Notes under the pieces: generated by a model
Databases searched by the model: none
Told to the model about the DNA's origin: nothing
What the model saw: the letters and a program-made list of their open reading frames with translations, nothing else
In this document: positions 1-64,000 of the stretch, piece by piece
Numbering within the stretch: position 1 is the stretch's first letter
Layout: each line of letters starts with the position of its first letter
Origin: Escherichia phage vB_EcoM-RPN226
Sequence record: OL770073.2
DNA length: 64,000 bases
Strand: one strand, 5' to 3'
Program-made: the position numbers and the translations under genes

Positions 1-150
1 GACGACTTCTGCTTGCATGAATATTCCTTCGATGTATAAACCCGGTTTTAAACCTAAGTCTTTTCCATCGTGGGATTCAAGCATTGGCACACCATCAATA
101 ATTTCGCCAGGTTGACCCCAAGTTTCAATTAGTAATTGGGGTTCATTCAT
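1..150 (-). CDS. 21: prohead core scaffold/protease gp21, N-terminal fragment (gene continues past window start)
   Basis: Minus-strand translation from ATG at 148-150 reads [50 protein letters not shown], matching the T4 gp21 N-terminus as recalled; 1-nt overlap with upstream stop. Confidence 0.8.
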   Translation of the reverse strand, partial: MNEPQLLIETWGQPGEIIDGVPMLESHDGKDLGLKPGLYIEGIFMQAEVV

Positions 151-575
151 TAGCTTAATCCTAATGCTTTACGGCGTTTAAGAGCTTTTTTACGCTTACG
201 CTGAGCACGAGATTGACCTGCTGGATTGGCAATCTTCGTTTTGGTAGCTTTGCGAGCAATTTGTCTACGTTTTGCTTTAGACAGCCCAGTGGTTTGAAAT
301 GCATTGCGTTCGCGTGTTTTGCGATCTTTAGTACGTGTAATTTCACCACGAGCTGAAACGTGCTTAACAATGAATTCATTTAACGGCATGTTTTCATTAA
401 TAGAAGCTAATGCAACTGCTAAATCAGTTTCATCATCAAGCATATTCTCGACAATTGTATTTATATCGTCTTTATTTAAAGCAGAAGACAATTCGTCAAA
501 GCGACCCTGTGCTTCAGGAATAAGTGCTTCGACATTCTCGAGAACTAATTCATGAGTTTCAGGGATCAGAAGCAT
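150..575 (-). CDS. 68: prohead core protein gp68
   Basis: 141 aa ORF, basic C-terminus, position between 67 and 21 as in T4 order 20-67-68-21. Confidence 0.8.
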
Positions 576-816
576 TATTCATCATCCTCGTCTTCGTCAT
601 CTTCGTCAGAGTCTTTGTCTTTTTTGTCGTCTTTATCATCACCATCTTCGTCATCATCCTCGTCTTCAGGTTCTTCACCTTCGATTAAGAAATTACGAGC
701 GATAGCGATTTTTTCTTCTTTAATTAAATCAATCGTTCTTGCAGCCATGGCTTCAGCAAATAATTTACGAGCGGCTACGAGGTCGTTTGATTTAATAGCT
801 TCAATTAAACCTTCCA

Positions 817-817
<1 letters not shown>
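575..817 (-). CDS. 67: prohead core protein gp67 with poly-acidic C-terminal tail
   Basis: 80 aa ORF ending in long D/E run, immediately downstream of portal gene; size and position match T4 gp67. Confidence 0.8.
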
Positions 818-2467
<1,650 letters not shown>

Positions 2468-2474
2468 ATTCATT

Positions 2475-2966
2475 TTATTCCCAATAATCGAGAGCGAGAG
2501 TTACTTCAAAGGTTTGGATTTCATTGTTTGAATCCCAATCTAATTGAAGTTCACCCACGTTAGTAGGCCACAGACCTTTAATTTCGACTTCTTTTGTTAC
2601 AGTTTTAGCGTCACGAGCATATTGGCGAACAACAGCGCTCTTTTTATACTCTGCTGGTTTTCCACCAGTAATTTCGTTCCCTTGCCCAGCAGCAATGCTT
2701 TGCCAATCAACAAACTTCTGGCGAGCATCATGTGCCTCATCGTTCATTACTGTAACAGTCCAGTCATCGAATGTACGATCGCCTGCTACGTTAATTTTAC
2801 GGTTCATGAATCCGACTGGAATTTTTTCTACAATACCAGCTGGTAAAGCAGTGGCTTTACATTGAAACGTAAAATTTTGTCCAAGATAAGAAATTTCTAC
2901 TTGGAATAAGTTAGGTCGAGCAAAATCACCAGATTCAAACGCTCGTGTTACATCATCTACAAACAT
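2475..2966 (-). CDS. 19: tail tube protein gp19
   Basis: 163 aa, identical length to T4 gp19, located between sheath gene and portal gene. Confidence 0.9.
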   Translation of the reverse strand: MFVDDVTRAFESGDFARPNLFQVEISYLGQNFTFQCKATALPAGIVEKIPVGFMNRKINVAGDRTFDDWTVTVMNDEAHDARQKFVDWQSIAAGQGNEITGGKPAEYKKSAVVRQYARDAKTVTKEVEIKGLWPTNVGELQLDWDSNNEIQTFEVTLALDYWE

Positions 2967-2980
2967 ATTAGCCTCTGTAG

Positions 2981-2988
2981 TATTTATA
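2981..2988 (-). promoter_or_regulatory. late promoter TATAAATA (gene 19)
   Basis: Plus-strand TATTTATA shortly upstream of gp19 start. Confidence 0.6.
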
Positions 2989-3039
2989 TCCCTATGTTTA
3001 ACCTAGGGCATATAGAATTAAAGAATTAAGGATATAGTG

Positions 3040-3047
3040 TATTTATA
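3040..3047 (-). promoter_or_regulatory. second late promoter-like TATAAATA upstream of gene 19
   Basis: Plus-strand TATTTATA; lies between the HNH gene stop and gene 19. Confidence 0.45.
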
Positions 3048-3073
3048 TGGCCTGCCGAAACAGGCCTTTAGAA

Positions 3074-3718
3074 TCATTCTAGTAAATCCCAAAGATCTAC
3101 GCTATTTCTTTTTGACTTTTCTCGGTTAGATTCCCAAGTGATTATTTCTAAATTTTTTACGCTTGCTATAATTTCCGGCGGAATTAAATTATCAAATCCA
3201 TATTTGATAGATACCTTGTGATCAAGTTGGTAAGCACCTTCTACGCCGCACAATCCTATTTTATCAGCATTCGGCCATTTTGACCAAATTTTTCTTATTT
3301 TAGCTGACTTAGTTATAGAATGAACTCTACTAGCATATAATGCAAACTCTTTTCTTTTACCAGTCCATCGAGGATGTTTATCGCCTCTTTGCCATGGTCT
3401 GCTTATTCCAGATTGAACTTCCGAATTTTTAATAGCAACTTGTTTAATGCTACATTTTCTACATGCATGTGTGGGTGTTCTATTTAAAAGCTGAATGCTT
3501 CTACTAAATTTAATACCACACAAATCACATTTAGCGTCAACTATTTTATTACTATTCTTTGGCATTAATTCTATTGGAACAGATATTGTATCATGATATG
3601 ATACTTTATATCCCAGAATTGTCGACCACATTTTTGAATGATTTCTTGGTTTTATTGTAACAAACTTAGAAATAATCACTTGTTTCCTCGAGAATAGGGG
3701 CCGAAGCCCCACAATCAA
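3074..3718 (-). CDS. free-standing HNH-family homing endonuclease (inserted between genes 18 and 19)
   Basis: Cys pairs CDLCG...CRKCS (zinc-finger-like) and C-terminal QLDHKVSIKYGFDNLIPPEIIASVKNLEIITWESN resembling an HNH motif; true start may be internal Met near 3631 because the 5' end overlaps the gene 18 terminator hairpin. Confidence 0.6.
   Translation of the reverse strand: MIVGLRPLFSRKQVIISKFVTIKPRNHSKMWSTILGYKVSYHDTISVPIELMPKNSNKIVDAKCDLCGIKFSRSIQLLNRTPTHACRKCSIKQVAIKNSEVQSGISRPWQRGDKHPRWTGKRKEFALYASRVHSITKSAKIRKIWSKWPNADKIGLCGVEGAYQLDHKVSIKYGFDNLIPPEIIASVKNLEIITWESNREKSKRNSVDLWDLLE
3697..3710 (-). terminator. UUCG-tetraloop hairpin after gene 18 (terminator or RNA stability element)
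   Basis: Minus-strand GGGGCTTCGGCCCC directly after gp18 stop; no strong U-run. Confidence 0.45.
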
Positions 3719-5698
3719 TTAACCTGCAAGACCAGTTAACTCATCGAAATCTGCACCAGTAGCAGTTGCGACGAAATTAAGTTGGATATAATTTATACTA
3801 CGAGCCGGTTGAATGTAGAATGTTGCAACAAACTCATTTCTATCAATTACTGACGGAGTGTTATTTGTTGTATCGCAAACTACACGATATTCATAAATTC
3901 CACCGAGAGCTTTAATTCCCTGCAAGTACTGGGAAGTTTCTGTGCGGAACGATGAACGAGTAAACGCGTTGTTTAATTCGAACAAACGATATTTTGAACT
4001 ACGTCCGATATTCGTTTTTAACATATTAAACAGACGACGAACGTTAATACGATCAAATGGAGAAGGAACAGAAGTAGCTGTTTTATCACCATACAATACG
4101 TAACCATCACCACCTGTACCGGTTACCGGGTTGATAGCTTCTTGATATAAACGGTCGCGCTGCGCCTGGCGAGTTTCAATAGCAAGTTTAATAACGTTAA
4201 GAATCTGGCCACGATTATAACCAGCTGGAGACATCCAAGTCTGAGAAACGTTATCAGTTCTTGCACACAAACCAGCAATATCAGCTGCTAATGGAACCCA
4301 ACGATTCACATCATTATATTTGTCATACTGATACTTGTAGTTACCATCGATTGCTGCATAGGTTGAACTGATATTAAAGTTGTTATCAGTGTATGAACCT
4401 GCTGCAGTTCTCCAATTGACTAAGTTATCAACAGCACGAGTTACAGGAATTCCAACTACAGTTTCACGCGGTGGTGAGCACAGTACTAAGCAATCTTGGC
4501 GAGCATCACCAATTGAAACGACGTGTTTTTGGACAGTAGATGCTGTTTCTAAAGATTCGCCGGCGCAAGAACCCGCAATAAACAACTGAACGTCAACAGA
4601 TTCACGGTCAGCAAAGAAGTCCCAAGCTTCCATCAAATCTCCTGCTGTCACTTCAGCATTTGATGATAATCCACCAGACAGAGTTAAAATTCCAGAGAAG
4701 CCTTCTGGCCAGTTTTGCGCAGTTGCAAAAATATATTCTGAACCACCTTTTGCGAAAAAGTCATCAATATAGATGTTACTATCGTAAATATCTTTTTCAC
4801 CACGCTTTGTTGAAAGAACAACGCTTTGAACAATAGCATCATTGCGACGAACTATAATAGCGTATTGTGAATCAGTTTGTGGTCCATATCCAAACACTGC
4901 CTTGGCAGTAGATGCGCGGGTTCCGCCGCCTGGATAAATTGGAAGTAATGCAGAAGCCCCTTTTGCGTAGTCAGCTTTAGATACGATTTCAATTTCGATT
5001 TTATCGCCCAACTCGCCTGGATAAAGAGCTACTACTCCTGGAATTCCATATTTTTCGAGATTTGCTTGAAAGTCAACAGCTGTCATAGCAGCTTCGGCAT
5101 TTTCAATTTCAGCTAATAAAATACCAGAATCAGTAATAATTTTTCCAAGAGTTATTACTGCAGCTAAACCAGAGGAAGACGAAGAAATTTCCGCGGTCCA
5201 GTTAGAACCTAATGCTGGATATTCGCCTACTTCTTTCGCTTTAGCGATAATTTTTGCGGTAGGAATATTAATTTTCTTAATTTTTCCATCAGCATCTACT
5301 TCGGTAACTTTACATTCTGTTTCAATGTCTTCTGAAACATACTTAACCGTGATTTTATCTCCAACCGCGTAGTTACTACCTGGGGTAGAAATAGTGTATT
5401 CAATATTACCGGCAATCGGAGATGAGTTTTTAGCGGTATCTCTATCGACAGCACGCACAACTCGCAAATCATTTCCGTATTGTAAGAAATTCATTGCAGA
5501 CATAAAATAGTCAGCAGTTTCAGCTGTAGGTTGACCAAAAGTATTAACTAAATCTACTTCGTTTGTAACCTGTTTAATTTGAAAAGCAGGACCCCACTGG
5601 AATTTACCGGCCAAAGCTGCTGTACCAGTAGAGTTATTAACCACGGTGCTTTGAACCGTAGTTTCTTTGAGCTCAATGCCCGGAGATAATAAAGTCAT
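3719..5698 (-). CDS. 18: tail sheath protein gp18
   Basis: 659 aa, same length as T4 gp18; synteny 17-18-19. Confidence 0.9.
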   Translation of the reverse strand: MTLLSPGIELKETTVQSTVVNNSTGTAALAGKFQWGPAFQIKQVTNEVDLVNTFGQPTAETADYFMSAMNFLQYGNDLRVVRAVDRDTAKNSSPIAGNIEYTISTPGSNYAVGDKITVKYVSEDIETECKVTEVDADGKIKKINIPTAKIIAKAKEVGEYPALGSNWTAEISSSSSGLAAVITLGKIITDSGILLAEIENAEAAMTAVDFQANLEKYGIPGVVALYPGELGDKIEIEIVSKADYAKGASALLPIYPGGGTRASTAKAVFGYGPQTDSQYAIIVRRNDAIVQSVVLSTKRGEKDIYDSNIYIDDFFAKGGSEYIFATAQNWPEGFSGILTLSGGLSSNAEVTAGDLMEAWDFFADRESVDVQLFIAGSCAGESLETASTVQKHVVSIGDARQDCLVLCSPPRETVVGIPVTRAVDNLVNWRTAAGSYTDNNFNISSTYAAIDGNYKYQYDKYNDVNRWVPLAADIAGLCARTDNVSQTWMSPAGYNRGQILNVIKLAIETRQAQRDRLYQEAINPVTGTGGDGYVLYGDKTATSVPSPFDRINVRRLFNMLKTNIGRSSKYRLFELNNAFTRSSFRTETSQYLQGIKALGGIYEYRVVCDTTNNTPSVIDRNEFVATFYIQPARSINYIQLNFVATATGADFDELTGLAG

Positions 5699-5726
5699 TT
5701 TTAATCCTCTTTAATATGCTTTAATA

Positions 5727-8867
<3,141 letters not shown>

Positions 8868-8908
8868 GATTTCTCCTAATCTGGGCTTTAATTAGTTTAT
8901 AATATTTA

Positions 8909-11419
<2,511 letters not shown>

Positions 11420-11424
11420 TTAAA

Positions 11425-11448
11425 AATCCTTTGGGGCCTTGCGGCCCC
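11425..11448 (-). terminator. terminator-like hairpin after wac
   Basis: GGGGCCTTGCGGCCCC hairpin followed on minus strand by AAAGGATTTTT. Confidence 0.5.
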
Positions 11449-11451
11449 ATG

Positions 11452-12909
11452 TTATGCTGGTGATAAAAAGGTAGAAAGTAGTACCCATTCGCCGTCTTTA
11501 CGAACGTAAGCTTGGCCATCTTTTGGAGCTTCAGGAATATAACCTGCTTCCTGTAAAGTCTGAACATCCCCCTGTAATGAAGATACATTACTTTTAATAC
11601 TATGCATTTCTTGATTAATAGAAGAAATGTTAGTTTCATTAGCTTTTATTGAATTAGTTAATCCGCGCTCTTCTACTGTTGAACCATTTGGATTTGTGCC
11701 GCTTACTAGTTTATTTAGTGCAACAACTTGGCCTTTAATTCCAGTAGTGTTATTACCAATTTCAACTTGTAAGTTTTGAACATCATTGTTCAGTCTATTA
11801 ACTGAAGTTTCAACAGTTGAAACCCTATTTAAAAGAGACCCAGGAGGAGAAGGCTGACCTCCACTAGAATCAGTTCCAACGATTTGGTTTAGCCATGAAA
11901 CGTTTGCTCGTAGTCCAGATGAAGTGTTTTCACCAACAATTCCATTTAAAAACTCAATTGATGTTGTATTATCTTTAATTTGACCTTTAATACTAGAAGG
12001 AATATCATCTGAGCCAATTGACGTTTCAATGACAGTCAATCGTTGTTTAATACCTCCGCTTTTATTTAGTTCATCATTTAAAGCTGAAACTTCTCGTGTA
12101 TTAGTGTTAACATCTGTGATTATTGAAGTATTTCCTGGATATCCAATAGAAGTTTTGATAGATTTAATTTCGGAACTAAGATTAATCTGCGATTGATCTA
12201 AATTATGAACACGTGAATATATGCTTTCACTGAATGAAGATGGTCTTTGTCCAAGCTCTTGTCTAAGATTTCCGACTTCAATTGTCAGTGAACCTACATC
12301 AGATTCAATAAATTTTTCTTCCAAATCACTTAGACGTATTCCTTGGGAAGTTATAGCATCTGTATTATTAATGATGCGGTGCTTCATACCCGTGCTGCTA
12401 TTTCCTACAACAGGAAGACCATTAATATCTTGCCCAGCATATTGTCCTAATTCCCTTTTAATCCATAACAAATCATTTCTAATCGTTCTATAAACTGAAT
12501 TTGCTTGCGAATTAAATGGACCAATATCAGAAAGAATATTATCAACCGTAGTATTTGTGCCATTTAATATATCAGTATGTTCATTCGTGAGTGTCTTTAA
12601 ATTTGATATATCATTTTTATTAACACTGATCTGTGATAGCGCTTCTATATCTCCTGATACATCTAAAATGTCTTGAATGGTTTTAATATCTTCCTGAGAT
12701 GTTTCAATGGCAGTTTTAAGAATTCCTACATTTTCGTCGAGAACCTCGACATTTTTAAACACAGAAACAGTTGGTCTATTCATTGACCCATCGTTTCCAT
12801 ACTTAGTACTAGCTCCTAATATTTCTTCACCATTTTTAATCCATGAAATACGTTCCTGACCTTCGCCAGGAACGCTATCAACAAAAGGTAACTCTTTTAA
12901 TTCAATCAT
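11452..12909 (-). CDS. wac: fibritin (whisker antigen control)
   Basis: 485 aa coiled-coil protein ending with foldon [27 protein letters not shown]. Confidence 0.95.
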
Positions 12910-12918
12910 TTGTAATCC

Positions 12919-14469
12919 TTAGTAATGAATTTTAATAATATAGTTTAATGATATATTCCATGGTCTAGTTTCATAACCAATTAATCCTTCACGATTAAGT
13001 GTACCAAGGGCATCTCTCGGTCCACCCAATTCAAATCCATCATTAGTGAAGTATGAAGCATTATCCCAGTCGGCATATTTTCTAGTTCCAAGATATCCTT
13101 GATAAACGGACGCACCAAATGGAGCTTCATGTCTTTGGTATTCTCCCCAACCACCAGCATGTTTATGGTATGACATTTGTTGTGCCTGAACGCCACCAAC
13201 ATGCATTCCGTCGCATCCTACACCAAGTCTATCCTTCCCATAGCCATCTTGTCCTCGTTGATTTAAAATATGACCGCCCGTGCCAGCTCCTCTGACGAAA
13301 AGACCTCGCATATCAGGAATGCCAGGGTTATTCCAATCACCACCAAATCTTGTTCCAACTGTGTTTCTATAATCAGGATATTGATCTCCTGACACTGTTC
13401 CACCATGGCACATAATCCAACCCGGAGGTGCTGAATCTCCCGCAAACATCATAATAGTTCCAACTGGAACCCTTTCTGACGCATATCTTTCAGTGGCAAC
13501 AGGTTGATCGCCATTTTTCCACATTCCGCCGCGCGACCAAATTCCGTTTGCTGTAAGATGGTCTAAATTTAAAGAACCATTAATAGTTTGTCCACCACGA
13601 GTATTAATTACATCTGCGTTCCATGCTAATGCACCAGAGCTATCACCTTCAGGGGCAATACCGGCTTGCGTCGTTAATTTTACCACCCCACGCATAGAAC
13701 CAGTAGCTCCTCGACCATTTAGTGTTTCACCTGTTACTGCAACATCTCCTAAATTACTGTTAATTTCCGATTGTGTTCCTAAACGTATAACACCCTTATA
13801 TTCTTGTGTTGCAACAGAATTCATAAAGGTATACGGAGAAATTGCATATCCTTCGCGGAGAGTTCCTTGACGAGTTTGCGCAACAGTAGATAATTGAACT
13901 ACACCTCTCACAGATTCTGATGCAGTATCTTCGGAAGGAGCTATTTGTGAAATTAATTTTATTGCAAGTTTTTGCGTTTTTAATGGAGTCATTGCCGTAG
14001 TATCATCAACTCCAGCTAAAGCTGCAGGTGTAGATGATATTTTAATAACCCCGTTTGATGACTCAGACGAATATCTATTTTGGAACACATCGTCAGTATG
14101 GTATTTCAGTTTTTGCGGCGTTATTGATGAATTATTATCTGAGCCTTCTAATGTTTCTTCATTTGTTGAATAGCGCGTTAAACCATACTTAGTTTCAGTA
14201 GCATTTGGATACAATAATCTTGTTGCTAATGTAGCTGGTGTAACGATTTTAGAATTATTAGTTCCATCTAAAACCTCTTGCTCTGACGCAATCATTGCTA
14301 TTCCTTTAACTTCCATAGTTGCATCAGGAATACCATTTATGCCGATATTACTTATTTTTGATAATGCAGACTGCACTGTCGTGACAGTGTCAGGAAAATT
14401 CGATCCAATAGGATCGAATTTAACATATTTTGATTCATTTGATACGTGCTGATATGTATTGTTACTCAT
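12919..14469 (-). CDS. 12: short tail fibre protein gp12
   Basis: 516 aa ORF between gp11 and wac; size and synteny with T4 gp12. Confidence 0.85.
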
Positions 14470-15125
14470 GCTATTCTCTCAAAATAATAAAATACTGTAG
14501 GTTGTGTGTGACTATCTAGCGTGACAGTTTGCGCACCTAATAATTGCCAAGTTCCGTATCCAGGTTTAGAAGGAGAAATTATTTCCTGTTTGAAAGTAAT
14601 TCCTTTATCAGAGTATTGTTCTAAGATATGTTCTTGGTTATCTAAATACTTAACTTGTATTTTATTTCCTATGGTAGGATGGTCTTCAAATGAATCAATT
14701 GCAATAAATTTTGCAACCATTTCCTGTAGAGCTGTTCTAACGGCACTGGTAAATTCGATTGAAGTCATTCCGTTGGTAGCTTTAACAGGAATGCCAAACA
14801 TGTTAACAATAACTGGGTCACCCGGTTTGGCTGAAGTATCAGTAACAGTTCCTTCAAATGACCAATAGTCTGTTTGCTGCACGCCAGTAGGAGATACGCC
14901 GCTTATATTAACTAATACAGCTCCAACTTGTTGCTCTGCCATATTTCTAACATCATTGATAGCAGATTCTACATTTGGGTCATAAAAACCCTTTGCTATT
15001 TGTGAAATTGTTACAGCGCCTACTGGCTGATTATTCATAACCGAAATATCATTTTTCTTAGTTCTAAAACCAAGAAAATCTGCTAAGCGGGAAATAACTC
15101 CCGCTTTATTATTAAGTAAACTCAT
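14466..15125 (-). CDS. 11: baseplate wedge protein gp11 (start moved to internal Met giving 219 aa)
   Basis: Met-7 start gives 219 aa as in T4 gp11 and ATGA-type overlap with gp10 stop. Confidence 0.8.
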
Positions 15126-16930
15126 TATGCAATCCTTATCCAACGGTATACAGTAATAGACGGTTGAATATTACTAATATTAGCAGGAGGAGTATGTGAA
15201 GAGTTTGTTGTTGCGTAATCTTCACGGTATTTTGTATATATAGGACCAGTTTCATCTGGGTCATATTGGCAACCTCCAATAATAACCGATCCATTTTCGT
15301 CTTCAATTAAAACTCTTTCGTCGGTTTTAGTTGCAGGAAGATTTGCGTTTTCAAGCGTTACTGATGTTGTTCCAACCGTTCCACCGGCAGTATGTGAAGG
15401 ATTTCCACTAGAATCTAAATCATTATTGTTTAAAGCAAAGTTTGGATCCGTAACATCATCATTCCATCCTACTAAAACTTGTCCTTTACCAAATAATTTC
15501 CATGAACCAAATCCCATATAAGTCACCGGATTATTTGGATTTATAGCATTTTCATAAATTGAACCTACAGGATAAATGCTATCGAAAATAGATGATATTG
15601 AATTATACGTTCTAGTATAAGAATCAACTTTTTCAACATTTGGCCAACCGATTTTATCGAAATCTGTTAAGGCCACATCACCAGTAACTTCAGTAGATGA
15701 TCCTTTGCTAACATAGCGGTCATCAGTCAATTCAATAATGTCATCTTTTTCTAAAAGAGTTCCTAAATCGTTATTGAACCATGTTATAACGATAATGTCA
15801 CCTGATTCAAATTTTCTATCAAATAAAAGACTGGTAGGTTTTCCATCTTCATATTCTATAGAATAATCTGTGTTTGATTCTTTCCATTCGCCACCAAGAG
15901 ATATACATCCTTCTTGTGTATCTGAACTAGCGCCTTCACACAAAAACAGAGGATATCCAGCTGTTCCAGCCTGCTGCTGTAAAATTCCATTAAAACGAAC
16001 CTCAAGAGAGTTAGGATTAATGGGTTCACCAGGAATTAATCCAAATGCAGAAAATGGAATTGATTTCATCGCCGATAAATCAGTAACATAAATGCTTCCT
16101 TCTAAAGAAGTCTTTGATGTTAGTTTTGAATCTAGTACTTTTATTTGGCGTCTAGTATATGAACTTCTCCATTGTGATACACCATCCATAAATGTTTCAA
16201 TTTGAACAGTGTCACCAATATTACAAGGCTGTCTTAATCGAATATTAAATCCATCAAGAGGAACTAATTCGCCTTCATTTTCGCCCGGAGAGCCAAAGTC
16301 ACTGTTTTCGCTAAATACATCACCGTAATACAATTCGTTACCACGATGTTTTACTCTGATGTTATTGACATTATAACTAGTTCCATTAAAAACATCTAAA
16401 AAGTCTGTTTGCCCTTGAACTTCGACTAAAAATTCTTTACGAGCTACATTACTAATGTCTGAACTAATAATTTTATCAATTTGCTTATTTTTGACATACT
16501 CCCAGCGTCCTGGAGCGCAATAAACGAGCTCTAAATCACTAAATTGAATATTAATTTCAACTGACGATGACGACCCTTTAATTGTATCTCCGGAAGCAGC
16601 TACTAAAGTAACTGGATTGATGTTCCATGTAGCGAATACGTCTCTAGCTCTAATTACCTTGTTGTAATCATTAACAGTTCCTTTAGGAAGTTGTAGAGTT
16701 ACTCTTCCAGACGAAGTATTAATGGCATATGATTTTCCCCATTCTGCCGTTAGTGTTTGTCCAGATGAAGCATTATAAGTTTTCCAGGCACCGGCTGAAT
16801 ATGGAACATCTCCATCACCAAGTTCATAATAAAGTTCATCAAAGTTTTCATTTATTTTTATACCACCTTTACGCAGGTAGTCACCGGTACCATCATCAAC
16901 AACATTACCGATATTAATATTTTGTTTCAT
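15125..16930 (-). CDS. 10: baseplate wedge protein gp10
   Basis: 601 aa; synteny 9-10-11. Confidence 0.85.
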
Positions 16931-17796
16931 TATTGAGCCACCCCGATTTTCTGCGTAGCGATAACTTTAACTGCTGCTCTCATACCGACAGTTGAAGAAC
17001 TTATAGTCGCCGTTACATAATTTTCTTTAATACTAAATGCAATATTAGCGATTTCGTCTTCTTCGGTTTCATTCCCAACCCGCATGACAGCATATTCAGA
17101 AGAAATGACCGTTGAATTAACAGTATCTACAAGAATATTTATTTCTGCCGTTTTAATTTTTCTTCCATCTACCGATTGACACGTAACTAGTAATTTAGCC
17201 ATATTGTATTCAGTACGATGAAATAATGGAATGTCAACTGATCCGGATGTAGAAATATTCCATGTACCTTCAGCCGGTGATTCCTTTTGGCCAAACATAC
17301 TTTCAATAGAATAATTCCAAACTGACGTAGAATTATCAGATGAAATACAACGTAAAGTAACTTTACTATATGGGCTAGTTACTACCAAATTACCTGAAAC
17401 ACCTTTAATTGAATCAATCGCTTGAATCGTTAAAGGATTGGTAACTGATATAGATCCATTTGAGTTAATAAATTCAACGCAATCACCAAGTTCGCCTCTT
17501 TCAATGATAACTTTAACACCTACAGCAGAGGTATCAATATCGTGTCTAGTACCAACTTTCACCGGAGTTGCGTACTCTGTGATAGAATGCTTTTGATAAT
17601 ATCCAGTAGCATGGATAATTTGGCCGTCAGCACCAGTACCATTTGCTACTGCCATTTTACGCTGATCGCCAAACGCGTTATAAATTGCATTAAAATCACT
17701 ATTAATTTTATTACCACCGTCGAATAAGATATCACCAGTAGAAGCGTTACCAATTTCGCCGGTATCAATCAATTTCTTTGGTTCTTGAATGAACAT
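16930..17796 (-). CDS. 9: baseplate wedge protein gp9 (long tail fibre socket)
   Basis: 288 aa, identical length to T4 gp9. Confidence 0.85.
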   Translation of the reverse strand: MFIQEPKKLIDTGEIGNASTGDILFDGGNKINSDFNAIYNAFGDQRKMAVANGTGADGQIIHATGYYQKHSITEYATPVKVGTRHDIDTSAVGVKVIIERGELGDCVEFINSNGSISVTNPLTIQAIDSIKGVSGNLVVTSPYSKVTLRCISSDNSTSVWNYSIESMFGQKESPAEGTWNISTSGSVDIPLFHRTEYNMAKLLVTCQSVDGRKIKTAEINILVDTVNSTVISSEYAVMRVGNETEEDEIANIAFSIKENYVTATISSSTVGMRAAVKVIATQKIGVAQ

Positions 17797-17820
17797 AGCG
17801 GTTTCCTTATGAGTTTATAG

Positions 17821-17828
17821 TATTTATA
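17821..17828 (-). promoter_or_regulatory. late promoter TATAAATA (gene 9)
   Basis: Plus-strand TATTTATA in 8-9 intergenic region just downstream of terminator hairpin. Confidence 0.6.
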
Positions 17829-17854
17829 AAGAAAAAGGGAGCCCATGGGCTCCC
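17829..17854 (-). terminator. rho-independent terminator after gene 8
   Basis: Hairpin GGGAGCCCATGGGCTCCC followed on minus strand by TTTTTC. Confidence 0.6.
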
Positions 17855-17859
17855 TTAAT

Positions 17860-18864
17860 TTAAAATGTAAACAGAATATTGATTTCTTCCGTTTGATCCA
17901 TTGCCATAATAATAGGTGGCCTATTTTCCATATAAATCATTTCGCCCGAATGCCTCATTAAATCTTCCGGATCATAATAATCCTTTTCAGCTTTAACGTT
18001 TGGGTCATTTGGATGAGCTTTAGCTTCAAGAGGATTCGTGATTATTGATATTTGCCTAAATCCTTTATTTCCCGGCAGTGCAGCTTCAGGAAAATAAACT
18101 GAATCTAAATATGCTTTAAAACGGATAGTATTTGCCTTAACACGGTAAATTAATCCAAAATCATCTTGCTGCCATGTGAGATTATCTTCATACCCCCATC
18201 TAGTCGGATCTTCTTTTAATTCCTCAGGCCAAGGAACCACGATATATTCATTCGTGCATCTGTTTATAGATACATCAGGCGGAATCTCAAAAAGATATTC
18301 CCATACATACCCGTCTCCAGGTTCGATTGTTCCTTCCGCGTCTCCTCGACCTTCAGGAGGAGTCATTGACCTAACAGAAGGAGTCCATTTTCCACCTAGC
18401 TTAAGGCATTCATCCTTATTAGTTAAAGACTCAATTGAGCACATTCCAGTATCAGGAACATCTAAACAACGATATACTAACCAGCCTGCGCCTGATTCGG
18501 TAGCGTTGTAAGGAGCTGAGTTACACACTACAATATCGTTAATTCTAAATGTGTATGGATCCGGATATCTAGTATCTCCCCAATCTCGACGAGGAATAAC
18601 TGCATCAAGCATAGATGGAAGAACCTTCACGGTTCCCATCATATGAGTCCACATGTCAGTTACACCTAACACAGAATCGGTGGGATGAGGTGGGGCAAAT
18701 CCCACCTCATTTTCGTTTGATGACCACGGTTCTGATCTTCCAAATGTAATAAAGATAGTGTTTTTATCCGGACCACTTCCAATTGAATTATAAAAATTCA
18801 ACATTTTTTCTGTTCTAAATTTTGAAGTAACTATCGCACGATAGATAACACTTGAATCATTCAT
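17860..18864 (-). CDS. 8: baseplate wedge protein gp8
   Basis: 334 aa, identical length to T4 gp8. Confidence 0.85.
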   Translation of the reverse strand: MNDSSVIYRAIVTSKFRTEKMLNFYNSIGSGPDKNTIFITFGRSEPWSSNENEVGFAPPHPTDSVLGVTDMWTHMMGTVKVLPSMLDAVIPRRDWGDTRYPDPYTFRINDIVVCNSAPYNATESGAGWLVYRCLDVPDTGMCSIESLTNKDECLKLGGKWTPSVRSMTPPEGRGDAEGTIEPGDGYVWEYLFEIPPDVSINRCTNEYIVVPWPEELKEDPTRWGYEDNLTWQQDDFGLIYRVKANTIRFKAYLDSVYFPEAALPGNKGFRQISIITNPLEAKAHPNDPNVKAEKDYYDPEDLMRHSGEMIYMENRPPIIMAMDQTEEINILFTF

Positions 18865-21800
18865 CTATTTTAACCTGTGTTGGATTTTCAGGGTCTCTTG
18901 GATTTCCTATATTATCTTTTAGACGTTTATTAACTAAATCTCTAAATTGCGCAAATGTTGTTCCAGATGCATCAAATAGAGGACTCATTAATTTACGTCG
19001 TTCAGATGGCAATTGACCTTGAAATATTGAATTGTTATTTTCAGCATTATAGTCATCAGGAAGAGGATATTCTACGCCAGCCATTGGGCCAGGCTCGTAA
19101 ATTGCTTCGCCTGTTACTGAATCATGTTCGATTTCACCGGTTGGAGTTAATTTAGCTACTCTATCAGCATATTCAGTAGGCAATCCAGAATCCCATTTAT
19201 AGTTTTTGTATTTATTAATTATAGTCTCTGTATGTTTAAGAGTTAAACCAACATTAATAAACATTGTTAAAAGAGTAATTGCTATAAATCCAAATCCTAC
19301 TGGATGAACAAAACGAATAACGTCAGATTTCCAACGGGAAGAAGGCAAATTGGATTTAATTTTCATTACATAATATGATCGACTTCTATTAATATAGTCT
19401 ATATTATTTTGAAGCAAATCCTTCCCTTTAACTCCACGAATAATTTCGCCTTCAAAACTAGGAAGTCTTTCTGCTTTAACTTCTTGACCGGCAATCAATC
19501 TTCCCAAAAGATTATGAATAGTTACGGTCCATTGCAATTTACCGTTAGAATAACTTCTTTCTATATAAGTAACATTACATCTTCCTGTAGCTGTATAAAT
19601 TGTTTGTCCTACTAAGTCTTCAGTCAAAGAATCAGATTGAACGATTATATCATATTCAGTACCAGCCCCAGATTCAATTTCAATTTCAACTTCTTCATTA
19701 TAAAGAACTTTAAAAAGAAATTTGTACGATGCTTCAATTCCTTTAGTGGAATAAAAATCATAGCTGCGTGATTCGAAAAATCTTGCAACAGCATCGCGTT
19801 TGTCAGCATTCAAATAAATGTTTCTTTTATATATCTCTGACCACAAATATTCCCATGCATGCTCTTCTCGTGGATATTTGTTACGAATTAAATTTCGTAA
19901 ATTGTTATACTGAGTTCCATATCCATCAGAAAGATATTGAATATATGCTTCGCAAAATGCCTCAAAATTCGAATCCTGTAACAAATAAGAATCAGGCATC
20001 ATTGTGCCAATCAATGGTCTTAAATCAGGGTCAGCTAATCCACGCTCTTCTTCGGGCGACCAAGGAGTTTCATGCTCTTGGTTTTGTAAAAATGCTTTTA
20101 AAAATACTTCAGTTGGTTTCCAAATAATTTCTACGGTATCTCTAACACGATAGTTAAAATCATAGTAAGAAATTATTTCACCAGAGGCTTTATAGAAAAG
20201 CATCCCAGATGCATATTTTTTAAATCCAGTGAATTTAACATTTGGCATTACTATAGTACAATCGCCATCATCCCAGTATTCATGAACTAATCTATCTGGT
20301 GATGTTTCAGGAATATTTTCTATAACTTTAGTGTATTTTAAATCAGCATAAACTACTACAACCCTATCAGAGTTGTTTATCCAACAACGTGTGTTAGATT
20401 TTTTAGACCAGTTAAAGAATGGTTCTGCATAGTATTTCATCGGCTGAGGAGTAAAAGTTTCCCAATCAGACTTTTCATCTGCTATAAATGCCATCATATG
20501 ATAATGCTTATCAGCTAGCCATTCACGAGGAAATTCATATTTAACAGCACCGATTAACTGATATTTCGCTGCAGTTTCAGGGTCATTAACAATGTTATCA
20601 CTTAAAAATTTAAAATTACTCGAAGACAGAGAAACTAATTTACCATCAGTTGACATATTCGCATATCCAGGTTGAATACGTCTTCTTTCTTCTTCAGTGT
20701 TGCCAAAAACTCTTTTCCATGTTTTCGTGGCATGATTTAAAACATATATTCCTTTATCGGCAGAATCAATTATTTTTGATGTTCTAGGATTAGCATTTAA
20801 TGTTTCAACTTCTCCAACAATAAGAGCAAAAACTTTATCACCAATAGAATCCATTTTATAACATACTGCTTTAGGATTTCCAGTTATAGTCATCGTATCA
20901 GGTTCAAATAGCCTTTCCGAATATGTTGGAGATAATGGGTCAGAATCTATAGGTGCATTACTCGTTTTTATGTATCTAACTTTGTCTCTGGCGACAACGT
21001 AAATGTAATCATCGGTGCAAGTAATAGCTTCTGCAATGCGGTATACATTAGCTGGCAAAGTCGCGTAAGTGGCAAAAATTTCTACATCAAATCCTAGATG
21101 TAATTGGTCGCCAAGTTTAGCAAATGTTATATCCTGCGAACTAAATCTGACATCATCAGCTGACCATCTAACATCAGTAGATTTGCGGCCATAGAAAATC
21201 TTGTCGTATCCTAGAACGTATGTTGTGTTTGCAGATTGGTAATATACTGTCTTAGATAAAGGATATCCTACGCGGTCATTGAAGAGTTTTACAGCTTTCC
21301 AAGTTTGTCCTTTATCATTAGATACTTTAACTACAGGTTGATAACGCTCAAAAAGATATAGAATCCCTTCTGATTCCATCAAATAAACTCGGTTAATATC
21401 CTTACATACTTGCTGAATAGAACCTTGTATTTCATGATACTCATTTTCACCAATAATAAAATTACTTATTGATGAAACATCAACATATGATGGGCTGAAT
21501 TGAAACGATTCGTTCATCAATGCAGCCATTATAGTGTCATTGTTAAAATTGACATAGTCAGAATTATTAAGAGTAAATTTTTCCTGAATGAATTTATTAG
21601 CTAATTGCATTTCAATCATGTTTTGAAATGTATAAGCGTTTGTAGCAAAAGTTTCAAACTCTTCAGTATAAATCCAATCAGACTGCTCAAAATCCTGCGC
21701 AGCTGTAGCTACTCTAATAATGTACGATGTCAATGGATTAGCGTTATCAAAAAAGAAGCTGTTATTTGCAGTATATCCTAAGTTAATCCATCTGTATTGA

Positions 21801-21955
21801 TTACTCGGGAGATTTTCCCCCGAGTTTGTTTTTGTCTCAGCGATTTCTACAAAATAGTAGAAATTAGCACCAACGTCATCCCAGCGTACTTGCACCTGAT
21901 TTGCGGATAACTTGGAAATTCTGAGACTAGTGACTGAAGGTGCTTTTACTGTCAT
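18857..21955 (-). CDS. 7: baseplate wedge protein gp7
   Basis: 1032 aa, identical length to T4 gp7. Confidence 0.85.
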   Translation of the reverse strand: MTVKAPSVTSLRISKLSANQVQVRWDDVGANFYYFVEIAETKTNSGENLPSNQYRWINLGYTANNSFFFDNANPLTSYIIRVATAAQDFEQSDWIYTEEFETFATNAYTFQNMIEMQLANKFIQEKFTLNNSDYVNFNNDTIMAALMNESFQFSPSYVDVSSISNFIIGENEYHEIQGSIQQVCKDINRVYLMESEGILYLFERYQPVVKVSNDKGQTWKAVKLFNDRVGYPLSKTVYYQSANTTYVLGYDKIFYGRKSTDVRWSADDVRFSSQDITFAKLGDQLHLGFDVEIFATYATLPANVYRIAEAITCTDDYIYVVARDKVRYIKTSNAPIDSDPLSPTYSERLFEPDTMTITGNPKAVCYKMDSIGDKVFALIVGEVETLNANPRTSKIIDSADKGIYVLNHATKTWKRVFGNTEEERRRIQPGYANMSTDGKLVSLSSSNFKFLSDNIVNDPETAAKYQLIGAVKYEFPREWLADKHYHMMAFIADEKSDWETFTPQPMKYYAEPFFNWSKKSNTRCWINNSDRVVVVYADLKYTKVIENIPETSPDRLVHEYWDDGDCTIVMPNVKFTGFKKYASGMLFYKASGEIISYYDFNYRVRDTVEIIWKPTEVFLKAFLQNQEHETPWSPEEERGLADPDLRPLIGTMMPDSYLLQDSNFEAFCEAYIQYLSDGYGTQYNNLRNLIRNKYPREEHAWEYLWSEIYKRNIYLNADKRDAVARFFESRSYDFYSTKGIEASYKFLFKVLYNEEVEIEIESGAGTEYDIIVQSDSLTEDLVGQTIYTATGRCNVTYIERSYSNGKLQWTVTIHNLLGRLIAGQEVKAERLPSFEGEIIRGVKGKDLLQNNIDYINRSRSYYVMKIKSNLPSSRWKSDVIRFVHPVGFGFIAITLLTMFINVGLTLKHTETIINKYKNYKWDSGLPTEYADRVAKLTPTGEIEHDSVTGEAIYEPGPMAGVEYPLPDDYNAENNNSIFQGQLPSERRKLMSPLFDASGTTFAQFRDLVNKRLKDNIGNPRDPENPTQVKIDE

Positions 21956-23934
21956 TGTGATATAGGCTCCAAATCGATAGTTAAGTATTGTGGACGTAAA
22001 TCATTTTCAAATACAATCAGTGAACCATCGCGTGTGAAAATAACATCGTCTATTGGATCAGAATATAGCTCAATAGTCTGAACCTCAAATTTATCGGATG
22101 TTAAATTAATTTTAGCGATATTCCAATAAATCATGTCAGCTGGATAATTTATTTCACCGATAACGTAGTATTTGTCGCGTCCATCGGAACTTGCTAATTT
22201 ATTAAAATCATTGCCTGTATATGGCTGAATGTTTTCATTTTCTGTAACATCGCCAGAAGCAAATGGACCAATAATAACTTTACCAATTCCTTTAGAATCT
22301 CGGTCTGTTGATACTATGCGAACGTCATATAATACATCTTCTTCTAAACCAGTATCAGGATTTACAACCTTTCGTCCAGAATTAAATGAAAACGTATTAG
22401 ATTCCATAGAACGATCTTTTATTTGATTATTGTATTTAATACCTGCTTCAGGCGTTTTATAGAAGTTTTGTACTTCACGAACAATTTGAATTGTCGCTGA
22501 TGAACCAATGATAGAATGATCTGCATCATCTACATATGTCAACATCTTAGATTTAGCGAAAGATGAGTTAAAAATTTCTACGTCTTCGGTATAATAACGA
22601 TCAATTTTATCAATTATTTGACCTTCGAGCCACTGTTCGGATTCTTGCAGCTTATTTAAAGCATATGTGACTTTTAAATTAGTCTTAATAAAAAGATAAT
22701 TAGGAGAAATAATTGATGGCGTAATAGGAGCTAAATTATAGTCTTTGAGATAATTTTTAATATCTTCGCGCTGTACAGTAGTTAAATACAACCCTGATTT
22801 AGGTTTAGCCGCAATAAATGCATAACCAGGTTTAGTAGAATCAGTGAAAGTCTGAACTGCTTGAATAATAGAACCAAATCTCTCTGAGACGAATGTATCA
22901 TAGTCAGTTGCAGTTACGCAGCGTTGCTGGGTTTCGCGTTTAATAGTACCCAATTCGCGAATACGTTCAATATCTTCTGGATCGCCGCCGCCATCTGCCC
23001 CAACAAAATCTGGGTCATCGTTTGGATTTTCATTAATGTTGATGACAGTTATATTTGTTAATGTATCTGCATATGAAAATCCGACTGCGCCATTCGCATC
23101 TGCGCCGTTAGTACTGATGTACTCAATAACAATCGTAGAGTTCTGAGTAGGTTTAAGACCCCCAATATAATTAGCAGTCAATGCTCCTTCTGCCGCATTA
23201 ACAGAAATCTCACCTTCACCAAAATAAAACTCAGTATTTCCATCAATAGTTTCACGCATGTAGTAAATTGTTGATGTAGAACCAGCATGAACCATTGACT
23301 TTCTTGTCCAGTTAATCCATTCTGCTCCATCAACGTACAGTTTAACTTGGTTTCTATCTATATTTTTGTCATAAATGATAATAGGTGTTAATTTATCATA
23401 AATGATTTCAGTTCTTACTATACGTCCCTGGGCTAATTTTAAACGCGGAAAATACTGGTTATTTTTATCGCGAATAGCAATAACATCTTCGGTAGATACA
23501 AAGTTATAAGGATTAACTGAAGTATCTTTTGCATATGCTAAAAAGCGAGTACCACGAGGAATAGTAATGTAATTTCTATTCAATGCATCTGTACAAGTTA
23601 GCATAATTTCAGTTTGAGCAGCTGATTTTGAAGTAGGTAAATATCCATTATCTTGTGCCGCTTGAACTACTGAACTACGTAAGTTAGCAGTACGCATAAA
23701 ACTTTCATACACGGCAGCATTACCAAACTGCTGAATGTATAATGTATTATAAGCCAAAAGGTCGCACAGAACGTTTAATCTTGAGCCTTCAAAATCATAA
23801 TCCAAAAATTCATTTTGGCCATTAAGCCATTCAATGAGGTTTTGTTTTATTTCAGCAAATGTACCCCCGACGAATATCTCGGGAATAGCATTTGCTGTTC
23901 TTGTTAATTGATAATTTACAGGGGTATTTGCCAT
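21952..23934 (-). CDS. 6: baseplate wedge protein gp6
   Basis: 660 aa, identical length to T4 gp6. Confidence 0.85.
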   Translation of the reverse strand: MANTPVNYQLTRTANAIPEIFVGGTFAEIKQNLIEWLNGQNEFLDYDFEGSRLNVLCDLLAYNTLYIQQFGNAAVYESFMRTANLRSSVVQAAQDNGYLPTSKSAAQTEIMLTCTDALNRNYITIPRGTRFLAYAKDTSVNPYNFVSTEDVIAIRDKNNQYFPRLKLAQGRIVRTEIIYDKLTPIIIYDKNIDRNQVKLYVDGAEWINWTRKSMVHAGSTSTIYYMRETIDGNTEFYFGEGEISVNAAEGALTANYIGGLKPTQNSTIVIEYISTNGADANGAVGFSYADTLTNITVININENPNDDPDFVGADGGGDPEDIERIRELGTIKRETQQRCVTATDYDTFVSERFGSIIQAVQTFTDSTKPGYAFIAAKPKSGLYLTTVQREDIKNYLKDYNLAPITPSIISPNYLFIKTNLKVTYALNKLQESEQWLEGQIIDKIDRYYTEDVEIFNSSFAKSKMLTYVDDADHSIIGSSATIQIVREVQNFYKTPEAGIKYNNQIKDRSMESNTFSFNSGRKVVNPDTGLEEDVLYDVRIVSTDRDSKGIGKVIIGPFASGDVTENENIQPYTGNDFNKLASSDGRDKYYVIGEINYPADMIYWNIAKINLTSDKFEVQTIELYSDPIDDVIFTRDGSLIVFENDLRPQYLTIDLEPISQ

Positions 23935-23942
23935 TTTAAATC

Positions 23943-24236
23943 CTATTTAATGAATACTTTAGATGATGCCTGAGCCACAGTATCACCGCATGATATTGGA
24001 TCAGCCATTTGAACAGCTTTCTTTCCAGTGACATATACCTTAGAAGTTCTAGGTTGTGTCACTCCGCCATGTGTTTCATATGGCTTTTTAATTTCTGTAT
24101 GTTCTGTAATTGGATCACCTGCTACGAGAACAGCAATTCCTCCAGTGAATACTTTACTTTGTGTAGCATTCACAACCGTTGGAGGCCATGCTTCATGGCC
24201 GGCAGTAACACACTTATCATAACTTAATCCTGACAT
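23943..24236 (-). CDS. 5.4: baseplate spike tip protein gp5.4 (PAAR-like)
   Basis: 97 aa small protein between 5.1 and 6, size as T4 gp5.4. Confidence 0.75.
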
Positions 24237-24773
24237 TTATGGCCTCTCATACACGTAGCTTCTCAATTTATTAGCCCAACGACTCCAATTTCCAACTATA
24301 GTTTTTGTATAATTTTTAACAAGAGTTTTTCTTATTGGAGCTGGAGGATTCGTTGGTTCAGTAGTATCAGAAGATGACCTAGAATTACTGCCAGAACCTC
24401 CAGATTCACCTTGTTCTTGATAGTCATATATTAATGTTACTTCGTAAGTGAATGTCTTCTGGAGGTTTTGAGGAGCTTTCCATAGATATAACTGAGTATT
24501 AGAATCAGTTGGAAGGTCTTCCCATGAAGCAGCAGTTTTAAATTCATTATCTAAACGATATTTCAACACATCATTTCCAAATCCAAACACAGATTCATAC
24601 GTTCCATATAAACGATTTTCTTCTACTAAAATCCCAGGAGTTTCTTCGTAACTAGTTATATTTATAGATACTAACGTTTCACCTGTTTCTAATTGAGCGG
24701 TAAAGGTGACGTCGATAGAAGAACCTTCCATGGATTCTCCTAAATCAGCGCTCATTGGAAGTATATTAGCCAA
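24237..24773 (-). CDS. 5.1: gp5.1-like protein
   Basis: 178 aa ORF immediately upstream of 5.4; position as T4 5.1. Confidence 0.6.
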
Positions 24774-25632
24774 TTGTTGAATTCTCTAATGATGTAAATT
24801 TATAATCACATTTTTTCAACGCTTTTAAAATTGCGTTATAACTTACATCCGGGAGGTCGTGTTCAATTGCTTTTTCTCTAAACCATTTGTATTTCTGTGG
24901 ATGTGGTTTTCCCAAATCCTCCCAAAGTTTTTTGACTTTTTCTATACTAATCCAAGGTTCAACTGATCTTAGTTTTTTATTTCTAGCATCTAATCTCGAT
25001 TTTCTTATCAAAGGATCATTCCATGATTGTTTCGTTCCTTCTATTTTTCCTGGATGATTGATTAATTTGTTTCTATATTCATCAGATTTCCATAAAGATT
25101 TAACGGTATTAGAAATACGAATTTTTAATGTTGGATCATTTTCAAAAGCAGTTTTCATCGCATTACTCATTTTCTTTCGATATTCTGGCGATGCGCATCT
25201 TTCTTTGTTTATTTTAGATATTTTCTCTGAAAATTCTTTAGTTGACGTTGATTTAGCTAATGCCTTCAATTGAGCTTTCCTATATTCAGGATTAGACCAC
25301 ATTCTCTTCAAATCTTCGGATGAAAAACCATCACCGCCGGATTTTATATTGGTACATAGAATATCAGATGATTTATATTTCGAAATCCAATATCTTTCTC
25401 TTGAATTGAGGATTTCATAAGTAGAAACAAATTCAATTATTTCAAAATCTATTTTATAACCAGGTTTATTACGTATCTTTTTAATATAATCACCGGAACC
25501 TCTATACTTATCATTTTCTAAATCAAAATATCTAGATTCATGTTTACCAATATAAACCCGTACTAATCCTTTCGGATTAGTAACGGTTGTTTTATATATG
25601 TATCTAAATTGAACTGTGTTAGATTTTTTCAT
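24766..25632 (-). CDS. GIY-YIG homing endonuclease with repeated NUMOD3-like DNA-binding motifs (Seg-like)
   Basis: N-terminus FRYIYKTT...VRVYIGKHE resembles a GIY-YIG motif; C-terminal repeats WSNPEYRKAQL / SPEYRKKMS / WKSDEYRNKL / WNDPLIRKSRL are NUMOD3-like. Confidence 0.75.
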   Translation of the reverse strand: MKKSNTVQFRYIYKTTVTNPKGLVRVYIGKHESRYFDLENDKYRGSGDYIKKIRNKPGYKIDFEIIEFVSTYEILNSRERYWISKYKSSDILCTNIKSGGDGFSSEDLKRMWSNPEYRKAQLKALAKSTSTKEFSEKISKINKERCASPEYRKKMSNAMKTAFENDPTLKIRISNTVKSLWKSDEYRNKLINHPGKIEGTKQSWNDPLIRKSRLDARNKKLRSVEPWISIEKVKKLWEDLGKPHPQKYKWFREKAIEHDLPDVSYNAILKALKKCDYKFTSLENSTIG

Positions 25633-25648
25633 AATTCACCTCTGGAAT

Positions 25649-25656
25649 TATTTATA
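25649..25656 (-). promoter_or_regulatory. late promoter TATAAATA upstream of the GIY-YIG gene
   Basis: Plus-strand TATTTATA overlapping gp5 stop, 17 nt upstream of the GIY-YIG start. Confidence 0.5.
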
Positions 25657-27382
25657 AACCTACGTCTATACGGCTACCATCAATTGTGTATTGACCAGAT
25701 GAAATAGAACTCATAGATGCCATTTTTTCTGTCCAATCTCCACCAACGTCCCAATCAACTGTCCCAGCAACTTTCCAAGAAAGATTTCCATTTACTGTAT
25801 TAGTCTGATTTCCTTCAACTAAAGTGGTAGCATCCCCTTTAACTGTAATGTCAGCATTACCTTCAACTACAATAGTAACATTACCTTTGACTAGGATAGT
25901 TCCATTACCTTCAACTGTCTTAGTTTCATCGCCACGTACAAATATTGTATTGCTTCCATCTATTTGATGGAGACGATTATCCATGTTGTAATAAATTTCT
26001 GATCCACCGACGTTAGTCTTTTTATCGCCAGCTACCAAAAAATTACCATCAGCATTTGTTATATCATACAAATTATCAACAGTTTTTCTTGTTCTTCTTC
26101 CTGATGGTGATACTTCCTCATATGTTCCAGTTGGATGAACTAATCTGTATCGTTCTTGTCCCGGGGTATCGTCAAATTCCTGAATATGACCGCTTTCAGT
26201 TTCCATTGTGTGAACATACGGATATTCACCTTTATATGAAGAAACAGGTTCTTTGAATAAAATTCTTGAATCATTCGGAATAGGAGGGTCAGCCGGGTCA
26301 GAAGACTTTGCTACAGTAGCAGCCATTGCCGACAAAGACCTAGCTGGTGTTTTCACTTCAATACCATATGATTCCAAATTACCGGTAAGAATAATCATGG
26401 TAACACGGGATGCACGGCCTTTTGTTTGTTGATACCACAATGAATCACGACCAGCTTTATATGCTTTTTCCCAATCTCCGGCTAACATAGCAGTTAACAT
26501 TGTGTTAAATTTAGCTACACCGCCAACGCCCATCTGAAATGCCATATTTTCTAACGCCATTTGACGAGAACGATTAACTGCCTGCCAAACTGGGCCAACT
26601 TTAGAATGTGATTTAATGTCACGTTGCATATCAGCTAAATCACGTTCAAATAAAGTTACCGCTTCTTCCATTGTAATAGAACCTGGATTTCCGGTAATTT
26701 CACGACCAACTTGTTTTGATAAAACTTTATTAATTTGGGCCATATCACGAACTGGCTGCTTCATGATAAGATGACCAATACCAATTGTCGGATATCCTTC
26801 GGTATCCCAATAAACTTTTAGTCTTAATCCTTCATCGCGGCGAAGCATTTCAGCCATTGACATATTTGGATTATCATCAATTGGAATCTCTGATAGTGGT
26901 CTATCATCAGGATTTATCGCAGTGTCTAAATTACTATCTTGGATAATATTAGAAGACGAATCATATCCTACTTCTCCGCCTTGGTTTAATACGTTAGTAT
27001 CATTTCCTAGACGTCTAGGATACTGTCCAGTCGGGTCAGAAAATCCTTCAAGTCTATTAGGCTTTTCGCGAACTATTCCACCATACGTGCCAAGGACAAT
27101 TCCGTTAGTTTTCCATTTGTCTAAAAAATGACCATAAACTCTAGTTCCTTCTACCGGACCAGTAACGGAGCCTCCAATTCCAGACATTGCTGCAGAAGTT
27201 ATAGGTTGAATAACTGACATCCATGGTAATTTATCAGTTGGAATACCCATTACATCACCTTGCGCTCTTTGAGGTGGATGCAGACCAACCACACGAACAC
27301 GAACACGACCTAATTTTAATGGGTCCATTCTATCTTCAACAACACCAACAAACCAATTAAGGTTATTACTTATCATTTCCAT
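25652..27382 (-). CDS. 5: baseplate hub subunit and tail lysozyme gp5
   Basis: 576 aa; internal lysozyme domain EGLRLKVYWDTEGYPTIGIGHLI paralogous to gene e lysozyme; beta-helix-like VxGxxT repeats at C-terminus. Confidence 0.9.
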   Translation of the reverse strand: MEMISNNLNWFVGVVEDRMDPLKLGRVRVRVVGLHPPQRAQGDVMGIPTDKLPWMSVIQPITSAAMSGIGGSVTGPVEGTRVYGHFLDKWKTNGIVLGTYGGIVREKPNRLEGFSDPTGQYPRRLGNDTNVLNQGGEVGYDSSSNIIQDSNLDTAINPDDRPLSEIPIDDNPNMSMAEMLRRDEGLRLKVYWDTEGYPTIGIGHLIMKQPVRDMAQINKVLSKQVGREITGNPGSITMEEAVTLFERDLADMQRDIKSHSKVGPVWQAVNRSRQMALENMAFQMGVGGVAKFNTMLTAMLAGDWEKAYKAGRDSLWYQQTKGRASRVTMIILTGNLESYGIEVKTPARSLSAMAATVAKSSDPADPPIPNDSRILFKEPVSSYKGEYPYVHTMETESGHIQEFDDTPGQERYRLVHPTGTYEEVSPSGRRTRKTVDNLYDITNADGNFLVAGDKKTNVGGSEIYYNMDNRLHQIDGSNTIFVRGDETKTVEGNGTILVKGNVTIVVEGNADITVKGDATTLVEGNQTNTVNGNLSWKVAGTVDWDVGGDWTEKMASMSSISSGQYTIDGSRIDVGL

Positions 27383-27956
27383 AAGATTTCTCCATTATAC
27401 GTATAAGGTCGTTCATAAATGAATTGATGTCTGATTTTGCTATTATTTTTATTTGACGAAGTTTTTCATTTTCAAGAACAGCAGCTTCATACGTATCGAC
27501 CGCAGCAAGTGCTCCTTCATATTGAGGATATTTTCTAGCTTTATCGCCTTTGTCATACCAAACATATGGATTATCATCGTATGATATTAAATTATAAAAT
27601 TTTTCACCGTTCTCATTCACATGATATACTATTTGGTCTCCACCTACATTTTTGTATTTTTGTATAGATGCTTGATAAGCAGCTTCTTGTGAAGTAATCC
27701 ATCCATAATACGGATCATAATTATCATTACACATCAATAAAACCCAATACAACTGTGGATTTCCATATATAGCATTTGCTAATTCTTCCGGGCGTGGTGA
27801 ACCTTTAATATAATAAGTACGTAAACGGTATCCCGCAAGAGCGCGTTTGAAATAGTCTTTATAGTTTCTAAAAATATCTGTCATAGGAATAGTCGGCGCG
27901 TTTTTATTCACCGTTTTGGCCGCATATTCAATCGGATCAAAAAATGTAAAGAGCAT
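27366..27956 (-). CDS. 53: baseplate wedge protein gp53
   Basis: 196 aa, identical length to T4 gp53; directly upstream of gene 5. Confidence 0.85.
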   Translation of the reverse strand: MLFTFFDPIEYAAKTVNKNAPTIPMTDIFRNYKDYFKRALAGYRLRTYYIKGSPRPEELANAIYGNPQLYWVLLMCNDNYDPYYGWITSQEAAYQASIQKYKNVGGDQIVYHVNENGEKFYNLISYDDNPYVWYDKGDKARKYPQYEGALAAVDTYEAAVLENEKLRQIKIIAKSDINSFMNDLIRIMEKSYGNDK

Positions 27957-27968
27957 GGGCCCTCCTGT

Positions 27969-27976
27969 TTATAAAT
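27969..27976 (+). promoter_or_regulatory. T4-type late promoter TATAAATA (for gene 4)
   Basis: Exact TATAAATA 28 nt upstream of gene 4 ATG. Confidence 0.6.
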
Positions 27977-27983
27977 ATATTAT

Positions 27984-27991
27984 CTATTTAT
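27984..27991 (-). promoter_or_regulatory. T4-type late promoter TATAAATA on minus strand (for gene 53 and 5)
   Basis: Plus-strand TATTTATA = minus TATAAATA, upstream of gene 53 start; divergent with the gene 4 promoter. Confidence 0.6.
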
Positions 27992-28003
27992 AAGGAGAAT
28001 CCA

Positions 28004-28456
28004 ATGGCATATTCTGGAAAATGGGTTCCTAAAAATATATCAAAATATAGAGGTGACCCTAAAAAAATTACGTATAGATCAAATTGGGAAAAATTCTTTT
28101 TTGAATGGTTAGATAAAAATCCAGAAATTATTGCATGGGGTAGTGAAACAGCAGTAATTCCTTATTTTTGTAATGCAGAAGGGAAAAAACGTAGATACTT
28201 CATGGATATTTGGATGAAAGATTCTTCTGGACAAGAATTTTTTATTGAAATAAAACCTAAAAAAGAAACACAACCACCAGTTAAACCGGCACATCTAACA
28301 ACTGCAGCGAAGAAAAGATTTATGAATGAAATTTATACATATTCCGTTAATACTGATAAATGGAAAGCAGCGCAATCTTTAGCTGAAAAGCGTGGAATAA
28401 AATTTAGAATTCTAACAGAAGATGGATTAAGAGCTCTTGGCTTTAAGGGGGCATAA
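28004..28456 (+). CDS. 4: head completion protein gp4
   Basis: 150 aa, same length as T4 gp4; divergent from gene 53. Confidence 0.8.
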
Positions 28457-29280
28457 TGGCTATTTTTCAAATAATTAATGAAAGCACTCCCCAAGTTCCA
28501 AAGGTTAAGCAATCATTAAACGAAAAGAAATGGATTCAGATAGGTCTTGAATACAAAAAGGCCAAAGCAAAAGGAATGACAGGAAAGCAATTTGCCGAAG
28601 AAAGAGGAATCAAATACTCTACGTTTACTTCGGCAATGTCAAAATATGCTTCAGGAATTAAAACGGCTGAAAAGATTCAAAAGCTTGAATCAAAACCAAT
28701 GAATAAACTCAATAAGCAAGAAAGACAACTGCTTATGATAAATTCATTCAGGCAAACATTGCGTGATAAAATTCGTAATGAAGGTGCAGCAATTAATAAT
28801 AAAACCAGAAAGTGGTTTGCTGAAACTATTAAGCAAGTAAAAGGACATAAAGTTGTTCGCCCGCAGCCGGGACGAATATATGCTTTTGCTTATGATGCTA
28901 AACACAAAGAAACTCTTCCTTATTGGGATAAATTTCCTTTGATAATTTACCTCGGTTTAGGTAAACATAATTTAATGTACGGATTGAACTTGCACTATAT
29001 TCCACCTAAAGCTCGTCAACAGTTTCTAGAAGAGCTTTTAAAGCAATATTCAAATACACCTACTATTACTAATAAAACGAAATTAAAAATTGATTGGAGT
29101 CAAGTGAAAGGATTTAGGGGTGCAGACCAAATGATTAAGGCATATATACCTGGTAATATTATGGGTAGCCTTGTTGAAATCGCCCCGAAAGACTGGGCGA
29201 ACGTTGTGTTAATGCCACTCCAAAGCTTCTACTCCAAAGGAAAACGTTTCTCTGCAAACAAAGTCTGGTCAAATATCTAA
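28456..29280 (+). CDS. 2: DNA end protector protein gp2
   Basis: 274 aa, same length as T4 gp2; synteny 4-2-3. Confidence 0.8.
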
Positions 29281-29386
29281 TTCTATTATCTTCCATTCTT
29301 TTCTATTGTTTGTTCTAAATGGAATTGAATGGAAGAGACCTAAAACCATTATACCACCAACAGTTATAAAGCATTATGAGGAATAT

Positions 29387-29917
29387 ATGTCGCAAGCTCT
29401 GCAACAAATTTTTAACCAAGCCAATACAACTAACTTTGTAGTATCAATACCACACAGTAATACTACATCTGCTTTTACTTTAAACGCTCAGTCAGTTCCT
29501 ATTCCAGGAATTAGAATACCTGTTACTGATACCGTGACTGGACCGTTTGGACTAGGCCGAGCACAACGCCCAGGAGTTACATTTGAGTACGATCCACTCA
29601 TCGTGAGATTTATAGTTGATGAAGAGCTTAAGTCGTGGATAGGAATGTATGAATGGATGCTAGGAACTAGTAACTATCTTACAGGCGAAAATACTGCCCA
29701 AAAAACAGGTCCTGAATACATTACGCTTTACATTTTAGATAATAGTAAAACTGAAATCGTGATGTCAATAAATTTTTATAAGCCTTGGGTTTCTGACCTG
29801 TCTGAAGTAGAATTTAGCTACACGGAAGATTCAGACCCAGCCTTAGTATGCACAGCAACGATTCCTTATACGTATTTTCAAGTAGAAAAAGATGGTAAAA
29901 TTATAGCAGAAGTTTAA
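29387..29917 (+). CDS. 3: tail completion / sheath stabiliser gp3 (start at internal Met, 176 aa)
   Basis: ORF track 203 aa; Met-28 start gives 176 aa as in T4 gp3. Confidence 0.75.
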   Translation: MSQALQQIFNQANTTNFVVSIPHSNTTSAFTLNAQSVPIPGIRIPVTDTVTGPFGLGRAQRPGVTFEYDPLIVRFIVDEELKSWIGMYEWMLGTSNYLTGENTAQKTGPEYITLYILDNSKTEIVMSINFYKPWVSDLSEVEFSYTEDSDPALVCTATIPYTYFQVEKDGKIIAEV

Positions 29918-29941
29918 TGCTTAAGTTTCATGTGTTATAAT
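29918..29941 (+). promoter_or_regulatory. MotA-dependent middle promoter candidate (gene 1)
   Basis: TGCTTA (MotA box) followed after 12 bp by TATAAT. Confidence 0.45.
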
Positions 29942-29966
29942 CTTAACTAAATTTGAGGAGAAACAT

Positions 29967-30679
29967 ATGAAACTAATCTTTTTAAGTGGTGTAAAGCGTA
30001 GTGGAAAAGATACTACCGCAGATTTTATCATGAATAATTATTCTGCAGTTAAATATCAACTTGCTGGTCCTATTAAGGATGCATTGGCTTATGCATGGGG
30101 TGTATTTGCAGCAAACACTGACTATCCTTGTTTAACTCGTAAAGAGTTTGAAGGAATTGACTATGATCGTGAAACTAATTTAAATCTGACTAAATTAGAA
30201 GTAATTACGATTATGGAACAAGCATTTTGCTATCTTAATAGTAAAAGCCCAATTAAAGGTGTGTTTGTTTTTGATGACGCAGTTAATTTCGTAGCATTTA
30301 ACAAGATTGCTGACGTTATAAATAATATTGAAGATCAATGGTCAGTCCGTCGTCTGATGCAAGCCCTAGGTACGGATTTGATTGTTAATAACTTCGACCG
30401 CATGTATTGGGTAAAATTATTTGCTTTAGATTATCTTGATAAATTTAACTCAGGTTATGATTATTATATCGTTCCTGATACTCGTCAAGATCATGAAATG
30501 GATGCGGCTAGGGCGATGGGTGCTACAGTAATTCATGTAGTTCGTCCTGGTCAAAAATCCAATGATACTCATATTACAGAAGCTGGATTGCCAATTCGTG
30601 ATGGCGATTTAGTAATTACAAACGATGGTTCTCTTGAAGAACTTTTTTCTAAAATTAAAAATACACTAAAGGTACTATA

Positions 30680-30680
<1 letters not shown>
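29967..30680 (+). CDS. 1: deoxynucleoside monophosphate kinase
   Basis: 237 aa; P-loop GVKRSGKDT; position before 57A as in T4. Confidence 0.85.
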
Positions 30681-31377
<697 letters not shown>

Positions 31378-31388
31378 TTTCACAAAGT

Positions 31389-31420
31389 TGTTTACACGTT
31401 GATGAGGTAGTGATACTATT
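31389..31420 (+). promoter_or_regulatory. T4-type early promoter (GTTTAC -35, TGATACTAT -10) with perfect 9-bp dyad flanking the -10
   Basis: TTTCACAAAGTTGTTTACACGTTGATGAGGTAGTGATACTATTACCTCATC; dyad GATGAGGTA/TACCTCATC. Confidence 0.65.
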
Positions 31421-31449
31421 ACCTCATCAAAATTAATTAGGAAAATAAA

Positions 31450-31722
31450 ATGAAAACTTTCAAAGAATTTATCAATGAAGCTGCTTTTAACGAAAAAGTA
31501 AAAATTAGCAAAGCTGTCAAGACTATGATTGATAACATCAATTACCTATATGGTATTGATTTAACTGACTATGTAACAGTTGGTAACAAACGTAACTATT
31601 TCGTGTTTGACATCTCTGAACTTGACCAGAATCAAATTAACAACATTGAGCGTTTTGCTAATGATAAGGGTCTTCGACACGAGCCTGGTGGCTATAAAAA
31701 ATACGCAATTTATTTAAAATGA
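31450..31722 (+). CDS. internal-protein-like head protein with capsid targeting sequence (IPI locus)
   Basis: N-terminus MKTFKEFINEA matches the T4 IP leader MKTYQEFIAE with gp21 cleavage site after I-N-E; sits next to 57B where T4 carries ipI. Confidence 0.65.
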   Translation: MKTFKEFINEAAFNEKVKISKAVKTMIDNINYLYGIDLTDYVTVGNKRNYFVFDISELDQNQINNIERFANDKGLRHEPGGYKKYAIYLK

Positions 31723-31753
31723 GTTTACTTTTAGATGGGGTAGTGATACTATT
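31723..31753 (+). promoter_or_regulatory. T4-type early promoter with imperfect dyad over the -10
   Basis: GTTTAC...GATGGGGTAGTGATACTATTACCCTATC; near-duplicate of promoter at 31389. Confidence 0.6.
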
Positions 31754-31780
31754 ACCCTATCAACTACAGAGGAGAATAAA

Positions 31781-31963
31781 ATGAAACGTTGTGAATTAAT
31801 TCGAAATGTTGCTATTGCAATTTCTGCTTCCGCTTTTAGTTTTTCAATGTTTGTTGGATTTATATGCGGATTATTAACTACAGCAGAAAATGTGTTTTCA
31901 CTTGTAGTAGCATTTTTAATTGGTTTAATCGCTATCGTTATGGATAAAATTTCTAAAGGTTAA
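31781..31963 (+). CDS. small hydrophobic (membrane) protein
   Basis: 60 aa ORF with two hydrophobic helices, preceded by GAGGAG RBS. Confidence 0.55.
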   Translation: MKRCELIRNVAIAISASAFSFSMFVGFICGLLTTAENVFSLVVAFLIGLIAIVMDKISKG

Positions 31964-31965
31964 TA

Positions 31966-32253
31966 ATGATTCTTTATGCGAAAGTATCGTCCGTTGAAAA
32001 TGGATATAAATATGATCAAGATGCGGCTAAAGCCTTGATTGATGATTATGGCATTTTAACATGTTTTGAAGTTGAAAAGGTTTACATTGACCGTTCATCT
32101 TCTCAAGTTAAATTAGTAAAGGAAGACCGTAAATTTAATACAGTAAATTTTGATTTCTTTATTGAAACAGAAAAAGGTCCTCTTGAATATGATATTTTCA
32201 AGAATCCTTTGGGTCTTGAATGCATCGTAAATATGTATTATCATAAATGGTAA
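31966..32253 (+). CDS. hypothetical protein
   Basis: 95 aa ORF immediately after previous stop. Confidence 0.5.
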   Translation: MILYAKVSSVENGYKYDQDAAKALIDDYGILTCFEVEKVYIDRSSSQVKLVKEDRKFNTVNFDFFIETEKGPLEYDIFKNPLGLECIVNMYYHKW

Positions 32254-32350
32254 ATATGCTTTAAGAATTATTTGTTATTATTAACTCATATCGCACTGAT
32301 TAATACCCTCTATCATCAAGGGTTCTTGCTTGAGAGCCTTTGTTAATAAT

Positions 32351-32423
32351 TGGGAATTAGCCAAGTTGGTAAGGCATAGCACTTTGACTGCTAGATGCAA
32401 AGGTTCGAGTCCTTTATTCCCAG
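32351..32423 (+). tRNA. tRNA-Gln (anticodon UUG)
   Basis: Manual fold: acceptor TGGGAAT/ATTCCCA, anticodon loop CTTTGAC, T-arm AAAGG-TTCGAGT-CCTTT. Confidence 0.85.
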
Positions 32424-32424
32424 C

Positions 32425-32511
32425 GCGAGAATGGTCAAATTGGTAAAGGCACAGCACTTAAAATGCTGCGGAATGATTTCCTTGTGGGTTCGAGTCCCAC
32501 TTCTCGTACCA
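32425..32511 (+). tRNA. tRNA-Leu (anticodon UAA), long variable arm, encoded CCA
   Basis: Acceptor GCGAGAA/TTCTCGT, anticodon TAA, T-loop GGTTCGAGTCC, 3' ACCA. Confidence 0.85.
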
Positions 32512-32517
32512 AAGTTT

Positions 32518-32589
<72 letters not shown>

Positions 32590-32601
32590 AAATTTAATTT
32601 A

Positions 32602-32675
32602 CTCCGTGTAGCTCAGTTTGGTAGAGCGTCTGCTTTGGGAGCAGAATGTCGCAGGTTCAAATCCTGCCGCGGAGA
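32602..32675 (+). tRNA. tRNA-Pro (anticodon UGG)
   Basis: Acceptor CTCCGTG/CGCGGAG, anticodon TGG, T-loop GGTTCAAATCC. Confidence 0.85.
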
Positions 32676-32677
32676 CT

Positions 32678-32764
32678 GGAGGCGTGGCAGAGTGGTTTAA
32701 TGCACCGGTCTTGAAAACCGGCAGTCGCTCCGGCGACTCATAGGTTCAAATCCTATCGCCTCCG
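32678..32764 (+). tRNA. tRNA-Ser (anticodon UGA), long variable arm
   Basis: Acceptor GGAGGCG/CGCCTCC, anticodon TGA, T-loop GGTTCAAATCC. Confidence 0.85.
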
Positions 32765-32771
32765 TAATTTC

Positions 32772-32844
32772 GCTGATTTAGCTCAGTAGGTAGAGCAACT
32801 CACTTGTAATGAGGATGTCGGCGGTTCGATTCCGTCAATCAGCA
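32772..32844 (+). tRNA. tRNA-Thr (anticodon UGU)
   Basis: Acceptor GCTGATT/AATCAGC, anticodon TGT, T-loop GGTTCGATTCC. Confidence 0.85.
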
Positions 32845-32850
32845 TATCAA

Positions 32851-32922
32851 GGCCCTGTAGCTGGAAGGTTCAAGCAAGCGACTCATAATCGCCAGATGGT
32901 GGTTCAATTCCACCCAGGGCCA
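32851..32922 (+). tRNA. tRNA-Ile (anticodon CAU, presumably lysidine-modified) or tRNA-Met
   Basis: Acceptor GGCCCTG/CAGGGCC, anticodon CAT, T-loop GGTTCAATTCC; T4 carries tRNA-Ile at this position. Confidence 0.75.
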
Positions 32923-32963
32923 TATTTTGGGAACATAAATACTCTTAGAAATAGGAGATATTT

Positions 32964-33629
32964 ATGTTCCATTACACTTATAAAATAACAAATAAAATTA
33001 ATAATAAAATCTATATAGGCGCTCATTCTACCGAAAATTTAGATGATGGATATATGGGTTCTGGTAAATTATTAAAAAGAGCCCAAGACAAGTATGGTAT
33101 AGAAAATTTCTCTAAAGAAATATTAGAGTTCTTTGACGATAAAACCTCTATGTTTGAGTCAGAAAAGAATATTGTGACTGAAGAGTTTTTAAAGCGCCCT
33201 GATGTTTATAATTTGAAATTAGGTGGTGAAGGTGGTTGGGACCATTTAAACACTAAAGAATATTTGGATAAAAAGAAAGAAGCTTCCTTAAAAGGGGCTG
33301 CTGCTTTTAAAACCAGATTTGAGAACGACCCAGACCTTAAAGAAAAATATCGTAAAATGGGTTCAGAAAGGTTTAAACAGCTTTGGGATAATCCTAAGTA
33401 TAGAGAGAAATTTTTAAATACTAAATCTTTCTTGGGTAAGACCCATACTCCTGAAACTATTAATAAAATGAAAGAATCTCACGCCAAAAATAAACACCAA
33501 CAAGGCGAAAAGAATTCCCAATTTGGTATGATGTGGATTCATTCATTAGATGAAAAAGTTTCTAAACGTATTAAGAAAACTGACCCAATTCCAGAAGGAT
33601 GGTTTAAAGGTCGAAAAATGAAATTTTAA
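32964..33629 (+). CDS. segB: GIY-YIG homing endonuclease SegB
   Basis: 221 aa; GIY-YIG motif YTYKITNKINNKIYIGAHS; located inside the tRNA cluster as T4 segB. Confidence 0.85.
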   Translation: MFHYTYKITNKINNKIYIGAHSTENLDDGYMGSGKLLKRAQDKYGIENFSKEILEFFDDKTSMFESEKNIVTEEFLKRPDVYNLKLGGEGGWDHLNTKEYLDKKKEASLKGAAAFKTRFENDPDLKEKYRKMGSERFKQLWDNPKYREKFLNTKSFLGKTHTPETINKMKESHAKNKHQQGEKNSQFGMMWIHSLDEKVSKRIKKTDPIPEGWFKGRKMKF

Positions 33630-33632
33630 TTA

Positions 33633-33709
<77 letters not shown>

Positions 33710-34025
33710 GACAAGAAACCGGGTCGCTACCGGTAAGTCGTCGGACTGATGTTCCCTGAGTAAGGAATTGTGTTAATAAATCTTTATGATTTGTTGATGC
33801 CCTCTTACATCACAGCAGAAACGGCGCTCAGAATTATCGATTCGAGGAAATATCTTTGCCGTAAGCCGAGTAGCGTTTTTGACGGAACGTTCGGATATGG
33901 TCGAGATATGGCCTTTTAAAAATATTGAGTAGCGTCAACTACTTAATAACCGGGTTCGAATCCCGGCGTTTCGTACAAACACTTGCCTTAGCAGGTGGAA
34001 CCCCGACAAGGTTGCCGCAAGGCTT
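33710..34025 (+). ncRNA. candidate small stable RNA(s) downstream of tRNA-Arg (T4 species 1/2-like)
   Basis: Noncoding 300-nt stretch with tRNA-like T-arm element CCGGGTTCGAATCCCGG, ending at a strong terminator; T4 encodes two stable RNAs in its tRNA region. Confidence 0.4.
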
Positions 34026-34026
34026 A

Positions 34027-34053
34027 GCCCCAGCCGAAAGGTTGGGGCTTTTT
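34027..34053 (+). terminator. rho-independent terminator
   Basis: GCCCCAGCCGAAAGGTTGGGGC hairpin plus TTTTT. Confidence 0.8.
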
Positions 34054-34102
34054 AGTATAAATATAGTAGTGTATTAAATCACGAATTAAAACAGGAAATA
34101 AG

Positions 34103-34576
34103 ATGAAATCATATGCTCAATTTTTAAATGAAGTGGCGTTAAATGAAGCATCCGCTTCAGATGTTCGCGCTGTAGCAACTGCTGCTATTAAAGCTGGTAA
34201 ATATTCTTATAAAGATGCTTCTGATGAATCCCGGTACAAGTTCTACGACGATATGAGAGCTGAAGGCTTTGTGGGTAACTATGTTACCACCGCCTGGAAA
34301 AGCCTGGTTGCTACTGGTGCGGCTTTCGAAAAACCTTCCGGTAAACCTGCTCCTAAAGCAGATCCTAAAGCTGCACAAGAAAAAAATATTGTTAAAGGAA
34401 TTATCGCTAAATATGAAGCTATCCTTAAAGAGCTTTTAGTAATCAAAACCGAAGGCCAAAAGTTAGCCCGTGCTTATAGTTTCAAAGACAACCCACATGC
34501 TCATGACCTAGAGTATGTTGAAGACATCCAAAAAATTATTAAAGACCGCATTTGGTCTGCTAAACAAATCAAATAA
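34103..34576 (+). CDS. internal-protein-like head protein with capsid targeting sequence
   Basis: N-terminus MKSYAQFLNEVALNEA (IP leader-like, L-N-E cleavage motifs); 157 aa; followed by terminator. Confidence 0.6.
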   Translation: MKSYAQFLNEVALNEASASDVRAVATAAIKAGKYSYKDASDESRYKFYDDMRAEGFVGNYVTTAWKSLVATGAAFEKPSGKPAPKADPKAAQEKNIVKGIIAKYEAILKELLVIKTEGQKLARAYSFKDNPHAHDLEYVEDIQKIIKDRIWSAKQIK

Positions 34577-34583
34577 CATTTTA

Positions 34584-34610
34584 GCCCCGACCGAAAGGTT
34601 GGGGCTTTTT
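34584..34610 (+). terminator. rho-independent terminator
   Basis: GCCCCGACCGAAAGGTTGGGGC hairpin plus TTTTT; near-duplicate of terminator at 34027. Confidence 0.8.
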
Positions 34611-34743
34611 GATATCTAGGCCTTTCTGGACCTCTCTAGGCATCATTTAGTTTATACCCTTTATAATATATTATCCTATCCTTTAATTGCCCATCCCTGC
34701 CCTAGAATTCCCTAAAACTTTTTAAAAATTTTTTCACAAAACG

Positions 34744-34775
34744 GTTTACATCCCCGTTCTTCCATGGTACTATAC
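34744..34775 (+). promoter_or_regulatory. T4-type early promoter
   Basis: TTTTTCACAAAACGGTTTACA...TGGTACTATACAACTATCAACT; shares 21-nt TGGTACTATACAACTATCAACT with promoters at 47558 and 48998. Confidence 0.65.
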
Positions 34776-34817
34776 AACTATCAACTACTGATACAGAAAA
34801 ACAACTTGGAGAATGAA

Positions 34818-35081
34818 ATGGATAATTACGGCGAACTGTTCAACTTCTTTATGAAATGCGTTTCAGAAGATTTCGGTCGTACAGTGAATGATATTAAAGT
34901 TATCGGTCCTGATCATCCGATGTTTGAAACTTACGCAGTAATGGGTAATGAAGATGGTCAGTGGTATACTGTAAAGGTTGTGATTAACATGTTCACTGCT
35001 GAAGGTTATGTTAAACTGTCTTCTAAAGTTTACCATGATAACGACGAAATCGCAGAAGAATATTTTAATAATATGAAATAA
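34818..35081 (+). CDS. hypothetical protein (start moved to ATG after RBS)
   Basis: ORF track starts inside the promoter; GGAGA RBS precedes ATG at 34818 (MDNYGELF...). Confidence 0.55.
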   Translation: MDNYGELFNFFMKCVSEDFGRTVNDIKVIGPDHPMFETYAVMGNEDGQWYTVKVVINMFTAEGYVKLSSKVYHDNDEIAEEYFNNMK

Positions 35082-35111
35082 GTTTACATAGGCTCATGAT
35101 TGAGATATTAT
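35082..35111 (+). promoter_or_regulatory. early promoter candidate with 10-bp perfect dyad
   Basis: GTTTAC -35, TATTAT -10 at 18 bp spacing; dyad ATAGGCTCAT/ATGAGCCTAT flanks the -10. Confidence 0.5.
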
Positions 35112-35136
35112 GAGCCTATAATTTGAGGAAACTGTT

Positions 35137-35667
35137 ATGTCTCTTTATACCGAACTGAATGAAACTTCCGAAAAATCTTTTGATGGTATCTTATCAATAA
35201 TGCAAAAGCAGGTATTAGAACAGCTTAGTGAAGCCGCAAGCAACGGACATAAGGCTTGTCGAATCCCAAGCCCACATCGTCGCCTGTATGAACGCCCTCT
35301 TATTAATTGGCTAGAAAGCGAAGGTCTTACAGTTAAGATTTGTCCTGCCAAATTTGATGTCCCACGTATTCTTAATATTTACTGGGATAAACCGATTGAG
35401 AAACCGATTGAGAAAAGTGAACCTTGGGTTGTCAATGTAAAAACATATGATAATGGATGCTCACTTGAGGTGTCTGCTGTAATTAAAGGCACTCACGGTG
35501 AAAAATCGTGGGGTTGGCCTGGCAAAGATAAAGAAATCGTGTTAAGTGTAAAAGCTACTAGTATTAGTACTCCTATAGCTAAAAGCATTATCGCCGCCGC
35601 TGTTGAAGAAGCTGAACGAATTTGTAAAATTAAAAATAGTTTACATCTCTTAAATAGCATGATATAA
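35137..35667 (+). CDS. hypothetical protein
   Basis: 176 aa ORF with tandem KPIEKPIEK repeat; no recognisable domain. Confidence 0.55.
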   Translation: MSLYTELNETSEKSFDGILSIMQKQVLEQLSEAASNGHKACRIPSPHRRLYERPLINWLESEGLTVKICPAKFDVPRILNIYWDKPIEKPIEKSEPWVVNVKTYDNGCSLEVSAVIKGTHGEKSWGWPGKDKEIVLSVKATSISTPIAKSIIAAAVEEAERICKIKNSLHLLNSMI

Positions 35668-35710
35668 TTCTTCCACAGATTTTAATTTTTAATCAACCTA
35701 AGGAAATACT

Positions 35711-36304
35711 ATGAACACACTGAAGAAAATTGTTGAGTTTATTCGCACTAAACTTGGTTCTGCTATGGCTAAAAATCTATCTGTTGAAGAACAGTATACT
35801 GCTGCAGCAGCAAAACTTCTTGATAAAATTAAAGACCTAAAAACTGCTTCTGTTAAATCTATTAATGAAGAAAAACGTATTCGTGAACTTGTTATCGAAA
35901 AGAATCGACAAGCCGAATCAAAAGAGCGTGAAATTCGCAAACTTCTTTCCGAAGGTCAAGATGTAACAATGCATGCTAAGCTCGGTTTACTATATCGTCG
36001 AACAGCTGAGCAGTTGACTACTAAAGCTGATGGTTATGCTGAAATGCGAATTGAAATCGCCAAGAAAGTAGTTGAGTTAGATGATGCTCGTCAAGAACTT
36101 GCAGTTAAATTGGAATATATCCGTGAAACTCGTGCGGCAAATGCCCTTGGAATTAGTACTGCCGATGATGTAGTTGAAATTGCAGCACTGACTAAGGTTG
36201 ATATTGAAGATACCCTTGCTCGAGTTGAAACCTTTAATGGTAATATTTCCGGGGTTGAAACTACCTCTGCCGATGTTCAGGAATACATTAATTCTCTGAA
36301 ATAA
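35711..36304 (+). CDS. coiled-coil protein, possible PspA/IM30-like
   Basis: 197 aa largely helical; heptad-like charged repeats; weak resemblance ([10 protein letters not shown] region) to the PspA family. Confidence 0.45.
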
Positions 36305-36310
36305 TGATAA

Positions 36311-36324
36311 GGGGCTTCGGCCCC
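36311..36324 (+). terminator. UUCG-tetraloop hairpin (RNA stability element or weak terminator)
   Basis: GGGGCTTCGGCCCC directly after the stop codon; no U-run. Confidence 0.4.
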
Positions 36325-36345
36325 TATTACTTGGAGTAAATAGGA

Positions 36346-36954
36346 ATGAAAATGCAAAGTGATTTCAATTCAATGTTTGAAGAGTTCCAAAGACATGTTG
36401 ATGTTCCAGACCAATTACTAAATGCTCTTAAACGTATGGCAAAAGGACGTAATTACTATTGGGGGTCTTCATATGAAACTGATGAAAGTCTTTCTGGAAG
36501 ATTTTCTAGAGGTAAAAAGTCTTTAATACGTCCTGGAATACTTATTAACAGTATTGAATCAATTCATTCATTGACGTGTGATTTTGATGTTGAATTTACT
36601 GATTTCATTTCTCCTGAATGGACAGTTTGTTATTTAAACGACGATTTTGATTATCTCGGTGTTTATAGTTTAAGTGACGCATGGTTTAAACGTAACTTAC
36701 AAAAGTCAAATTTATTCTATATTGATACTACAGTAAAATTTCAGGGAAAGAAATATTTCTTTACTCTTATAGTTGATTCTGAAACGAAGCATGAAAATAA
36801 ACGTATTCTTAGTAAAAGGAATATCTTGAATATTGTTGATGATCTTTTTGATAAATTCGTGGAAAATCCTAATTTTGAAAGCGATTTATTATTAGAAAAA
36901 TTTGTTAAGGAATGTAGAGAATATGTCAAAGCCATCACTATACCTTCCAAGTAA
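36346..36954 (+). CDS. hypothetical protein
   Basis: 202 aa ORF. Confidence 0.55.
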   Translation: MKMQSDFNSMFEEFQRHVDVPDQLLNALKRMAKGRNYYWGSSYETDESLSGRFSRGKKSLIRPGILINSIESIHSLTCDFDVEFTDFISPEWTVCYLNDDFDYLGVYSLSDAWFKRNLQKSNLFYIDTTVKFQGKKYFFTLIVDSETKHENKRILSKRNILNIVDDLFDKFVENPNFESDLLLEKFVKECREYVKAITIPSK

Positions 36955-37315
36955 ACCTGTGAAGTATGAATTAAAGCGCCAGCTAATTCCTACCGATGTA
37001 TTAATGGGTCCTGTGGTAGCTGTATCATTTGTAATTCTATTGATTGCTGGAATGGTTATAGACGTTATGACAGATATTGAATCTGACGTAATATTTGGAG
37101 CAACGTTAATTCTTCCATTAGCAGTTCCATTTTTATTGGTACCTGTAAATTGGGTAGGATATTGGTATCAAGGAAGGCATTATCGTAAACGTGTACGTGA
37201 ATGGAAAGCTCAGTGTAAAAAGATTAAAAAGGAACACCAGCTTAAACTAAATATGTATGAATTTAATGAAATTATGAAATTTGTTAAGGAATCACGATGC
37301 AAAAGCCAAAACTAA
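36923..37315 (+). CDS. hypothetical membrane protein
   Basis: Start taken at ATG 36923 (MSKPSLYL); two hydrophobic segments. Confidence 0.5.
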   Translation: MSKPSLYLPSKPVKYELKRQLIPTDVLMGPVVAVSFVILLIAGMVIDVMTDIESDVIFGATLILPLAVPFLLVPVNWVGYWYQGRHYRKRVREWKAQCKKIKKEHQLKLNMYEFNEIMKFVKESRCKSQN

Positions 37316-37659
37316 ATAAAGTCAAATATTCTTTTTCTGAGTCATTTTTAATTTTTGCTGTGGCGTTGGCTGCAGCTCTTGCGGGTAGTCTTTTTGGATT
37401 GTTAATTGACTGTCTTATTTTAAACATCGACGGCACAGTAAATATAACAGAAGTTTGGAGTGAACTTCGTTTTACTATAGCGATTTCATTATTTTCATTC
37501 TTTGGCACCATGCTATTTTTTCATTATGATAATTTTAAAATAAATTGGCAAAGAAAAAAGGATTACAAAATACAATTAAAAGAATATAATAGCTACATGT
37601 CTTATATTGAAAATGAATCAATGAAAGAGTTTGTGATTGATTGCAGGAAATTAAAATGA
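37297..37659 (+). CDS. hypothetical membrane protein
   Basis: 120 aa with hydrophobic helices. Confidence 0.5.
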   Translation: MQKPKLNKVKYSFSESFLIFAVALAAALAGSLFGLLIDCLILNIDGTVNITEVWSELRFTIAISLFSFFGTMLFFHYDNFKINWQRKKDYKIQLKEYNSYMSYIENESMKEFVIDCRKLK

Positions 37660-38096
37660 AAACATTATCAGCTGGTATTATCTTTATGACAGAAGATAAA
37701 GATTTATTTATGGGTCGGGTTACTGGTTCTCGTAAGCCTGGAATGATGGCACATCGCTGGGATATTCCAAAGGGCCATGTAGAAAATTCTGATTTAAGCG
37801 CATTAGATGCAGCACGAAGAGAATGTTTAGAAGAGACTGGTTTTAACAATTATAATCCAGGCCTTCTAGAAGACCTAGGTGTATTTAAATATTCTAGTAA
37901 TAAAGACTTACAGTTATTTTATTATACGATTCCAGTAGAGCATGAGATGTTTAGAAATTGCCATTGCGAGTCTTATTTTGAAAATAAAGATGGTGTTATG
38001 ATTCCAGAGATGGATGCTTTTGCTCTTATTCCTCGTACCCAGTGGCAATATGTGATGGGTCCTTCACTTTATCGAATAATGAACAGCCTCTTTTAA
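37656..38096 (+). CDS. nudE: Nudix hydrolase
   Basis: Nudix-box-like GHVENSDLSALDAARRECLEETGF; position upstream of e as in T4. Confidence 0.75.
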   Translation: MKTLSAGIIFMTEDKDLFMGRVTGSRKPGMMAHRWDIPKGHVENSDLSALDAARRECLEETGFNNYNPGLLEDLGVFKYSSNKDLQLFYYTIPVEHEMFRNCHCESYFENKDGVMIPEMDAFALIPRTQWQYVMGPSLYRIMNSLF

Positions 38097-38899
<803 letters not shown>

Positions 38900-38900
38900 T

Positions 38901-38931
38901 GTTTACTTCCTCCAAGGACTTTGATACTATA
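38901..38931 (+). promoter_or_regulatory. T4-type early promoter
   Basis: GTTTAC...17 bp...GATACTAT. Confidence 0.55.
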
Positions 38932-38957
38932 CATTCATCAACTACTTGGAGGAAATT

Positions 38958-39032
38958 ATGACTCGTATCAATTTAACAACTTCAGAATTATTTCTGGTGG
39001 TAAGGCTTAAACAGTTTACGCTTAAGTATTAA
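38958..39032 (+). pseudogene. denV: truncated remnant of endonuclease V gene (denV)
   Basis: 24-codon ORF MTRINLTTSELFLVVRLKQFTLKY; first 11 residues resemble the recalled T4 DenV N-terminus MTRINLTLVSEL, then diverges and stops. Confidence 0.5.
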
Positions 39033-39043
39033 TATGATATAAT
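39014..39043 (+). promoter_or_regulatory. T4-type early promoter embedded in denV remnant
   Basis: GTTTAC...18 bp...TGATATAAT, 30 nt upstream of next gene. Confidence 0.55.
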
Positions 39044-39073
39044 TACTCTATCAAAACAAACAAGGAAACAAAA

Positions 39074-39670
39074 ATGAAAACGTATCAAGAATTTATCGCC
39101 GAAGCTTCTGTAGGAAAGGTCCAAGGCATTAATAAAGATGAGTGGACTTACCGAGGAAACGGCTTTGACAACCCAGGAAACGGCTTTGACCCTAAAACAG
39201 CCCCTATTGAACGGTATTTAGCTACAAAGGCTTCCGACTTTAAAGCTTTCGCCTGGAAAGGACTTCGCTGGCGTACCGACCTAAATATTGAAGTTGACGG
39301 ACTTAAATTTGCTCATATTGAAGATGTTGTTGCTAGTAACTTGGACGCAGCTTTTGTTAAAGCTGACTTTGACCTTCGTCGCTGGAATTTAAAACTGTTC
39401 TCTAAACAGAAAGGTCCTGTGTTTGTGCCTAAAGCTGGTAAATGGGTTATTGATAATAAATTAGCTAAGGCTGTCAACTACGCTGGTCTTGAATTCGCCA
39501 AGCACAAATCATCATGGAAAGGTCTTGATGCAATGGCTTTCCGTAAAGAATTTGCCGATGTTATGGCTAAAGGCGGCTTTAAGGCAGAAATAGACACCTC
39601 TAAAGGTATGTTTAAGGACGCTAATGTTCAGTACGCTTATGCCGTTGCTAATGCAGCCCGTGGTAATTAA
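39074..39670 (+). CDS. internal-protein-like head protein with capsid targeting sequence (IPIII-like size)
   Basis: N-terminus MKTYQEFIAEA matches the recalled T4 IP leader exactly; 198 aa. Confidence 0.7.
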   Translation: MKTYQEFIAEASVGKVQGINKDEWTYRGNGFDNPGNGFDPKTAPIERYLATKASDFKAFAWKGLRWRTDLNIEVDGLKFAHIEDVVASNLDAAFVKADFDLRRWNLKLFSKQKGPVFVPKAGKWVIDNKLAKAVNYAGLEFAKHKSSWKGLDAMAFRKEFADVMAKGGFKAEIDTSKGMFKDANVQYAYAVANAARGN

Positions 39671-39673
39671 TAA

Positions 39674-39691
39674 GGCCTATACTTAGGCCTA
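39674..39691 (+). terminator. terminator-like hairpin
   Basis: AGGCCTATACTTAGGCCT hairpin after stop; weak U-run. Confidence 0.4.
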
Positions 39692-39847
39692 TTTACATTC
39701 AAATAACATGGGAACAACCTGGACCTCATGATTCTATGAGGGATTCCCGCCAACCTGTAATAAGGTCGAGCCCAAGTGCGGTAATGGGTAAATACAGAAA
39801 TGGACAATTCACGCGCCATGGAATGGCCCAAATTTAGAGAGAATAAA

Positions 39848-40387
39848 ATGAGAACATTTTTAACTGGTCCTTATCTATCCCTGATGAATGCTTTTACACA
39901 CCATTCTGATGCTAGAGTAGAAGAAATTTGTAAGAACGGTTATGCCCCACCATTTGAAGACGTACTCAAGCAGTACTGTACACTTCGTTTAGACGGCGGC
40001 AGACAATCAGGTAAATCGACTGCAGTAACTAATTTTGCTGTTAATTGGCTGCACGACGGTGGAACAGTTATTGTTCTTTCTAATACTTCAGCTTATGCTA
40101 AAATTTCTGCTGGCAACATTAAAAAAGAATTTTCTCGTTATTCTAGCGATGATATTAGATTCCGTTTATTTACTGATTCTGTCCGTAGTTTTATTGGCAA
40201 TGAAGGTTCTAAATTCCGCGGATTAACGCTTTCTCGTATTCTGTATATAATTGACGAGCCTATTAAAGCTCCTGATATGGATAAGATTTACAATGTCCAT
40301 ATTAAAGCAATACAGCACTGCTGCAAAAGCAAATATTGCATCGGCGGTATTGCTCGTCCTCAATTTTTTGTGATTGGAATGCAATGA
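39848..40387 (+). CDS. small P-loop NTPase-like protein
   Basis: Walker A-like GGRQSGKST and Walker B-like LYIIDEP; start set at ATG after GAGAG RBS. Confidence 0.5.
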   Translation: MRTFLTGPYLSLMNAFTHHSDARVEEICKNGYAPPFEDVLKQYCTLRLDGGRQSGKSTAVTNFAVNWLHDGGTVIVLSNTSAYAKISAGNIKKEFSRYSSDDIRFRLFTDSVRSFIGNEGSKFRGLTLSRILYIIDEPIKAPDMDKIYNVHIKAIQHCCKSKYCIGGIARPQFFVIGMQ

Positions 40388-40692
40388 TGACCACTATTGA
40401 AGTTTTTGAGTATTGTTATAACAGCCCAGTATGCAATAAAAGGGCTGTTGTAGAAAATTACGAGATTTACCATTTTAAACCTAAACGATATCGTTTGACT
40501 AAAGGTCCGTTTGCAGGGCAGCAGGTTCTTTGTACTGCTCCTAATGCAAGATTAATGAATAAAATTCCATATTTTACCATGGAATTTATTGATGGGCCTT
40601 TTAAAGGACTAATCACACAGAGTTTAATGGCATATGATTCTGAGCCATTTTTAATTAAAGAGCAATCTTGGATAAATTTATTTTCTAATTGA
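40384..40692 (+). CDS. hypothetical protein
   Basis: ATGATGA overlap with upstream stop; about 102 aa. Confidence 0.5.
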
Positions 40693-40700
40693 GAGGTTAT

Positions 40701-41063
40701 ATGAAAGCATATCAAATTCTTGAAGGCACGCATAAAGGTACTATTTATTTTGAAGACGGTATTCAAGCACGAATTATTGTCTCTAAAACCTTTAAAGAGG
40801 ACTCTTTTGTAGACCCAGAAATTTTCTATGGTTTGCATGCCCGTGAAATTGAAATTGAGCAACAGCCTACAGTTAAAATTGAAGGTGGTCAACACCTGAA
40901 CGTTAACGTTCTGCGCCGTGAAACTCTGGAAGATGCAGTTAAGCATCCAGAAAAATATCCGCAGCTGACCATCCGTGTATCCGGTTATGCAGTTCGCTTT
41001 AACTCTCTGACTCCGGAACAGCAGCGCGACGTTATCGCTCGTACCTTTACCGAGAGTTTGTAA
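40701..41063 (+). CDS. autonomous glycyl radical cofactor (GrcA/YfiD-like)
   Basis: C-terminal glycine-radical motif [27 protein letters not shown]; about 120 aa as GrcA. Confidence 0.75.
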
Positions 41064-41284
41064 TGGCAAAGATAATTATTGAAGGTTCTGAAGATGTGCT
41101 AAATGCTTTCGCCGAGTGGTTTAGTAATTCAGGCGAACAGCAATTTAATGAAGCGTGGAACATGGGTGATATTAGTGGAATTTATCCTACGACAGAAATT
41201 TCTGTTCAGGGATATGGCATTCATGAACCTATTCATTTAGTTGAATATGATTTGGGTACTGGTGAGGAAGTAAAATATGATTGA
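41063..41284 (+). CDS. hypothetical protein
   Basis: 73 aa ORF, start overlaps upstream stop. Confidence 0.5.
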   Translation: MAKIIIEGSEDVLNAFAEWFSNSGEQQFNEAWNMGDISGIYPTTEISVQGYGIHEPIHLVEYDLGTGEEVKYD

Positions 41285-41543
41285 AGATATTAAGGGTTAT
41301 AAGCCACATACTGAAGAGAAAATCGGTAAAGTGAATGCTATCAAAGATGCTGAAGTTCGTTTAGGACTTATTTTTGATGCTTTATATGACGAATTCTGGG
41401 AAGTGCTAAATAATTGCGAAGACTATGAATTCGCGAAGAATTATGCTGAAAGCATCGATCAGTTAACTATTGCTAAAACGAAGCTCAAAGAAGCCAGTAT
41501 GTGGGCTTGTCGCGCAGTGTTTCAACCAGAGGAAAAATATTAA
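41277..41543 (+). CDS. hypothetical protein
   Basis: 88 aa ORF. Confidence 0.5.
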
Positions 41544-41821
41544 TGGCTCAATTAAGCGCAGGGTTTGGTTATGAGTATTATACTGCCCCTCGTCGTGTAT
41601 CTGTTGCTCCTAAGAAAATTCAAAGTCTTGATGACTTCCAGGAAGTAGTCCGTAAAGCTTTCCAGGACTATGCACGTTATCTTAAAGAAGATTCGCAGGA
41701 CTGTCTCGAAGAAGATGAAATTGCTTACTATGAGCAGCGTCTTGAACAGCTTAAAAACCTACATGAGGTTCGTGCAGAAGTTACAAAGTCTATGAATAAA
41801 TTGATTAGATTTAAAGAATAA
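41543..41821 (+). CDS. hypothetical protein
   Basis: Start at ATG overlapping upstream stop (TAATG), GAGG RBS; 92 aa. Confidence 0.5.
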
Positions 41822-41823
41822 CT

Positions 41824-41853
41824 GTTTACTTTTCCTCTTGACTGTGGTATAAT
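41824..41853 (+). promoter_or_regulatory. T4-type early promoter (regB)
   Basis: GTTTAC...TGTGGTATAAT, followed by GAGGAG RBS. Confidence 0.65.
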
Positions 41854-41880
41854 TTTTCTATCAGTTAAGAGGAGAATAAC

Positions 41881-42342
41881 ATGACTATCAACACAGAAGT
41901 TTTTATCCGTCGAAATAAACTCCGTCGTCACTTTGAGTCGGAGTTTCGTCAAATTAACAATGAGATTCGTGAGGCATCAAAAGCAGCAGGGGTCTCATCG
42001 TTTCATCTAAAATATTCTCAGCATCTTCTTGATCGTGCAATTCAACGGGAGATCGATGAGACATATGTTTTTGAATTATTCCATAAAATAAAAGACCATG
42101 TTTTAGAAGTTAATGAATTCCTGAGTATGCCTCCGCGTCCTGACATTGACGAGGATTTTATTGATGGGGTTGAATATCGTCCTGGGCGTTTAGAAATCAC
42201 AGATGGAAATCTTTGGCTTGGATTTACAGTTTGTAAACCTAATGCGAAGTTCAAAGACCCGTCACTTCAATGTAGGATGGCCATTATCAACAGTCGTCGT
42301 TTACCAGGAAAGGCTTCTAAAGCAGTAATTAAAACTCAATGA
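41881..42342 (+). CDS. regB: site-specific endoribonuclease RegB
   Basis: 153 aa MTINTEVFIRRNKLRRHFESEF...; length and sequence consistent with T4 RegB as recalled. Confidence 0.85.
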   Translation: MTINTEVFIRRNKLRRHFESEFRQINNEIREASKAAGVSSFHLKYSQHLLDRAIQREIDETYVFELFHKIKDHVLEVNEFLSMPPRPDIDEDFIDGVEYRPGRLEITDGNLWLGFTVCKPNAKFKDPSLQCRMAIINSRRLPGKASKAVIKTQ

Positions 42343-42349
42343 GGTAAGC

Positions 42350-42895
42350 ATGAGAAAAGCACTACTCGCTGGTCTATTGGCCATTTCAATGATGGCACAT
42401 AGCTCCGAGCATACTTTCAGTAATGTCCAACTCGATAACATGCGTTACGCGTATCAATTCGGGGAACAATTTTCTAAGGATGGAAAATATAAAACACACA
42501 AAAATATCCACAAGAGCGGATTAGGTCATATAATGGCTGCTATTTTATGGCAAGAAAGCTCTGCCGGAGTTAATTTAAAATCTAAGCCAAAGCATCATGC
42601 CTACGGAATGTTCCAAAATTATTTGCCGACCATGCGTGCAAGAGTTAAGGAACTTGGTTATAATATGACCGATGCCGAAATAAAAAGAATGTTGAATAAA
42701 CGGTCCAATTCAGCTTCCTGGGCGTACATTGAACTTTCTTATTGGTTAAATATACATAAGGGTGATATAAGAAAGGCAATATCCTCTTATAATTCGGGAT
42801 GGAATGTTAAAGCAGGTTCTAAATATGCTTCTGAAGTCCTAGAAAAGGCTAATTACCTTAAAAATAATAAACTTTTGGAAATAGTAAATGACTAA
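42350..42895 (+). CDS. secreted protein, possibly transglycosylase-like (vs.1 position)
   Basis: N-terminal signal peptide MRKALLAGLLAISMMAHS; 181 aa; fold not verifiable by eye. Confidence 0.5.
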   Translation: MRKALLAGLLAISMMAHSSEHTFSNVQLDNMRYAYQFGEQFSKDGKYKTHKNIHKSGLGHIMAAILWQESSAGVNLKSKPKHHAYGMFQNYLPTMRARVKELGYNMTDAEIKRMLNKRSNSASWAYIELSYWLNIHKGDIRKAISSYNSGWNVKAGSKYASEVLEKANYLKNNKLLEIVND

Positions 42896-43235
42896 AATTT
42901 TGGTTTTATGCATAGGATTAATTTCATTTTCTGCTTCTGCGTCAGCAGATGCATCATATACTGAAATTAGAGAATATGTAAACCGTACTGCCGCGGATTA
43001 TTGTGGGAAAAATAAAGCATGCCAAGCTGAATTTGCGCAGAAATTAATATATGCATATAAAGACGGGGAAAGAGATAAATTAAGCAGATACAAAAATGAT
43101 ACTTTATTAAAACGATATGCTAAAAAGTGGAATACCTTAGAATGTTCAGTTGCGGAGGAGAAAGATAAAGCCGCTTGTCATTCAATGGTTGACCGTTTGG
43201 TAGATTCTTATAATCGAGGATTGAGTACTAAATGA
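42888..43235 (+). CDS. vs: valyl-tRNA synthetase modifier candidate
   Basis: 115 aa (same as T4 vs) located before tk; signal-peptide-like N-terminus; assignment by size and synteny only. Confidence 0.45.
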   Translation: MTKILVLCIGLISFSASASADASYTEIREYVNRTAADYCGKNKACQAEFAQKLIYAYKDGERDKLSRYKNDTLLKRYAKKWNTLECSVAEEKDKAACHSMVDRLVDSYNRGLSTK

Positions 43236-43699
43236 TTGTAAAATATATCAAGGGCGATATTGTCGCCCTGTTTTCTAAAGGTAATAATATTGCTCATGGG
43301 TGTAATTGTTTTCATACAATGGGCGCCGGTGTGGCAGGACAATTAGCAAAGGCTTATCCAAAAATTCTGGAAGCTGATAAACTACAGACTGAATGGGGTG
43401 ATGTAACTAAACTTGGTTCTTATTCAGTCTATGAAAAATACTTTAGGACCCATAAAGCTTATTGCTTTAATCTTTATACACAGTTTGAGCCGGGACCTAA
43501 TTTTGAGTACTTTGCTTTAATGAATTGTATAATAGAATTAAATGAATTCGGAAAGAATAAAATAACAAAGCCTGTAATTTATATGCCAAGAATTGGTGCA
43601 GGTATCGGTGGCGGAAACTGGGATGTAATCGAAGAGATTTTAGATACGTATTCCACTAAACTAGAAATTGTGATTGTTGATTGGGAACCATTATTATGA
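43232..43699 (+). CDS. macro-domain-like protein (ADP-ribose binding/processing fold)
   Basis: Two glycine-rich motifs IAHGCNCFHTMGAGVAGQL and IYMPRIGAGIGGGNW at macro-domain-like spacing; 155 aa. Confidence 0.55.
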   Translation: MIVKYIKGDIVALFSKGNNIAHGCNCFHTMGAGVAGQLAKAYPKILEADKLQTEWGDVTKLGSYSVYEKYFRTHKAYCFNLYTQFEPGPNFEYFALMNCIIELNEFGKNKITKPVIYMPRIGAGIGGGNWDVIEEILDTYSTKLEIVIVDWEPLL

Positions 43700-43908
43700 A
43701 TATACATTATCCACATCCATACGACCCAAAGAATAAGGCAGTAATTATTCGTCAATGGGAACGCATTTGCCGTACTAAATGTCCAATTAATAGTCCGCAT
43801 GATGTAGATAAAGACTACATTGGAACATTCGTCGAATATACCTTTATTGATAAGAAAGGTCGTAAACAGCATGTAGAAGAATACTGCTTAAAGGTGACAT
43901 GGTTATGA
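43696..43908 (+). CDS. hypothetical protein
   Basis: ATGA overlap with upstream stop; Cys/His-containing 70 aa. Confidence 0.45.
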   Translation: MNIHYPHPYDPKNKAVIIRQWERICRTKCPINSPHDVDKDYIGTFVEYTFIDKKGRKQHVEEYCLKVTWL

Positions 43909-44090
43909 GTTTAAGTAAAGAACAAAAAGACAAACTCTTTTCTCTTATCCATGGAGTTATGGATAAAAATAGTGAATTGGAAAAAGTTTGTGATGAATGC
44001 GGTCCTTTTAGCGCAAACGAGTACGAAGAACTTTCTAAAGAATTCGATAATAAAGAACAAGAACTCATTGATTATATAAATTCCTTATGA
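43905..44090 (+). CDS. small acidic helical protein (paralogue family member)
   Basis: 61 aa; similar to 44087, 46086 and 46292 ORFs. Confidence 0.5.
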   Translation: MSLSKEQKDKLFSLIHGVMDKNSELEKVCDECGPFSANEYEELSKEFDNKEQELIDYINSL

Positions 44091-44275
44091 TTACTCGCGA
44101 ACAAAAGAACGAAATATTATTTTTAGTTAGTGAAATTATTAGTTTAGAAAAGGATTTGTCTTTTGAATTATCTTCTGATTATGGAGATGACGAAACATAT
44201 TACGAATTAGTAAAATCTATCGATAAAGCTGAAAATGATTTAAAAACATATTTAGAAAATTTAACTAAGGGCTAA
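44087..44275 (+). CDS. small acidic helical protein (paralogue family member)
   Basis: 62 aa; MITREQKNEILFLVSEIISLEKDL pattern shared with neighbour. Confidence 0.5.
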   Translation: MITREQKNEILFLVSEIISLEKDLSFELSSDYGDDETYYELVKSIDKAENDLKTYLENLTKG

Positions 44276-44276
44276 G

Positions 44277-44858
44277 ATGGCGAGTTTAATTTTTACTTAT
44301 GCAGCAATGAATGCTGGAAAATCTGCTTCTCTTTTGACTGCTGCGCATAATTATAAAGAACGTGGAATGAGTGTATTAGTTCTTAAGCCTGCTATTGATA
44401 CTCGCGATTCTGTCTGTGAAGTCGTTTCTCGCATTGGAATTAAGCAGGAAGCGAATATTATTACAGATGATATGGATATTTTTGAGTTCTATAAATGGGC
44501 TGAAGCACAAAAAGATATTCATTGCGTATTTGTAGATGAAGCACAGTTTTTAAAAACTGAACAGGTGCATCAATTAAGCCGAATTGTCGATACATATAAT
44601 GTTCCTGTTATGGCTTATGGTCTAAGGACTGATTTCGCTGGAAAATTATTTGAAGGTTCTAAAGAACTTTTGGCGATTGCAGATAAACTTATTGAACTAA
44701 AAGCAGTTTGTCATTGCGGTAAAAAAGCGATTATGACAGCTCGATTAATGGAAGATGGAACACCAGTTAAAGAAGGTAATCAAATCTGTATTGGTGATGA
44801 AATTTATGTTTCTTTGTGCAGAAAACATTGGAATGAATTAACTAAAAAGCTCGGTTAG
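44277..44858 (+). CDS. tk: thymidine kinase
   Basis: 193 aa; P-loop AAMNAGKS; C-terminal zinc ribbon CHCGKK...C; same length as T4 Tk. Confidence 0.95.
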   Translation: MASLIFTYAAMNAGKSASLLTAAHNYKERGMSVLVLKPAIDTRDSVCEVVSRIGIKQEANIITDDMDIFEFYKWAEAQKDIHCVFVDEAQFLKTEQVHQLSRIVDTYNVPVMAYGLRTDFAGKLFEGSKELLAIADKLIELKAVCHCGKKAIMTARLMEDGTPVKEGNQICIGDEIYVSLCRKHWNELTKKLG

Positions 44859-44900
44859 TGCAAAAGTTATAAATAGGTTTATCTAACTAAAGGGGTATAT

Positions 44901-45113
44901 ATGCTACAATTAACTGAAAAGCAACTTCGCAATCTTACTGTTCTTCAATTAGATGAAATTCGTAGGGAAGTTGGAAATATCATTTCAGCTTTGCGTCGAG
45001 AAGTATCACTCAACCAATCTCCGGCAGACTATACTAGATTGCGAAATTTTGAAAAATACCTTGATAAAGTTAAGGCCGTGCATCGGCACAAAGTAAATAC
45101 AGGACAAAAATGA
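44901..45113 (+). CDS. hypothetical protein
   Basis: 70 aa ORF between tk and rI. Confidence 0.5.
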
Positions 45114-45125
45114 TAGGAGGCCTTT

Positions 45126-45419
45126 ATGGCCTTAAAAGCAACGGCACTATTTGCCATGCTAGGATTAGCGTTTGCTTTATCTCCACCGATTGAAGCGAAT
45201 GTCGATCCTCATTTTGATAAATTTATGGAATCTGGTATTAGACATGTTTATATGCTTTTTGAAAATAAAAGCGTAGAATCATCTGAACAGTTCTATAGTT
45301 TTATGCGAACGACCTATAAAAATGACCCGTGCTCTTCAGATTTTGAATGTATAGAGCGAGGCGCGGAGATGGCACAATCATACGCTAGAATTATGAACAT
45401 TAAATTGGAGATTGAATGA
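45126..45419 (+). CDS. rI: lysis inhibition regulator RI
   Basis: 97 aa with signal-anchor MALKATALFAMLGLAFALS; matches T4 RI as recalled. Confidence 0.85.
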   Translation: MALKATALFAMLGLAFALSPPIEANVDPHFDKFMESGIRHVYMLFENKSVESSEQFYSFMRTTYKNDPCSSDFECIERGAEMAQSYARIMNIKLEIE

Positions 45420-45802
45420 AATTCAGCGACTTTTCACAAAGTGGAAAACCTTCAAAGGCAGATGAATACTTAGGTTTATTAATGGCTGCACAAGCTTATT
45501 TTCATTCTGCGCATTTTGAAACTAAAAGTTATGCTAGACACAAAGCATACGATTTTATTTTCTCTGAGTTGCCAGATTTGATTGATAAATTTGGTGAGCA
45601 ATATTTGGGGTATTCTGGTAGAAAATACACACCTTCTATTCCAGATGCCAGTAAACTTCCTACCGACACAATTAAAATGATTGATCGCATACTAGACCAA
45701 TCTAACAGCATTTACAAAGAAATGCCTCCAGCCATTCAAAGCACGATAGATGATATTACTGGAATGTTTTATCAAAGTAAATATCTTCTTTCTCTCGAAT
45801 AA
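45416..45802 (+). CDS. hypothetical protein (rI.1 position)
   Basis: 128 aa ORF overlapping rI stop. Confidence 0.55.
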
Positions 45803-45807
45803 CATTA

Positions 45808-45829
45808 GTCTCCTTCGGGAGACTTTTTT
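45808..45829 (+). terminator. rho-independent terminator
   Basis: GTCTCCTTCGGGAGAC hairpin plus TTTTTT. Confidence 0.8.
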
Positions 45830-45839
45830 CATTTTACCG

Positions 45840-45870
45840 GTTTACTTTCCACTTGAGCTGTGATACTATA
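45840..45870 (+). promoter_or_regulatory. T4-type early promoter
   Basis: GTTTAC...TGATACTATACAACC. Confidence 0.6.
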
Positions 45871-45897
45871 CAACCATCAGATAAAGAGGAGAACATC

Positions 45898-46086
45898 ATG
45901 AAAATTGAAGCACTTAATAAAGAAGGAAATATCTACGTCATCATTAATGGTGATTTTTTCGTCGACATGGATGAAGTTACCAGTGAAGAACTTGTAGAAC
46001 TTCTTAAGAAACGTTATGATATGTGTGATGAAGCTGCAACTCATATGGCGTGTGCAATATTCTCTCTTTCATATGTGGTGGAATAA
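45898..46086 (+). CDS. hypothetical protein
   Basis: Start at ATG after GAGGAG RBS; 62 aa. Confidence 0.5.
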
Positions 46087-46289
46087 TGATTAGTATCGAA
46101 CAAGCAGATAAAATTAAAGAATTGGTAGCTTTAATTCGCAAAGCAGATGAGGAACTTAGTGACTTTGCTTGGTTTTCGTCAGGCATTGCAAATAAAGGCG
46201 CTGAAGAACTTGAAGCTAAAGTTGATAATGCTGTAGAAGCTTTAGATATGTTTCTTGATGAAATTATCGATCACAATACGAGAGTTTAA
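46086..46289 (+). CDS. small acidic helical protein (paralogue family member)
   Basis: TAATG overlap; [24 protein letters not shown]. Confidence 0.5.
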   Translation: MISIEQADKIKELVALIRKADEELSDFAWFSSGIANKGAEELEAKVDNAVEALDMFLDEIIDHNTRV

Positions 46290-46291
46290 GT

Positions 46292-46492
46292 ATGCTGACA
46301 CACGAACAGTTTGAAAAAATCATTAAATTAGCACGTGATGTTGAAATAGATTCATATCAATTAGCAGTTGAGCATTGTGAAGGATATTCATATGAAGGTA
46401 TAGCAGCAGCTAAAAGAGATTTGGATGAATCTAAAGCTAAGTTAGTTCAATATCTTGAAATGATTAGGTGGAATAATGAAAACTGTAGTTAA
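46292..46492 (+). CDS. small acidic helical protein (paralogue family member)
   Basis: MLTHEQFEKIIKLARDVEID; 66 aa. Confidence 0.5.
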   Translation: MLTHEQFEKIIKLARDVEIDSYQLAVEHCEGYSYEGIAAAKRDLDESKAKLVQYLEMIRWNNENCS

Positions 46493-47486
46493 GTCTTATT
46501 TTGGTAGTCATCTTTATGGAACTTCTACTCCAGAATCTGATGTAGATTTTAAAGAAATCTTTGTTCCTCCTGCTCGTGATATTCTTATTGGAAATGTTAA
46601 AGAGCATATGAGCAAAAACACTAACAACACATCATCTAAAAACACTAAAGATGATATTGACCATGAACTATACAGTCTTAAGTATTTCTTTAAATTAGCA
46701 GCAGATGGTGAAACCGTAGCATTGGATATGCTCCACACTCCACCTGAACTGGTAGTTAAATCTGATTTGCCTGATGTATGGAAGTTTATTCAAGACAATC
46801 GTTCTCGTTTTTATACGACTAACATGAAATCCTATTTAGGATATGTCCGCAAGCAAGCTTCTAAATACGGTGTCAAGGGTTCTCGTTTGGCCGCATTACG
46901 TGATGTATTGAAAGTAGTTAATCAAATCCCTGACCAGTGGGTCGACTATCAAGAAGGAATCCCTGATAGACTTCGTCGCACTAAAGTTGAAGATATTAAG
47001 CATCGTCTTCCAGAAAACGAGTTCTGCGAATGGGTATTCTATAATCATGAGAAAACAGGCCCGCAAACGTTCTATACTGTGTTGAGTCGTAAATATCAGA
47101 CTACACTTTCTCTTATTGAGCTTAAGCAGTCTTTGAATAAACTTGATGCTGAATATGGTGAACGTGCTCGTAAAGCTGAAGCGAATGAGGGTATTGACTG
47201 GAAAGCTCTGAGTCATGCTTGTCGTGGTGGACTCCAACTATTGGAAATTTACAAAACCGGTGACTTAGTTTATCCACTTCAAGACGCTCCATTTATTCTC
47301 GACGTGAAGCTGGGTAAGCATCCATTTAAAACTGTTCAAGAGTTTTTGGAAGATGTGGTCGATCAAGTAGAAGCAGCATCCATTGAAGCTTCTAAGAACG
47401 GTATGCAACAAAAAGTAGACATGGGTTTCTGGGATGACTTCCTTGAGAGGGTTTATCTTGAAAACCATCGAAGTTATTATAAATGA
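46476..47486 (+). CDS. Pol-beta-superfamily nucleotidyltransferase-like protein
   Basis: N-terminal motif YFGSHLYGTSTPESDVDF (G-S...D-x-D) with a candidate third acidic residue in VALDML; 336 aa. Confidence 0.55.
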   Translation: MKTVVKSYFGSHLYGTSTPESDVDFKEIFVPPARDILIGNVKEHMSKNTNNTSSKNTKDDIDHELYSLKYFFKLAADGETVALDMLHTPPELVVKSDLPDVWKFIQDNRSRFYTTNMKSYLGYVRKQASKYGVKGSRLAALRDVLKVVNQIPDQWVDYQEGIPDRLRRTKVEDIKHRLPENEFCEWVFYNHEKTGPQTFYTVLSRKYQTTLSLIELKQSLNKLDAEYGERARKAEANEGIDWKALSHACRGGLQLLEIYKTGDLVYPLQDAPFILDVKLGKHPFKTVQEFLEDVVDQVEAASIEASKNGMQQKVDMGFWDDFLERVYLENHRSYYK

Positions 47487-47488
47487 TA

Positions 47489-47512
47489 GGGAGCCTTCGG
47501 GCTCCCTTTTTT
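47489..47512 (+). terminator. rho-independent terminator
   Basis: GGGAGCCTTCGGGCTCCC hairpin plus TTTTTT. Confidence 0.8.
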
Positions 47513-47536
47513 ATTTCAAAAATTTTTCACAAAACT

Positions 47537-47567
47537 GTTTACAAGCATAAAGCTTTATGGTACTATA
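47537..47567 (+). promoter_or_regulatory. T4-type early promoter
   Basis: TTTTTCACAAAACTGTTTACA...TGGTACTATACAACTATCAACT. Confidence 0.65.
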
Positions 47568-47600
47568 CAACTATCAACTGATACGGATTTGGAGAATAAA

Positions 47601-48569
47601 ATGAAAACTGTAACTATCAATAAGGGTATCTACTTCGGTAAAGAAATCTCTGGAACTTTTGAGCTCTTAGGCGAATGGTTCCCAGATAATGCTCCGGTAG
47701 ATGCACAAGGAGATGGTAAAGTTTTTGTTGAAATTGACGGTAAACGTCGCGGTGTTTGGGTTTACAAATCAGATATTTCATATGATGGTGTAAAAGTTGA
47801 AGAAGTTAAAGAATCGTATGAAGATATGAAAACCCGCATTAATAAAAGATTTAACGTTATGGGAATGATGACGAACGGTATTATTAATGGAAATATTCGT
47901 TCATTAATTATCTCTGGCGCAGCAGGTATTGGTAAAACGTATTCTTTAGATAAAGCTTTAAATAAAGCAAATGATATTGGATACATTGAATATAAAAGCA
48001 TTAATGGTAAAATCTCTGGTATTGGTCTTTATGAGCAGCTTTGGAATAATCGTGAAGAGAATTCTGTCCTTTTGATTGATGATGTGGATGTTTTCTCTGA
48101 TATGGATATTCTTAATCTTCTAAAAGCCGCTCTGGACACCGGAGAGACCCGTAAAGTCTGCTGGAGCACTGCGTCTTCTTACTTAGAAGAAAAAGGCATT
48201 GAGCGTGAGTTTGAATTTAAAGGAACGATTGTTTTTATCACAAACGTTGACATTGACCGCGAATTAGACCGTGGTACTAAACTTGCTCCACACTTACAAG
48301 CATTAGTGTCCCGCTCAGTTTATTTGGATTTGGGTGTTCATACTAATGAAGAAATTATGGTCAGGGTTGAAGATGTTATTCTTTCAACTGACATGATGCA
48401 AAAGCGCGGTCTTTCTGATGAAGAAACTTATAAAGCATTATCATGGATGAAAGTTAATGTTAATCGTTTACGCAATGTTTCACTGCGTACTGCTCTTTAT
48501 CTTGCTGACTTTATTATGACCGACAAAAACGGTTGGGAAGAAATTGCTGAGGTTACTCTTCTGAAATAA
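47601..48569 (+). CDS. AAA-type ATPase
   Basis: Walker A GAAGIGKT, Walker B LLIDDVD; start moved to ATG 47601 after GGAG RBS (track uses TTG). Confidence 0.65.
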   Translation: MKTVTINKGIYFGKEISGTFELLGEWFPDNAPVDAQGDGKVFVEIDGKRRGVWVYKSDISYDGVKVEEVKESYEDMKTRINKRFNVMGMMTNGIINGNIRSLIISGAAGIGKTYSLDKALNKANDIGYIEYKSINGKISGIGLYEQLWNNREENSVLLIDDVDVFSDMDILNLLKAALDTGETRKVCWSTASSYLEEKGIEREFEFKGTIVFITNVDIDRELDRGTKLAPHLQALVSRSVYLDLGVHTNEEIMVRVEDVILSTDMMQKRGLSDEETYKALSWMKVNVNRLRNVSLRTALYLADFIMTDKNGWEEIAEVTLLK

Positions 48570-48670
48570 TTCATAAGAGGACTTCTATGACAAAAAGGCA
48601 GTTCAGAAATAGATTATATGGACTGCCATTTAAAAGATGACTAGAATTAAACTGGTGAATGGAGGTAGTG

Positions 48671-48973
48671 ATGTTATACTCAAAGGCTCGTGAAATTTAC
48701 GAAACTAAGATTAAAGAAGCAGTATTTCAATTCGCAACGACAATGCGATGGACAAATGACTGGGAGTATTCAAAAAATCATAAGAAGCCCATGGTGACAA
48801 GAAAGGCTCATATGTTAGTGTTAATAGACCGTGAGCAGATTAAAGCCCGAGAAGCCCTCCAGAATCATAAAAAGGCTGCCTTTGAATGGTTTATGGATAA
48901 CACTGCTCCTGAGACTAAGAAAGCAGTAAGCGCATGGTTCAGTGGAAAAAATTGTGAAAGAAGTTTCTTTTAG
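48671..48973 (+). CDS. hypothetical protein
   Basis: ATG after GGAGG RBS; about 100 aa. Confidence 0.5.
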   Translation: MLYSKAREIYETKIKEAVFQFATTMRWTNDWEYSKNHKKPMVTRKAHMLVLIDREQIKAREALQNHKKAAFEWFMDNTAPETKKAVSAWFSGKNCERSFF

Positions 48974-48975
48974 TG

Positions 48976-49010
48976 GTTTACAAGACTGTTCCTCTGTGGT
49001 ACTATACAAC
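48976..49010 (+). promoter_or_regulatory. T4-type early promoter
   Basis: GTTTACAAGACTG...TGGTACTATACAACTATCAACT. Confidence 0.65.
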
Positions 49011-49033
49011 TATCAACTATGGAGGAACACAAA

Positions 49034-49561
49034 ATGAATGCTAAAGATATTTTCAACTTGGTAAATTACAACGATGGTAAATTTAAATCTGAAGCACAAA
49101 GCAAGTTCTTTAATGACATCTCAATCGGAGGTGAAATCACAGTTGATGGAGGACAAATTTACAAATCCCGTTGGAATTGGATCGTTATTATTGATGAGAT
49201 TGGTATTGTCGAAATTTACAAAAATACGAATAAAAATCGTACATTACACTGGTCTCGTGATACTAACGAACAGTACAAAAAGGATAAAGCATCTAAATTA
49301 TCTCGTGTAACTCAAGAAGATATTGAGTTCATCAAGAAAGATATTTTAATGTATGATAACTTAATTGCTGAAGAGCAAGCTGTTATTGATAAATTTGATG
49401 AGATTAAAGCTTCTCGTGAAATTCCTGATTTTATGAAAGAATCAGTAAATGAACGATACACTCTCATTTCAGAGCGTATTGAAACTTACAAAAAGCAAAG
49501 AGCTGAACGCCAAAATACTCTTCGGAAGTTTGAAGAACGGTTAAAGACGGTACTCGCATAA
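49034..49561 (+). CDS. hypothetical protein
   Basis: ATG after GGAGG RBS; coiled-coil C-terminus. Confidence 0.55.
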   Translation: MNAKDIFNLVNYNDGKFKSEAQSKFFNDISIGGEITVDGGQIYKSRWNWIVIIDEIGIVEIYKNTNKNRTLHWSRDTNEQYKKDKASKLSRVTQEDIEFIKKDILMYDNLIAEEQAVIDKFDEIKASREIPDFMKESVNERYTLISERIETYKKQRAERQNTLRKFEERLKTVLA

Positions 49562-49616
49562 CCGCTTTATACCAAGGATGGTATAATGGTTCTAAGCCCT
49601 TTTAATTGAGATTATT

Positions 49617-50024
49617 ATGAAACAGTTGATAATTAAAAGATTGAATTTATTGATATGTTGTTTATGTGTAGTAGTTGCATACGGTTATTACGCAATTAAT
49701 GATTATATGCATTATAAAGATTATGATGTTACTGTAGTTAATACCATTACAGGAACACAAGGAAAAGGGTCTAGTTTATCGTTTATTGCCGTATATGAAC
49801 TTAAAGACGGTTATAGATTTAGTGAATATATTTCCCCAGAGATGTATTCTTCAATAGAAAAAGGTGATAATATTACTGTAAGTTTACGTCCTTTCGACGT
49901 AAAACAGACACTGTTTGATAATATTGTTTGGTTCTTTGGGATGGTATTAGTTCAATCCGTGTGTGGCGCTTATGTAGTCTGTTCAATCATATTCTGTGTA
50001 TTTAGTAAAATTGAAATTGAGTGA
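49617..50024 (+). CDS. hypothetical membrane protein
   Basis: Two hydrophobic helices (LNLLICCLCVVVAYGYYAI and VWFFGMVLVQSVCGAYVVCSIIFCVF). Confidence 0.55.
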   Translation: MKQLIIKRLNLLICCLCVVVAYGYYAINDYMHYKDYDVTVVNTITGTQGKGSSLSFIAVYELKDGYRFSEYISPEMYSSIEKGDNITVSLRPFDVKQTLFDNIVWFFGMVLVQSVCGAYVVCSIIFCVFSKIEIE

Positions 50025-50031
50025 GGAAAAT

Positions 50032-50922
50032 ATGTCAGTAGTAATTAATAATGTTAATGCAGTAATTAAATCTTTAGTTAATAAAAAAATGATGAATGAA
50101 TGGACTGTATTTCGCCGTGGAGAGCCAGATAAATTTTTTCATAGATTTAACTCAACTCTGAATTTGAATGTTATTGACAGAGATGTTCATGCCGAAATTT
50201 TAGATAAGTTTAAAGTTGATATTGGATTTGGATTAGAAAAACATCTACAGCGAACAAATGGGTCTGGAATGAGTTTATCTAATCGCATTATGAAAGCCCT
50301 TAATAAAATTGGAGCATTGTCTCGTATTAACGCGAGTGAAATCCTTCGTAATTACAATAAAGGATATGACCTTTATGGTCGACTAATGCCGAAGTTATCA
50401 TTTGACCAAATGATTGCGGATTTGTGGGAAAATCAACGCCGATTATTAGCATTAGGCGCTCGATTAGCTAAAGGTCTAGATAAACAAATGATTTTTAAGA
50501 CCAATAATACAGAAGACCTTAAATGCTTTAAATTTAGTATTCGTGGCGATGATTATTACATCAGAGCCCACTCTACAGATTATGTTAATATGGGGCATCA
50601 TCTCTGTTTAGCTTTTGAAGTTTTAAAAGAAGCTGGAACACTAGAATATTCATCTGGTGCTAAATGCCCTATTGGTTCAAGTTGTATTTTAATTTATCGA
50701 CCGGATGAATCCAGTTCAACTAAATTGCCTACAAAACCTGTGCTAGTTCGTAGTAACGAAAAACATTCTGAACAAATTGATTATTTTAATAAGCAGATTG
50801 AAGAGCTGAATATTTCTATTCAACAATATGATGATGAAATTTTCAGACTATCTGAATTGAGTAGTAAAGCTAAATCTGAGCGTGAAAAGTTAATTAAAAT
50901 TGTTGATTTACTTAAATCTTAA
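50032..50922 (+). CDS. hypothetical protein with C-terminal coiled coil (tandem set 1 of 3)
   Basis: ATG after GAGGA RBS; about 296 aa; C-terminal heptad segment. Confidence 0.55.
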   Translation: MSVVINNVNAVIKSLVNKKMMNEWTVFRRGEPDKFFHRFNSTLNLNVIDRDVHAEILDKFKVDIGFGLEKHLQRTNGSGMSLSNRIMKALNKIGALSRINASEILRNYNKGYDLYGRLMPKLSFDQMIADLWENQRRLLALGARLAKGLDKQMIFKTNNTEDLKCFKFSIRGDDYYIRAHSTDYVNMGHHLCLAFEVLKEAGTLEYSSGAKCPIGSSCILIYRPDESSSTKLPTKPVLVRSNEKHSEQIDYFNKQIEELNISIQQYDDEIFRLSELSSKAKSEREKLIKIVDLLKS

Positions 50923-50930
50923 GGAACACC

Positions 50931-51959
50931 ATGAAAACTCGTTCTCAAATTGAAGATATGGTTCGTAATGCCAGTTATACTCGTGATGTTATGACATTTT
51001 TGTGTGAAAATAATTTAGACCCTGATAAAGTTAATCGTGTTATTCATCACTTTAAGTATACGAATAGCAGTGAATGGTTACGTCATTTTAGTAAAGCGGG
51101 GTATATTACACAAATGACTGCTCGTGAGCAACTCACCGATTTCTGTAAAACCATTGATTATAAAAATCCTCTATTTGTTCAAGGCGTTGGTCAAAGTAAG
51201 GTCGATTTATCATCTGGATTTTTCAATCCAAATCATTATCGTATTGAATGGAGATTTATTGCTCTGTTCCGTAGACAATTAAAGCAAATTTTGTCGACGG
51301 CTAGTCGATTAAAAGGTTCTGACATTAACTTAAAGAACCTGAAATTTGATGGTTATACTCTTCAGATGGAAGTAAGACCATTAAAAGAAAATAATAGAAC
51401 TGCACGAATTAGCTTTAAACCTAATACAAAAAATTCTCTTTCAATTTGCGAATGCCTTAAATCACAGTTGACAGAAGCATTTAAGTATATGGATGTTGTT
51501 GCCGCTGTTCAGTCTAAGATTTTACCTCGTTTTGAGCGAAATTGGGAACATACAACAACGTATGAACTTGATATGATCGTTTCATTTAAATACGATTTTT
51601 TGAGAAAGGACGAAGTCACGCAAGAGAAAAAGCAGGAAGTGCAAGATAACTTAAATTTAAATTTATCCAATTACTCATCAAACGATCCTAAATTTTGGAT
51701 GTATAGCTCAAGCAATATAGATGCATGTAAACTTAATAAAGTGAGTTTTCTTCCTACTGAAAATTCAAATTTTAAACCTGTAGAAAAATGGCACGCTGAC
51801 GCGATTGAGAAGTCTCTTAAGGCAGTAGATGATGAACTCGTTAAAGCGACCAATGAAGTGCTAGAAGCTGAAAAGGTGTTAGAACAAGCTCAGTCAAGGG
51901 TTAAAAATCTGACAAAGCAACGTTCTAAACTGAACAATGCACTAAATGCACTGAACTAG
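50931..51959 (+). CDS. hypothetical protein with C-terminal coiled coil (tandem set 2 of 3)
   Basis: 342 aa; C-terminal heptad segment ending ...LNNALNALN. Confidence 0.55.
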   Translation: MKTRSQIEDMVRNASYTRDVMTFLCENNLDPDKVNRVIHHFKYTNSSEWLRHFSKAGYITQMTAREQLTDFCKTIDYKNPLFVQGVGQSKVDLSSGFFNPNHYRIEWRFIALFRRQLKQILSTASRLKGSDINLKNLKFDGYTLQMEVRPLKENNRTARISFKPNTKNSLSICECLKSQLTEAFKYMDVVAAVQSKILPRFERNWEHTTTYELDMIVSFKYDFLRKDEVTQEKKQEVQDNLNLNLSNYSSNDPKFWMYSSSNIDACKLNKVSFLPTENSNFKPVEKWHADAIEKSLKAVDDELVKATNEVLEAEKVLEQAQSRVKNLTKQRSKLNNALNALN

Positions 51960-51989
51960 TTTACTTTGCCACAAGGATGTGGTATAATG
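51959..51989 (+). promoter_or_regulatory. T4-type early promoter
   Basis: GTTTAC...TGTGGTATAAT then GAGGAG RBS. Confidence 0.6.
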
Positions 51990-52016
51990 TTCTTACTTTC
52001 TACTGAGGAGATTAAT

Positions 52017-52943
52017 ATGACTCGTAAACATTATATTGATTATTTTGACAGTCTTATTACTAAACACCACAATTATCAGATCGGACACAGAGCAGTAATT
52101 AATAATATTCTTCGTGATTTCCTTCAATATGTTGGCCAGGAAAATCATATCTGTAAAGATACTCAAAACGCTTATTCTCATTCGTTAGGCAATTTGCTTG
52201 AATGGTTTAAACGTTCTCGTATGTTATCTTCTACTGTAGCTCGCGATAACATTAAAAACTTTATGAAGCCGAGATTCATTAAAACTGCGACATCTATAAC
52301 CGATTTGGTTGAATTTACTATTATTAACGATGTTAAAAAGACCCATTTAGCTGATTGGTTATCTACCATTCCTGAAACTAAATTTGCTGATAAATTCGCT
52401 TGTCAATTCAATGACCAAGTGAATATGCTTTTTAAGCATGCTCGTAAACTATTTACCGCGGGCGATGACCGTACAAATACAGTTCATGTTAAGGACTGGG
52501 TTATTGCTGATGAAGTAACACACAAACCAGGTGGTTCATCAGTATTAATTAATATCCAGGTTCCTTATTATTACTCACGTAATCTCGGCACCATGACAGC
52601 TAGAGAAATTAATAAGCATAACAAAACTATTCGTTCGTTGTCTTATAAACTCTGCACGATGGTGGAGATGATGGACGTAGTGGAAATGTATGATGAAACC
52701 GAAGATAATGATTCAATGCTGTACAGTTCACGCATTCTAATTAAACTGAAGAACCCTAATACGTATAAGCCAGTTGTAAAAGAACCTAAAGTAGAAAAGG
52801 TTGATAACTTGAGCGAAGAACGTGAATATCTCAATGCTCGTTTGATTGAAGTTGAAGCCCAAATTGCAGAACACACCAAATTGTTAAAAGCTCTTAATGC
52901 AAAAGCAAATGGTTTACGTAATGCTATTGAGGTACTGAAATGA
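52017..52943 (+). CDS. hypothetical protein with C-terminal coiled coil (tandem set 3 of 3)
   Basis: Start moved to ATG 52017 after promoter and RBS; about 308 aa; C-terminal heptad segment ending ...[19 protein letters not shown]. Confidence 0.55.
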   Translation: MTRKHYIDYFDSLITKHHNYQIGHRAVINNILRDFLQYVGQENHICKDTQNAYSHSLGNLLEWFKRSRMLSSTVARDNIKNFMKPRFIKTATSITDLVEFTIINDVKKTHLADWLSTIPETKFADKFACQFNDQVNMLFKHARKLFTAGDDRTNTVHVKDWVIADEVTHKPGGSSVLINIQVPYYYSRNLGTMTAREINKHNKTIRSLSYKLCTMVEMMDVVEMYDETEDNDSMLYSSRILIKLKNPNTYKPVVKEPKVEKVDNLSEEREYLNARLIEVEAQIAEHTKLLKALNAKANGLRNAIEVLK

Positions 52944-53236
52944 AAAAGCGCTTATTAGAAGATATTGCCGAAGCTTCAGATTTTCCTGAATGGACTCCAT
53001 GCGCTGGGTTTGATAAAGGGCTGCTAGTTACCGACGATTTAGACTTTAAACCTCCAGCATGGGATGCCATTATGGCTATGGTTAGTCGTCGTGAGCAATC
53101 TTCTAAGAATGTTCCAAACTGTCCAAAGTGTGGTACTGAACAGGTACAATTAGTTCATTGGCAGACTAGTAATCTTCGTTATAAATGTCGTCATTGTAAA
53201 CACCGATTTGACCGAGAAGAAAATGACCAAGCGTAA
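52940..53236 (+). CDS. zinc-ribbon protein
   Basis: CPKCG...CRHCKH four-Cys motif; 98 aa. Confidence 0.5.
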
Positions 53237-53465
53237 AGAATATATGGAGACTGCTGAAAAGGCAGTCCGTGAATTAGCAATAGCTTATTATAATGAACAT
53301 GGTAAATTTCCTGATAGATACAGCGTGCTTAAATCAGCTTTAACTCGTTCATATAAAAATATGCTATCAGAAGTAAGTGATATTATATACAAACATAAAG
53401 AACAAACAGGTCAAAGTCTTGATTACGACGAGACTTTTAAACAAGTACTAGGAATTAAGGAATAA
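53208..53465 (+). CDS. hypothetical protein
   Basis: 85 aa ORF; true start may be one of two downstream Met codons. Confidence 0.45.
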
Positions 53466-53466
53466 T

Positions 53467-53730
53467 ATGTTTAAAGTATATGGTTATGATAGCAACATCC
53501 ATAAATGTGTGTATTGCGATAATGCAAAACGTCTCTTGACTGTGAAGAAACAGCCGTTTGAATTTATCAACATTATGCCAGAAAAAGGTGTTTTTGATGA
53601 TGAGAAAATCGCTGAGCTTCTGACTAAACTAGGTCGTGATACTCAAATTGGATTGACGATGCCTCAGGTATTTGCTCCTGATGGAAGTCATATTGGTGGA
53701 TTTGACCAATTGCGGGAATACTTTAAATGA
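53467..53730 (+). CDS. nrdC: glutaredoxin/thioredoxin (NrdC)
   Basis: 87 aa MFKVYGYDSNIHKCVYCDNAKRLL, active site CVYC; same length as T4 thioredoxin. Confidence 0.9.
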   Translation: MFKVYGYDSNIHKCVYCDNAKRLLTVKKQPFEFINIMPEKGVFDDEKIAELLTKLGRDTQIGLTMPQVFAPDGSHIGGFDQLREYFK

Positions 53731-53942
53731 TGTTCGAAGGAACTGATTATATCCATGACTACCGCGGAAGCGCGGTATATGTAGGTGATGAAGTCGCAGT
53801 TTATTACGGGTATGGAACTTTGATGACAGCAAAGGTTATTCAAATTAAAAATGGCCGCGCTAAACTCGAAGTTTATTATTCTAACGGTGAAAGGTCTATT
53901 TCTAAATGGAAATATGGCGATTGCATGGTCAAACTGGGGTAA
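53727..53942 (+). CDS. hypothetical protein
   Basis: 71 aa ORF overlapping nrdC stop. Confidence 0.5.
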   Translation: MMFEGTDYIHDYRGSAVYVGDEVAVYYGYGTLMTAKVIQIKNGRAKLEVYYSNGERSISKWKYGDCMVKLG

Positions 53943-53944
53943 AT

Positions 53945-54115
53945 ATGATTTACGATATTAGTGTATCAAGAACTCCGTCAATGGTTACTATTCCTGCCGA
54001 AGAATTAGATCGTCTTCAGAAAATTGAAGAGCTTCTTTGGGAAATTGAATCTGATTTGCCATCAGGATTAGAATCCTGGATTGATTATGAAGAACTTAAT
54101 AAATTGCGAAATTAA
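53945..54115 (+). CDS. hypothetical small protein
   Basis: Start at ATG following previous stop; 56 aa. Confidence 0.4.
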   Translation: MIYDISVSRTPSMVTIPAEELDRLQKIEELLWEIESDLPSGLESWIDYEELNKLRN

Positions 54116-54125
54116 TTGGTGAAAA

Positions 54126-54446
54126 ATGAATATTGAAAATAAATTAGATGTTGATGCAGTTCTGAGTGAAATCATCGAAGACCATGATGCATTTTCAGAA
54201 AATTATGATTTCGATTTTTCGGATTATCTTAAACCTGTCGAAATAGAAGATTGGGTACAAGATGGCAAATGCCAATATCGGCAGTGTGTTTATTTTAGTC
54301 CAAAACATAACGTTCATGTGTCTGTAAATGAATCTCGCTCAGGTTCTTACCATTCTGACTGGTATTATGCAGTTCCGACTGTTGAACTAGTCGAGCCCCG
54401 TGAACGTGTAGTAACTCAGACAATACGAGAATGGATTACGCTATAA
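54126..54446 (+). CDS. hypothetical protein
   Basis: 106 aa acidic ORF. Confidence 0.5.
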   Translation: MNIENKLDVDAVLSEIIEDHDAFSENYDFDFSDYLKPVEIEDWVQDGKCQYRQCVYFSPKHNVHVSVNESRSGSYHSDWYYAVPTVELVEPRERVVTQTIREWITL

Positions 54447-54551
54447 AACCCTGGTGGGCGGCTAGATGGGAAACTGTAGAGCCAGAGCCGGAAGAACCGG
54501 TTTACACTGATGAAGAAACAGTATATAATGAACCAACGATAAATGACTTAA

Positions 54552-55016
54552 TTGATATGGAGATGGGACATGATTACAGTAGATAAGTGGTTTAGAATTA
54601 ATCGTGCTGATAAAGGGCTGTGTAATTATTGGCCGGAACTTAGTGCAGGTACTGTCTTTAAAGTTCGTGAACTTGCAAAAGAATGCGAAGATGATATAGA
54701 ACCTGATACTGGAATTATTGAAATTGAACTTTCTGATGGAAAGATTATTAACATCTACGATAAGCCAATTACGTATTGGTGCTTGTGGAATACTGAATCA
54801 GTAGAAAATGGCGAGATTGAAGAAGTTGTAGAACGAGTTGATCAAGCTATTCATAAACCTAAAGCCGCTTTTCAAGGTGAACGCATTTCATATGCATTAG
54901 CTAAATTAGCTGCGCAAGAAAATAACGATGGTTATGAAGGAAATTTGATGCAAGCTGCGGCAGAATATATTGAATGGCTTGAAACTCAAATTTCTTTTTC
55001 TGACCGAGCGTTTTAA
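54552..55016 (+). CDS. hypothetical protein
   Basis: 154 aa ORF (true start possibly Met-7 at 54570). Confidence 0.5.
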   Translation: MIWRWDMITVDKWFRINRADKGLCNYWPELSAGTVFKVRELAKECEDDIEPDTGIIEIELSDGKIINIYDKPITYWCLWNTESVENGEIEEVVERVDQAIHKPKAAFQGERISYALAKLAAQENNDGYEGNLMQAAAEYIEWLETQISFSDRAF

Positions 55017-55065
55017 TACTTGAAAATAATAAATACCCTTATCTATTCAAGGTAAGGGTTTTATT

Positions 55066-55539
55066 ATGTTATTGACTGGCAAATTGTACAAAGAAGAAAA
55101 ACAAAAATTTTATAATGCACAAAACGGTAAATGCTTAATTTGCCAACGAGAACTAAATCCTGATGTTCAAGCTAATCACCTTGACCATGACCATGAATTA
55201 AATGGACCGAAAGCTGGAAAGGTACGTGGATTGCTATGTAATCTCTGTAATGCTGCAGAAGGTCAAATGAAGCATAAATTCAATCGTTCTGGCTTAAAGG
55301 GACAAGGTGTTGATTATCTTGAATGGCTAGAAAATTTACTTACTTATTTAAAATCCGATTACACCCAAAATAATATTCACCCTAACTTCGTTGGAGATAA
55401 ATCAAAGGAATTTTCTCGTTTAGGAAAAGAGGAAATGATGGCTGAGATGCTTCAAAGAGGATTTGAATATAATGAATCTGACACTAAAACACAATTAATA
55501 GCTTCATTTAAGAAGCAGCTTAGAAAGAGTTTAAAATGA
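55066..55539 (+). CDS. 49: endonuclease VII (Holliday junction resolvase)
   Basis: 157 aa MLLTGKLYKEEKQKFYNAQNGKCLICQREL...; matches T4 gp49 as recalled. Confidence 0.9.
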   Translation: MLLTGKLYKEEKQKFYNAQNGKCLICQRELNPDVQANHLDHDHELNGPKAGKVRGLLCNLCNAAEGQMKHKFNRSGLKGQGVDYLEWLENLLTYLKSDYTQNNIHPNFVGDKSKEFSRLGKEEMMAEMLQRGFEYNESDTKTQLIASFKKQLRKSLK

Positions 55540-56079
55540 CAATTGAAAAAGAAATTGAAGGATTGATTCATAAAACTAATAAAGACCTTTTAAACGAGAA
55601 TGCTAATAAAGATTCTCGTGTTTTTCCAACTCAACGGGACCTTATGGCTGGTATTGTGTCTAAACACATTGCCAAAAATATGGTCCCGTCTTTTATTATG
55701 AAAGCGCATGAAAGCGGAATTATTCATTTCCATGATATTGATTATTCCCCTGCTCTTCCATTTACTAATTGCTGTTTAGTAGATTTAAAAGGAATGCTTG
55801 AGAACGGATTTAAGCTCGGTAATGCACAGATTGAAACTCCTAAATCAATCGGTGTTGCTACTGCAATTATGGCACAAATTACTGCACAGGTTGCTTCCCA
55901 TCAATATGGCGGAACGACTTTTGCGAATGTAGATAAAGTACTTTCTCCTTATGTTAAACGCACCTATGCAAAACATATTGAGGACGCAGAAAAATGGCAA
56001 ATCGCTGATGCGTTGAATTATGCCCAATCTAAAACAGAAAAAGATGTATACGATGCATTCCAAGCTTATGAGTTAACGT
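55536..56079 (+). CDS. nrdD: anaerobic ribonucleoside-triphosphate reductase NrdD, exon 1
   Basis: N-terminal 181 codons of NrdD; exon1+exon2 = 605 aa, the T4 NrdD length; junction inferred from frame, U/G splice rule and 1033-nt intron length. Confidence 0.75.
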
Positions 56080-57112
56080 AAGTCAAGCTCATGTAAAATC
56101 TGCCTAAAACGGGAAACTCTCACTGAGACAATCCGTTGCTAAATCAGCAGTAGCTGTAAATGCCCAACGACTATCCCTGATGAATGTAAGGGAGTAGGGT
56201 CAAGCGACCCGAAACGGCAGACAACTCTAAGAGTTGAAGATATAGTCTGAACTGCATGGTGACATGTAGCTGTTTATCCTCGTATAAATATGAATACGAG
56301 GTGAAACGATGAAATGGAAATTAAGAAAAAGCTTAAAAATTGCCAATTCTGTAGCATTTACCTATATGGTAAGATTTCCTGATAAGTCTTTTTATATAGG
56401 TTTTAAAAAATTCAAAACTATATATGGTAAAGATACAAATTGGAAAGAATACAATTCGTCATCTAAGCTTGTTAAAGAAAAGCTTAAAGATTATAAAGCT
56501 AAGTGGATAATTCTTCAAGTTTTTGATTCTTATGAATCGGCCCTTAAACATGAAGAAATGCTTATTAGGAAATATTTTAATAACGAATTTATTCTTAATA
56601 AATCTATAGGTGGATATAAATTTAACAAATATCCGGATTCAGAAGAACATAAGCAAAAACTTAGTAATGCCCATAAAGGTAAAATCTTATCTTTAAAACA
56701 TAAAGATAAGATACGAGAGAAATTGATTGAGCATTATAAAAATAATAGTAGAAGTGAAGCTCATGTTAAAAATAATATTGGTAGTAGAACGGCTAAAAAG
56801 ACTGTTTCTATAGCTTTAAAATCCGGAAATAAATTTAGAAGTTTTAAATCAGCTGCAAAATTTCTTAAATGCTCTGAAGAACAGGTTAGTAATCATCCAA
56901 ATGTTATAGATATAAAAATAACAATTCATCCCGTCCCAGAATATGTTAAAATAAATGACAATATCTATAAATCATTTGTGGATGCTGCTAAAGATTTAAA
57001 ACTCCACCCAAGTCGTATTAAAGATTTGTGTTTAGATGACAATTATCCAAATTACATTGTTTCATATAAACGGGTAGAGAAGTAGCGAACTCTACTGAAC
57101 ACATTGATGAAG
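56080..57112 (+). other. group I self-splicing intron in nrdD (1033 nt)
   Basis: Non-coding structured flanks (e.g. GGGTCAAGCGACCCGAAACGG...) around an internal ORF; boundaries inferred, not verified by folding. Confidence 0.65.
56309..57085 (+). CDS. intron-encoded endonuclease-like ORF (I-TevIII position)
   Basis: 258 aa ORF wholly inside the nrdD intron; weak GIY-YIG-like N-terminal pattern (FYIGF ... EEMLIRKY); family uncertain. Confidence 0.6.
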   Translation: MKWKLRKSLKIANSVAFTYMVRFPDKSFYIGFKKFKTIYGKDTNWKEYNSSSKLVKEKLKDYKAKWIILQVFDSYESALKHEEMLIRKYFNNEFILNKSIGGYKFNKYPDSEEHKQKLSNAHKGKILSLKHKDKIREKLIEHYKNNSRSEAHVKNNIGSRTAKKTVSIALKSGNKFRSFKSAAKFLKCSEEQVSNHPNVIDIKITIHPVPEYVKINDNIYKSFVDAAKDLKLHPSRIKDLCLDDNYPNYIVSYKRVEK

Positions 57113-58386
57113 TGAACACGTTATTCAGTTCAAATGGACAAACGCCTTTTGTAACAATTACATTTGGTACGGGAACTGACTGGACTGAACGAATGATTCA
57201 GAAAGCAATTCTGAAAAATCGCATTAAAGGTCTTGGTCGTGACGGGATAACTCCTATTTTCCCTAAGCTTGTTATGTTCGTTGAAGAGGGTGTCAATCTT
57301 TATAAAGACGATCCGAACTATGATATTAAGCAGCTTGCTCTAGAGTGTGCAAGTAAAAGAATGTATCCTGATATTATTTCAGCTAAGAACAATAAAGCTA
57401 TCACTGGTTCATCTATTCCTGTTTCTCCAATGGGTTGCCGTAGTTTCTTGGGCGTATGGAAAGATTCGACTGGTAATGAAATTCTTGATGGACGTAATAA
57501 TCTTGGCGTTGTAACACTGAATCTTCCTCGTATTGCATTAGATTCTTATATTGGAACACAGTTCAATGAACAGAAATTTGCCGAATTGTTCAATGAGAGA
57601 ATGGATTTATGTTTTGAAGCATTGATGTGTAGAATTAGTTCATTAAAAGGAGTTAAAGCTACTGTTGCTCCTATTCTTTACCAAGAAGGTGCATTCGGGG
57701 TTCGTCTTAAACCTGATGACGATATAATTGAGTTATTTAAAAACGGTAGAAGTTCAGTGTCCTTAGGATACATTGGTATTCACGAATTGAATATTCTTGT
57801 CGGTCGTGATATTGGACAGGAAATTTTAACTAAAATGAATGCTCGTCTTAAGCAGTGGACTGAAAGAACTGGTTTTGCTTTTAGCTTGTATTCTACACCT
57901 GCTGAAAACCTGTGCTATCGCTTCTGTAAACTTGATACCGAAAAATATGGAAGTGTAAAAGATGTTACTGATAAAGGTTGGTACACTAATAGTTTCCACG
58001 TTTCAGTAGAAGAAAATATTACTCCGTTTGAAAAGATTTCTCGCGAAGCCCCATATCATTTCATTGCGACAGGCGGTCACATTTCTTATGTTGAACTTCC
58101 TGATATGAAAAATAACCTAAAAGGTCTTGAGGCTGTATGGGATTATGCTGCACAACATTTAGATTATTTTGGTGTTAACATGCCAGTAGATAAATGTTTT
58201 ACGTGTGGAAGTACCCATGAAATGACTCCTACTGAAAACGGATTTGTTTGTTCTATTTGTGGAGAAACTGATCCTAAAAAGATGAACACAATAAGAAGAA
58301 CATGCGGATATCTTGGAACTCCTAGCGTTGTTCCATGGAATTTAGGTAAAATGAAAGAAATGGTAAAACGAGTAAAACATGCATAG
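57113..58386 (+). CDS. nrdD: anaerobic ribonucleoside-triphosphate reductase NrdD, exon 2
   Basis: Continues exon 1 frame; C-terminal Cys cluster CFTCGSTHEM...CSICG and glycyl radical region. Confidence 0.75.
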
Positions 58387-59209
58387 GTATTATATAATTT
58401 ATAAAATAACAAATATAATTAATTCAAAGGAATATATCGGTGCGCATAGCACCGATAACATAAATGACGGTTATATGGGGTCAGGAACATTGATTCGTGC
58501 CGCTTTATTAAAATATGGTAGAAAAAATTTTAATAAAGAAATTTTACATGTTTTTGATAATGAAAAACAAATGTATGATAAAGAAGCTGAACTTGTAACC
58601 GAAGAGTATTGTCTAAAAGAAAATACATATAATATTAAACCTGGTGGAAAAGGTGGAACTGCTTATGAACAGACACTTGAACATCGCCACAAAAATAGTT
58701 TAGCAAATAAAGGTAAAAAGAAAACGGCAGAAACTAAAATAGCTATTTCACGTGCTTTAAAGAAATATAAACGTACGCCAGAGCATCAAGCAAATTTAAA
58801 TAAAGCTGTAAGAATAGCTATGAAGCGAAAAGATGTTAGAAGTAAATTAACTGGAGAGCGTTCTGAGAAAGATAAATTATCTATATCAAACGGTGTTAAA
58901 AAATATTACAATTCTTTGAGCGAAGAAGAACGTGAACTGCATCGCAAGCGAATTATTGAAGGTAAAAAGAATTCTCCCATGTCATTGGAATCTAGACAAA
59001 AGCTTTCAAAAGCTTTAAAAGGACTTCAAGTTGGTTCAAAAAATCCAATGTATGGAAAAATTTCTCCAACTAGCAAAACCGTTTCAGTTGACGGTATTAA
59101 ATATGATTCAATTAAAAAGTGCTCAAATGCCATAAAAGTTTCTAGACATCTTATACTAAAACGCTGTAATTCTACTGATGAAGCTTGGAAAAATTGGATA
59201 TTATTATGA
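58379..59209 (+). CDS. GIY-YIG homing endonuclease, SegB paralogue, between nrdD and nrdG
   Basis: YIIYKITNIINSKEYIGAHSTDNINDGYMGSG nearly identical in pattern to SegB N-terminus at 32964; NUMOD-like C-terminal repeats. Confidence 0.8.
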   Translation: MHRYYIIYKITNIINSKEYIGAHSTDNINDGYMGSGTLIRAALLKYGRKNFNKEILHVFDNEKQMYDKEAELVTEEYCLKENTYNIKPGGKGGTAYEQTLEHRHKNSLANKGKKKTAETKIAISRALKKYKRTPEHQANLNKAVRIAMKRKDVRSKLTGERSEKDKLSISNGVKKYYNSLSEEERELHRKRIIEGKKNSPMSLESRQKLSKALKGLQVGSKNPMYGKISPTSKTVSVDGIKYDSIKKCSNAIKVSRHLILKRCNSTDEAWKNWILL

Positions 59210-59676
59210 ATTATGACAGAATATACCCGTGTTGCTTTGTGAATGGCCCTGGATGCAGGACCGTTCTTTTCGTCACAGGTTGTTTGCATAAATGCGAAGG
59301 GTGTTATAATAAATCAACATGGAATGCTAGAAATGGCGTTCCATTCACTGGTGAAACACTAGAACAATTAATTGAATGTTTGAATAATGATTATATAGAA
59401 GGATTAACTATAACTGGAGGAGACCCTCTCTATCCTGATAACCGAGATGTTGTTCATTGCATCGTTCAAACAGTAAAAAATCTTTATCCGAATAAAAGCA
59501 TTTGGTTGTGGACAGGATATAAGTTTGAAGATATTAAACAACTAGAAATGCTTAAATATGTTGATGTTATTATTGATGGGAAGTATGAGAAAAATCTTCC
59601 GACCAAAAAGCTGTGGCGAGGATCAGATAATCAGCGACTTTGGTCAAATACCGACGGGGTGTGGAAACATGATTAA
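59206..59676 (+). CDS. nrdG: anaerobic RNR activating protein (radical SAM)
   Basis: Start at MNYDRIYP gives 156 aa as T4 NrdG; Cys cluster CLHKCEGCYN. Confidence 0.85.
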   Translation: MNYDRIYPCCFVNGPGCRTVLFVTGCLHKCEGCYNKSTWNARNGVPFTGETLEQLIECLNNDYIEGLTITGGDPLYPDNRDVVHCIVQTVKNLYPNKSIWLWTGYKFEDIKQLEMLKYVDVIIDGKYEKNLPTKKLWRGSDNQRLWSNTDGVWKHD

Positions 59677-59790
59677 ATTGAATTATATTATGGACACTAT
59701 AAATGATATGATTTTTCATTTTGGTCCAGAATTTTATTCGCAGTATAGTTTAGTGCTTATCAATGCTTGGTTAATCAATTAAGGGTAAAT

Positions 59791-60006
59791 ATGTATAAAT
59801 TTCGTAAAGGTTTAGCTGATTTTCTTACAACTGTAACGTTCTTTTTGTTTATGGCAGTTGGAGCTATTTTCCTTATTCCTTTTATTGCTATATTTTTCGT
59901 GATTAGCTTAATTTCTCCAGAAAAAGGCTTATCTTCTAGCGAGTTTAATGAGCGTCTGGATAAAATTACTAACAAACTGAATGCTGTTCTTGATAAAAAG
60001 GCTTAA
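59791..60006 (+). CDS. small membrane protein
   Basis: ATG at 59791; single long hydrophobic helix. Confidence 0.5.
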   Translation: MYKFRKGLADFLTTVTFFLFMAVGAIFLIPFIAIFFVISLISPEKGLSSSEFNERLDKITNKLNAVLDKKA

Positions 60007-60008
60007 TT

Positions 60009-60320
60009 ATGATTAGTTTTGAGCAGTACGTGGTAGAGAGTTGGAAGGGTTTTGATATGTTCGGTAATGACTATTATTTCTATGAATGTAGTCTAAATCC
60101 TAGTTTTTGGGCTGGACGAGAACGAGAACTTGAAGAAATTAATAACCGTGCTGAATTGTTAGGTGAATTACCTACGGTTTATTTTACCTTTGATGCATCT
60201 GGATTTGTTATCCAGGTTTATTTTCCTGAAGAAAATTCTGGCGATGATTCTGTTAACCCGCCATACTGGGCTTATCAAGGAATTATTTCTCGTGGAACAA
60301 AACTCGAACTTAAAGAATAA
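60009..60320 (+). CDS. hypothetical protein
   Basis: 103 aa ORF. Confidence 0.5.
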   Translation: MISFEQYVVESWKGFDMFGNDYYFYECSLNPSFWAGRERELEEINNRAELLGELPTVYFTFDASGFVIQVYFPEENSGDDSVNPPYWAYQGIISRGTKLELKE

Positions 60321-60615
60321 GATTGAAGTCTATGGAATTCCAGATGAAGTAGGTCGTTGTCCTGGATGTCAATCAGTTACAAAACTTCTAAAGGAGCTCA
60401 ATGCTCCTTTTACTTTCTATAAAGTTCTTACAAATAATGGTAAGATTGAGTATGATCGTCCACTGATTGTATCTCTTGCTAAACGAGCTGGATTCACATC
60501 TCTTAACATTCGTTATCCAGTCATTTTCATCAATGATTCTAGACAAAAGAACATTAAACACTTCAAAGAAACTCTCATTTCACTTGGATATGATAGAGAT
60601 ATCATAGAAGACTAA
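60287..60615 (+). CDS. glutaredoxin-like redoxin (NrdH-like), probable GTG start
   Basis: KIEVYGIPDEVGRCPGCQSV with CxxC active site; no in-frame ATG, candidate GTG at 60287 overlapping upstream gene. Confidence 0.5.
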
Positions 60616-60618
60616 GAT

Positions 60619-60640
60619 GGGCCCTCTGGGCCTTTCTTTC
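60619..60640 (+). terminator. terminator-like hairpin
   Basis: GGCCCTCTGGGCC followed by TTTCTTTC. Confidence 0.5.
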
Positions 60641-60713
60641 TCACATTCTGTATATTACCATTCTAAGATATCGTTCCCTTCTTATCATTCCCTAAAATAA
60701 TTTTCACAAAGTT

Positions 60714-60744
60714 GTTTACAAGAAGTTTAAACTGTGGTATTATT
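60714..60744 (+). promoter_or_regulatory. T4-type early promoter
   Basis: TTTTCACAAAGTTGTTTACA...TGTGGTATTAT; upstream block identical to that at 31380. Confidence 0.6.
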
Positions 60745-60942
60745 AACATATGAATTGCCTTTGAGGATTTGATATGGTTGATAAAGAGATTAAAAAGGAT
60801 CAGTATTATCGTGTTAACGGACATATTGTTATTGTTACAGCAGTAGATGATCTAGATGTTCATTATACTGTACTTAAATGGAATAAACAGATGATTTGCG
60901 ATCGTGCTGTATTTAGTTCAGTTGCTAAGGAAATTAAACTCC

Positions 60943-61236
60943 ATGGGTAAAACGTATCGTCGTAAAGACTTGAAAGTTCGTGATTATGACTATTTCGGAA
61001 AGCGTAAAGCTCCTGATGGTGTAAGTCATAAAGATATGGTTGAAAACATTTTTCGCTCTGATAAATGGCGTAGAATGAAAGGTATTGATTCAGAAGTTAA
61101 AGATGAGCTAAATCGCCAATTACGTGGTGAAGTAAGAAAGTTGAAAAAATCAGTTTACATTGACGATGATTTTGATTACAATACTTCTCAACGAGTTGCT
61201 AAGCGTAAATCAAACGAGTGCTATCGTTACAGCTGA
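60943..61236 (+). CDS. hypothetical basic protein
   Basis: Start at ATG 60943 (MGKTYRRKDL); lysine/arginine-rich. Confidence 0.5.
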   Translation: MGKTYRRKDLKVRDYDYFGKRKAPDGVSHKDMVENIFRSDKWRRMKGIDSEVKDELNRQLRGEVRKLKKSVYIDDDFDYNTSQRVAKRKSNECYRYS

Positions 61237-61375
61237 GGAAAATATGAATATCAAACGCATGCTTTTTAAACAAGGATTATACACTTTAAATATTGCTCCA
61301 AAAGGCGATACGACTAAGTGGTCAGTAAATGACTGGATTAAATTCATTGATGAAAACGGTAACTGGAAAATTTAA

Positions 61376-61576
61376 ATGAATCCTGAATCTAAATTATCAC
61401 AACGAATTGCCGAAGCTCGTCGTCAGTTCTTTGAAAATATGATAGCCCAGGGTATTGATGACGAAGTTTTTCTGAACTGGTTTTGGAATCACAAATATTC
61501 AAGTTGCTCAGGAGCAATATTAATATCAGCTGCAATGATGTACGAAGGCTGGAAGGGTGCCAAAAAGTTTAGCTAA
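61376..61576 (+). CDS. hypothetical protein
   Basis: 66 aa ORF followed by terminator. Confidence 0.5.
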   Translation: MNPESKLSQRIAEARRQFFENMIAQGIDDEVFLNWFWNHKYSSCSGAILISAAMMYEGWKGAKKFS

Positions 61577-61592
61577 GGGCTTCGGCCCTTTT
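61577..61592 (+). terminator. rho-independent terminator
   Basis: GGGCTTCGGCCC hairpin plus TTTT. Confidence 0.7.
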
Positions 61593-61628
61593 TGGATAAT
61601 AAAACTTTAACGCAATTGAGGATAATGT

Positions 61629-61955
61629 ATGACTATTCAAATTAAAAACGCCATCAATTCTTACGCATATGATAAAGTAGTTTCTTTGCTAGAAAAAGGC
61701 GATATTGTAACTCCTCAAATTTTGGATAAATGGGAAAAAGAGCTTCATCAGACGATGAAACAGAATGATCAGAAGATTGGGCGCAATACTGTCCGTGAAT
61801 TGTTGGTTCAATATATCTTGTCAGAATTTGATGTTAAAGCTTTTGGTGTAGAATCTAAAGCTTATCAAAAACATGAAATTTCCGATAAAACTATTCGTCG
61901 CATGAAAAATCAACGCAAGAAAAAATTTGCAGACCTGAAAATTACTAAGGTATAA
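61629..61955 (+). CDS. hypothetical protein
   Basis: 108 aa ORF. Confidence 0.5.
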   Translation: MTIQIKNAINSYAYDKVVSLLEKGDIVTPQILDKWEKELHQTMKQNDQKIGRNTVRELLVQYILSEFDVKAFGVESKAYQKHEISDKTIRRMKNQRKKKFADLKITKV

Positions 61956-61957
61956 TT

Positions 61958-62173
61958 ATGAACGAAGCTCTTATTAACGATTTGCGTCTTGCTGGATATG
62001 AAGTAAATACAAATGGCATTGGTTTAACTCAAATTGAAGGAAACGGATTCATCCTTGAGTATGAATTTAGCCAATGGTGGTTATATGCTAATTACGGCAA
62101 ACTGATTGAATACGTTGACCAATTTGATTCACTAGATGCAGCTCTTGAAGCGGCTAAGTTGATGAATGCATGA
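61958..62173 (+). CDS. hypothetical protein
   Basis: 71 aa ORF. Confidence 0.5.
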   Translation: MNEALINDLRLAGYEVNTNGIGLTQIEGNGFILEYEFSQWWLYANYGKLIEYVDQFDSLDAALEAAKLMNA

Positions 62174-62439
62174 AATTAATTAATATTTCTATTGCTATTG
62201 AAAATTTTGGTATTTTCTATGTTGACCAATACATGAAAATTTCATTTTTCCCAAATAAGACTGGTGTTGGATATTGGGAAAGCCATGTTTCTGAATTAAA
62301 TGAAAGTAAATATTCTAACACCCATAAAAAGTTTTTAGACTTTTTATATCATGCTGATTTAACTAGTCATTACATAGATATTCATGAATTTAAAAAGATG
62401 ATGGAGAAAGTGTTCCAAGCATACTGCTTACTTAGATAA
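62170..62439 (+). CDS. hypothetical protein
   Basis: 89 aa ORF. Confidence 0.5.
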   Translation: MKLINISIAIENFGIFYVDQYMKISFFPNKTGVGYWESHVSELNESKYSNTHKKFLDFLYHADLTSHYIDIHEFKKMMEKVFQAYCLLR

Positions 62440-62517
62440 CTGATATCCTCTATGCTTTAAGATAGATCTTCAAATATTATGATATAATAGATCTATGAAT
62501 TGAGCTAAGAGGTGAAA

Positions 62518-63075
62518 ATGTCAGAAACTAAGCCTAAATATAATTACGTAAACAATAAAGAGCTTTTACAAGCTATTATTGATTGGAAAACAGAATTAGC
62601 AAATAATAAAGACCCAAATAAAGTAGTTCGACAGAATGATACTATCGGATTGGCCATTATGCTTATCGCAGAAGGCTTATCTAAACGTTTCAACTTTTCA
62701 GGATACACCCAATCCTGGAAACAAGAAATGATTGCAGATGGTATAGAAGCTTCTATTAAGGGGCTTCATAATTTTGATGAAACGAAATATAAAAACCCGC
62801 ATGCATATATAACTCAAGCTTGTTTTAATGCATTCGTCCAACGTATTAAAAAAGAACGTAAGGAAGTTGCAAAGAAATACAGTTACTTCGTTCACAATGT
62901 CTATGACAGTCGTGACGACGATATGGTTGCGTTAGTAGATGAAACTTTTATTCAAGACATCTACGATAAAATGACGCATTACGAAGAATCAACCTATAGA
63001 ACACCGGGGGCTGAAAAGAAAAGTGTTGTAGACGATTCTCCTAGTTTGGATTTTTTATATGAGGCTAACGATTAA
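62518..63075 (+). CDS. 55: late-transcription sigma factor gp55
   Basis: Start at [27 protein letters not shown] gives 185 aa matching T4 gp55 as recalled. Confidence 0.9.
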
Positions 63076-63277
63076 CCTCTCCGGATTCTTGGAAGAAATA
63101 CCCGAAGTTGAAGCTATTCCCTATTTACTTAAAATGTATCTCAGGGAAGTTTTAGCTCTTGACATTGATATTGATCCAGAAAATCCGTATGATACCGCTT
63201 TTAAATCTAATGGTGTAGAATTAAACTATCGGTATCATTTAACAGATGATGATTTTTATTTTATATTAGAGAAATAA
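63059..63277 (+). CDS. hypothetical protein
   Basis: 72 aa ORF. Confidence 0.45.
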
Positions 63278-63278
63278 T

Positions 63279-63587
63279 ATGACTGATAAACCCGAAATTA
63301 ATGATGAAGTGGAAAAGCTTATTTCTTCTATTGAAGAAAAGAACCGTCTTGAAGCAGAAAGAAAAGCAAATAAGTTATTGTCTAAAAATAAACGCGAACT
63401 GAACCGTCTTTATAAACACGCTCAGATTGCAGCTGAAAACAATAATTTTGCTCAATACGAATATGCTATCAAGAAAAGTCGGGATATTCTAAAACAGCCA
63501 TATAACGATGAACTCATTAGTATTCTTTGGAAGACTACTAGATCGCAGATTGAGGATATGATTGATGCTTACACACGTAAAATTTAA
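63279..63587 (+). CDS. hypothetical protein
   Basis: 102 aa coiled-coil-like ORF. Confidence 0.5.
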   Translation: MTDKPEINDEVEKLISSIEEKNRLEAERKANKLLSKNKRELNRLYKHAQIAAENNNFAQYEYAIKKSRDILKQPYNDELISILWKTTRSQIEDMIDAYTRKI

Positions 63588-63768
63588 GCGTCTTAAAATT
63601 AATGCAGGATTTACTGAATCTTTGAATGGTCATCTTTGCGTGAAAATTTCTGAAAAAGAATACCATGATAGTTCAATCAAAGAAGTTAATCCTCCTATTG
63701 TAAGAGCAGACCCTAATATGAAAGTGTGGGTTGATTCCTATCAAGTCAAAAAATGGTGGCAACTGTGA
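63562..63768 (+). CDS. hypothetical protein
   Basis: 68 aa ORF. Confidence 0.45.
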   Translation: MMLTHVKFKRLKINAGFTESLNGHLCVKISEKEYHDSSIKEVNPPIVRADPNMKVWVDSYQVKKWWQL

Positions 63769-63943
63769 AAGATGAACACCCAGACTTCTGAAATAGATTA
63801 TAATAAAATTCGTTCCTCTAAAGTAGAAATGATGAGACGCTTTAAAGAGTCTCATGATAAAGCTAAAGCAGAAGGAACTATAACATATAAGCGTATAAAA
63901 TTTAGAAGCTCTAATGAGCCTCTGTATGGCGTATTATGTGGAT

Positions 63944-63961
63944 AGGAGCTTCGGCTCCTAT
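63944..63961 (+). terminator. terminator-like hairpin
   Basis: TAGGAGCTTCGGCTCCTA hairpin after a 58-codon ORF (63769-63945). Confidence 0.45.
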
Positions 63962-64000
63962 ATTGCTTTATAAATTTTTGGTAAAATAAACCAAAACAAT

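Follow-up and report, generated by a model that had tools for sequence, protein, structure and literature searches.

The 64,000-nt stretch of DNA analysed here (the window) comes from Escherichia phage vB_EcoM-RPN226, a T4-like phage (Tequatrovirus), and contains a region in which the gene nrdD lies in two parts around a third reading frame. The ORF list places three open reading frames in a row, at 55536..56081 (181 aa), 56309..57085 (258 aa) and 57112..58386 (424 aa, with a GTG start), and confirms the arrangement of a 181-aa and a 424-aa nrdD ORF around a 258-aa ORF reported in a first-pass annotation. The two outer ORFs match successive parts of the Pfam model NRDD, which has 562 positions (positions 1-141 with E 1e-40 for the 181-aa ORF and 146-562 with E 4e-122 for the 424-aa ORF), and are therefore two halves of one gene. 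The main features of the region are as follows.

55536..56073, + strand, nrdD exon 1: 179 codons plus U, the first base of Tyr180 (from the ORF list and Pfam NRDD)
56074..57106, + strand, group I intron of 1033 nt with terminal G57106 (from Rfam RF00028 and alignment with T4 and intronless alleles)
56278..56301, + strand, ribosome-binding-site hairpin CCUCGUAU/AUACGAGG, whose 3' arm carries the I-TevII Shine-Dalgarno sequence GAGG (56298-56301)
56309..57085, + strand, I-TevII homing endonuclease gene: 258 aa, located beyond P9, in the peripheral region 3' of the intron core
57107..58386, + strand, nrdD exon 2: the second and third bases of the Tyr180 codon, then Glu181 and residues Val182-Ala605 with the glycyl-radical domain

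The last two residues of the 181-aa ORF (L and T) come from intron sequence, the unspliced exon 1 frame continuing through two extra codons, UUA and ACG, to a UAA stop at 56079-56081 in the P1 loop. The agreement of 181 + 424 with 605 is partly a coincidence; the true composition of NrdD is 179 exon 1 codons, a split Tyr codon (U|AU), Glu, and 424 residues from the GTG codon. The spliced 605-aa product scores 901 bits with NCBIfam NF006732 (NrdD equivalog; cut-off 657) and 563 bits with TIGR02487 (cut-off 326), matches Pfam Gly_radical (E 5e-25), and aligns end to end with PDB 1h78. Judged by its sequence, which matches full-length curated models including the glycyl-radical domain, the product is an anaerobic class III ribonucleotide reductase. 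The recommended annotation is join(55536..56073, 57107..58386). Many database records list nrdD as two separate proteins together with a 'homing endonuclease', and two-ORF annotations of this kind usually arise where automatic gene callers take no account of introns.

The intron and its ribozyme core

The non-coding stretch 5' of the internal ORF holds a genuine group I ribozyme core. The full Rfam model RF00028 (positions 1-253) is matched at 56038-56269 with a score of 103 bits, where the gathering score is 50 (E 1.4e-25), and the intron is identical to the T4 nrdD (sunY) intron at 1032 of 1033 nt. Both results bear out the first-pass annotation, which had described a 1033-nt group I intron with an internal endonuclease-like ORF and had noted that this is the length of the T4 intron. 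The sole difference from T4, U for C at 56267, leaves one pair of P9 as G·U where T4 has G-C. In the T4 record the corresponding 2851 nt are annotated as an nrdD gene in two pieces that enclose I-TevII, with a note assigning the intron to group IA. We put at about 0.95 the probability that the element is what its sequence indicates, the textbook self-splicing, mobile T4 nrdD/sunY group I intron with I-TevII, residing in a T4 relative; no evidence contradicting this identity was found in the present analysis. The intron is already known, and is among the three classic T4 introns, which have served since the 1980s as models for self-splicing, ribozyme engineering and intron homing. Guanosine-dependent self-splicing of the near-identical T4 intron was reportedly described by Gott, Shub and Belfort in 1986.

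The structural elements are listed below.

56067..56093, + strand, P1 hairpin: exon UAUGAGU and intron U56074 paired with the internal guide sequence AGCUCAUG (56086-56093)
56099..56269, + strand, ribozyme core (from the Rfam alignment, the pair list and a covariation count on seven introns)
56099-104/56216-221, + strand, P3
56108-113/56132-137, + strand, P4
56118-121/56125-128, + strand, P5
56138-139/56162-163, + strand, P6
56145-148/56153-156, + strand, P6a
56169-173/56243-247, + strand, P7 (pseudoknot)
56174-178/56189-193, + strand, P7.1
56197-201/56206-210, + strand, P7.2
56222-227/56231-236, + strand, P8
56252-258/56263-269, + strand, P9, with a GUGA loop
57074..57095, + strand, 3'-terminal intron hairpin GUAGAG/CUCUAC, spanning the stop codon of I-TevII, with an 11-nt tail running on to G57106 (from the fold)

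The P1 helix (56067-56074 / 56086-56093) ends in the U56073·G56087 wobble that marks the 5' splice site; over the related introns 86.5% of its cells are paired, three pairs are changed on both sides, and the U·G is kept in six of seven. P2 is absent, since merely 5 nt lie between P1 and P3. A hand-drawn model comprising P1, P3-P9, P7.1 and P7.2 is 94.9% paired across seven related, diverged introns with double changes at 29 of its 58 pairs, whereas slid controls are 35-43% paired with 3-7 such pairs, and none of 500 shuffles reaches the observed values. Conserved P3-P9 helices, including the P3/P7 pseudoknot, are thereby backed by compensatory changes. The extra P7.1 and P7.2 helices between P7 and P3', each with 3-4 pairs changed on both sides, are those of subgroup IA, and the last base, G57106, at a junction set by protein and DNA alignment, is the guanosine in which group I introns end.

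Beyond the core, the 3'-terminal hairpin has a counterpart at the same place in the diverged intron of Salmonella phage Lv5cm (GCAUGA/UCAUGC), with four of six pairs changed on both sides. P10, found by eye and without statistical support, has at best 3 bp (57108-57110 with 56083-56085; 4 bp in Lv5cm). In work on the sunY intron, the 3' tail was reportedly found to pair at long range with the core; several complementarities of 6-8 nt link the two regions here (e.g. 56193-56200 with 57089-57096), but the Lv5cm-type intron conserves none of them at the equivalent position. The Lv5cm and Vibrio 184E37.1 introns are not listed by Rfam at the gathering threshold, although both align well by hand.

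The splice junction and alternative readings

Frame, intron length and the rule of a U before and a G at the end of the intron are together insufficient to place the splice sites, as they hold equally for two placements 6 nt apart. The first-pass annotation joined the exons after U56079 and G57112, which does remove 1033 nt, in frame, to give 605 aa, and the intron so defined is preceded by U and ends in G; shifting both ends 6 nt upstream (56073|57107) likewise removes 1033 nt and yields 605 aa, so that frame and length cannot choose between them. The decision comes here only from homologous proteins, intronless alleles or P1 pairing. Crystallised T4 NrdD (PDB 1h78) and the intronless nrdD genes of RB14, RB69 and KIT06 all read QAYEYEVNTLF, from which it follows that exon 1 ends at U56073 and the intron at G57106; the bacterial homologue 9d3x reads SLEYEINTLF, sharing the E-Y-E-V/I-N-T-L pattern. 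When the first-pass product is compared with NrdD proteins, the check that the annotation itself had proposed, its junction (QAYELTLNTLF, within ...AYELTLNTLF...) disagrees with T4 NrdD, and both of its sites prove to lie 6 nt too far downstream. The annotation had given a spliced junction at different coordinates as grounds for refutation, and its exact placement fails on that criterion. Intronless DNA aligns without gaps only with the 56073|57107 join, the insertion falling between ...TATGA(A/G)T and ATGAAGT.... This sets the splice sites at U56073 and G57106 and the insertion between bases 1 and 2 of the Tyr180 codon. Similarly, this is the only placement in which the U at the splice site forms a U·G wobble within P1; U56079 lies in the P1 loop with no partner G. 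On protein, DNA and P1 pairing evidence the 56079/57112 junction is rejected, a real intron spliced there being extremely improbable. The spliced junction would be ...UAUGAGU joined to AUGAAGUG..., and the predicted cDNA reads ...GCUUAUGAGU|AUGAAGUGAAC....

It is likewise most improbable that nrdD works in pieces without RNA splicing, the 181-aa and 424-aa proteins assembling in the manner of Aeromonas phage Aeh1, in which nrdA is split by mobE. A functional split nrdA has been described for Aeh1 (PMC3653736), and here too both ORFs are open and appear as two proteins in many records; however, such records are typical of intron-blind gene callers, the exact position of the break is occupied by a complete ribozyme core with covariation support, the intron is 99.9% identical to that of T4, where the gene is annotated as a joined CDS, and the in-frame GTG of the 424-aa ORF is Val182 of intact NrdD. 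The locus might instead be a decayed copy, with a non-working intron or endonuclease and nrdD a pseudogene, for which the T4 nrdB intron, with a large deletion in its I-TevIII gene, offers a precedent (PMC2988022), and the present copy does carry one substitution relative to T4. This is scarcely credible given that the C to U change at 56267 still pairs in P9 as G·U, that the I-TevII ORF is uninterrupted and has exactly the T4 sequence, and that both exons are open and conserved.

For the preferred reading, a T4-type intron spliced after U56073 and G57106, the pre-mRNA would fold into P1 and P3-P9, free guanosine would attack after U56073, marked by the P1 U·G wobble, and the released exon 1 would then attack after G57106, joining the exons to give the 605-aa NrdD. 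For the present phage we infer this course from the near-identity to T4 and from the mechanism established for group I introns; the ORFs, ribozyme match, structure with covariation, junction, T4 identity and exon mosaic (see below) are shown by the present analysis.

I-TevII and its expression

The segment 56309-57085 has zero base differences from the T4 I-TevII coding sequence. Its product matches PHROG 314 (homing endonuclease; E 8e-29), and its Pfam matches are weak (NUMOD1, and SegE_GIY-YIG with 21.6 bits against a cut-off of 25); searches of NCBIfam and PDB sequences gave no match, so the protein is assigned to its family through its identity with the T4 enzyme that has been studied. Residues 17-31 show a degenerate FTY-x9-YIG motif. 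I-TevII is listed as a GIY-YIG enzyme, and site-specific double-strand cleavage of the intronless allele is reported for T4 I-TevII (PMC2988022 Table 1); the protein encoded here would be expected to be an active endonuclease.

The hairpin upstream of the gene folds with -15.5 kcal/mol (z -5.4; 0 of 200 shuffles equally stable), and its 5' arm and loop contain TATAAATA (56283-56290), the T4 late-promoter consensus; hairpin and promoter sequence are both identical to T4. A mechanism combining hairpin and late promoter is described for I-TevI, -II and -III (PMC2988022). In long early transcripts the hairpin could hide the I-TevII ribosome-binding site, and late transcripts starting inside the hairpin at the late promoter would leave it free, a putative timing of I-TevII expression. 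Throughout the 64,000-nt window TATAAATA occurs 17 times against 10.7 expected, which 8 of 100 shuffles equal; it is not significantly enriched, and its weight therefore comes only from its position and its identity with the mapped T4 region. Reviews also describe a homing-site-like 'operator' upstream of I-TevII. Over the whole intron, the best match to the spliced-exon sequence does fall in that part (56284-56310, 15/22), but its score equals the median best of 200 shuffles; the candidate has no support from sequence alone and was rejected.

Proposed homing, the exon mosaic and related introns

In T4, mobility of the nrdD intron and GIY-YIG endonuclease activity of I-TevII are both on record (PMC2988022, PMC1865063). 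Following the T4 literature, I-TevII would cut intronless nrdD alleles near the insertion site, and repair would copy the intron and a short exon flank into the cut genome. A full-length intron at the nrdD site is found in 68 phage records against 660 records with a matching exon 1, a patchy distribution that fits a mobile element.

The exons and the intron differ in what they most resemble. Relative to T4, 17 of 538 positions differ in exon 1 and 95 of 1280 in exon 2, compared with 1 of 1033 in the intron, and exon 1 is identical to that of the intronless phage KIT06 at 536 of 538 positions. On either side of the intron, 28 nt of exon match T4, and ~25 nt of exon 2 are set off from KIT06 and RB14 by seven silent differences; the intronless KIT06/RB14-type homing site is GCTTATGAATATGAAGTAAATACTCTCTTT, and the spliced-exon site of the present phage is GCTTATGAGTATGAAGTGAACACGTTATTC. 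KIT06-like exons combined with a T4-like intron and ~28-nt flanks are what homing with a short co-conversion tract would be expected to leave. At the 3' end of nrdD lies a second, unrelated homing endonuclease gene (SegH-like), which may have brought its own hitch-hiking tract. We consider the chances about even that the genome records a recent natural homing event, in which a T4-type intron entered a KIT06-like backbone together with ~25-30 bp of exon per side, and that nrdD is a mosaic of two independent selfish elements. If so, the two-element mosaic would offer a way of measuring how long natural co-conversion tracts are. Beyond correct annotation, the intron itself matters little.

Compared with T4, the gene, the insertion site, the 1033-nt length, the I-TevII ORF and the upstream hairpin with TATAAATA are the same, whereas one intron base (56267) differs and the exons are 3-7% diverged and closest to intronless KIT06. 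Downstream of nrdD, the present phage has the SegH-like gene, of the GIY-YIG type, where T4 has the HNH gene mobC. A second lineage of nrdD introns occurs in Tequatrovirus, for example in Salmonella phage Lv5cm and Escherichia phages TH58, JM10 and vB_Eco_F27. It shares the insertion site, the helices, an I-TevII-like ORF after P9, and a hairpin arm and Shine-Dalgarno sequence before the ORF, but has ~66% nucleotide identity, a length of 1045 nt, an endonuclease that is 56% identical, and compensatory changes in many helices.

Also close are the phage group IA introns of other nucleotide-metabolism genes, among them the T4 td intron with I-TevI, which shares an ORF outside the core, control by late promoter and hairpin, and GIY-YIG homing (PMC2988022). 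The td intron differs in host gene and insertion site; the conserved core is common to both, nt 84-199 of the present intron matching td introns at ~80%. The ORF of td lies in another loop, and a P2 helix is present. The cleavage positions of I-TevI lie 23 and 25 nt upstream of the point where its intron inserts; unlike it, I-TevII is reported to cut downstream.

The nrdD locus and its likeness to T4

The first-pass annotation read three open reading frames (ORFs) of 181, 258 and 424 aa as an nrdD gene interrupted by a group I intron, and all three were found where it placed them. The outer two have complementary matches to the Pfam NRDD model and thus belong to a single anaerobic ribonucleotide reductase gene split in two, with the glycyl-radical domain in the 424-aa ORF. 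The flanking genes are ordered as in T4, with gene 49 upstream and nrdG downstream.

Features of the nrdD locus (window coordinates)
55066–55539: endonuclease VII, gene 49, upstream of nrdD
55536–56081, + strand: nrdD first ORF, 181 aa (ORF call; Pfam NRDD 1–141 of 562)
56309–57085, + strand: inner ORF, 258 aa, I-TevII (ORF call; T4 identity)
57112–58386, + strand: nrdD second ORF, 424 aa, GTG start (ORF call; Pfam NRDD 146–562 of 562)
58379–59209, + strand: GIY-YIG/NUMOD3 endonuclease ORF, 276 aa, between nrdD and nrdG
Downstream of nrdD: radical-SAM activase gene nrdG

In the T4 record nrdD is a two-piece coding sequence that encloses I-TevII and whose span, 2851 nt, is exactly that seen here. 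Base-by-base comparison over this span reveals 113 differences: 17 in the 538 nt of exon 1, 95 in the 1280 nt of exon 2, and a single one in the 1033-nt intron, bearing out both the identity with the T4 nrdD (sunY) intron and its length. This lone change (U56267 for C in T4) converts a G-C pair of P9 to G·U, such that only one P9 base and the genomic background distinguish the element from its T4 counterpart. The T4 intron and I-TevII have been studied since the 1980s, and as every feature examined here coincides with them, the element is already known. The nrdD region is 92–97% identical to T4-like phages; the window as a whole has no exact counterpart among the records of the phage collection, where its top matches are 95–97% over 25 kb. 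A cluster of eight tRNA genes (32351–33706, + strand) corresponds in position to the T4 tRNA region.

Splice sites and ribozyme structure

The first-pass interpretation is right in kind and 6 nt off at each splice site. Its sites, after U56079 and G57112, do preserve the reading frame and remove 1033 nt, as does the pair of sites 6 nt upstream, with predicted peptides of QAYELTLNTLF and QAYEYEVNTLF respectively. Alignment of the spliced product with NrdD proteins favours the upstream junction (56073|57107): QAYEYEVNTLF is present in the crystallised T4 NrdD (1h78 and four other PDB entries), a bacterial NrdD (9d3x) has SLEYEINTLF, and YEYEVNTLF is encoded by the uninterrupted nrdD genes of phages RB14 and RB69 (1818 nt each) and KIT06, whose DNA aligns without gaps to window position 56073 joined to 57107. 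In helix P1 the exon segment UAUGAGU (56067–56073) and intron U56074 pair with the internal guide AGCUCAUG (56086–56093), and U56073·G56087 is the wobble pair; a U·G wobble marks the 5' splice site of group I introns, whereas U56079 falls in the P1 hairpin loop. The proteins, the intronless DNA and the P1 pairing together speak against the downstream junction, and the intron is therefore 56074–57106, still 1033 nt. The sum of 181 and 424 to the 605 residues of NrdD is partly coincidence, since the 181-aa ORF ends in a Leu-Thr read from intron sequence ahead of its stop codon (56079–56081); the 424-aa ORF begins at the codon for Val182. The nrdD coding sequence is join(55536..56073, 57107..58386), and the spliced protein scores 901 bits with the NCBIfam NrdD equivalog models, above the cut-off of 657.

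Public records for EC128, Lv5cm and many other phages enter each exon as a 'ribonucleotide reductase large subunit' protein of its own. The error recurs systematically in the annotation of intron-bearing T4-like phages, in which one spliced gene is missed.

Rfam covariance models identify a single group I intron in the whole window (56038–56269; 103 bits, gathering score 50, E 1.4e-25), in agreement with the first-pass assignment. Helices P1, P3, P4, P5, P6, P6a, P7, P7.1, P7.2, P8 and P9 were drawn by hand on the window sequence; P2 is absent, as P1 and P3 are just 5 nt apart, and P7.1 and P7.2 are both present, as in subgroup IA, the T4 record labelling its own intron group IA. Pairs were counted in an alignment with six related, diverged phage introns (Salmonella phage Lv5cm, Escherichia phages 18-1-2, phi92 and AMO3598, Aeromonas phage TS9, and a Pseudomonas phage td intron). 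Standard pairs occupy 94.9% of cells, compared to 35–43% in controls with the 3' partners shifted by one to three columns, and 29 of 58 pairs have changes on both sides, compared to 3–7 in the same controls; none of 500 shuffles reached the observed pairing values. The structure is thus backed by more than one sequence's fold. A hairpin near the 3' end (57074–57079 with 57090–57095) encloses the stop codon of the 258-aa ORF and is kept in the diverged Lv5cm intron, with double changes in four of its six pairs.

I-TevII and signs of intron mobility

The 258-aa ORF lies beyond P9, outside the catalytic core, and the endonuclease proposed there is I-TevII, base-for-base identical to that of T4. 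It matches PHROG 314 'homing endonuclease' (E 8e-29), scores slightly below threshold for Pfam SegE_GIY-YIG and NUMOD1, and has no match among NCBIfam and PDB sequences. In T4, I-TevII is an active GIY-YIG endonuclease driving homing of the nrdD intron (PMC2988022, PMC1865063).

Directly upstream of the ORF is an 8-bp hairpin (56278–56301; −15.5 kcal/mol with its extension, z −5.4), whose 3' arm holds the ribosome-binding site GAGG, 7 nt ahead of the ATG, and whose 5' arm and loop hold TATAAATA, the T4 late-promoter consensus. The same arrangement is described in a review covering each of the three intron endonucleases of T4, with the ribosome site hidden in long early transcripts and exposed in late transcripts starting within the hairpin (PMC2988022). 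From the identity with T4, we infer similar early/late control in vB_EcoM-RPN226. A proposed I-TevII operator, a homing-site resemblance near the hairpin, matches at 15 of 22 positions, no better than shuffled sequence.

The exons closely resemble those of intronless KIT06 (536/538 and 1241/1280 matching positions), although 28 nt of exon on both sides of the intron match T4, and the first ~25 nt of exon 2 carry seven silent differences from KIT06 and RB14. A T4 intron with short T4-like flanks in KIT06-like exons agrees with homing in which a short tract of exon was co-converted. I-TevII of T4 is reported to cut slightly downstream of the intron insertion site. Exon 1 is carried by 660 phage records, compared to 68 with a full-length intron at this site, 24 of which are at least 99% identical to the window intron; most of the remainder belong to a second lineage of ~66% identity.

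Possible endonuclease-linked tracts and related introns

The 276-aa ORF shares bases with the stop codon of nrdD at one end, and at the other its stop codon runs into the likely start of nrdG (59206). In T4 this position is occupied by the HNH gene mobC, and RB14 and RB69 have no gene there. Some records name the ORF SegH, and mobC was reportedly replaced by segH in several T4 relatives, going by the title of a 2005 paper; about 72 phage records have it at 90% or greater amino-acid identity. The last ~80 nt of nrdD (58305–58386) differ from T4 and RB14 at 31–32 of the 78 final positions, changing the C-terminal residues of NrdD to GTPSVVPWNLGKMKEMVKRVKHA, and are identical to KIT06, EC128 and Lv5cm, all with the SegH-like gene. 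By sequence comparison this looks like a tract co-inherited with the endonuclease gene.

The second intron lineage (roughly 40 records, including Lv5cm at 1496–2540 of its compared segment, TH58, JM10 and vB_Eco_F27) occupies the same insertion site with a 1045-nt intron, many compensatory helix changes and an I-TevII-like endonuclease 56% identical to that of the window. In Lv5cm, gene 49 and nrdD are also separated by an additional ORF of 273 aa (146–967; nrdD start at 958–1200 of the compared segment). The first ~240 nt of Lv5cm nrdD have 14–27 mismatches per 60 nt to the window, compared to 0–5 in the rest of the gene, except for 9 in the exon-junction bin, which suggests a third endonuclease-linked tract at the locus in Lv5cm.

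Closely similar intron cores (70–80% identity to intron nt 14–200) are present in phi92, 18-1-2, AMO3598, Vibrio phage 184E37.1, Aeromonas TS9 and Pseudomonas fMGyn-Pae01, some with an ORF and others without. These split nrdD elsewhere in unrelated phages, after about 289–390 codons, other than that of fMGyn-Pae01, which interrupts the thymidylate synthase gene (td). The nrdD gene of 18-1-2 appears to be in three pieces.

Follow-up and report, generated by a model that had tools for sequence, protein, structure and literature searches.

A segH-type homing endonuclease gene between nrdD and nrdG in Escherichia phage vB_EcoM-RPN226

The open reading frame lying between nrdD and nrdG in Escherichia phage vB_EcoM-RPN226 (sequence record OL770073.2) is, with high confidence, orthologous to segH of the T6-type T-even phages, which encodes a free-standing homing endonuclease of the GIY-YIG type. 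The gene found here is already known, having been named, with a literature, from phage T6 and its relatives. The outcome is therefore a correct annotation, in which the gene name should be segH, and has little significance beyond that. Positions refer to the 64,000-nt stretch of phage DNA that was analysed (the window), and the features discussed are listed in Table 1.

Table 1. Positions and supporting evidence of features in the window
Feature	Position	Strand	Basis
segB-like gene in tRNA cluster, between tRNA-Met and tRNA-Arg	32964..33629	+	186/221 aa identical to T4 SegB
nrdD exon 1	55536..56073	+	ORF listing and alignment to intronless T6 nrdD
nrdD group I intron, 1033 nt	56074..57106 (±2 nt)	+	Rfam RF00028 and T6 alignment
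I-TevII ORF in nrdD intron	56309..57085	+	258/258 aa identical to T4 I-TevII
nrdD exon 2	57107..58386	+	Pfam NRDD (E 3.9e-122) and Gly_radical; boundaries from alignment to intronless T6 nrdD
segH-linked recoded nrdD 3' end	58318..58386	+	NrdD tail TPSVVPWNLGKMKEMVKRVKHA and stop, right after glycyl-radical motif RTCGYLG
segH, free-standing GIY-YIG homing endonuclease gene (probable orthologue)	58379..59209	+	ATG ORF, 276 aa and stop
N-terminal GIY-YIG catalytic domain, aa 1-95	58379..58663	+	IIY (6-8), YIG (19-21), K/R40, E69, N85
Helical linker with NUMOD3-like repeats, aa ~96-225	58664..59053	+	Pfam NUMOD3 and AF2 helices
C-terminal I-TevI-type DNA-binding domain (predicted), aa ~226-276	59054..59206	+	Pfam, profile, Foldseek
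nrdG (activase)	59206..59676	+	Pfam Fer4_12 (E 2.7e-48) and Radical_SAM; N-terminus MNYDRIY

Identity and placement of the gene

The predicted protein was identical to T6 SegH (ABI48947.1, in AY262137.2) at 270 of 276 residues (97.8%), and tblastn to AY262137.2 returned the same identity with an E-value of 1e-172. AY262137.2 is entitled 'Enterobacteria phage T6 NrdD, SegH, NrdG' and has segH, a homing endonuclease, annotated between nrdD and nrdG. None of the six differences from the T6 protein (A42S, A117E, E118K, R145S, T158V and T231S) fell on a column that was invariant in an alignment of 37 homologues. A megablast search with positions 57900-59700 against the phage collection recovered the whole stretch at 97–98% nucleotide identity in 69 records. 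The same gene is annotated as segH in T6 (MH550421), PP01, SYGD1 and F2, is called segD in records of the RB3 group, and is hypothetical in many others; the gene layout in T6 MH550421 is that of the window. The name segH is said to come from Sandegren, Nord and Sjöberg (NAR 2005, 33:6203), who reportedly described a GIY-YIG gene standing where other phages have mobC, of the HNH family, in the interval separating nrdD from nrdG, and who are also said to have reported endonuclease activity and homing of SegH. The same placement, with SegH taking the position of T4 mobC in this interval, is given in a passage of a preprint (bioRxiv 10.1101/2022.08.31.505936).

The initial annotation had proposed a Seg-type GIY-YIG gene inserted between nrdD and nrdG, and had quoted the N-terminus of its product. 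The ORF is real and placed as described, on the plus strand with an ATG start and 276 codons before the stop, and both the identity with T6 SegH and the domain build agree with the class proposed. In the flanking genes, Pfam matches extended over 57112..58383 (NRDD and Gly_radical) and 59206..59673 (Fer4_12 and Radical_SAM). The exon-2 frame of nrdD closes with TAG at 58384-58386 and segH starts at 58379, so that the two genes overlap by 8 nt, as had been claimed. At its other end segH stops with TGA at 59207-59209, which shares an ATGA with the nrdG ATG at 59206 and gives an overlap of 4 nt. The second overlap that had been claimed concerns the start of an extended nrdG ORF, of which the TTG at 59185 is only the mechanical boundary. 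The ATG at 59206 opens MNYDRIY, the N-terminus common to T4, T2 and T6, and is almost certainly the true nrdG start.

Signals for separate expression of segH were searched for in its surroundings. Neither the late-promoter sequence TATAAATA nor a full MotA box was present in 57900-59400. A search for sigma-70-like sites gave a single one, at 59283 inside nrdG, and none ahead of segH or within it. RNA structure at the segH start was not significant (z = -0.06), and the segH ATG has only a weak GAG six nt upstream. Since neither promoter-like signals nor start-region structure were found, segH looks like a promoter-less cassette carried on the operon message, with translation probably coupled to that of nrdD. 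Several T4 seg and mob genes have been described in the same way (review PMC2988022). At 58435-58457 there is a 9-bp palindrome that T6 shares exactly; it is not conserved in the relative found in phage EC-W2 (see below), and was treated as incidental.

A second homing endonuclease gene is present in the same operon, the ORF of the nrdD intron being I-TevII, and the proposal of two mobile endonuclease genes in the anaerobic RNR operon was borne out. The intron was recognized by Rfam RF00028 (103 bits, 56038..56269) and is 99.9% identical to the T4 intron at the nucleotide level, against about 96% for the exons. The exact T4-type intron occurs in only 24 records and, among the records examined, was accompanied by segH only in EC128 and fPS-2. 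In most phages that combine an intron with segH, N2 for instance, the intron is of another allele (66% nucleotide identity), the endonuclease of which is 56% identical to I-TevII. The pairing of a T4-type intron with segH is uncommon but already in the databases.

Protein architecture and relation to other Seg proteins

The protein was assigned to phrog_314 ('homing endonuclease') with an E-value of 2.5e-59. A Pfam match to NUMOD3 (PF07460) was found at aa 200-228 (26.8 bits, above the cut-off of 20.4), and a second repeat resembling S/TxExRxKxS lies at aa 99. The I-TevI_DNA-bd family (PF20987) matched aa 226-273 with an E-value of 7.6e-4, under its cut-off. SegE_GIY-YIG scored 18.6 bits where 25 are required, TIGR01453, a group I intron endonuclease family, reached 46.1 bits (E 5.7e-12), short of its cut-off of 56.05, and PF01541 gave no match for SegH in the Pfam scan, though both it and PF19835 occur in close homologues. 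When 5.8 billion proteins were searched, a compact SegH cluster was obtained with members at 98% and 90% identity, the 90% one being named SegH in Salmonella phage KM16. Beyond this cluster there was one relative at 47%, followed by hundreds of proteins alike in the N-terminal third only.

Members of the GIY-YIG superfamily have a metal-binding Glu (E75 of I-TevI), a conserved Asn (N90) and a catalytic Arg in the first helix (R27 of I-TevI), and are recognized by GIY and YIG motifs 10–11 residues apart on two beta strands. The corresponding motifs in SegH, I-I-Y8 and Y19-I-G21, have this spacing and lie on AF2 strands 4-12 and 18-25. The residues invariant in the 37-homologue alignment were Y8, Y19, G21, H23, T25, D30, Y32, G34-S35-G36, E69 and N85, which include the conserved catalytic Tyr, Tyr, Glu and Asn, and in a profile alignment E69 and N85 were aligned with the E75 region and the YN of I-TevI. 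Position 40, located in the first helix (aa 37-46), is R in this protein; of the 37 homologues, 21 have K there, 10 have R and 6 have another residue. In the HMM alignment I-TevI R27 falls opposite an insertion and is not paired with position 40, and the canonical arginine had no invariant counterpart among the 37 homologues.

Structural relatives were sought in the PDB. A single-sequence phmmer search returned noise only (E 0.4 or worse), so the link to I-TevI was reached only by way of a profile and an AlphaFold (AF2) model. The profile of the 37-homologue alignment matched only 1MK0, 1LN0 and 1I3J, all of them I-TevI, with E-values of 0.017-0.026 for the catalytic domain (1MK0/1LN0) and 0.11 for the DNA-binding domain (1I3J). 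The AF2 model had a mean pLDDT of 84, with 93–98 across the first 90 residues, and comprised a beta-beta-alpha-beta-alpha N-terminal domain, six linker helices over aa 100-214 and a small C-terminal alpha/beta unit. Foldseek searches with this model were led by the same three entries (probability 0.99–1.00, followed by a sharp drop), the best being 1MK0 (probability 1.00, TM 0.64 on the target, E only 5e-3), with 1I3J_A at probability 1.00 and an E-value of 0.012. The predicted build is thus I-TevI-like, with an N-terminal GIY-YIG domain, NUMOD3-like repeats and a putative I-TevI-type DNA-binding domain at the C-terminus.

The initial annotation had called the gene SegB-paralogous, on the basis of an N-terminus much like that of the SegB-like protein encoded in the tRNA cluster. 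In its specific form this would mean that, in this phage lineage, a duplicate of the tRNA-cluster endonuclease had come to lie in the anaerobic RNR operon, which is given almost no credence here. The two window proteins are certainly related: in a BLASTP alignment spanning 223 aa (E 6e-34) they share 35% identity and a near-identical N-terminal motif, with about 62% of the first 60 residues identical (hand count on the BLASTP alignment), and no other protein of the window matches SegH better than the SegB-like one. When the window was searched with a degenerate DNA pattern coding for GAHSTD/E, only these two loci were matched, with nothing in shuffled sequences, and the similarity, as judged from the sequences, is far above chance. 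The likeness of the N-termini claimed initially is therefore real, but it is not specific to SegB, as the motif Y..T..YIG.H.T...D.YMGSG, which includes the residues quoted, is invariant in all 37 aligned members of the subfamily. When SegH was searched against all T4 ORFs, identity over the first 95 residues, with the full-length E-value in parentheses, was 56% for SegD (9e-33), 54% for SegB (2e-29), 53% for SegC (7e-32), 52% for SegA (4e-23) and 50% for SegE (6e-27). The catalytic domain is thus equidistant from all five, and by the full-length E-values SegD and SegC outrank SegB. Residues 96-276, searched in the same way, gave weak matches to SegC, MobE, SegD and I-TevI by way of NUMOD3 and C-terminal modules, and no match to T4 SegB; the full alignment of the two window proteins, which had been suggested as a check, was likewise mostly confined to the catalytic domain. 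In addition, a 47%-identical relative lies downstream of nrdD in a phage of a different genus, which indicates an old SegH lineage with a lasting tie to this locus. The pairwise figures point against SegH and SegB as sister groups, and what stands of the paralogy is a generic kinship within the family, with SegA to SegE equally close and the C-terminal half unrelated to SegB.

Occupancy of the junction and the recoded NrdD tail

The state of the nrdD/nrdG junction in other phages was examined with a synthetic empty-site query in which 300 nt of nrdD were joined to 300 nt of nrdG. A single unbroken match of 608 nt was obtained in about 563 of the 794 records, T2 included, so relatives with an uninterrupted junction, which had been proposed as a check, do exist. 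In T2 the nrdD TGA overlaps the nrdG ATG (ATGA) and there is no insert. SegH orthologues (at least 90% amino acid identity) were found in about 72 records and mobC orthologues in about 32, and the flanks are collinear. Phage PD112 has kept the ends of segH and has lost about 590 bp in frame between two AATATG repeats; in SHFML-11 a segH-type nrdD end is joined to a T4-type mobC at a shared 9-nt sequence, ATGCATAGG. In the Pseudotevenvirus EC-W2 the 47%-identical Seg gene lies directly downstream of nrdD, with nrdG 2.7 kb away. Presence/absence polymorphism, a linked flank and decayed copies are, at the level of sequence comparison, signs of a free-standing homing element. The five states of the junction (empty, segH, mobC, deleted segH and segH/mobC recombinant) illustrate competition between homing endonucleases for one site, and the locus also shows RNR genes as hot spots for selfish DNA.

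The end of nrdD differs according to what follows it. Exon 2 is about 95% identical to that of T2, T4 and T6 over most of its length; among segH-bearing genomes its last ~70 nt do not differ, whereas their identity to T2 and T4 drops to 64%, and the last 85 nt have 34 mismatches to T2. The recoded stretch comprises 23 codons with 12 amino acid changes, the tail of T2 and T4 NrdD being NPNERGFNLGKNKEIMHRVKHQ, and it is 100% identical in T6, EC128 and PD112. A tail of the segH type, at a threshold of at least 95% identity, was found in 80 phage records, compared with the 72 that have an intact segH, and the next best tail was at 78.6%, which ties the tail strictly to segH or what is left of it. 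A search for a donor lineage returned no phage record with this tail that lacked both segH and a remnant. A variant of the nrdG 5' end was considered as a further part of the segH haplotype and was rejected, as it also occurs in U5 (empty junction) and SHFML-11 (mobC).

The following course of events would be consistent with these features. segH would be transcribed within the 49-nrdD-nrdG message and translated at a low level, coupled to the termination of nrdD through the 8-nt overlap and the weak GAG. In a mixed infection, the C-terminal domain and the NUMOD3 linker would bind an extended, degenerate site close to where nrdD meets nrdG, and the tethered GIY-YIG domain would cut to produce a staggered double-strand break. 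Recombination-dependent repair from the segH+ genome would then copy segH and its flanks into the recipient (homing, with localised marker exclusion), and the recoded last 23 codons of nrdD would move with segH as part of the converted tract. From sequence we infer where this allele would cut, how strongly it would be expressed and that it would home.

Two other readings bear on the function of the insert. In one of these segH would be a domesticated or inactive remnant, kept only for the context and spacing of the nrdG translation start and for the end of nrdD, and this is considered highly improbable. Its start and stop do overlap neighbours in an essential operon, and degenerate derivatives exist, as in the in-frame deletion of PD112. 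T4 mobC contains promoters for downstream genes (review PMC2988022), which indicates that such cassettes can become load-bearing. However, the ORF is full-length with all subfamily-invariant residues intact, the six positions at which it differs from the T6 protein are all non-conserved, and there is no promoter-like element inside segH. Moreover, the insert is not needed, since the 563 records without it use a simple nrdD/nrdG ATGA overlap. The other reading, which is doubtful yet clearly less remote, is that the mobile unit is larger than the ORF and consists of segH together with a functional NrdD tail, with the break possibly dragging along the intron and I-TevII, or the reverse. The tail could provide target-site immunity against SegH or against the competing MobC, or could be part of the SegH recognition site; it may also be a donor-derived co-conversion tract and nothing more. 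If it is an immunity determinant, a small mechanistic point would follow on how free-standing endonucleases coexist with essential host genes. In this phage a SegH break would lie 1.3 kb from the nrdD intron and might carry the intron and I-TevII with it, or the converse might happen, by analogy with the trans-homing of I-TevIII promoted by mobE. A free-standing homing endonuclease gene, orthologous to T6 segH, is the reading preferred here.

Comparison with known systems

I-TevI, encoded in the td intron of T4 and represented by 1MK0, 1LN0 and 1I3J, has the same bipartite build as SegH, in which a flexible linker joins the GIY-YIG domain at the N-terminus to a DNA-binding domain at the C-terminus. 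It differs in being intron-encoded and is about 25% identical to SegH, the linker of which is longer and rich in NUMOD3. SegH also has the Seg-subfamily loop H23-x-T25...D30-x-Y32-x-GSG where I-TevI has the helix bearing R27. T4 SegA to SegE are closer, belonging to the same GIY-YIG subfamily (phrog_314) with 50–56% identity in the catalytic domain and the same free-standing lifestyle, but they differ in insertion locus and in the C-terminal DNA-binding region, and SegH is longer by ~55 residues.

MobC of T4 occupies the same gap, its insertion site being listed as nrdG/nrdD in Table 1 of review PMC2988022, and its activity was given as not determined in that 2010 review. It is likewise the product of a free-standing, homing endonuclease-like gene that overlaps both neighbours, but it belongs to an unrelated catalytic family (HNH) and has 210 aa. 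The N-terminus of MobC is supplied by a duplicated nrdG start (MNYDRIY), and the nrdD tail next to it keeps its T2-type form. The closest known system is T6 SegH, which agrees in locus, in length (276 aa), in the overlaps of 8 nt and 4 nt and in the nrdD tail; it differs in that the T6 nrdD is intronless, whereas nrdD of the window phage contains a T4-type intron with I-TevII.

Endonuclease genes and inserts outside the nrdD/nrdG junction

The homing endonuclease genes of the window have had very different histories, since 35 of 221 residues separate the SegB-like protein from T4 SegB and I-TevII, encoded in the nrdD group I intron, is 100% identical to its T4 counterpart. The intron itself shows 99.9% identity to that of T4 against ~96% for the flanking exons, and the exact intron was found in only 24 phage records; this contrast, together with the small number of records, is the signature of recent horizontal transfer of the intron by homing. 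The third Seg-like ORF of the window has SegF as its top T4 match, at only 32%, and its location is not that of T4 segC, which is placed between genes 5.1 and 5.3. The ORF thus encodes another Seg and occupies another site than segC, which the window appears to lack.

Around the anaerobic operon, the extra ORF between the 55.8-like gene and nrdH is present in EC128 and PD112 and not in T6, T2 or T4. The counterpart of window 55000..60000 is ~800 bp longer in phages fPS-2 (LR215722.1), Lv5cm (MZ150757.1) and F26 (OP870145.1), and three homing endonuclease genes are annotated there in fPS-2, indicating a third insert in some relatives.

Features in the window and at related loci (L004, PD112; L008, SHFML-11)
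Feature	Coordinates	Strand	Description
Third Seg-like ORF	24769..25635	-	GIY-YIG; phrog_314, E 9e-26; between genes 5 and 5.1
SegB-like gene	32964..33629		
nrdD intron	56074..57106		
Palindrome in segH	58435..58457		TATCGGTGC GCATA GCACCGATA; perfect 9 bp, 5-nt loop; -15 kcal/mol as RNA
Extra ORF	60009..60320		103 aa, within ~300 bp between 55.8-like gene and nrdH
Decayed segH, PD112 (MH837626.1)	L004 ~2501..2740		In-frame deletion of ~590 bp between AATATG repeats
Endonuclease swap, SHFML-11 (NC_030953.1)	L008 2720..3620		segH-type NrdD tail, then mobC 99% identical to T4 mobC

Variants and annotation of the junction

In PD112, the remnant of segH, the free-standing GIY-YIG gene between nrdD and nrdG, is a mini-ORF of ~80 codons, unannotated and with both E69 and N85 missing, and nrdG is annotated with a late start. 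The SHFML-11 junction is a natural swap of endonucleases; the record gives a truncated nrdG. In KM606994-KM606999 (RB3, RB5, RB6, RB7, RB9 and RB10), the same gene as segH is labelled 'segD', which looks like a naming error inherited via similarity to T4 SegD.

The start of segH and the crossover point

The palindrome covers the YIGAHSTD codons of segH; the T6 copy is identical, and the palindrome is not conserved in the relative from EC-W2. The opening 9 nt of segH, ATGCATAGG (58379..58387), encode Met-His-Arg and are the same 9 nt as the in-frame Met-His-Arg codons located 15 nt upstream of the nrdD stop in the T2/T4-type tail (T2 locus L005, ~2784..2792). In SHFML-11, the crossover from segH-type to T4-type sequence falls exactly on this 9-mer. 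The opening of T4 mobC, the HNH gene filling the same gap, is likewise a duplicate, in that case of the nrdG start (MNYDRIY).

Follow-up and report, generated by a model that had tools for sequence, protein, structure and literature searches.

The closest described relative of the gene studied here is nrdH of bacteriophage T4 (T4p072, NP_049686.1, UniProt P07077; reference genome NC_000866), which lies directly after gene 55.8 and encodes a protein of 102 aa. The curated translation begins at a GTG codon (VKQNKIEVYG...), the only canonical start available to nrdH in T4, and among the 13 curated T4 genes in that 4-kb stretch nrdH alone has no ATG start. The T4 record notes that nrdH 'has glutaredoxin activity'. 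Mass spectrometry of infected cells has revealed T4 NrdH, a product classed there as 'early RNA, late protein' (PMC9697503, supplements 4 and 6). A literature search found no ribosome-profiling or N-terminomics paper for T4, and a paper on ribonucleotide reductases (RNRs) in phages does not discuss the T4 nrdH start.

Two further systems invite comparison. T4 also encodes the glutaredoxin NrdC ('T4 thioredoxin'; PDB 1AAZ, 1ABA, 1DE1 and 1DE2), whose active site reads CVYC. Bacterial NrdH-redoxins, such as E. coli NrdH, the reductant of class Ib RNR, reportedly carry the motifs C(V/M)QC and WSGFRP. Classical glutaredoxins have a C-terminal glutathione-site motif, G-G-x-d-D.

The window analysed here is a stretch of 64,000 nucleotides from Escherichia phage vB_EcoM-RPN226 (OL770073.2), a T4-like phage (Tequatrovirus). 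Megablast of 59900..60750 returned 638 T4-like phage records, the best of which were Tequatrovirus genomes at 99.4% identity. We conclude, with a probability of about 0.9, that nrdH of this phage starts at GTG 60292 behind an AAGGA Shine–Dalgarno (SD) sequence and encodes a 107-aa CPGC protein of the glutaredoxin fold, paralogous to NrdC.

A T4-type nrdH with a predicted GTG start

The window gene is an ordinary T4-type nrdH, since the GTG start is already annotated in the T4 reference. Its product is 99% identical to T4 NrdH over residues 8–107 (tblastn against T4, AF158101 and NC_000866). The two genes are alike in their GTG start, their AAGGA SD and their place after nrdG and 55.8 and before a terminator, which is followed in both phages by the 55.6/55.5 genes. 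In a DNA alignment, T4 AAGGAATAGTT-GTG-AAACAA is homologous to AAGGAATTATTTCTC-GTG-GAACAA of the window; the two phages thus share a homologous module, AAGGAAT...GTG(A/G)AACAA. The closest relatives, Ge15 and 236Ecol005PP, have the same 324-nt GTG gene annotated at equal length. The window differs from T4 in that its nrdH has five more N-terminal codons (15 nt; VEQNSNLKNK versus VKQNK), its SD stands 10 nt from the GTG, against 6 nt in T4, and 55.8 and nrdH are separated by an additional gene of 103 aa, whose 3′ end shares 29 nt with the beginning of nrdH (Table 1).

The preliminary description of this locus had drawn attention to a 150-aa open reading frame (ORF) at 60163..60615 (+ strand) whose frame holds the redoxin region KIEVYGIPDEVGRCPGCQSV and within which the upstream gene, 60009..60320, terminates; both points hold. 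It had also described the ORF as lacking an in-frame ATG, apart from a single Met far upstream. None occurs between the upstream stop and the domain, but ATGs are present at 60193 and 60244. No GTG is found at 60287, where the description had placed one; the GTG in this frame occupies 60292–60294, 43 codons into the ORF (60292 − 60163 = 129), so the product has 107 aa plus the stop codon rather than about 109 aa, and the overlap measures 29 nt rather than 34 nt. The non-ATG start overlapping the preceding gene that it suggested agrees with the curated T4 nrdH annotation, and the observation is real apart from these small errors in coordinates. The nrdH frame, which is +1 relative to the upstream gene, offers four start candidates, GTG 60163, ATG 60193, ATG 60244 and GTG 60292. 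The first three lie deep within the upstream gene, and between 60292 and the conserved domain there is no further in-frame candidate. The upstream gene stops at TAA 60318–60320, 26 nt past the nrdH GTG.

Table 1 Features around nrdH in the window
Feature	Position	Strand	Remarks
nrdG	59206..59676		Fer4_12, E=3e-48; mechanical ORF from 59185
71-aa membrane-protein gene	59791..60006		T4 55.8 equivalent, PHROG 1930
Upstream 103-aa gene, PHROG 2749	60009..60320	+	Absent from T4
Mechanical ORF, 150 aa	60163..60615	+	C-terminal two thirds contain KIEVYGIPDEVGRCPGCQSV
In-frame ATGs, judged unused	60193–60195, 60244–60246	+	Weak SD, substitution phase, stops in relatives
Shine–Dalgarno sequence AAGGA (predicted)	60277..60281	+	10 nt 5′ of GTG
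nrdH GTG start (predicted)	60292..60294	+	Homologue of the annotated T4 start
nrdH coding sequence, 107 aa + TAA (predicted)	60292..60615	+	Orthologue of T4 nrdH / NP_049686.1
Dual-coding overlap, 29 nt	60292..60320	+	Upstream gene and nrdH
CPGC active-site motif (Cys23, Cys26)	60358..60369	+	Aligns with CVYC of 1AAZ
Pro76, thioredoxin-fold proline ahead of strand 3	60517..60519	+	Invariant in alignment A2
Intrinsic-terminator-like hairpin, GGGCC-CTCT-GGGCC and T-rich tail	60619..60643	+	Directly 3′ of nrdH

Start sites in related phages

We compared the start region across 14 annotated GenBank phage loci and 42 IMG/VR loci (58 sequences overall), listing for each locus every ATG, GTG and TTG from the upstream in-frame stop to the IE(I/V)YG anchor together with the energies of anti-SD pairing. 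A homologous GTG lies 15–30 nt before the anchor in all 29 sequences from Tequatro-, Mosig-, Gapriver-, Dhaka- and Kanagawavirus, the window and T4 included. For 12 of them (the T4 type, AV114, the ECML-359 type, L031 and L047, the L numbers being our locus identifiers), this GTG is the sole canonical start, and an in-frame stop lies just upstream. The more distant genera (26 sequences) have an ATG 1–4 codons before IEIYG, or seven codons before it in Enterobacter phage PG7. These distant orthologues, from T4-like phages of Klebsiella, Salmonella, Enterobacter and Acinetobacter and from Krischvirus, belong to the same family and occupy the same neighbourhood, and the codon of the window at the position of their ATG is AAG (60319–60321). 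An ATG found in Kanagawavirus corresponds to ATC (60274–60276) in the window. The clear ATG starts of relatives are thus not present here, and the case that the preliminary description had named as speaking against its observation does not arise. The preliminary description had proposed comparing the start region with related phages: the combination of SD, GTG and overlap recurs in every related genome examined, which shows that the arrangement is not due to chance.

The SD of nrdH is kept in relatives as AAGGA, AAGGAG or AAGGTGG. Pairing with the anti-SD amounts to −5.4 kcal/mol in the window type, −6.1 kcal/mol in the T4 type and −8.0 to −8.6 kcal/mol for the AAGGAG and AAGGTGG types. The GTG outdoes every upstream in-frame candidate in the window, and nearly all of those in relatives, in the strength of its SD. 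These values bear on the idea that a longer NrdH, of 123 or 140 aa, is made from ATG 60244 or ATG 60193. Both codons are in frame with nrdH and no stop intervenes in the window, and some database records, such as that of Shigella phage ESh15, place the start at the counterpart of ATG 60193. However, pairing reaches merely −1.0 kcal/mol at ATG 60244 and −2.4 kcal/mol at ATG 60193, and ATG 60244 is missing in L015 and L022, although the NrdH of L015 is 99% identical to that of the window. In relatives, moreover, in-frame stops isolate the stretch before the GTG: this is so in Gapriver-, Dhaka- and Kanagawavirus loci, and the sequences cut off in this way include T4, AV114, ECML-359, L031 and L047. 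These stops, together with the substitution phase described below, led us to reject the longer isoforms, which we regard as very improbable.

A start closer to the domain fares no better. Near-cognate initiation, for example at ATT 60322, would give a 97-aa protein that begins like the distant orthologues, which start M-I-E-I-Y-G, and ATT immediately follows the codon that corresponds to their ATG. Yet no SD precedes this ATT in the window (cttaaagaataag) or its counterpart in T4 (gtgaaacaaaataag), and the position homologous to the ancestral ATG is not the ATT but the AAG before it. The conserved SD and GTG would also stay unexplained. We rejected this start and give it even less credence than the longer isoforms.

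Initiation at GTG 60292 accommodates these comparisons. Ribosomes would bind AAGGA at 60277–60281 and initiate at the GTG, both elements being embedded in the last codons (Q-G-I-I-S-R-G) of the upstream 103-aa gene. The ancestral ATG before IEIYG, kept in the distant relatives, would have become AAG here, with the start shifted upstream to the GTG. The product would be a 107-aa thiol–disulfide oxidoreductase that has the glutaredoxin fold, uses CPGC as its active site and is paralogous to T4 NrdC. That this phage actually initiates at GTG 60292 is probable from comparative sequence evidence, despite an SD spacing longer than that of T4 and the 140-aa form given in some records.

Coding signature before and within the overlap

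We determined the phase of substitutions between the window and three relatives, ATK47 (L003), L015 and L022. Between 60163 and 60291, 13 of 17, 9 of 10 and 12 of 14 substitutions, respectively, fall at third codon positions of the upstream gene, equivalent to second positions in the nrdH frame. Over the same interval, peptide identity to ATK47 is 41/43 in the upstream frame versus 28/43 in the nrdH frame, whose peptide ahead of the GTG includes ...ILAMILLTRHTGLIK. Substitution phase and peptide identity together indicate that the nrdH frame has no protein-level conservation before 60292, which counts against the 123-aa and 140-aa isoforms.

The overlap itself contains no substitution in any of the three comparisons, and its flanks diverge by about 12–20% in those with ATK47 and L022. 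Zero substitutions across these 29 nt are what dual coding predicts. The conserved C-terminal YQGIISRG codons of the upstream gene carry the SD and GTG of nrdH. Within them, the codon for Arg, Cys or Ser (CGT, TGT or AGT) always ends in T; this position is synonymous for the upstream protein and supplies the second letter of the GTG.

The upstream gene and its relation to nrdH

The upstream gene belongs to PHROG 2749 (E=1.8e-48). Members are found in 526 phage records, apparently always adjoining nrdH, and are 38–47% identical across genera. The protein has no Pfam or NCBIfam match, its family profile found no sequence match in the PDB, and a Foldseek search of viral models returned only uncharacterised phage proteins and a fusion protein of Pectobacterium phage PM2, described below. 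T4 and AV114 lack the gene, and their deletion allele keeps the SD and GTG.

We compared this allele with the window (59940..60300 versus L001, T4, 3540..3700, minus strand). In this allele, common to T4 and the Mosigvirus AV114, the 103-aa gene has been deleted, and the 3′ end of 55.8 runs into the AAGGAAT...GTG module. The 55.8 protein thereby has an altered C-terminus, which reads LSKE in T4 and LDKKA in the window. Shigella phage CT01 retains only the last 24 codons of the upstream gene.

The preliminary description had also raised translational coupling and a frameshift. In the first case, GTG 60292 would be used mainly by ribosomes fresh from the 103-aa gene, through termination and reinitiation; this would need back-scanning of about 26 nt from the upstream TAA and would hold the two proteins at a set ratio. 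The SD and GTG do lie inside the upstream coding sequence, the genes overlap by 29 nt, and an overlapped layout of this kind is kept in five genera. In T4-type phages only 2 nt separate the stop of gene 55.8 from the GTG, which is a classic geometry for coupling. Against this, the GTG has a good SD of its own, and the predicted local RNA structure that a translating ribosome could unwind is no better than that of shuffled sequence (z = −0.49). The upstream partner also changes, from gene 55.8 in T4 to the PHROG 2749 gene here, with the SD and GTG unchanged, so no specific partner is required; nor can coupling be obligatory, since T4-type genomes without the upstream gene keep both elements. 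Judged from these layouts, a contribution of coupling at nrdH is plausible, but we consider it unlikely that coupling accounts for most use of the GTG. The same folding result (60255–60345) led us to reject an RNA structure that sequesters the SD or GTG.

A programmed +1 frameshift would make NrdH a C-terminal extension of the upstream protein, as in the 199-aa fusion of PM2. The frame relation is the right one, nrdH being +1 relative to the upstream gene, and in PM2 the two parts share a frame under the single annotation 'glutaredoxin nrdH'. However, the overlap contains no slippery or shift-prone motif, its sequence and length vary between genera, and T4-type phages carry nrdH without the upstream gene. 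Both parts are carried by 543 records. Within the 60 best matches of the fused query, PM2 (two accessions) alone matched in a single frame, the other 58 having the parts in two frames. Protein clusters of the upstream family (n = 26) are all 92–105 aa long, which leaves no cluster of fusion length. The PM2 junction, finally, is a run of seven A residues, to which only one A would have to be added to return to the two frames seen elsewhere. We thus find no support for a programmed frameshift; we rejected the fusion on account of the two-frame relatives, the lack of a slippery motif and the cluster lengths, and its probability is as slight as that of the ATT start.

The PM2 record deserves separate mention. 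There (KF835987; L033 / L057 458..1057), the PHROG 2749 gene and nrdH form one frame encoding a 199-aa 'glutaredoxin', and the extra A at the junction would bring back both the usual GTG start and the overlapping stop. The single frame reflects either an error in sequencing the homopolymer or a fusion specific to this lineage. If the latter, it might be a genuine 'Rosetta stone' fusion, the PHROG 2749 protein and NrdH forming a functional pair whose co-expression the overlap enforces. We consider this doubtful, more so than predominant coupling; if true, the small protein would be a new redox partner or target of a phage glutaredoxin in the anaerobic ribonucleotide reductase cluster.

NrdH as a glutaredoxin-fold paralogue of NrdC

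The 107-aa protein matches the Pfam glutaredoxin family PF00462 at 23.8 bits, just above the cut-off of 22.9, as do 11 of 13 relatives; the score is borderline, and the whole 150-aa ORF reaches 22.5 bits. It also matches PHROG 22, 'thioredoxin domain' (E=5e-16), and the family profile finds T4 glutaredoxin 1AAZ in the PDB (E=2.4e-8, residues 3–85 of 87). Cys23, Cys26 and Pro76 are invariant in our alignment A2, and Pro76 aligns with the proline of MPQVF in T4 glutaredoxin. The window protein and NrdC thus belong to the same fold family, with CxxC and proline aligned, but are distant paralogues: the window protein has CPGC in place of CVYC, lacks the C-terminal I-G-G-F-D, and has a 10-residue N-terminal extension and a longer C-terminus. 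We assign its first ten residues (M-EQNSNLKNK) to an extension because strand 1 begins at residue 2–3 in NrdC and in the distant orthologues. The glutathione-site GG motif is absent from the window protein, which has ...FINDSRQKNIKHF... where T4 NrdC has HIGGFDQL and the phage Phi1 orthologue HIGGYKEL; its glutathione dependence, and hence its reductant, is uncertain.

Despite the shared name, this profile points to a glutaredoxin-fold paralogue of T4 NrdC and not to a bacterial NrdH-redoxin. The two have in common that they are small CxxC redoxins of the thioredoxin superfamily encoded near RNR genes. However, the window protein has CPGC rather than C(V/M)QC and no WSGFRP, and its neighbours are the class III genes nrdD and nrdG, the latter encoding the activase, with no nrdI, nrdE or nrdF adjacent. 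In an NCBIfam scan at E<=0.1, no NrdH-redoxin model matched; the sole match, to TIGR02196 of the YruB type, scored 16.1 bits, below the cut-off of 88.55. The position of the gene near the anaerobic reductase genes nrdD and nrdG suggests that its redox function may be connected with them.

Annotation and flanking features

The biological weight of the start is small, as GTG starts with short gene overlaps are routine in T4-type phages. Its value lies in annotation: it fixes the correct nrdH start at 60292 (107 aa), it explains conflicting public records with 107-aa GTG, 140-aa ATG and 199-aa fused forms, and it identifies 'NrdH' as a glutaredoxin paralogue resembling T4 NrdC rather than a bacterial NrdH-redoxin. 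Present annotation is inconsistent. In ESh15 (ON528725; L058 685..1107), a 140-aa 'anaerobic glutaredoxin' is called and the upstream gene left out; elsewhere the gene is entered in its 107-aa GTG form, and in several records nrdH is left as 'hypothetical protein'.

A terminator is annotated in phage ATK47 at the place that corresponds to the hairpin behind nrdH (Table 1). The hairpin is followed (region 60619..60743) by a site at 60715..60743 that resembles a T4 early-type promoter (TTTACA, 17 nt, TATTAT, with TG upstream), and a 55.6 homologue lies downstream of this site at 60774..60950. On the other side of the locus, a 276-aa ORF (58379..59209) stands just before nrdG and overlaps its ATG by 4 nt; T4 carries mobC at this place. 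With its NUMOD3 motif and a weak DNA-binding domain of the I-TevI type, the ORF looks like a seg or GIY-YIG-type homing endonuclease. A 258-aa ORF is situated between two large ORFs, upstream of this endonuclease-like gene (56309..57085 and 57112..58386); this arrangement may correspond to the group I intron of T4 nrdD and its I-TevII, likewise a 258-aa protein.
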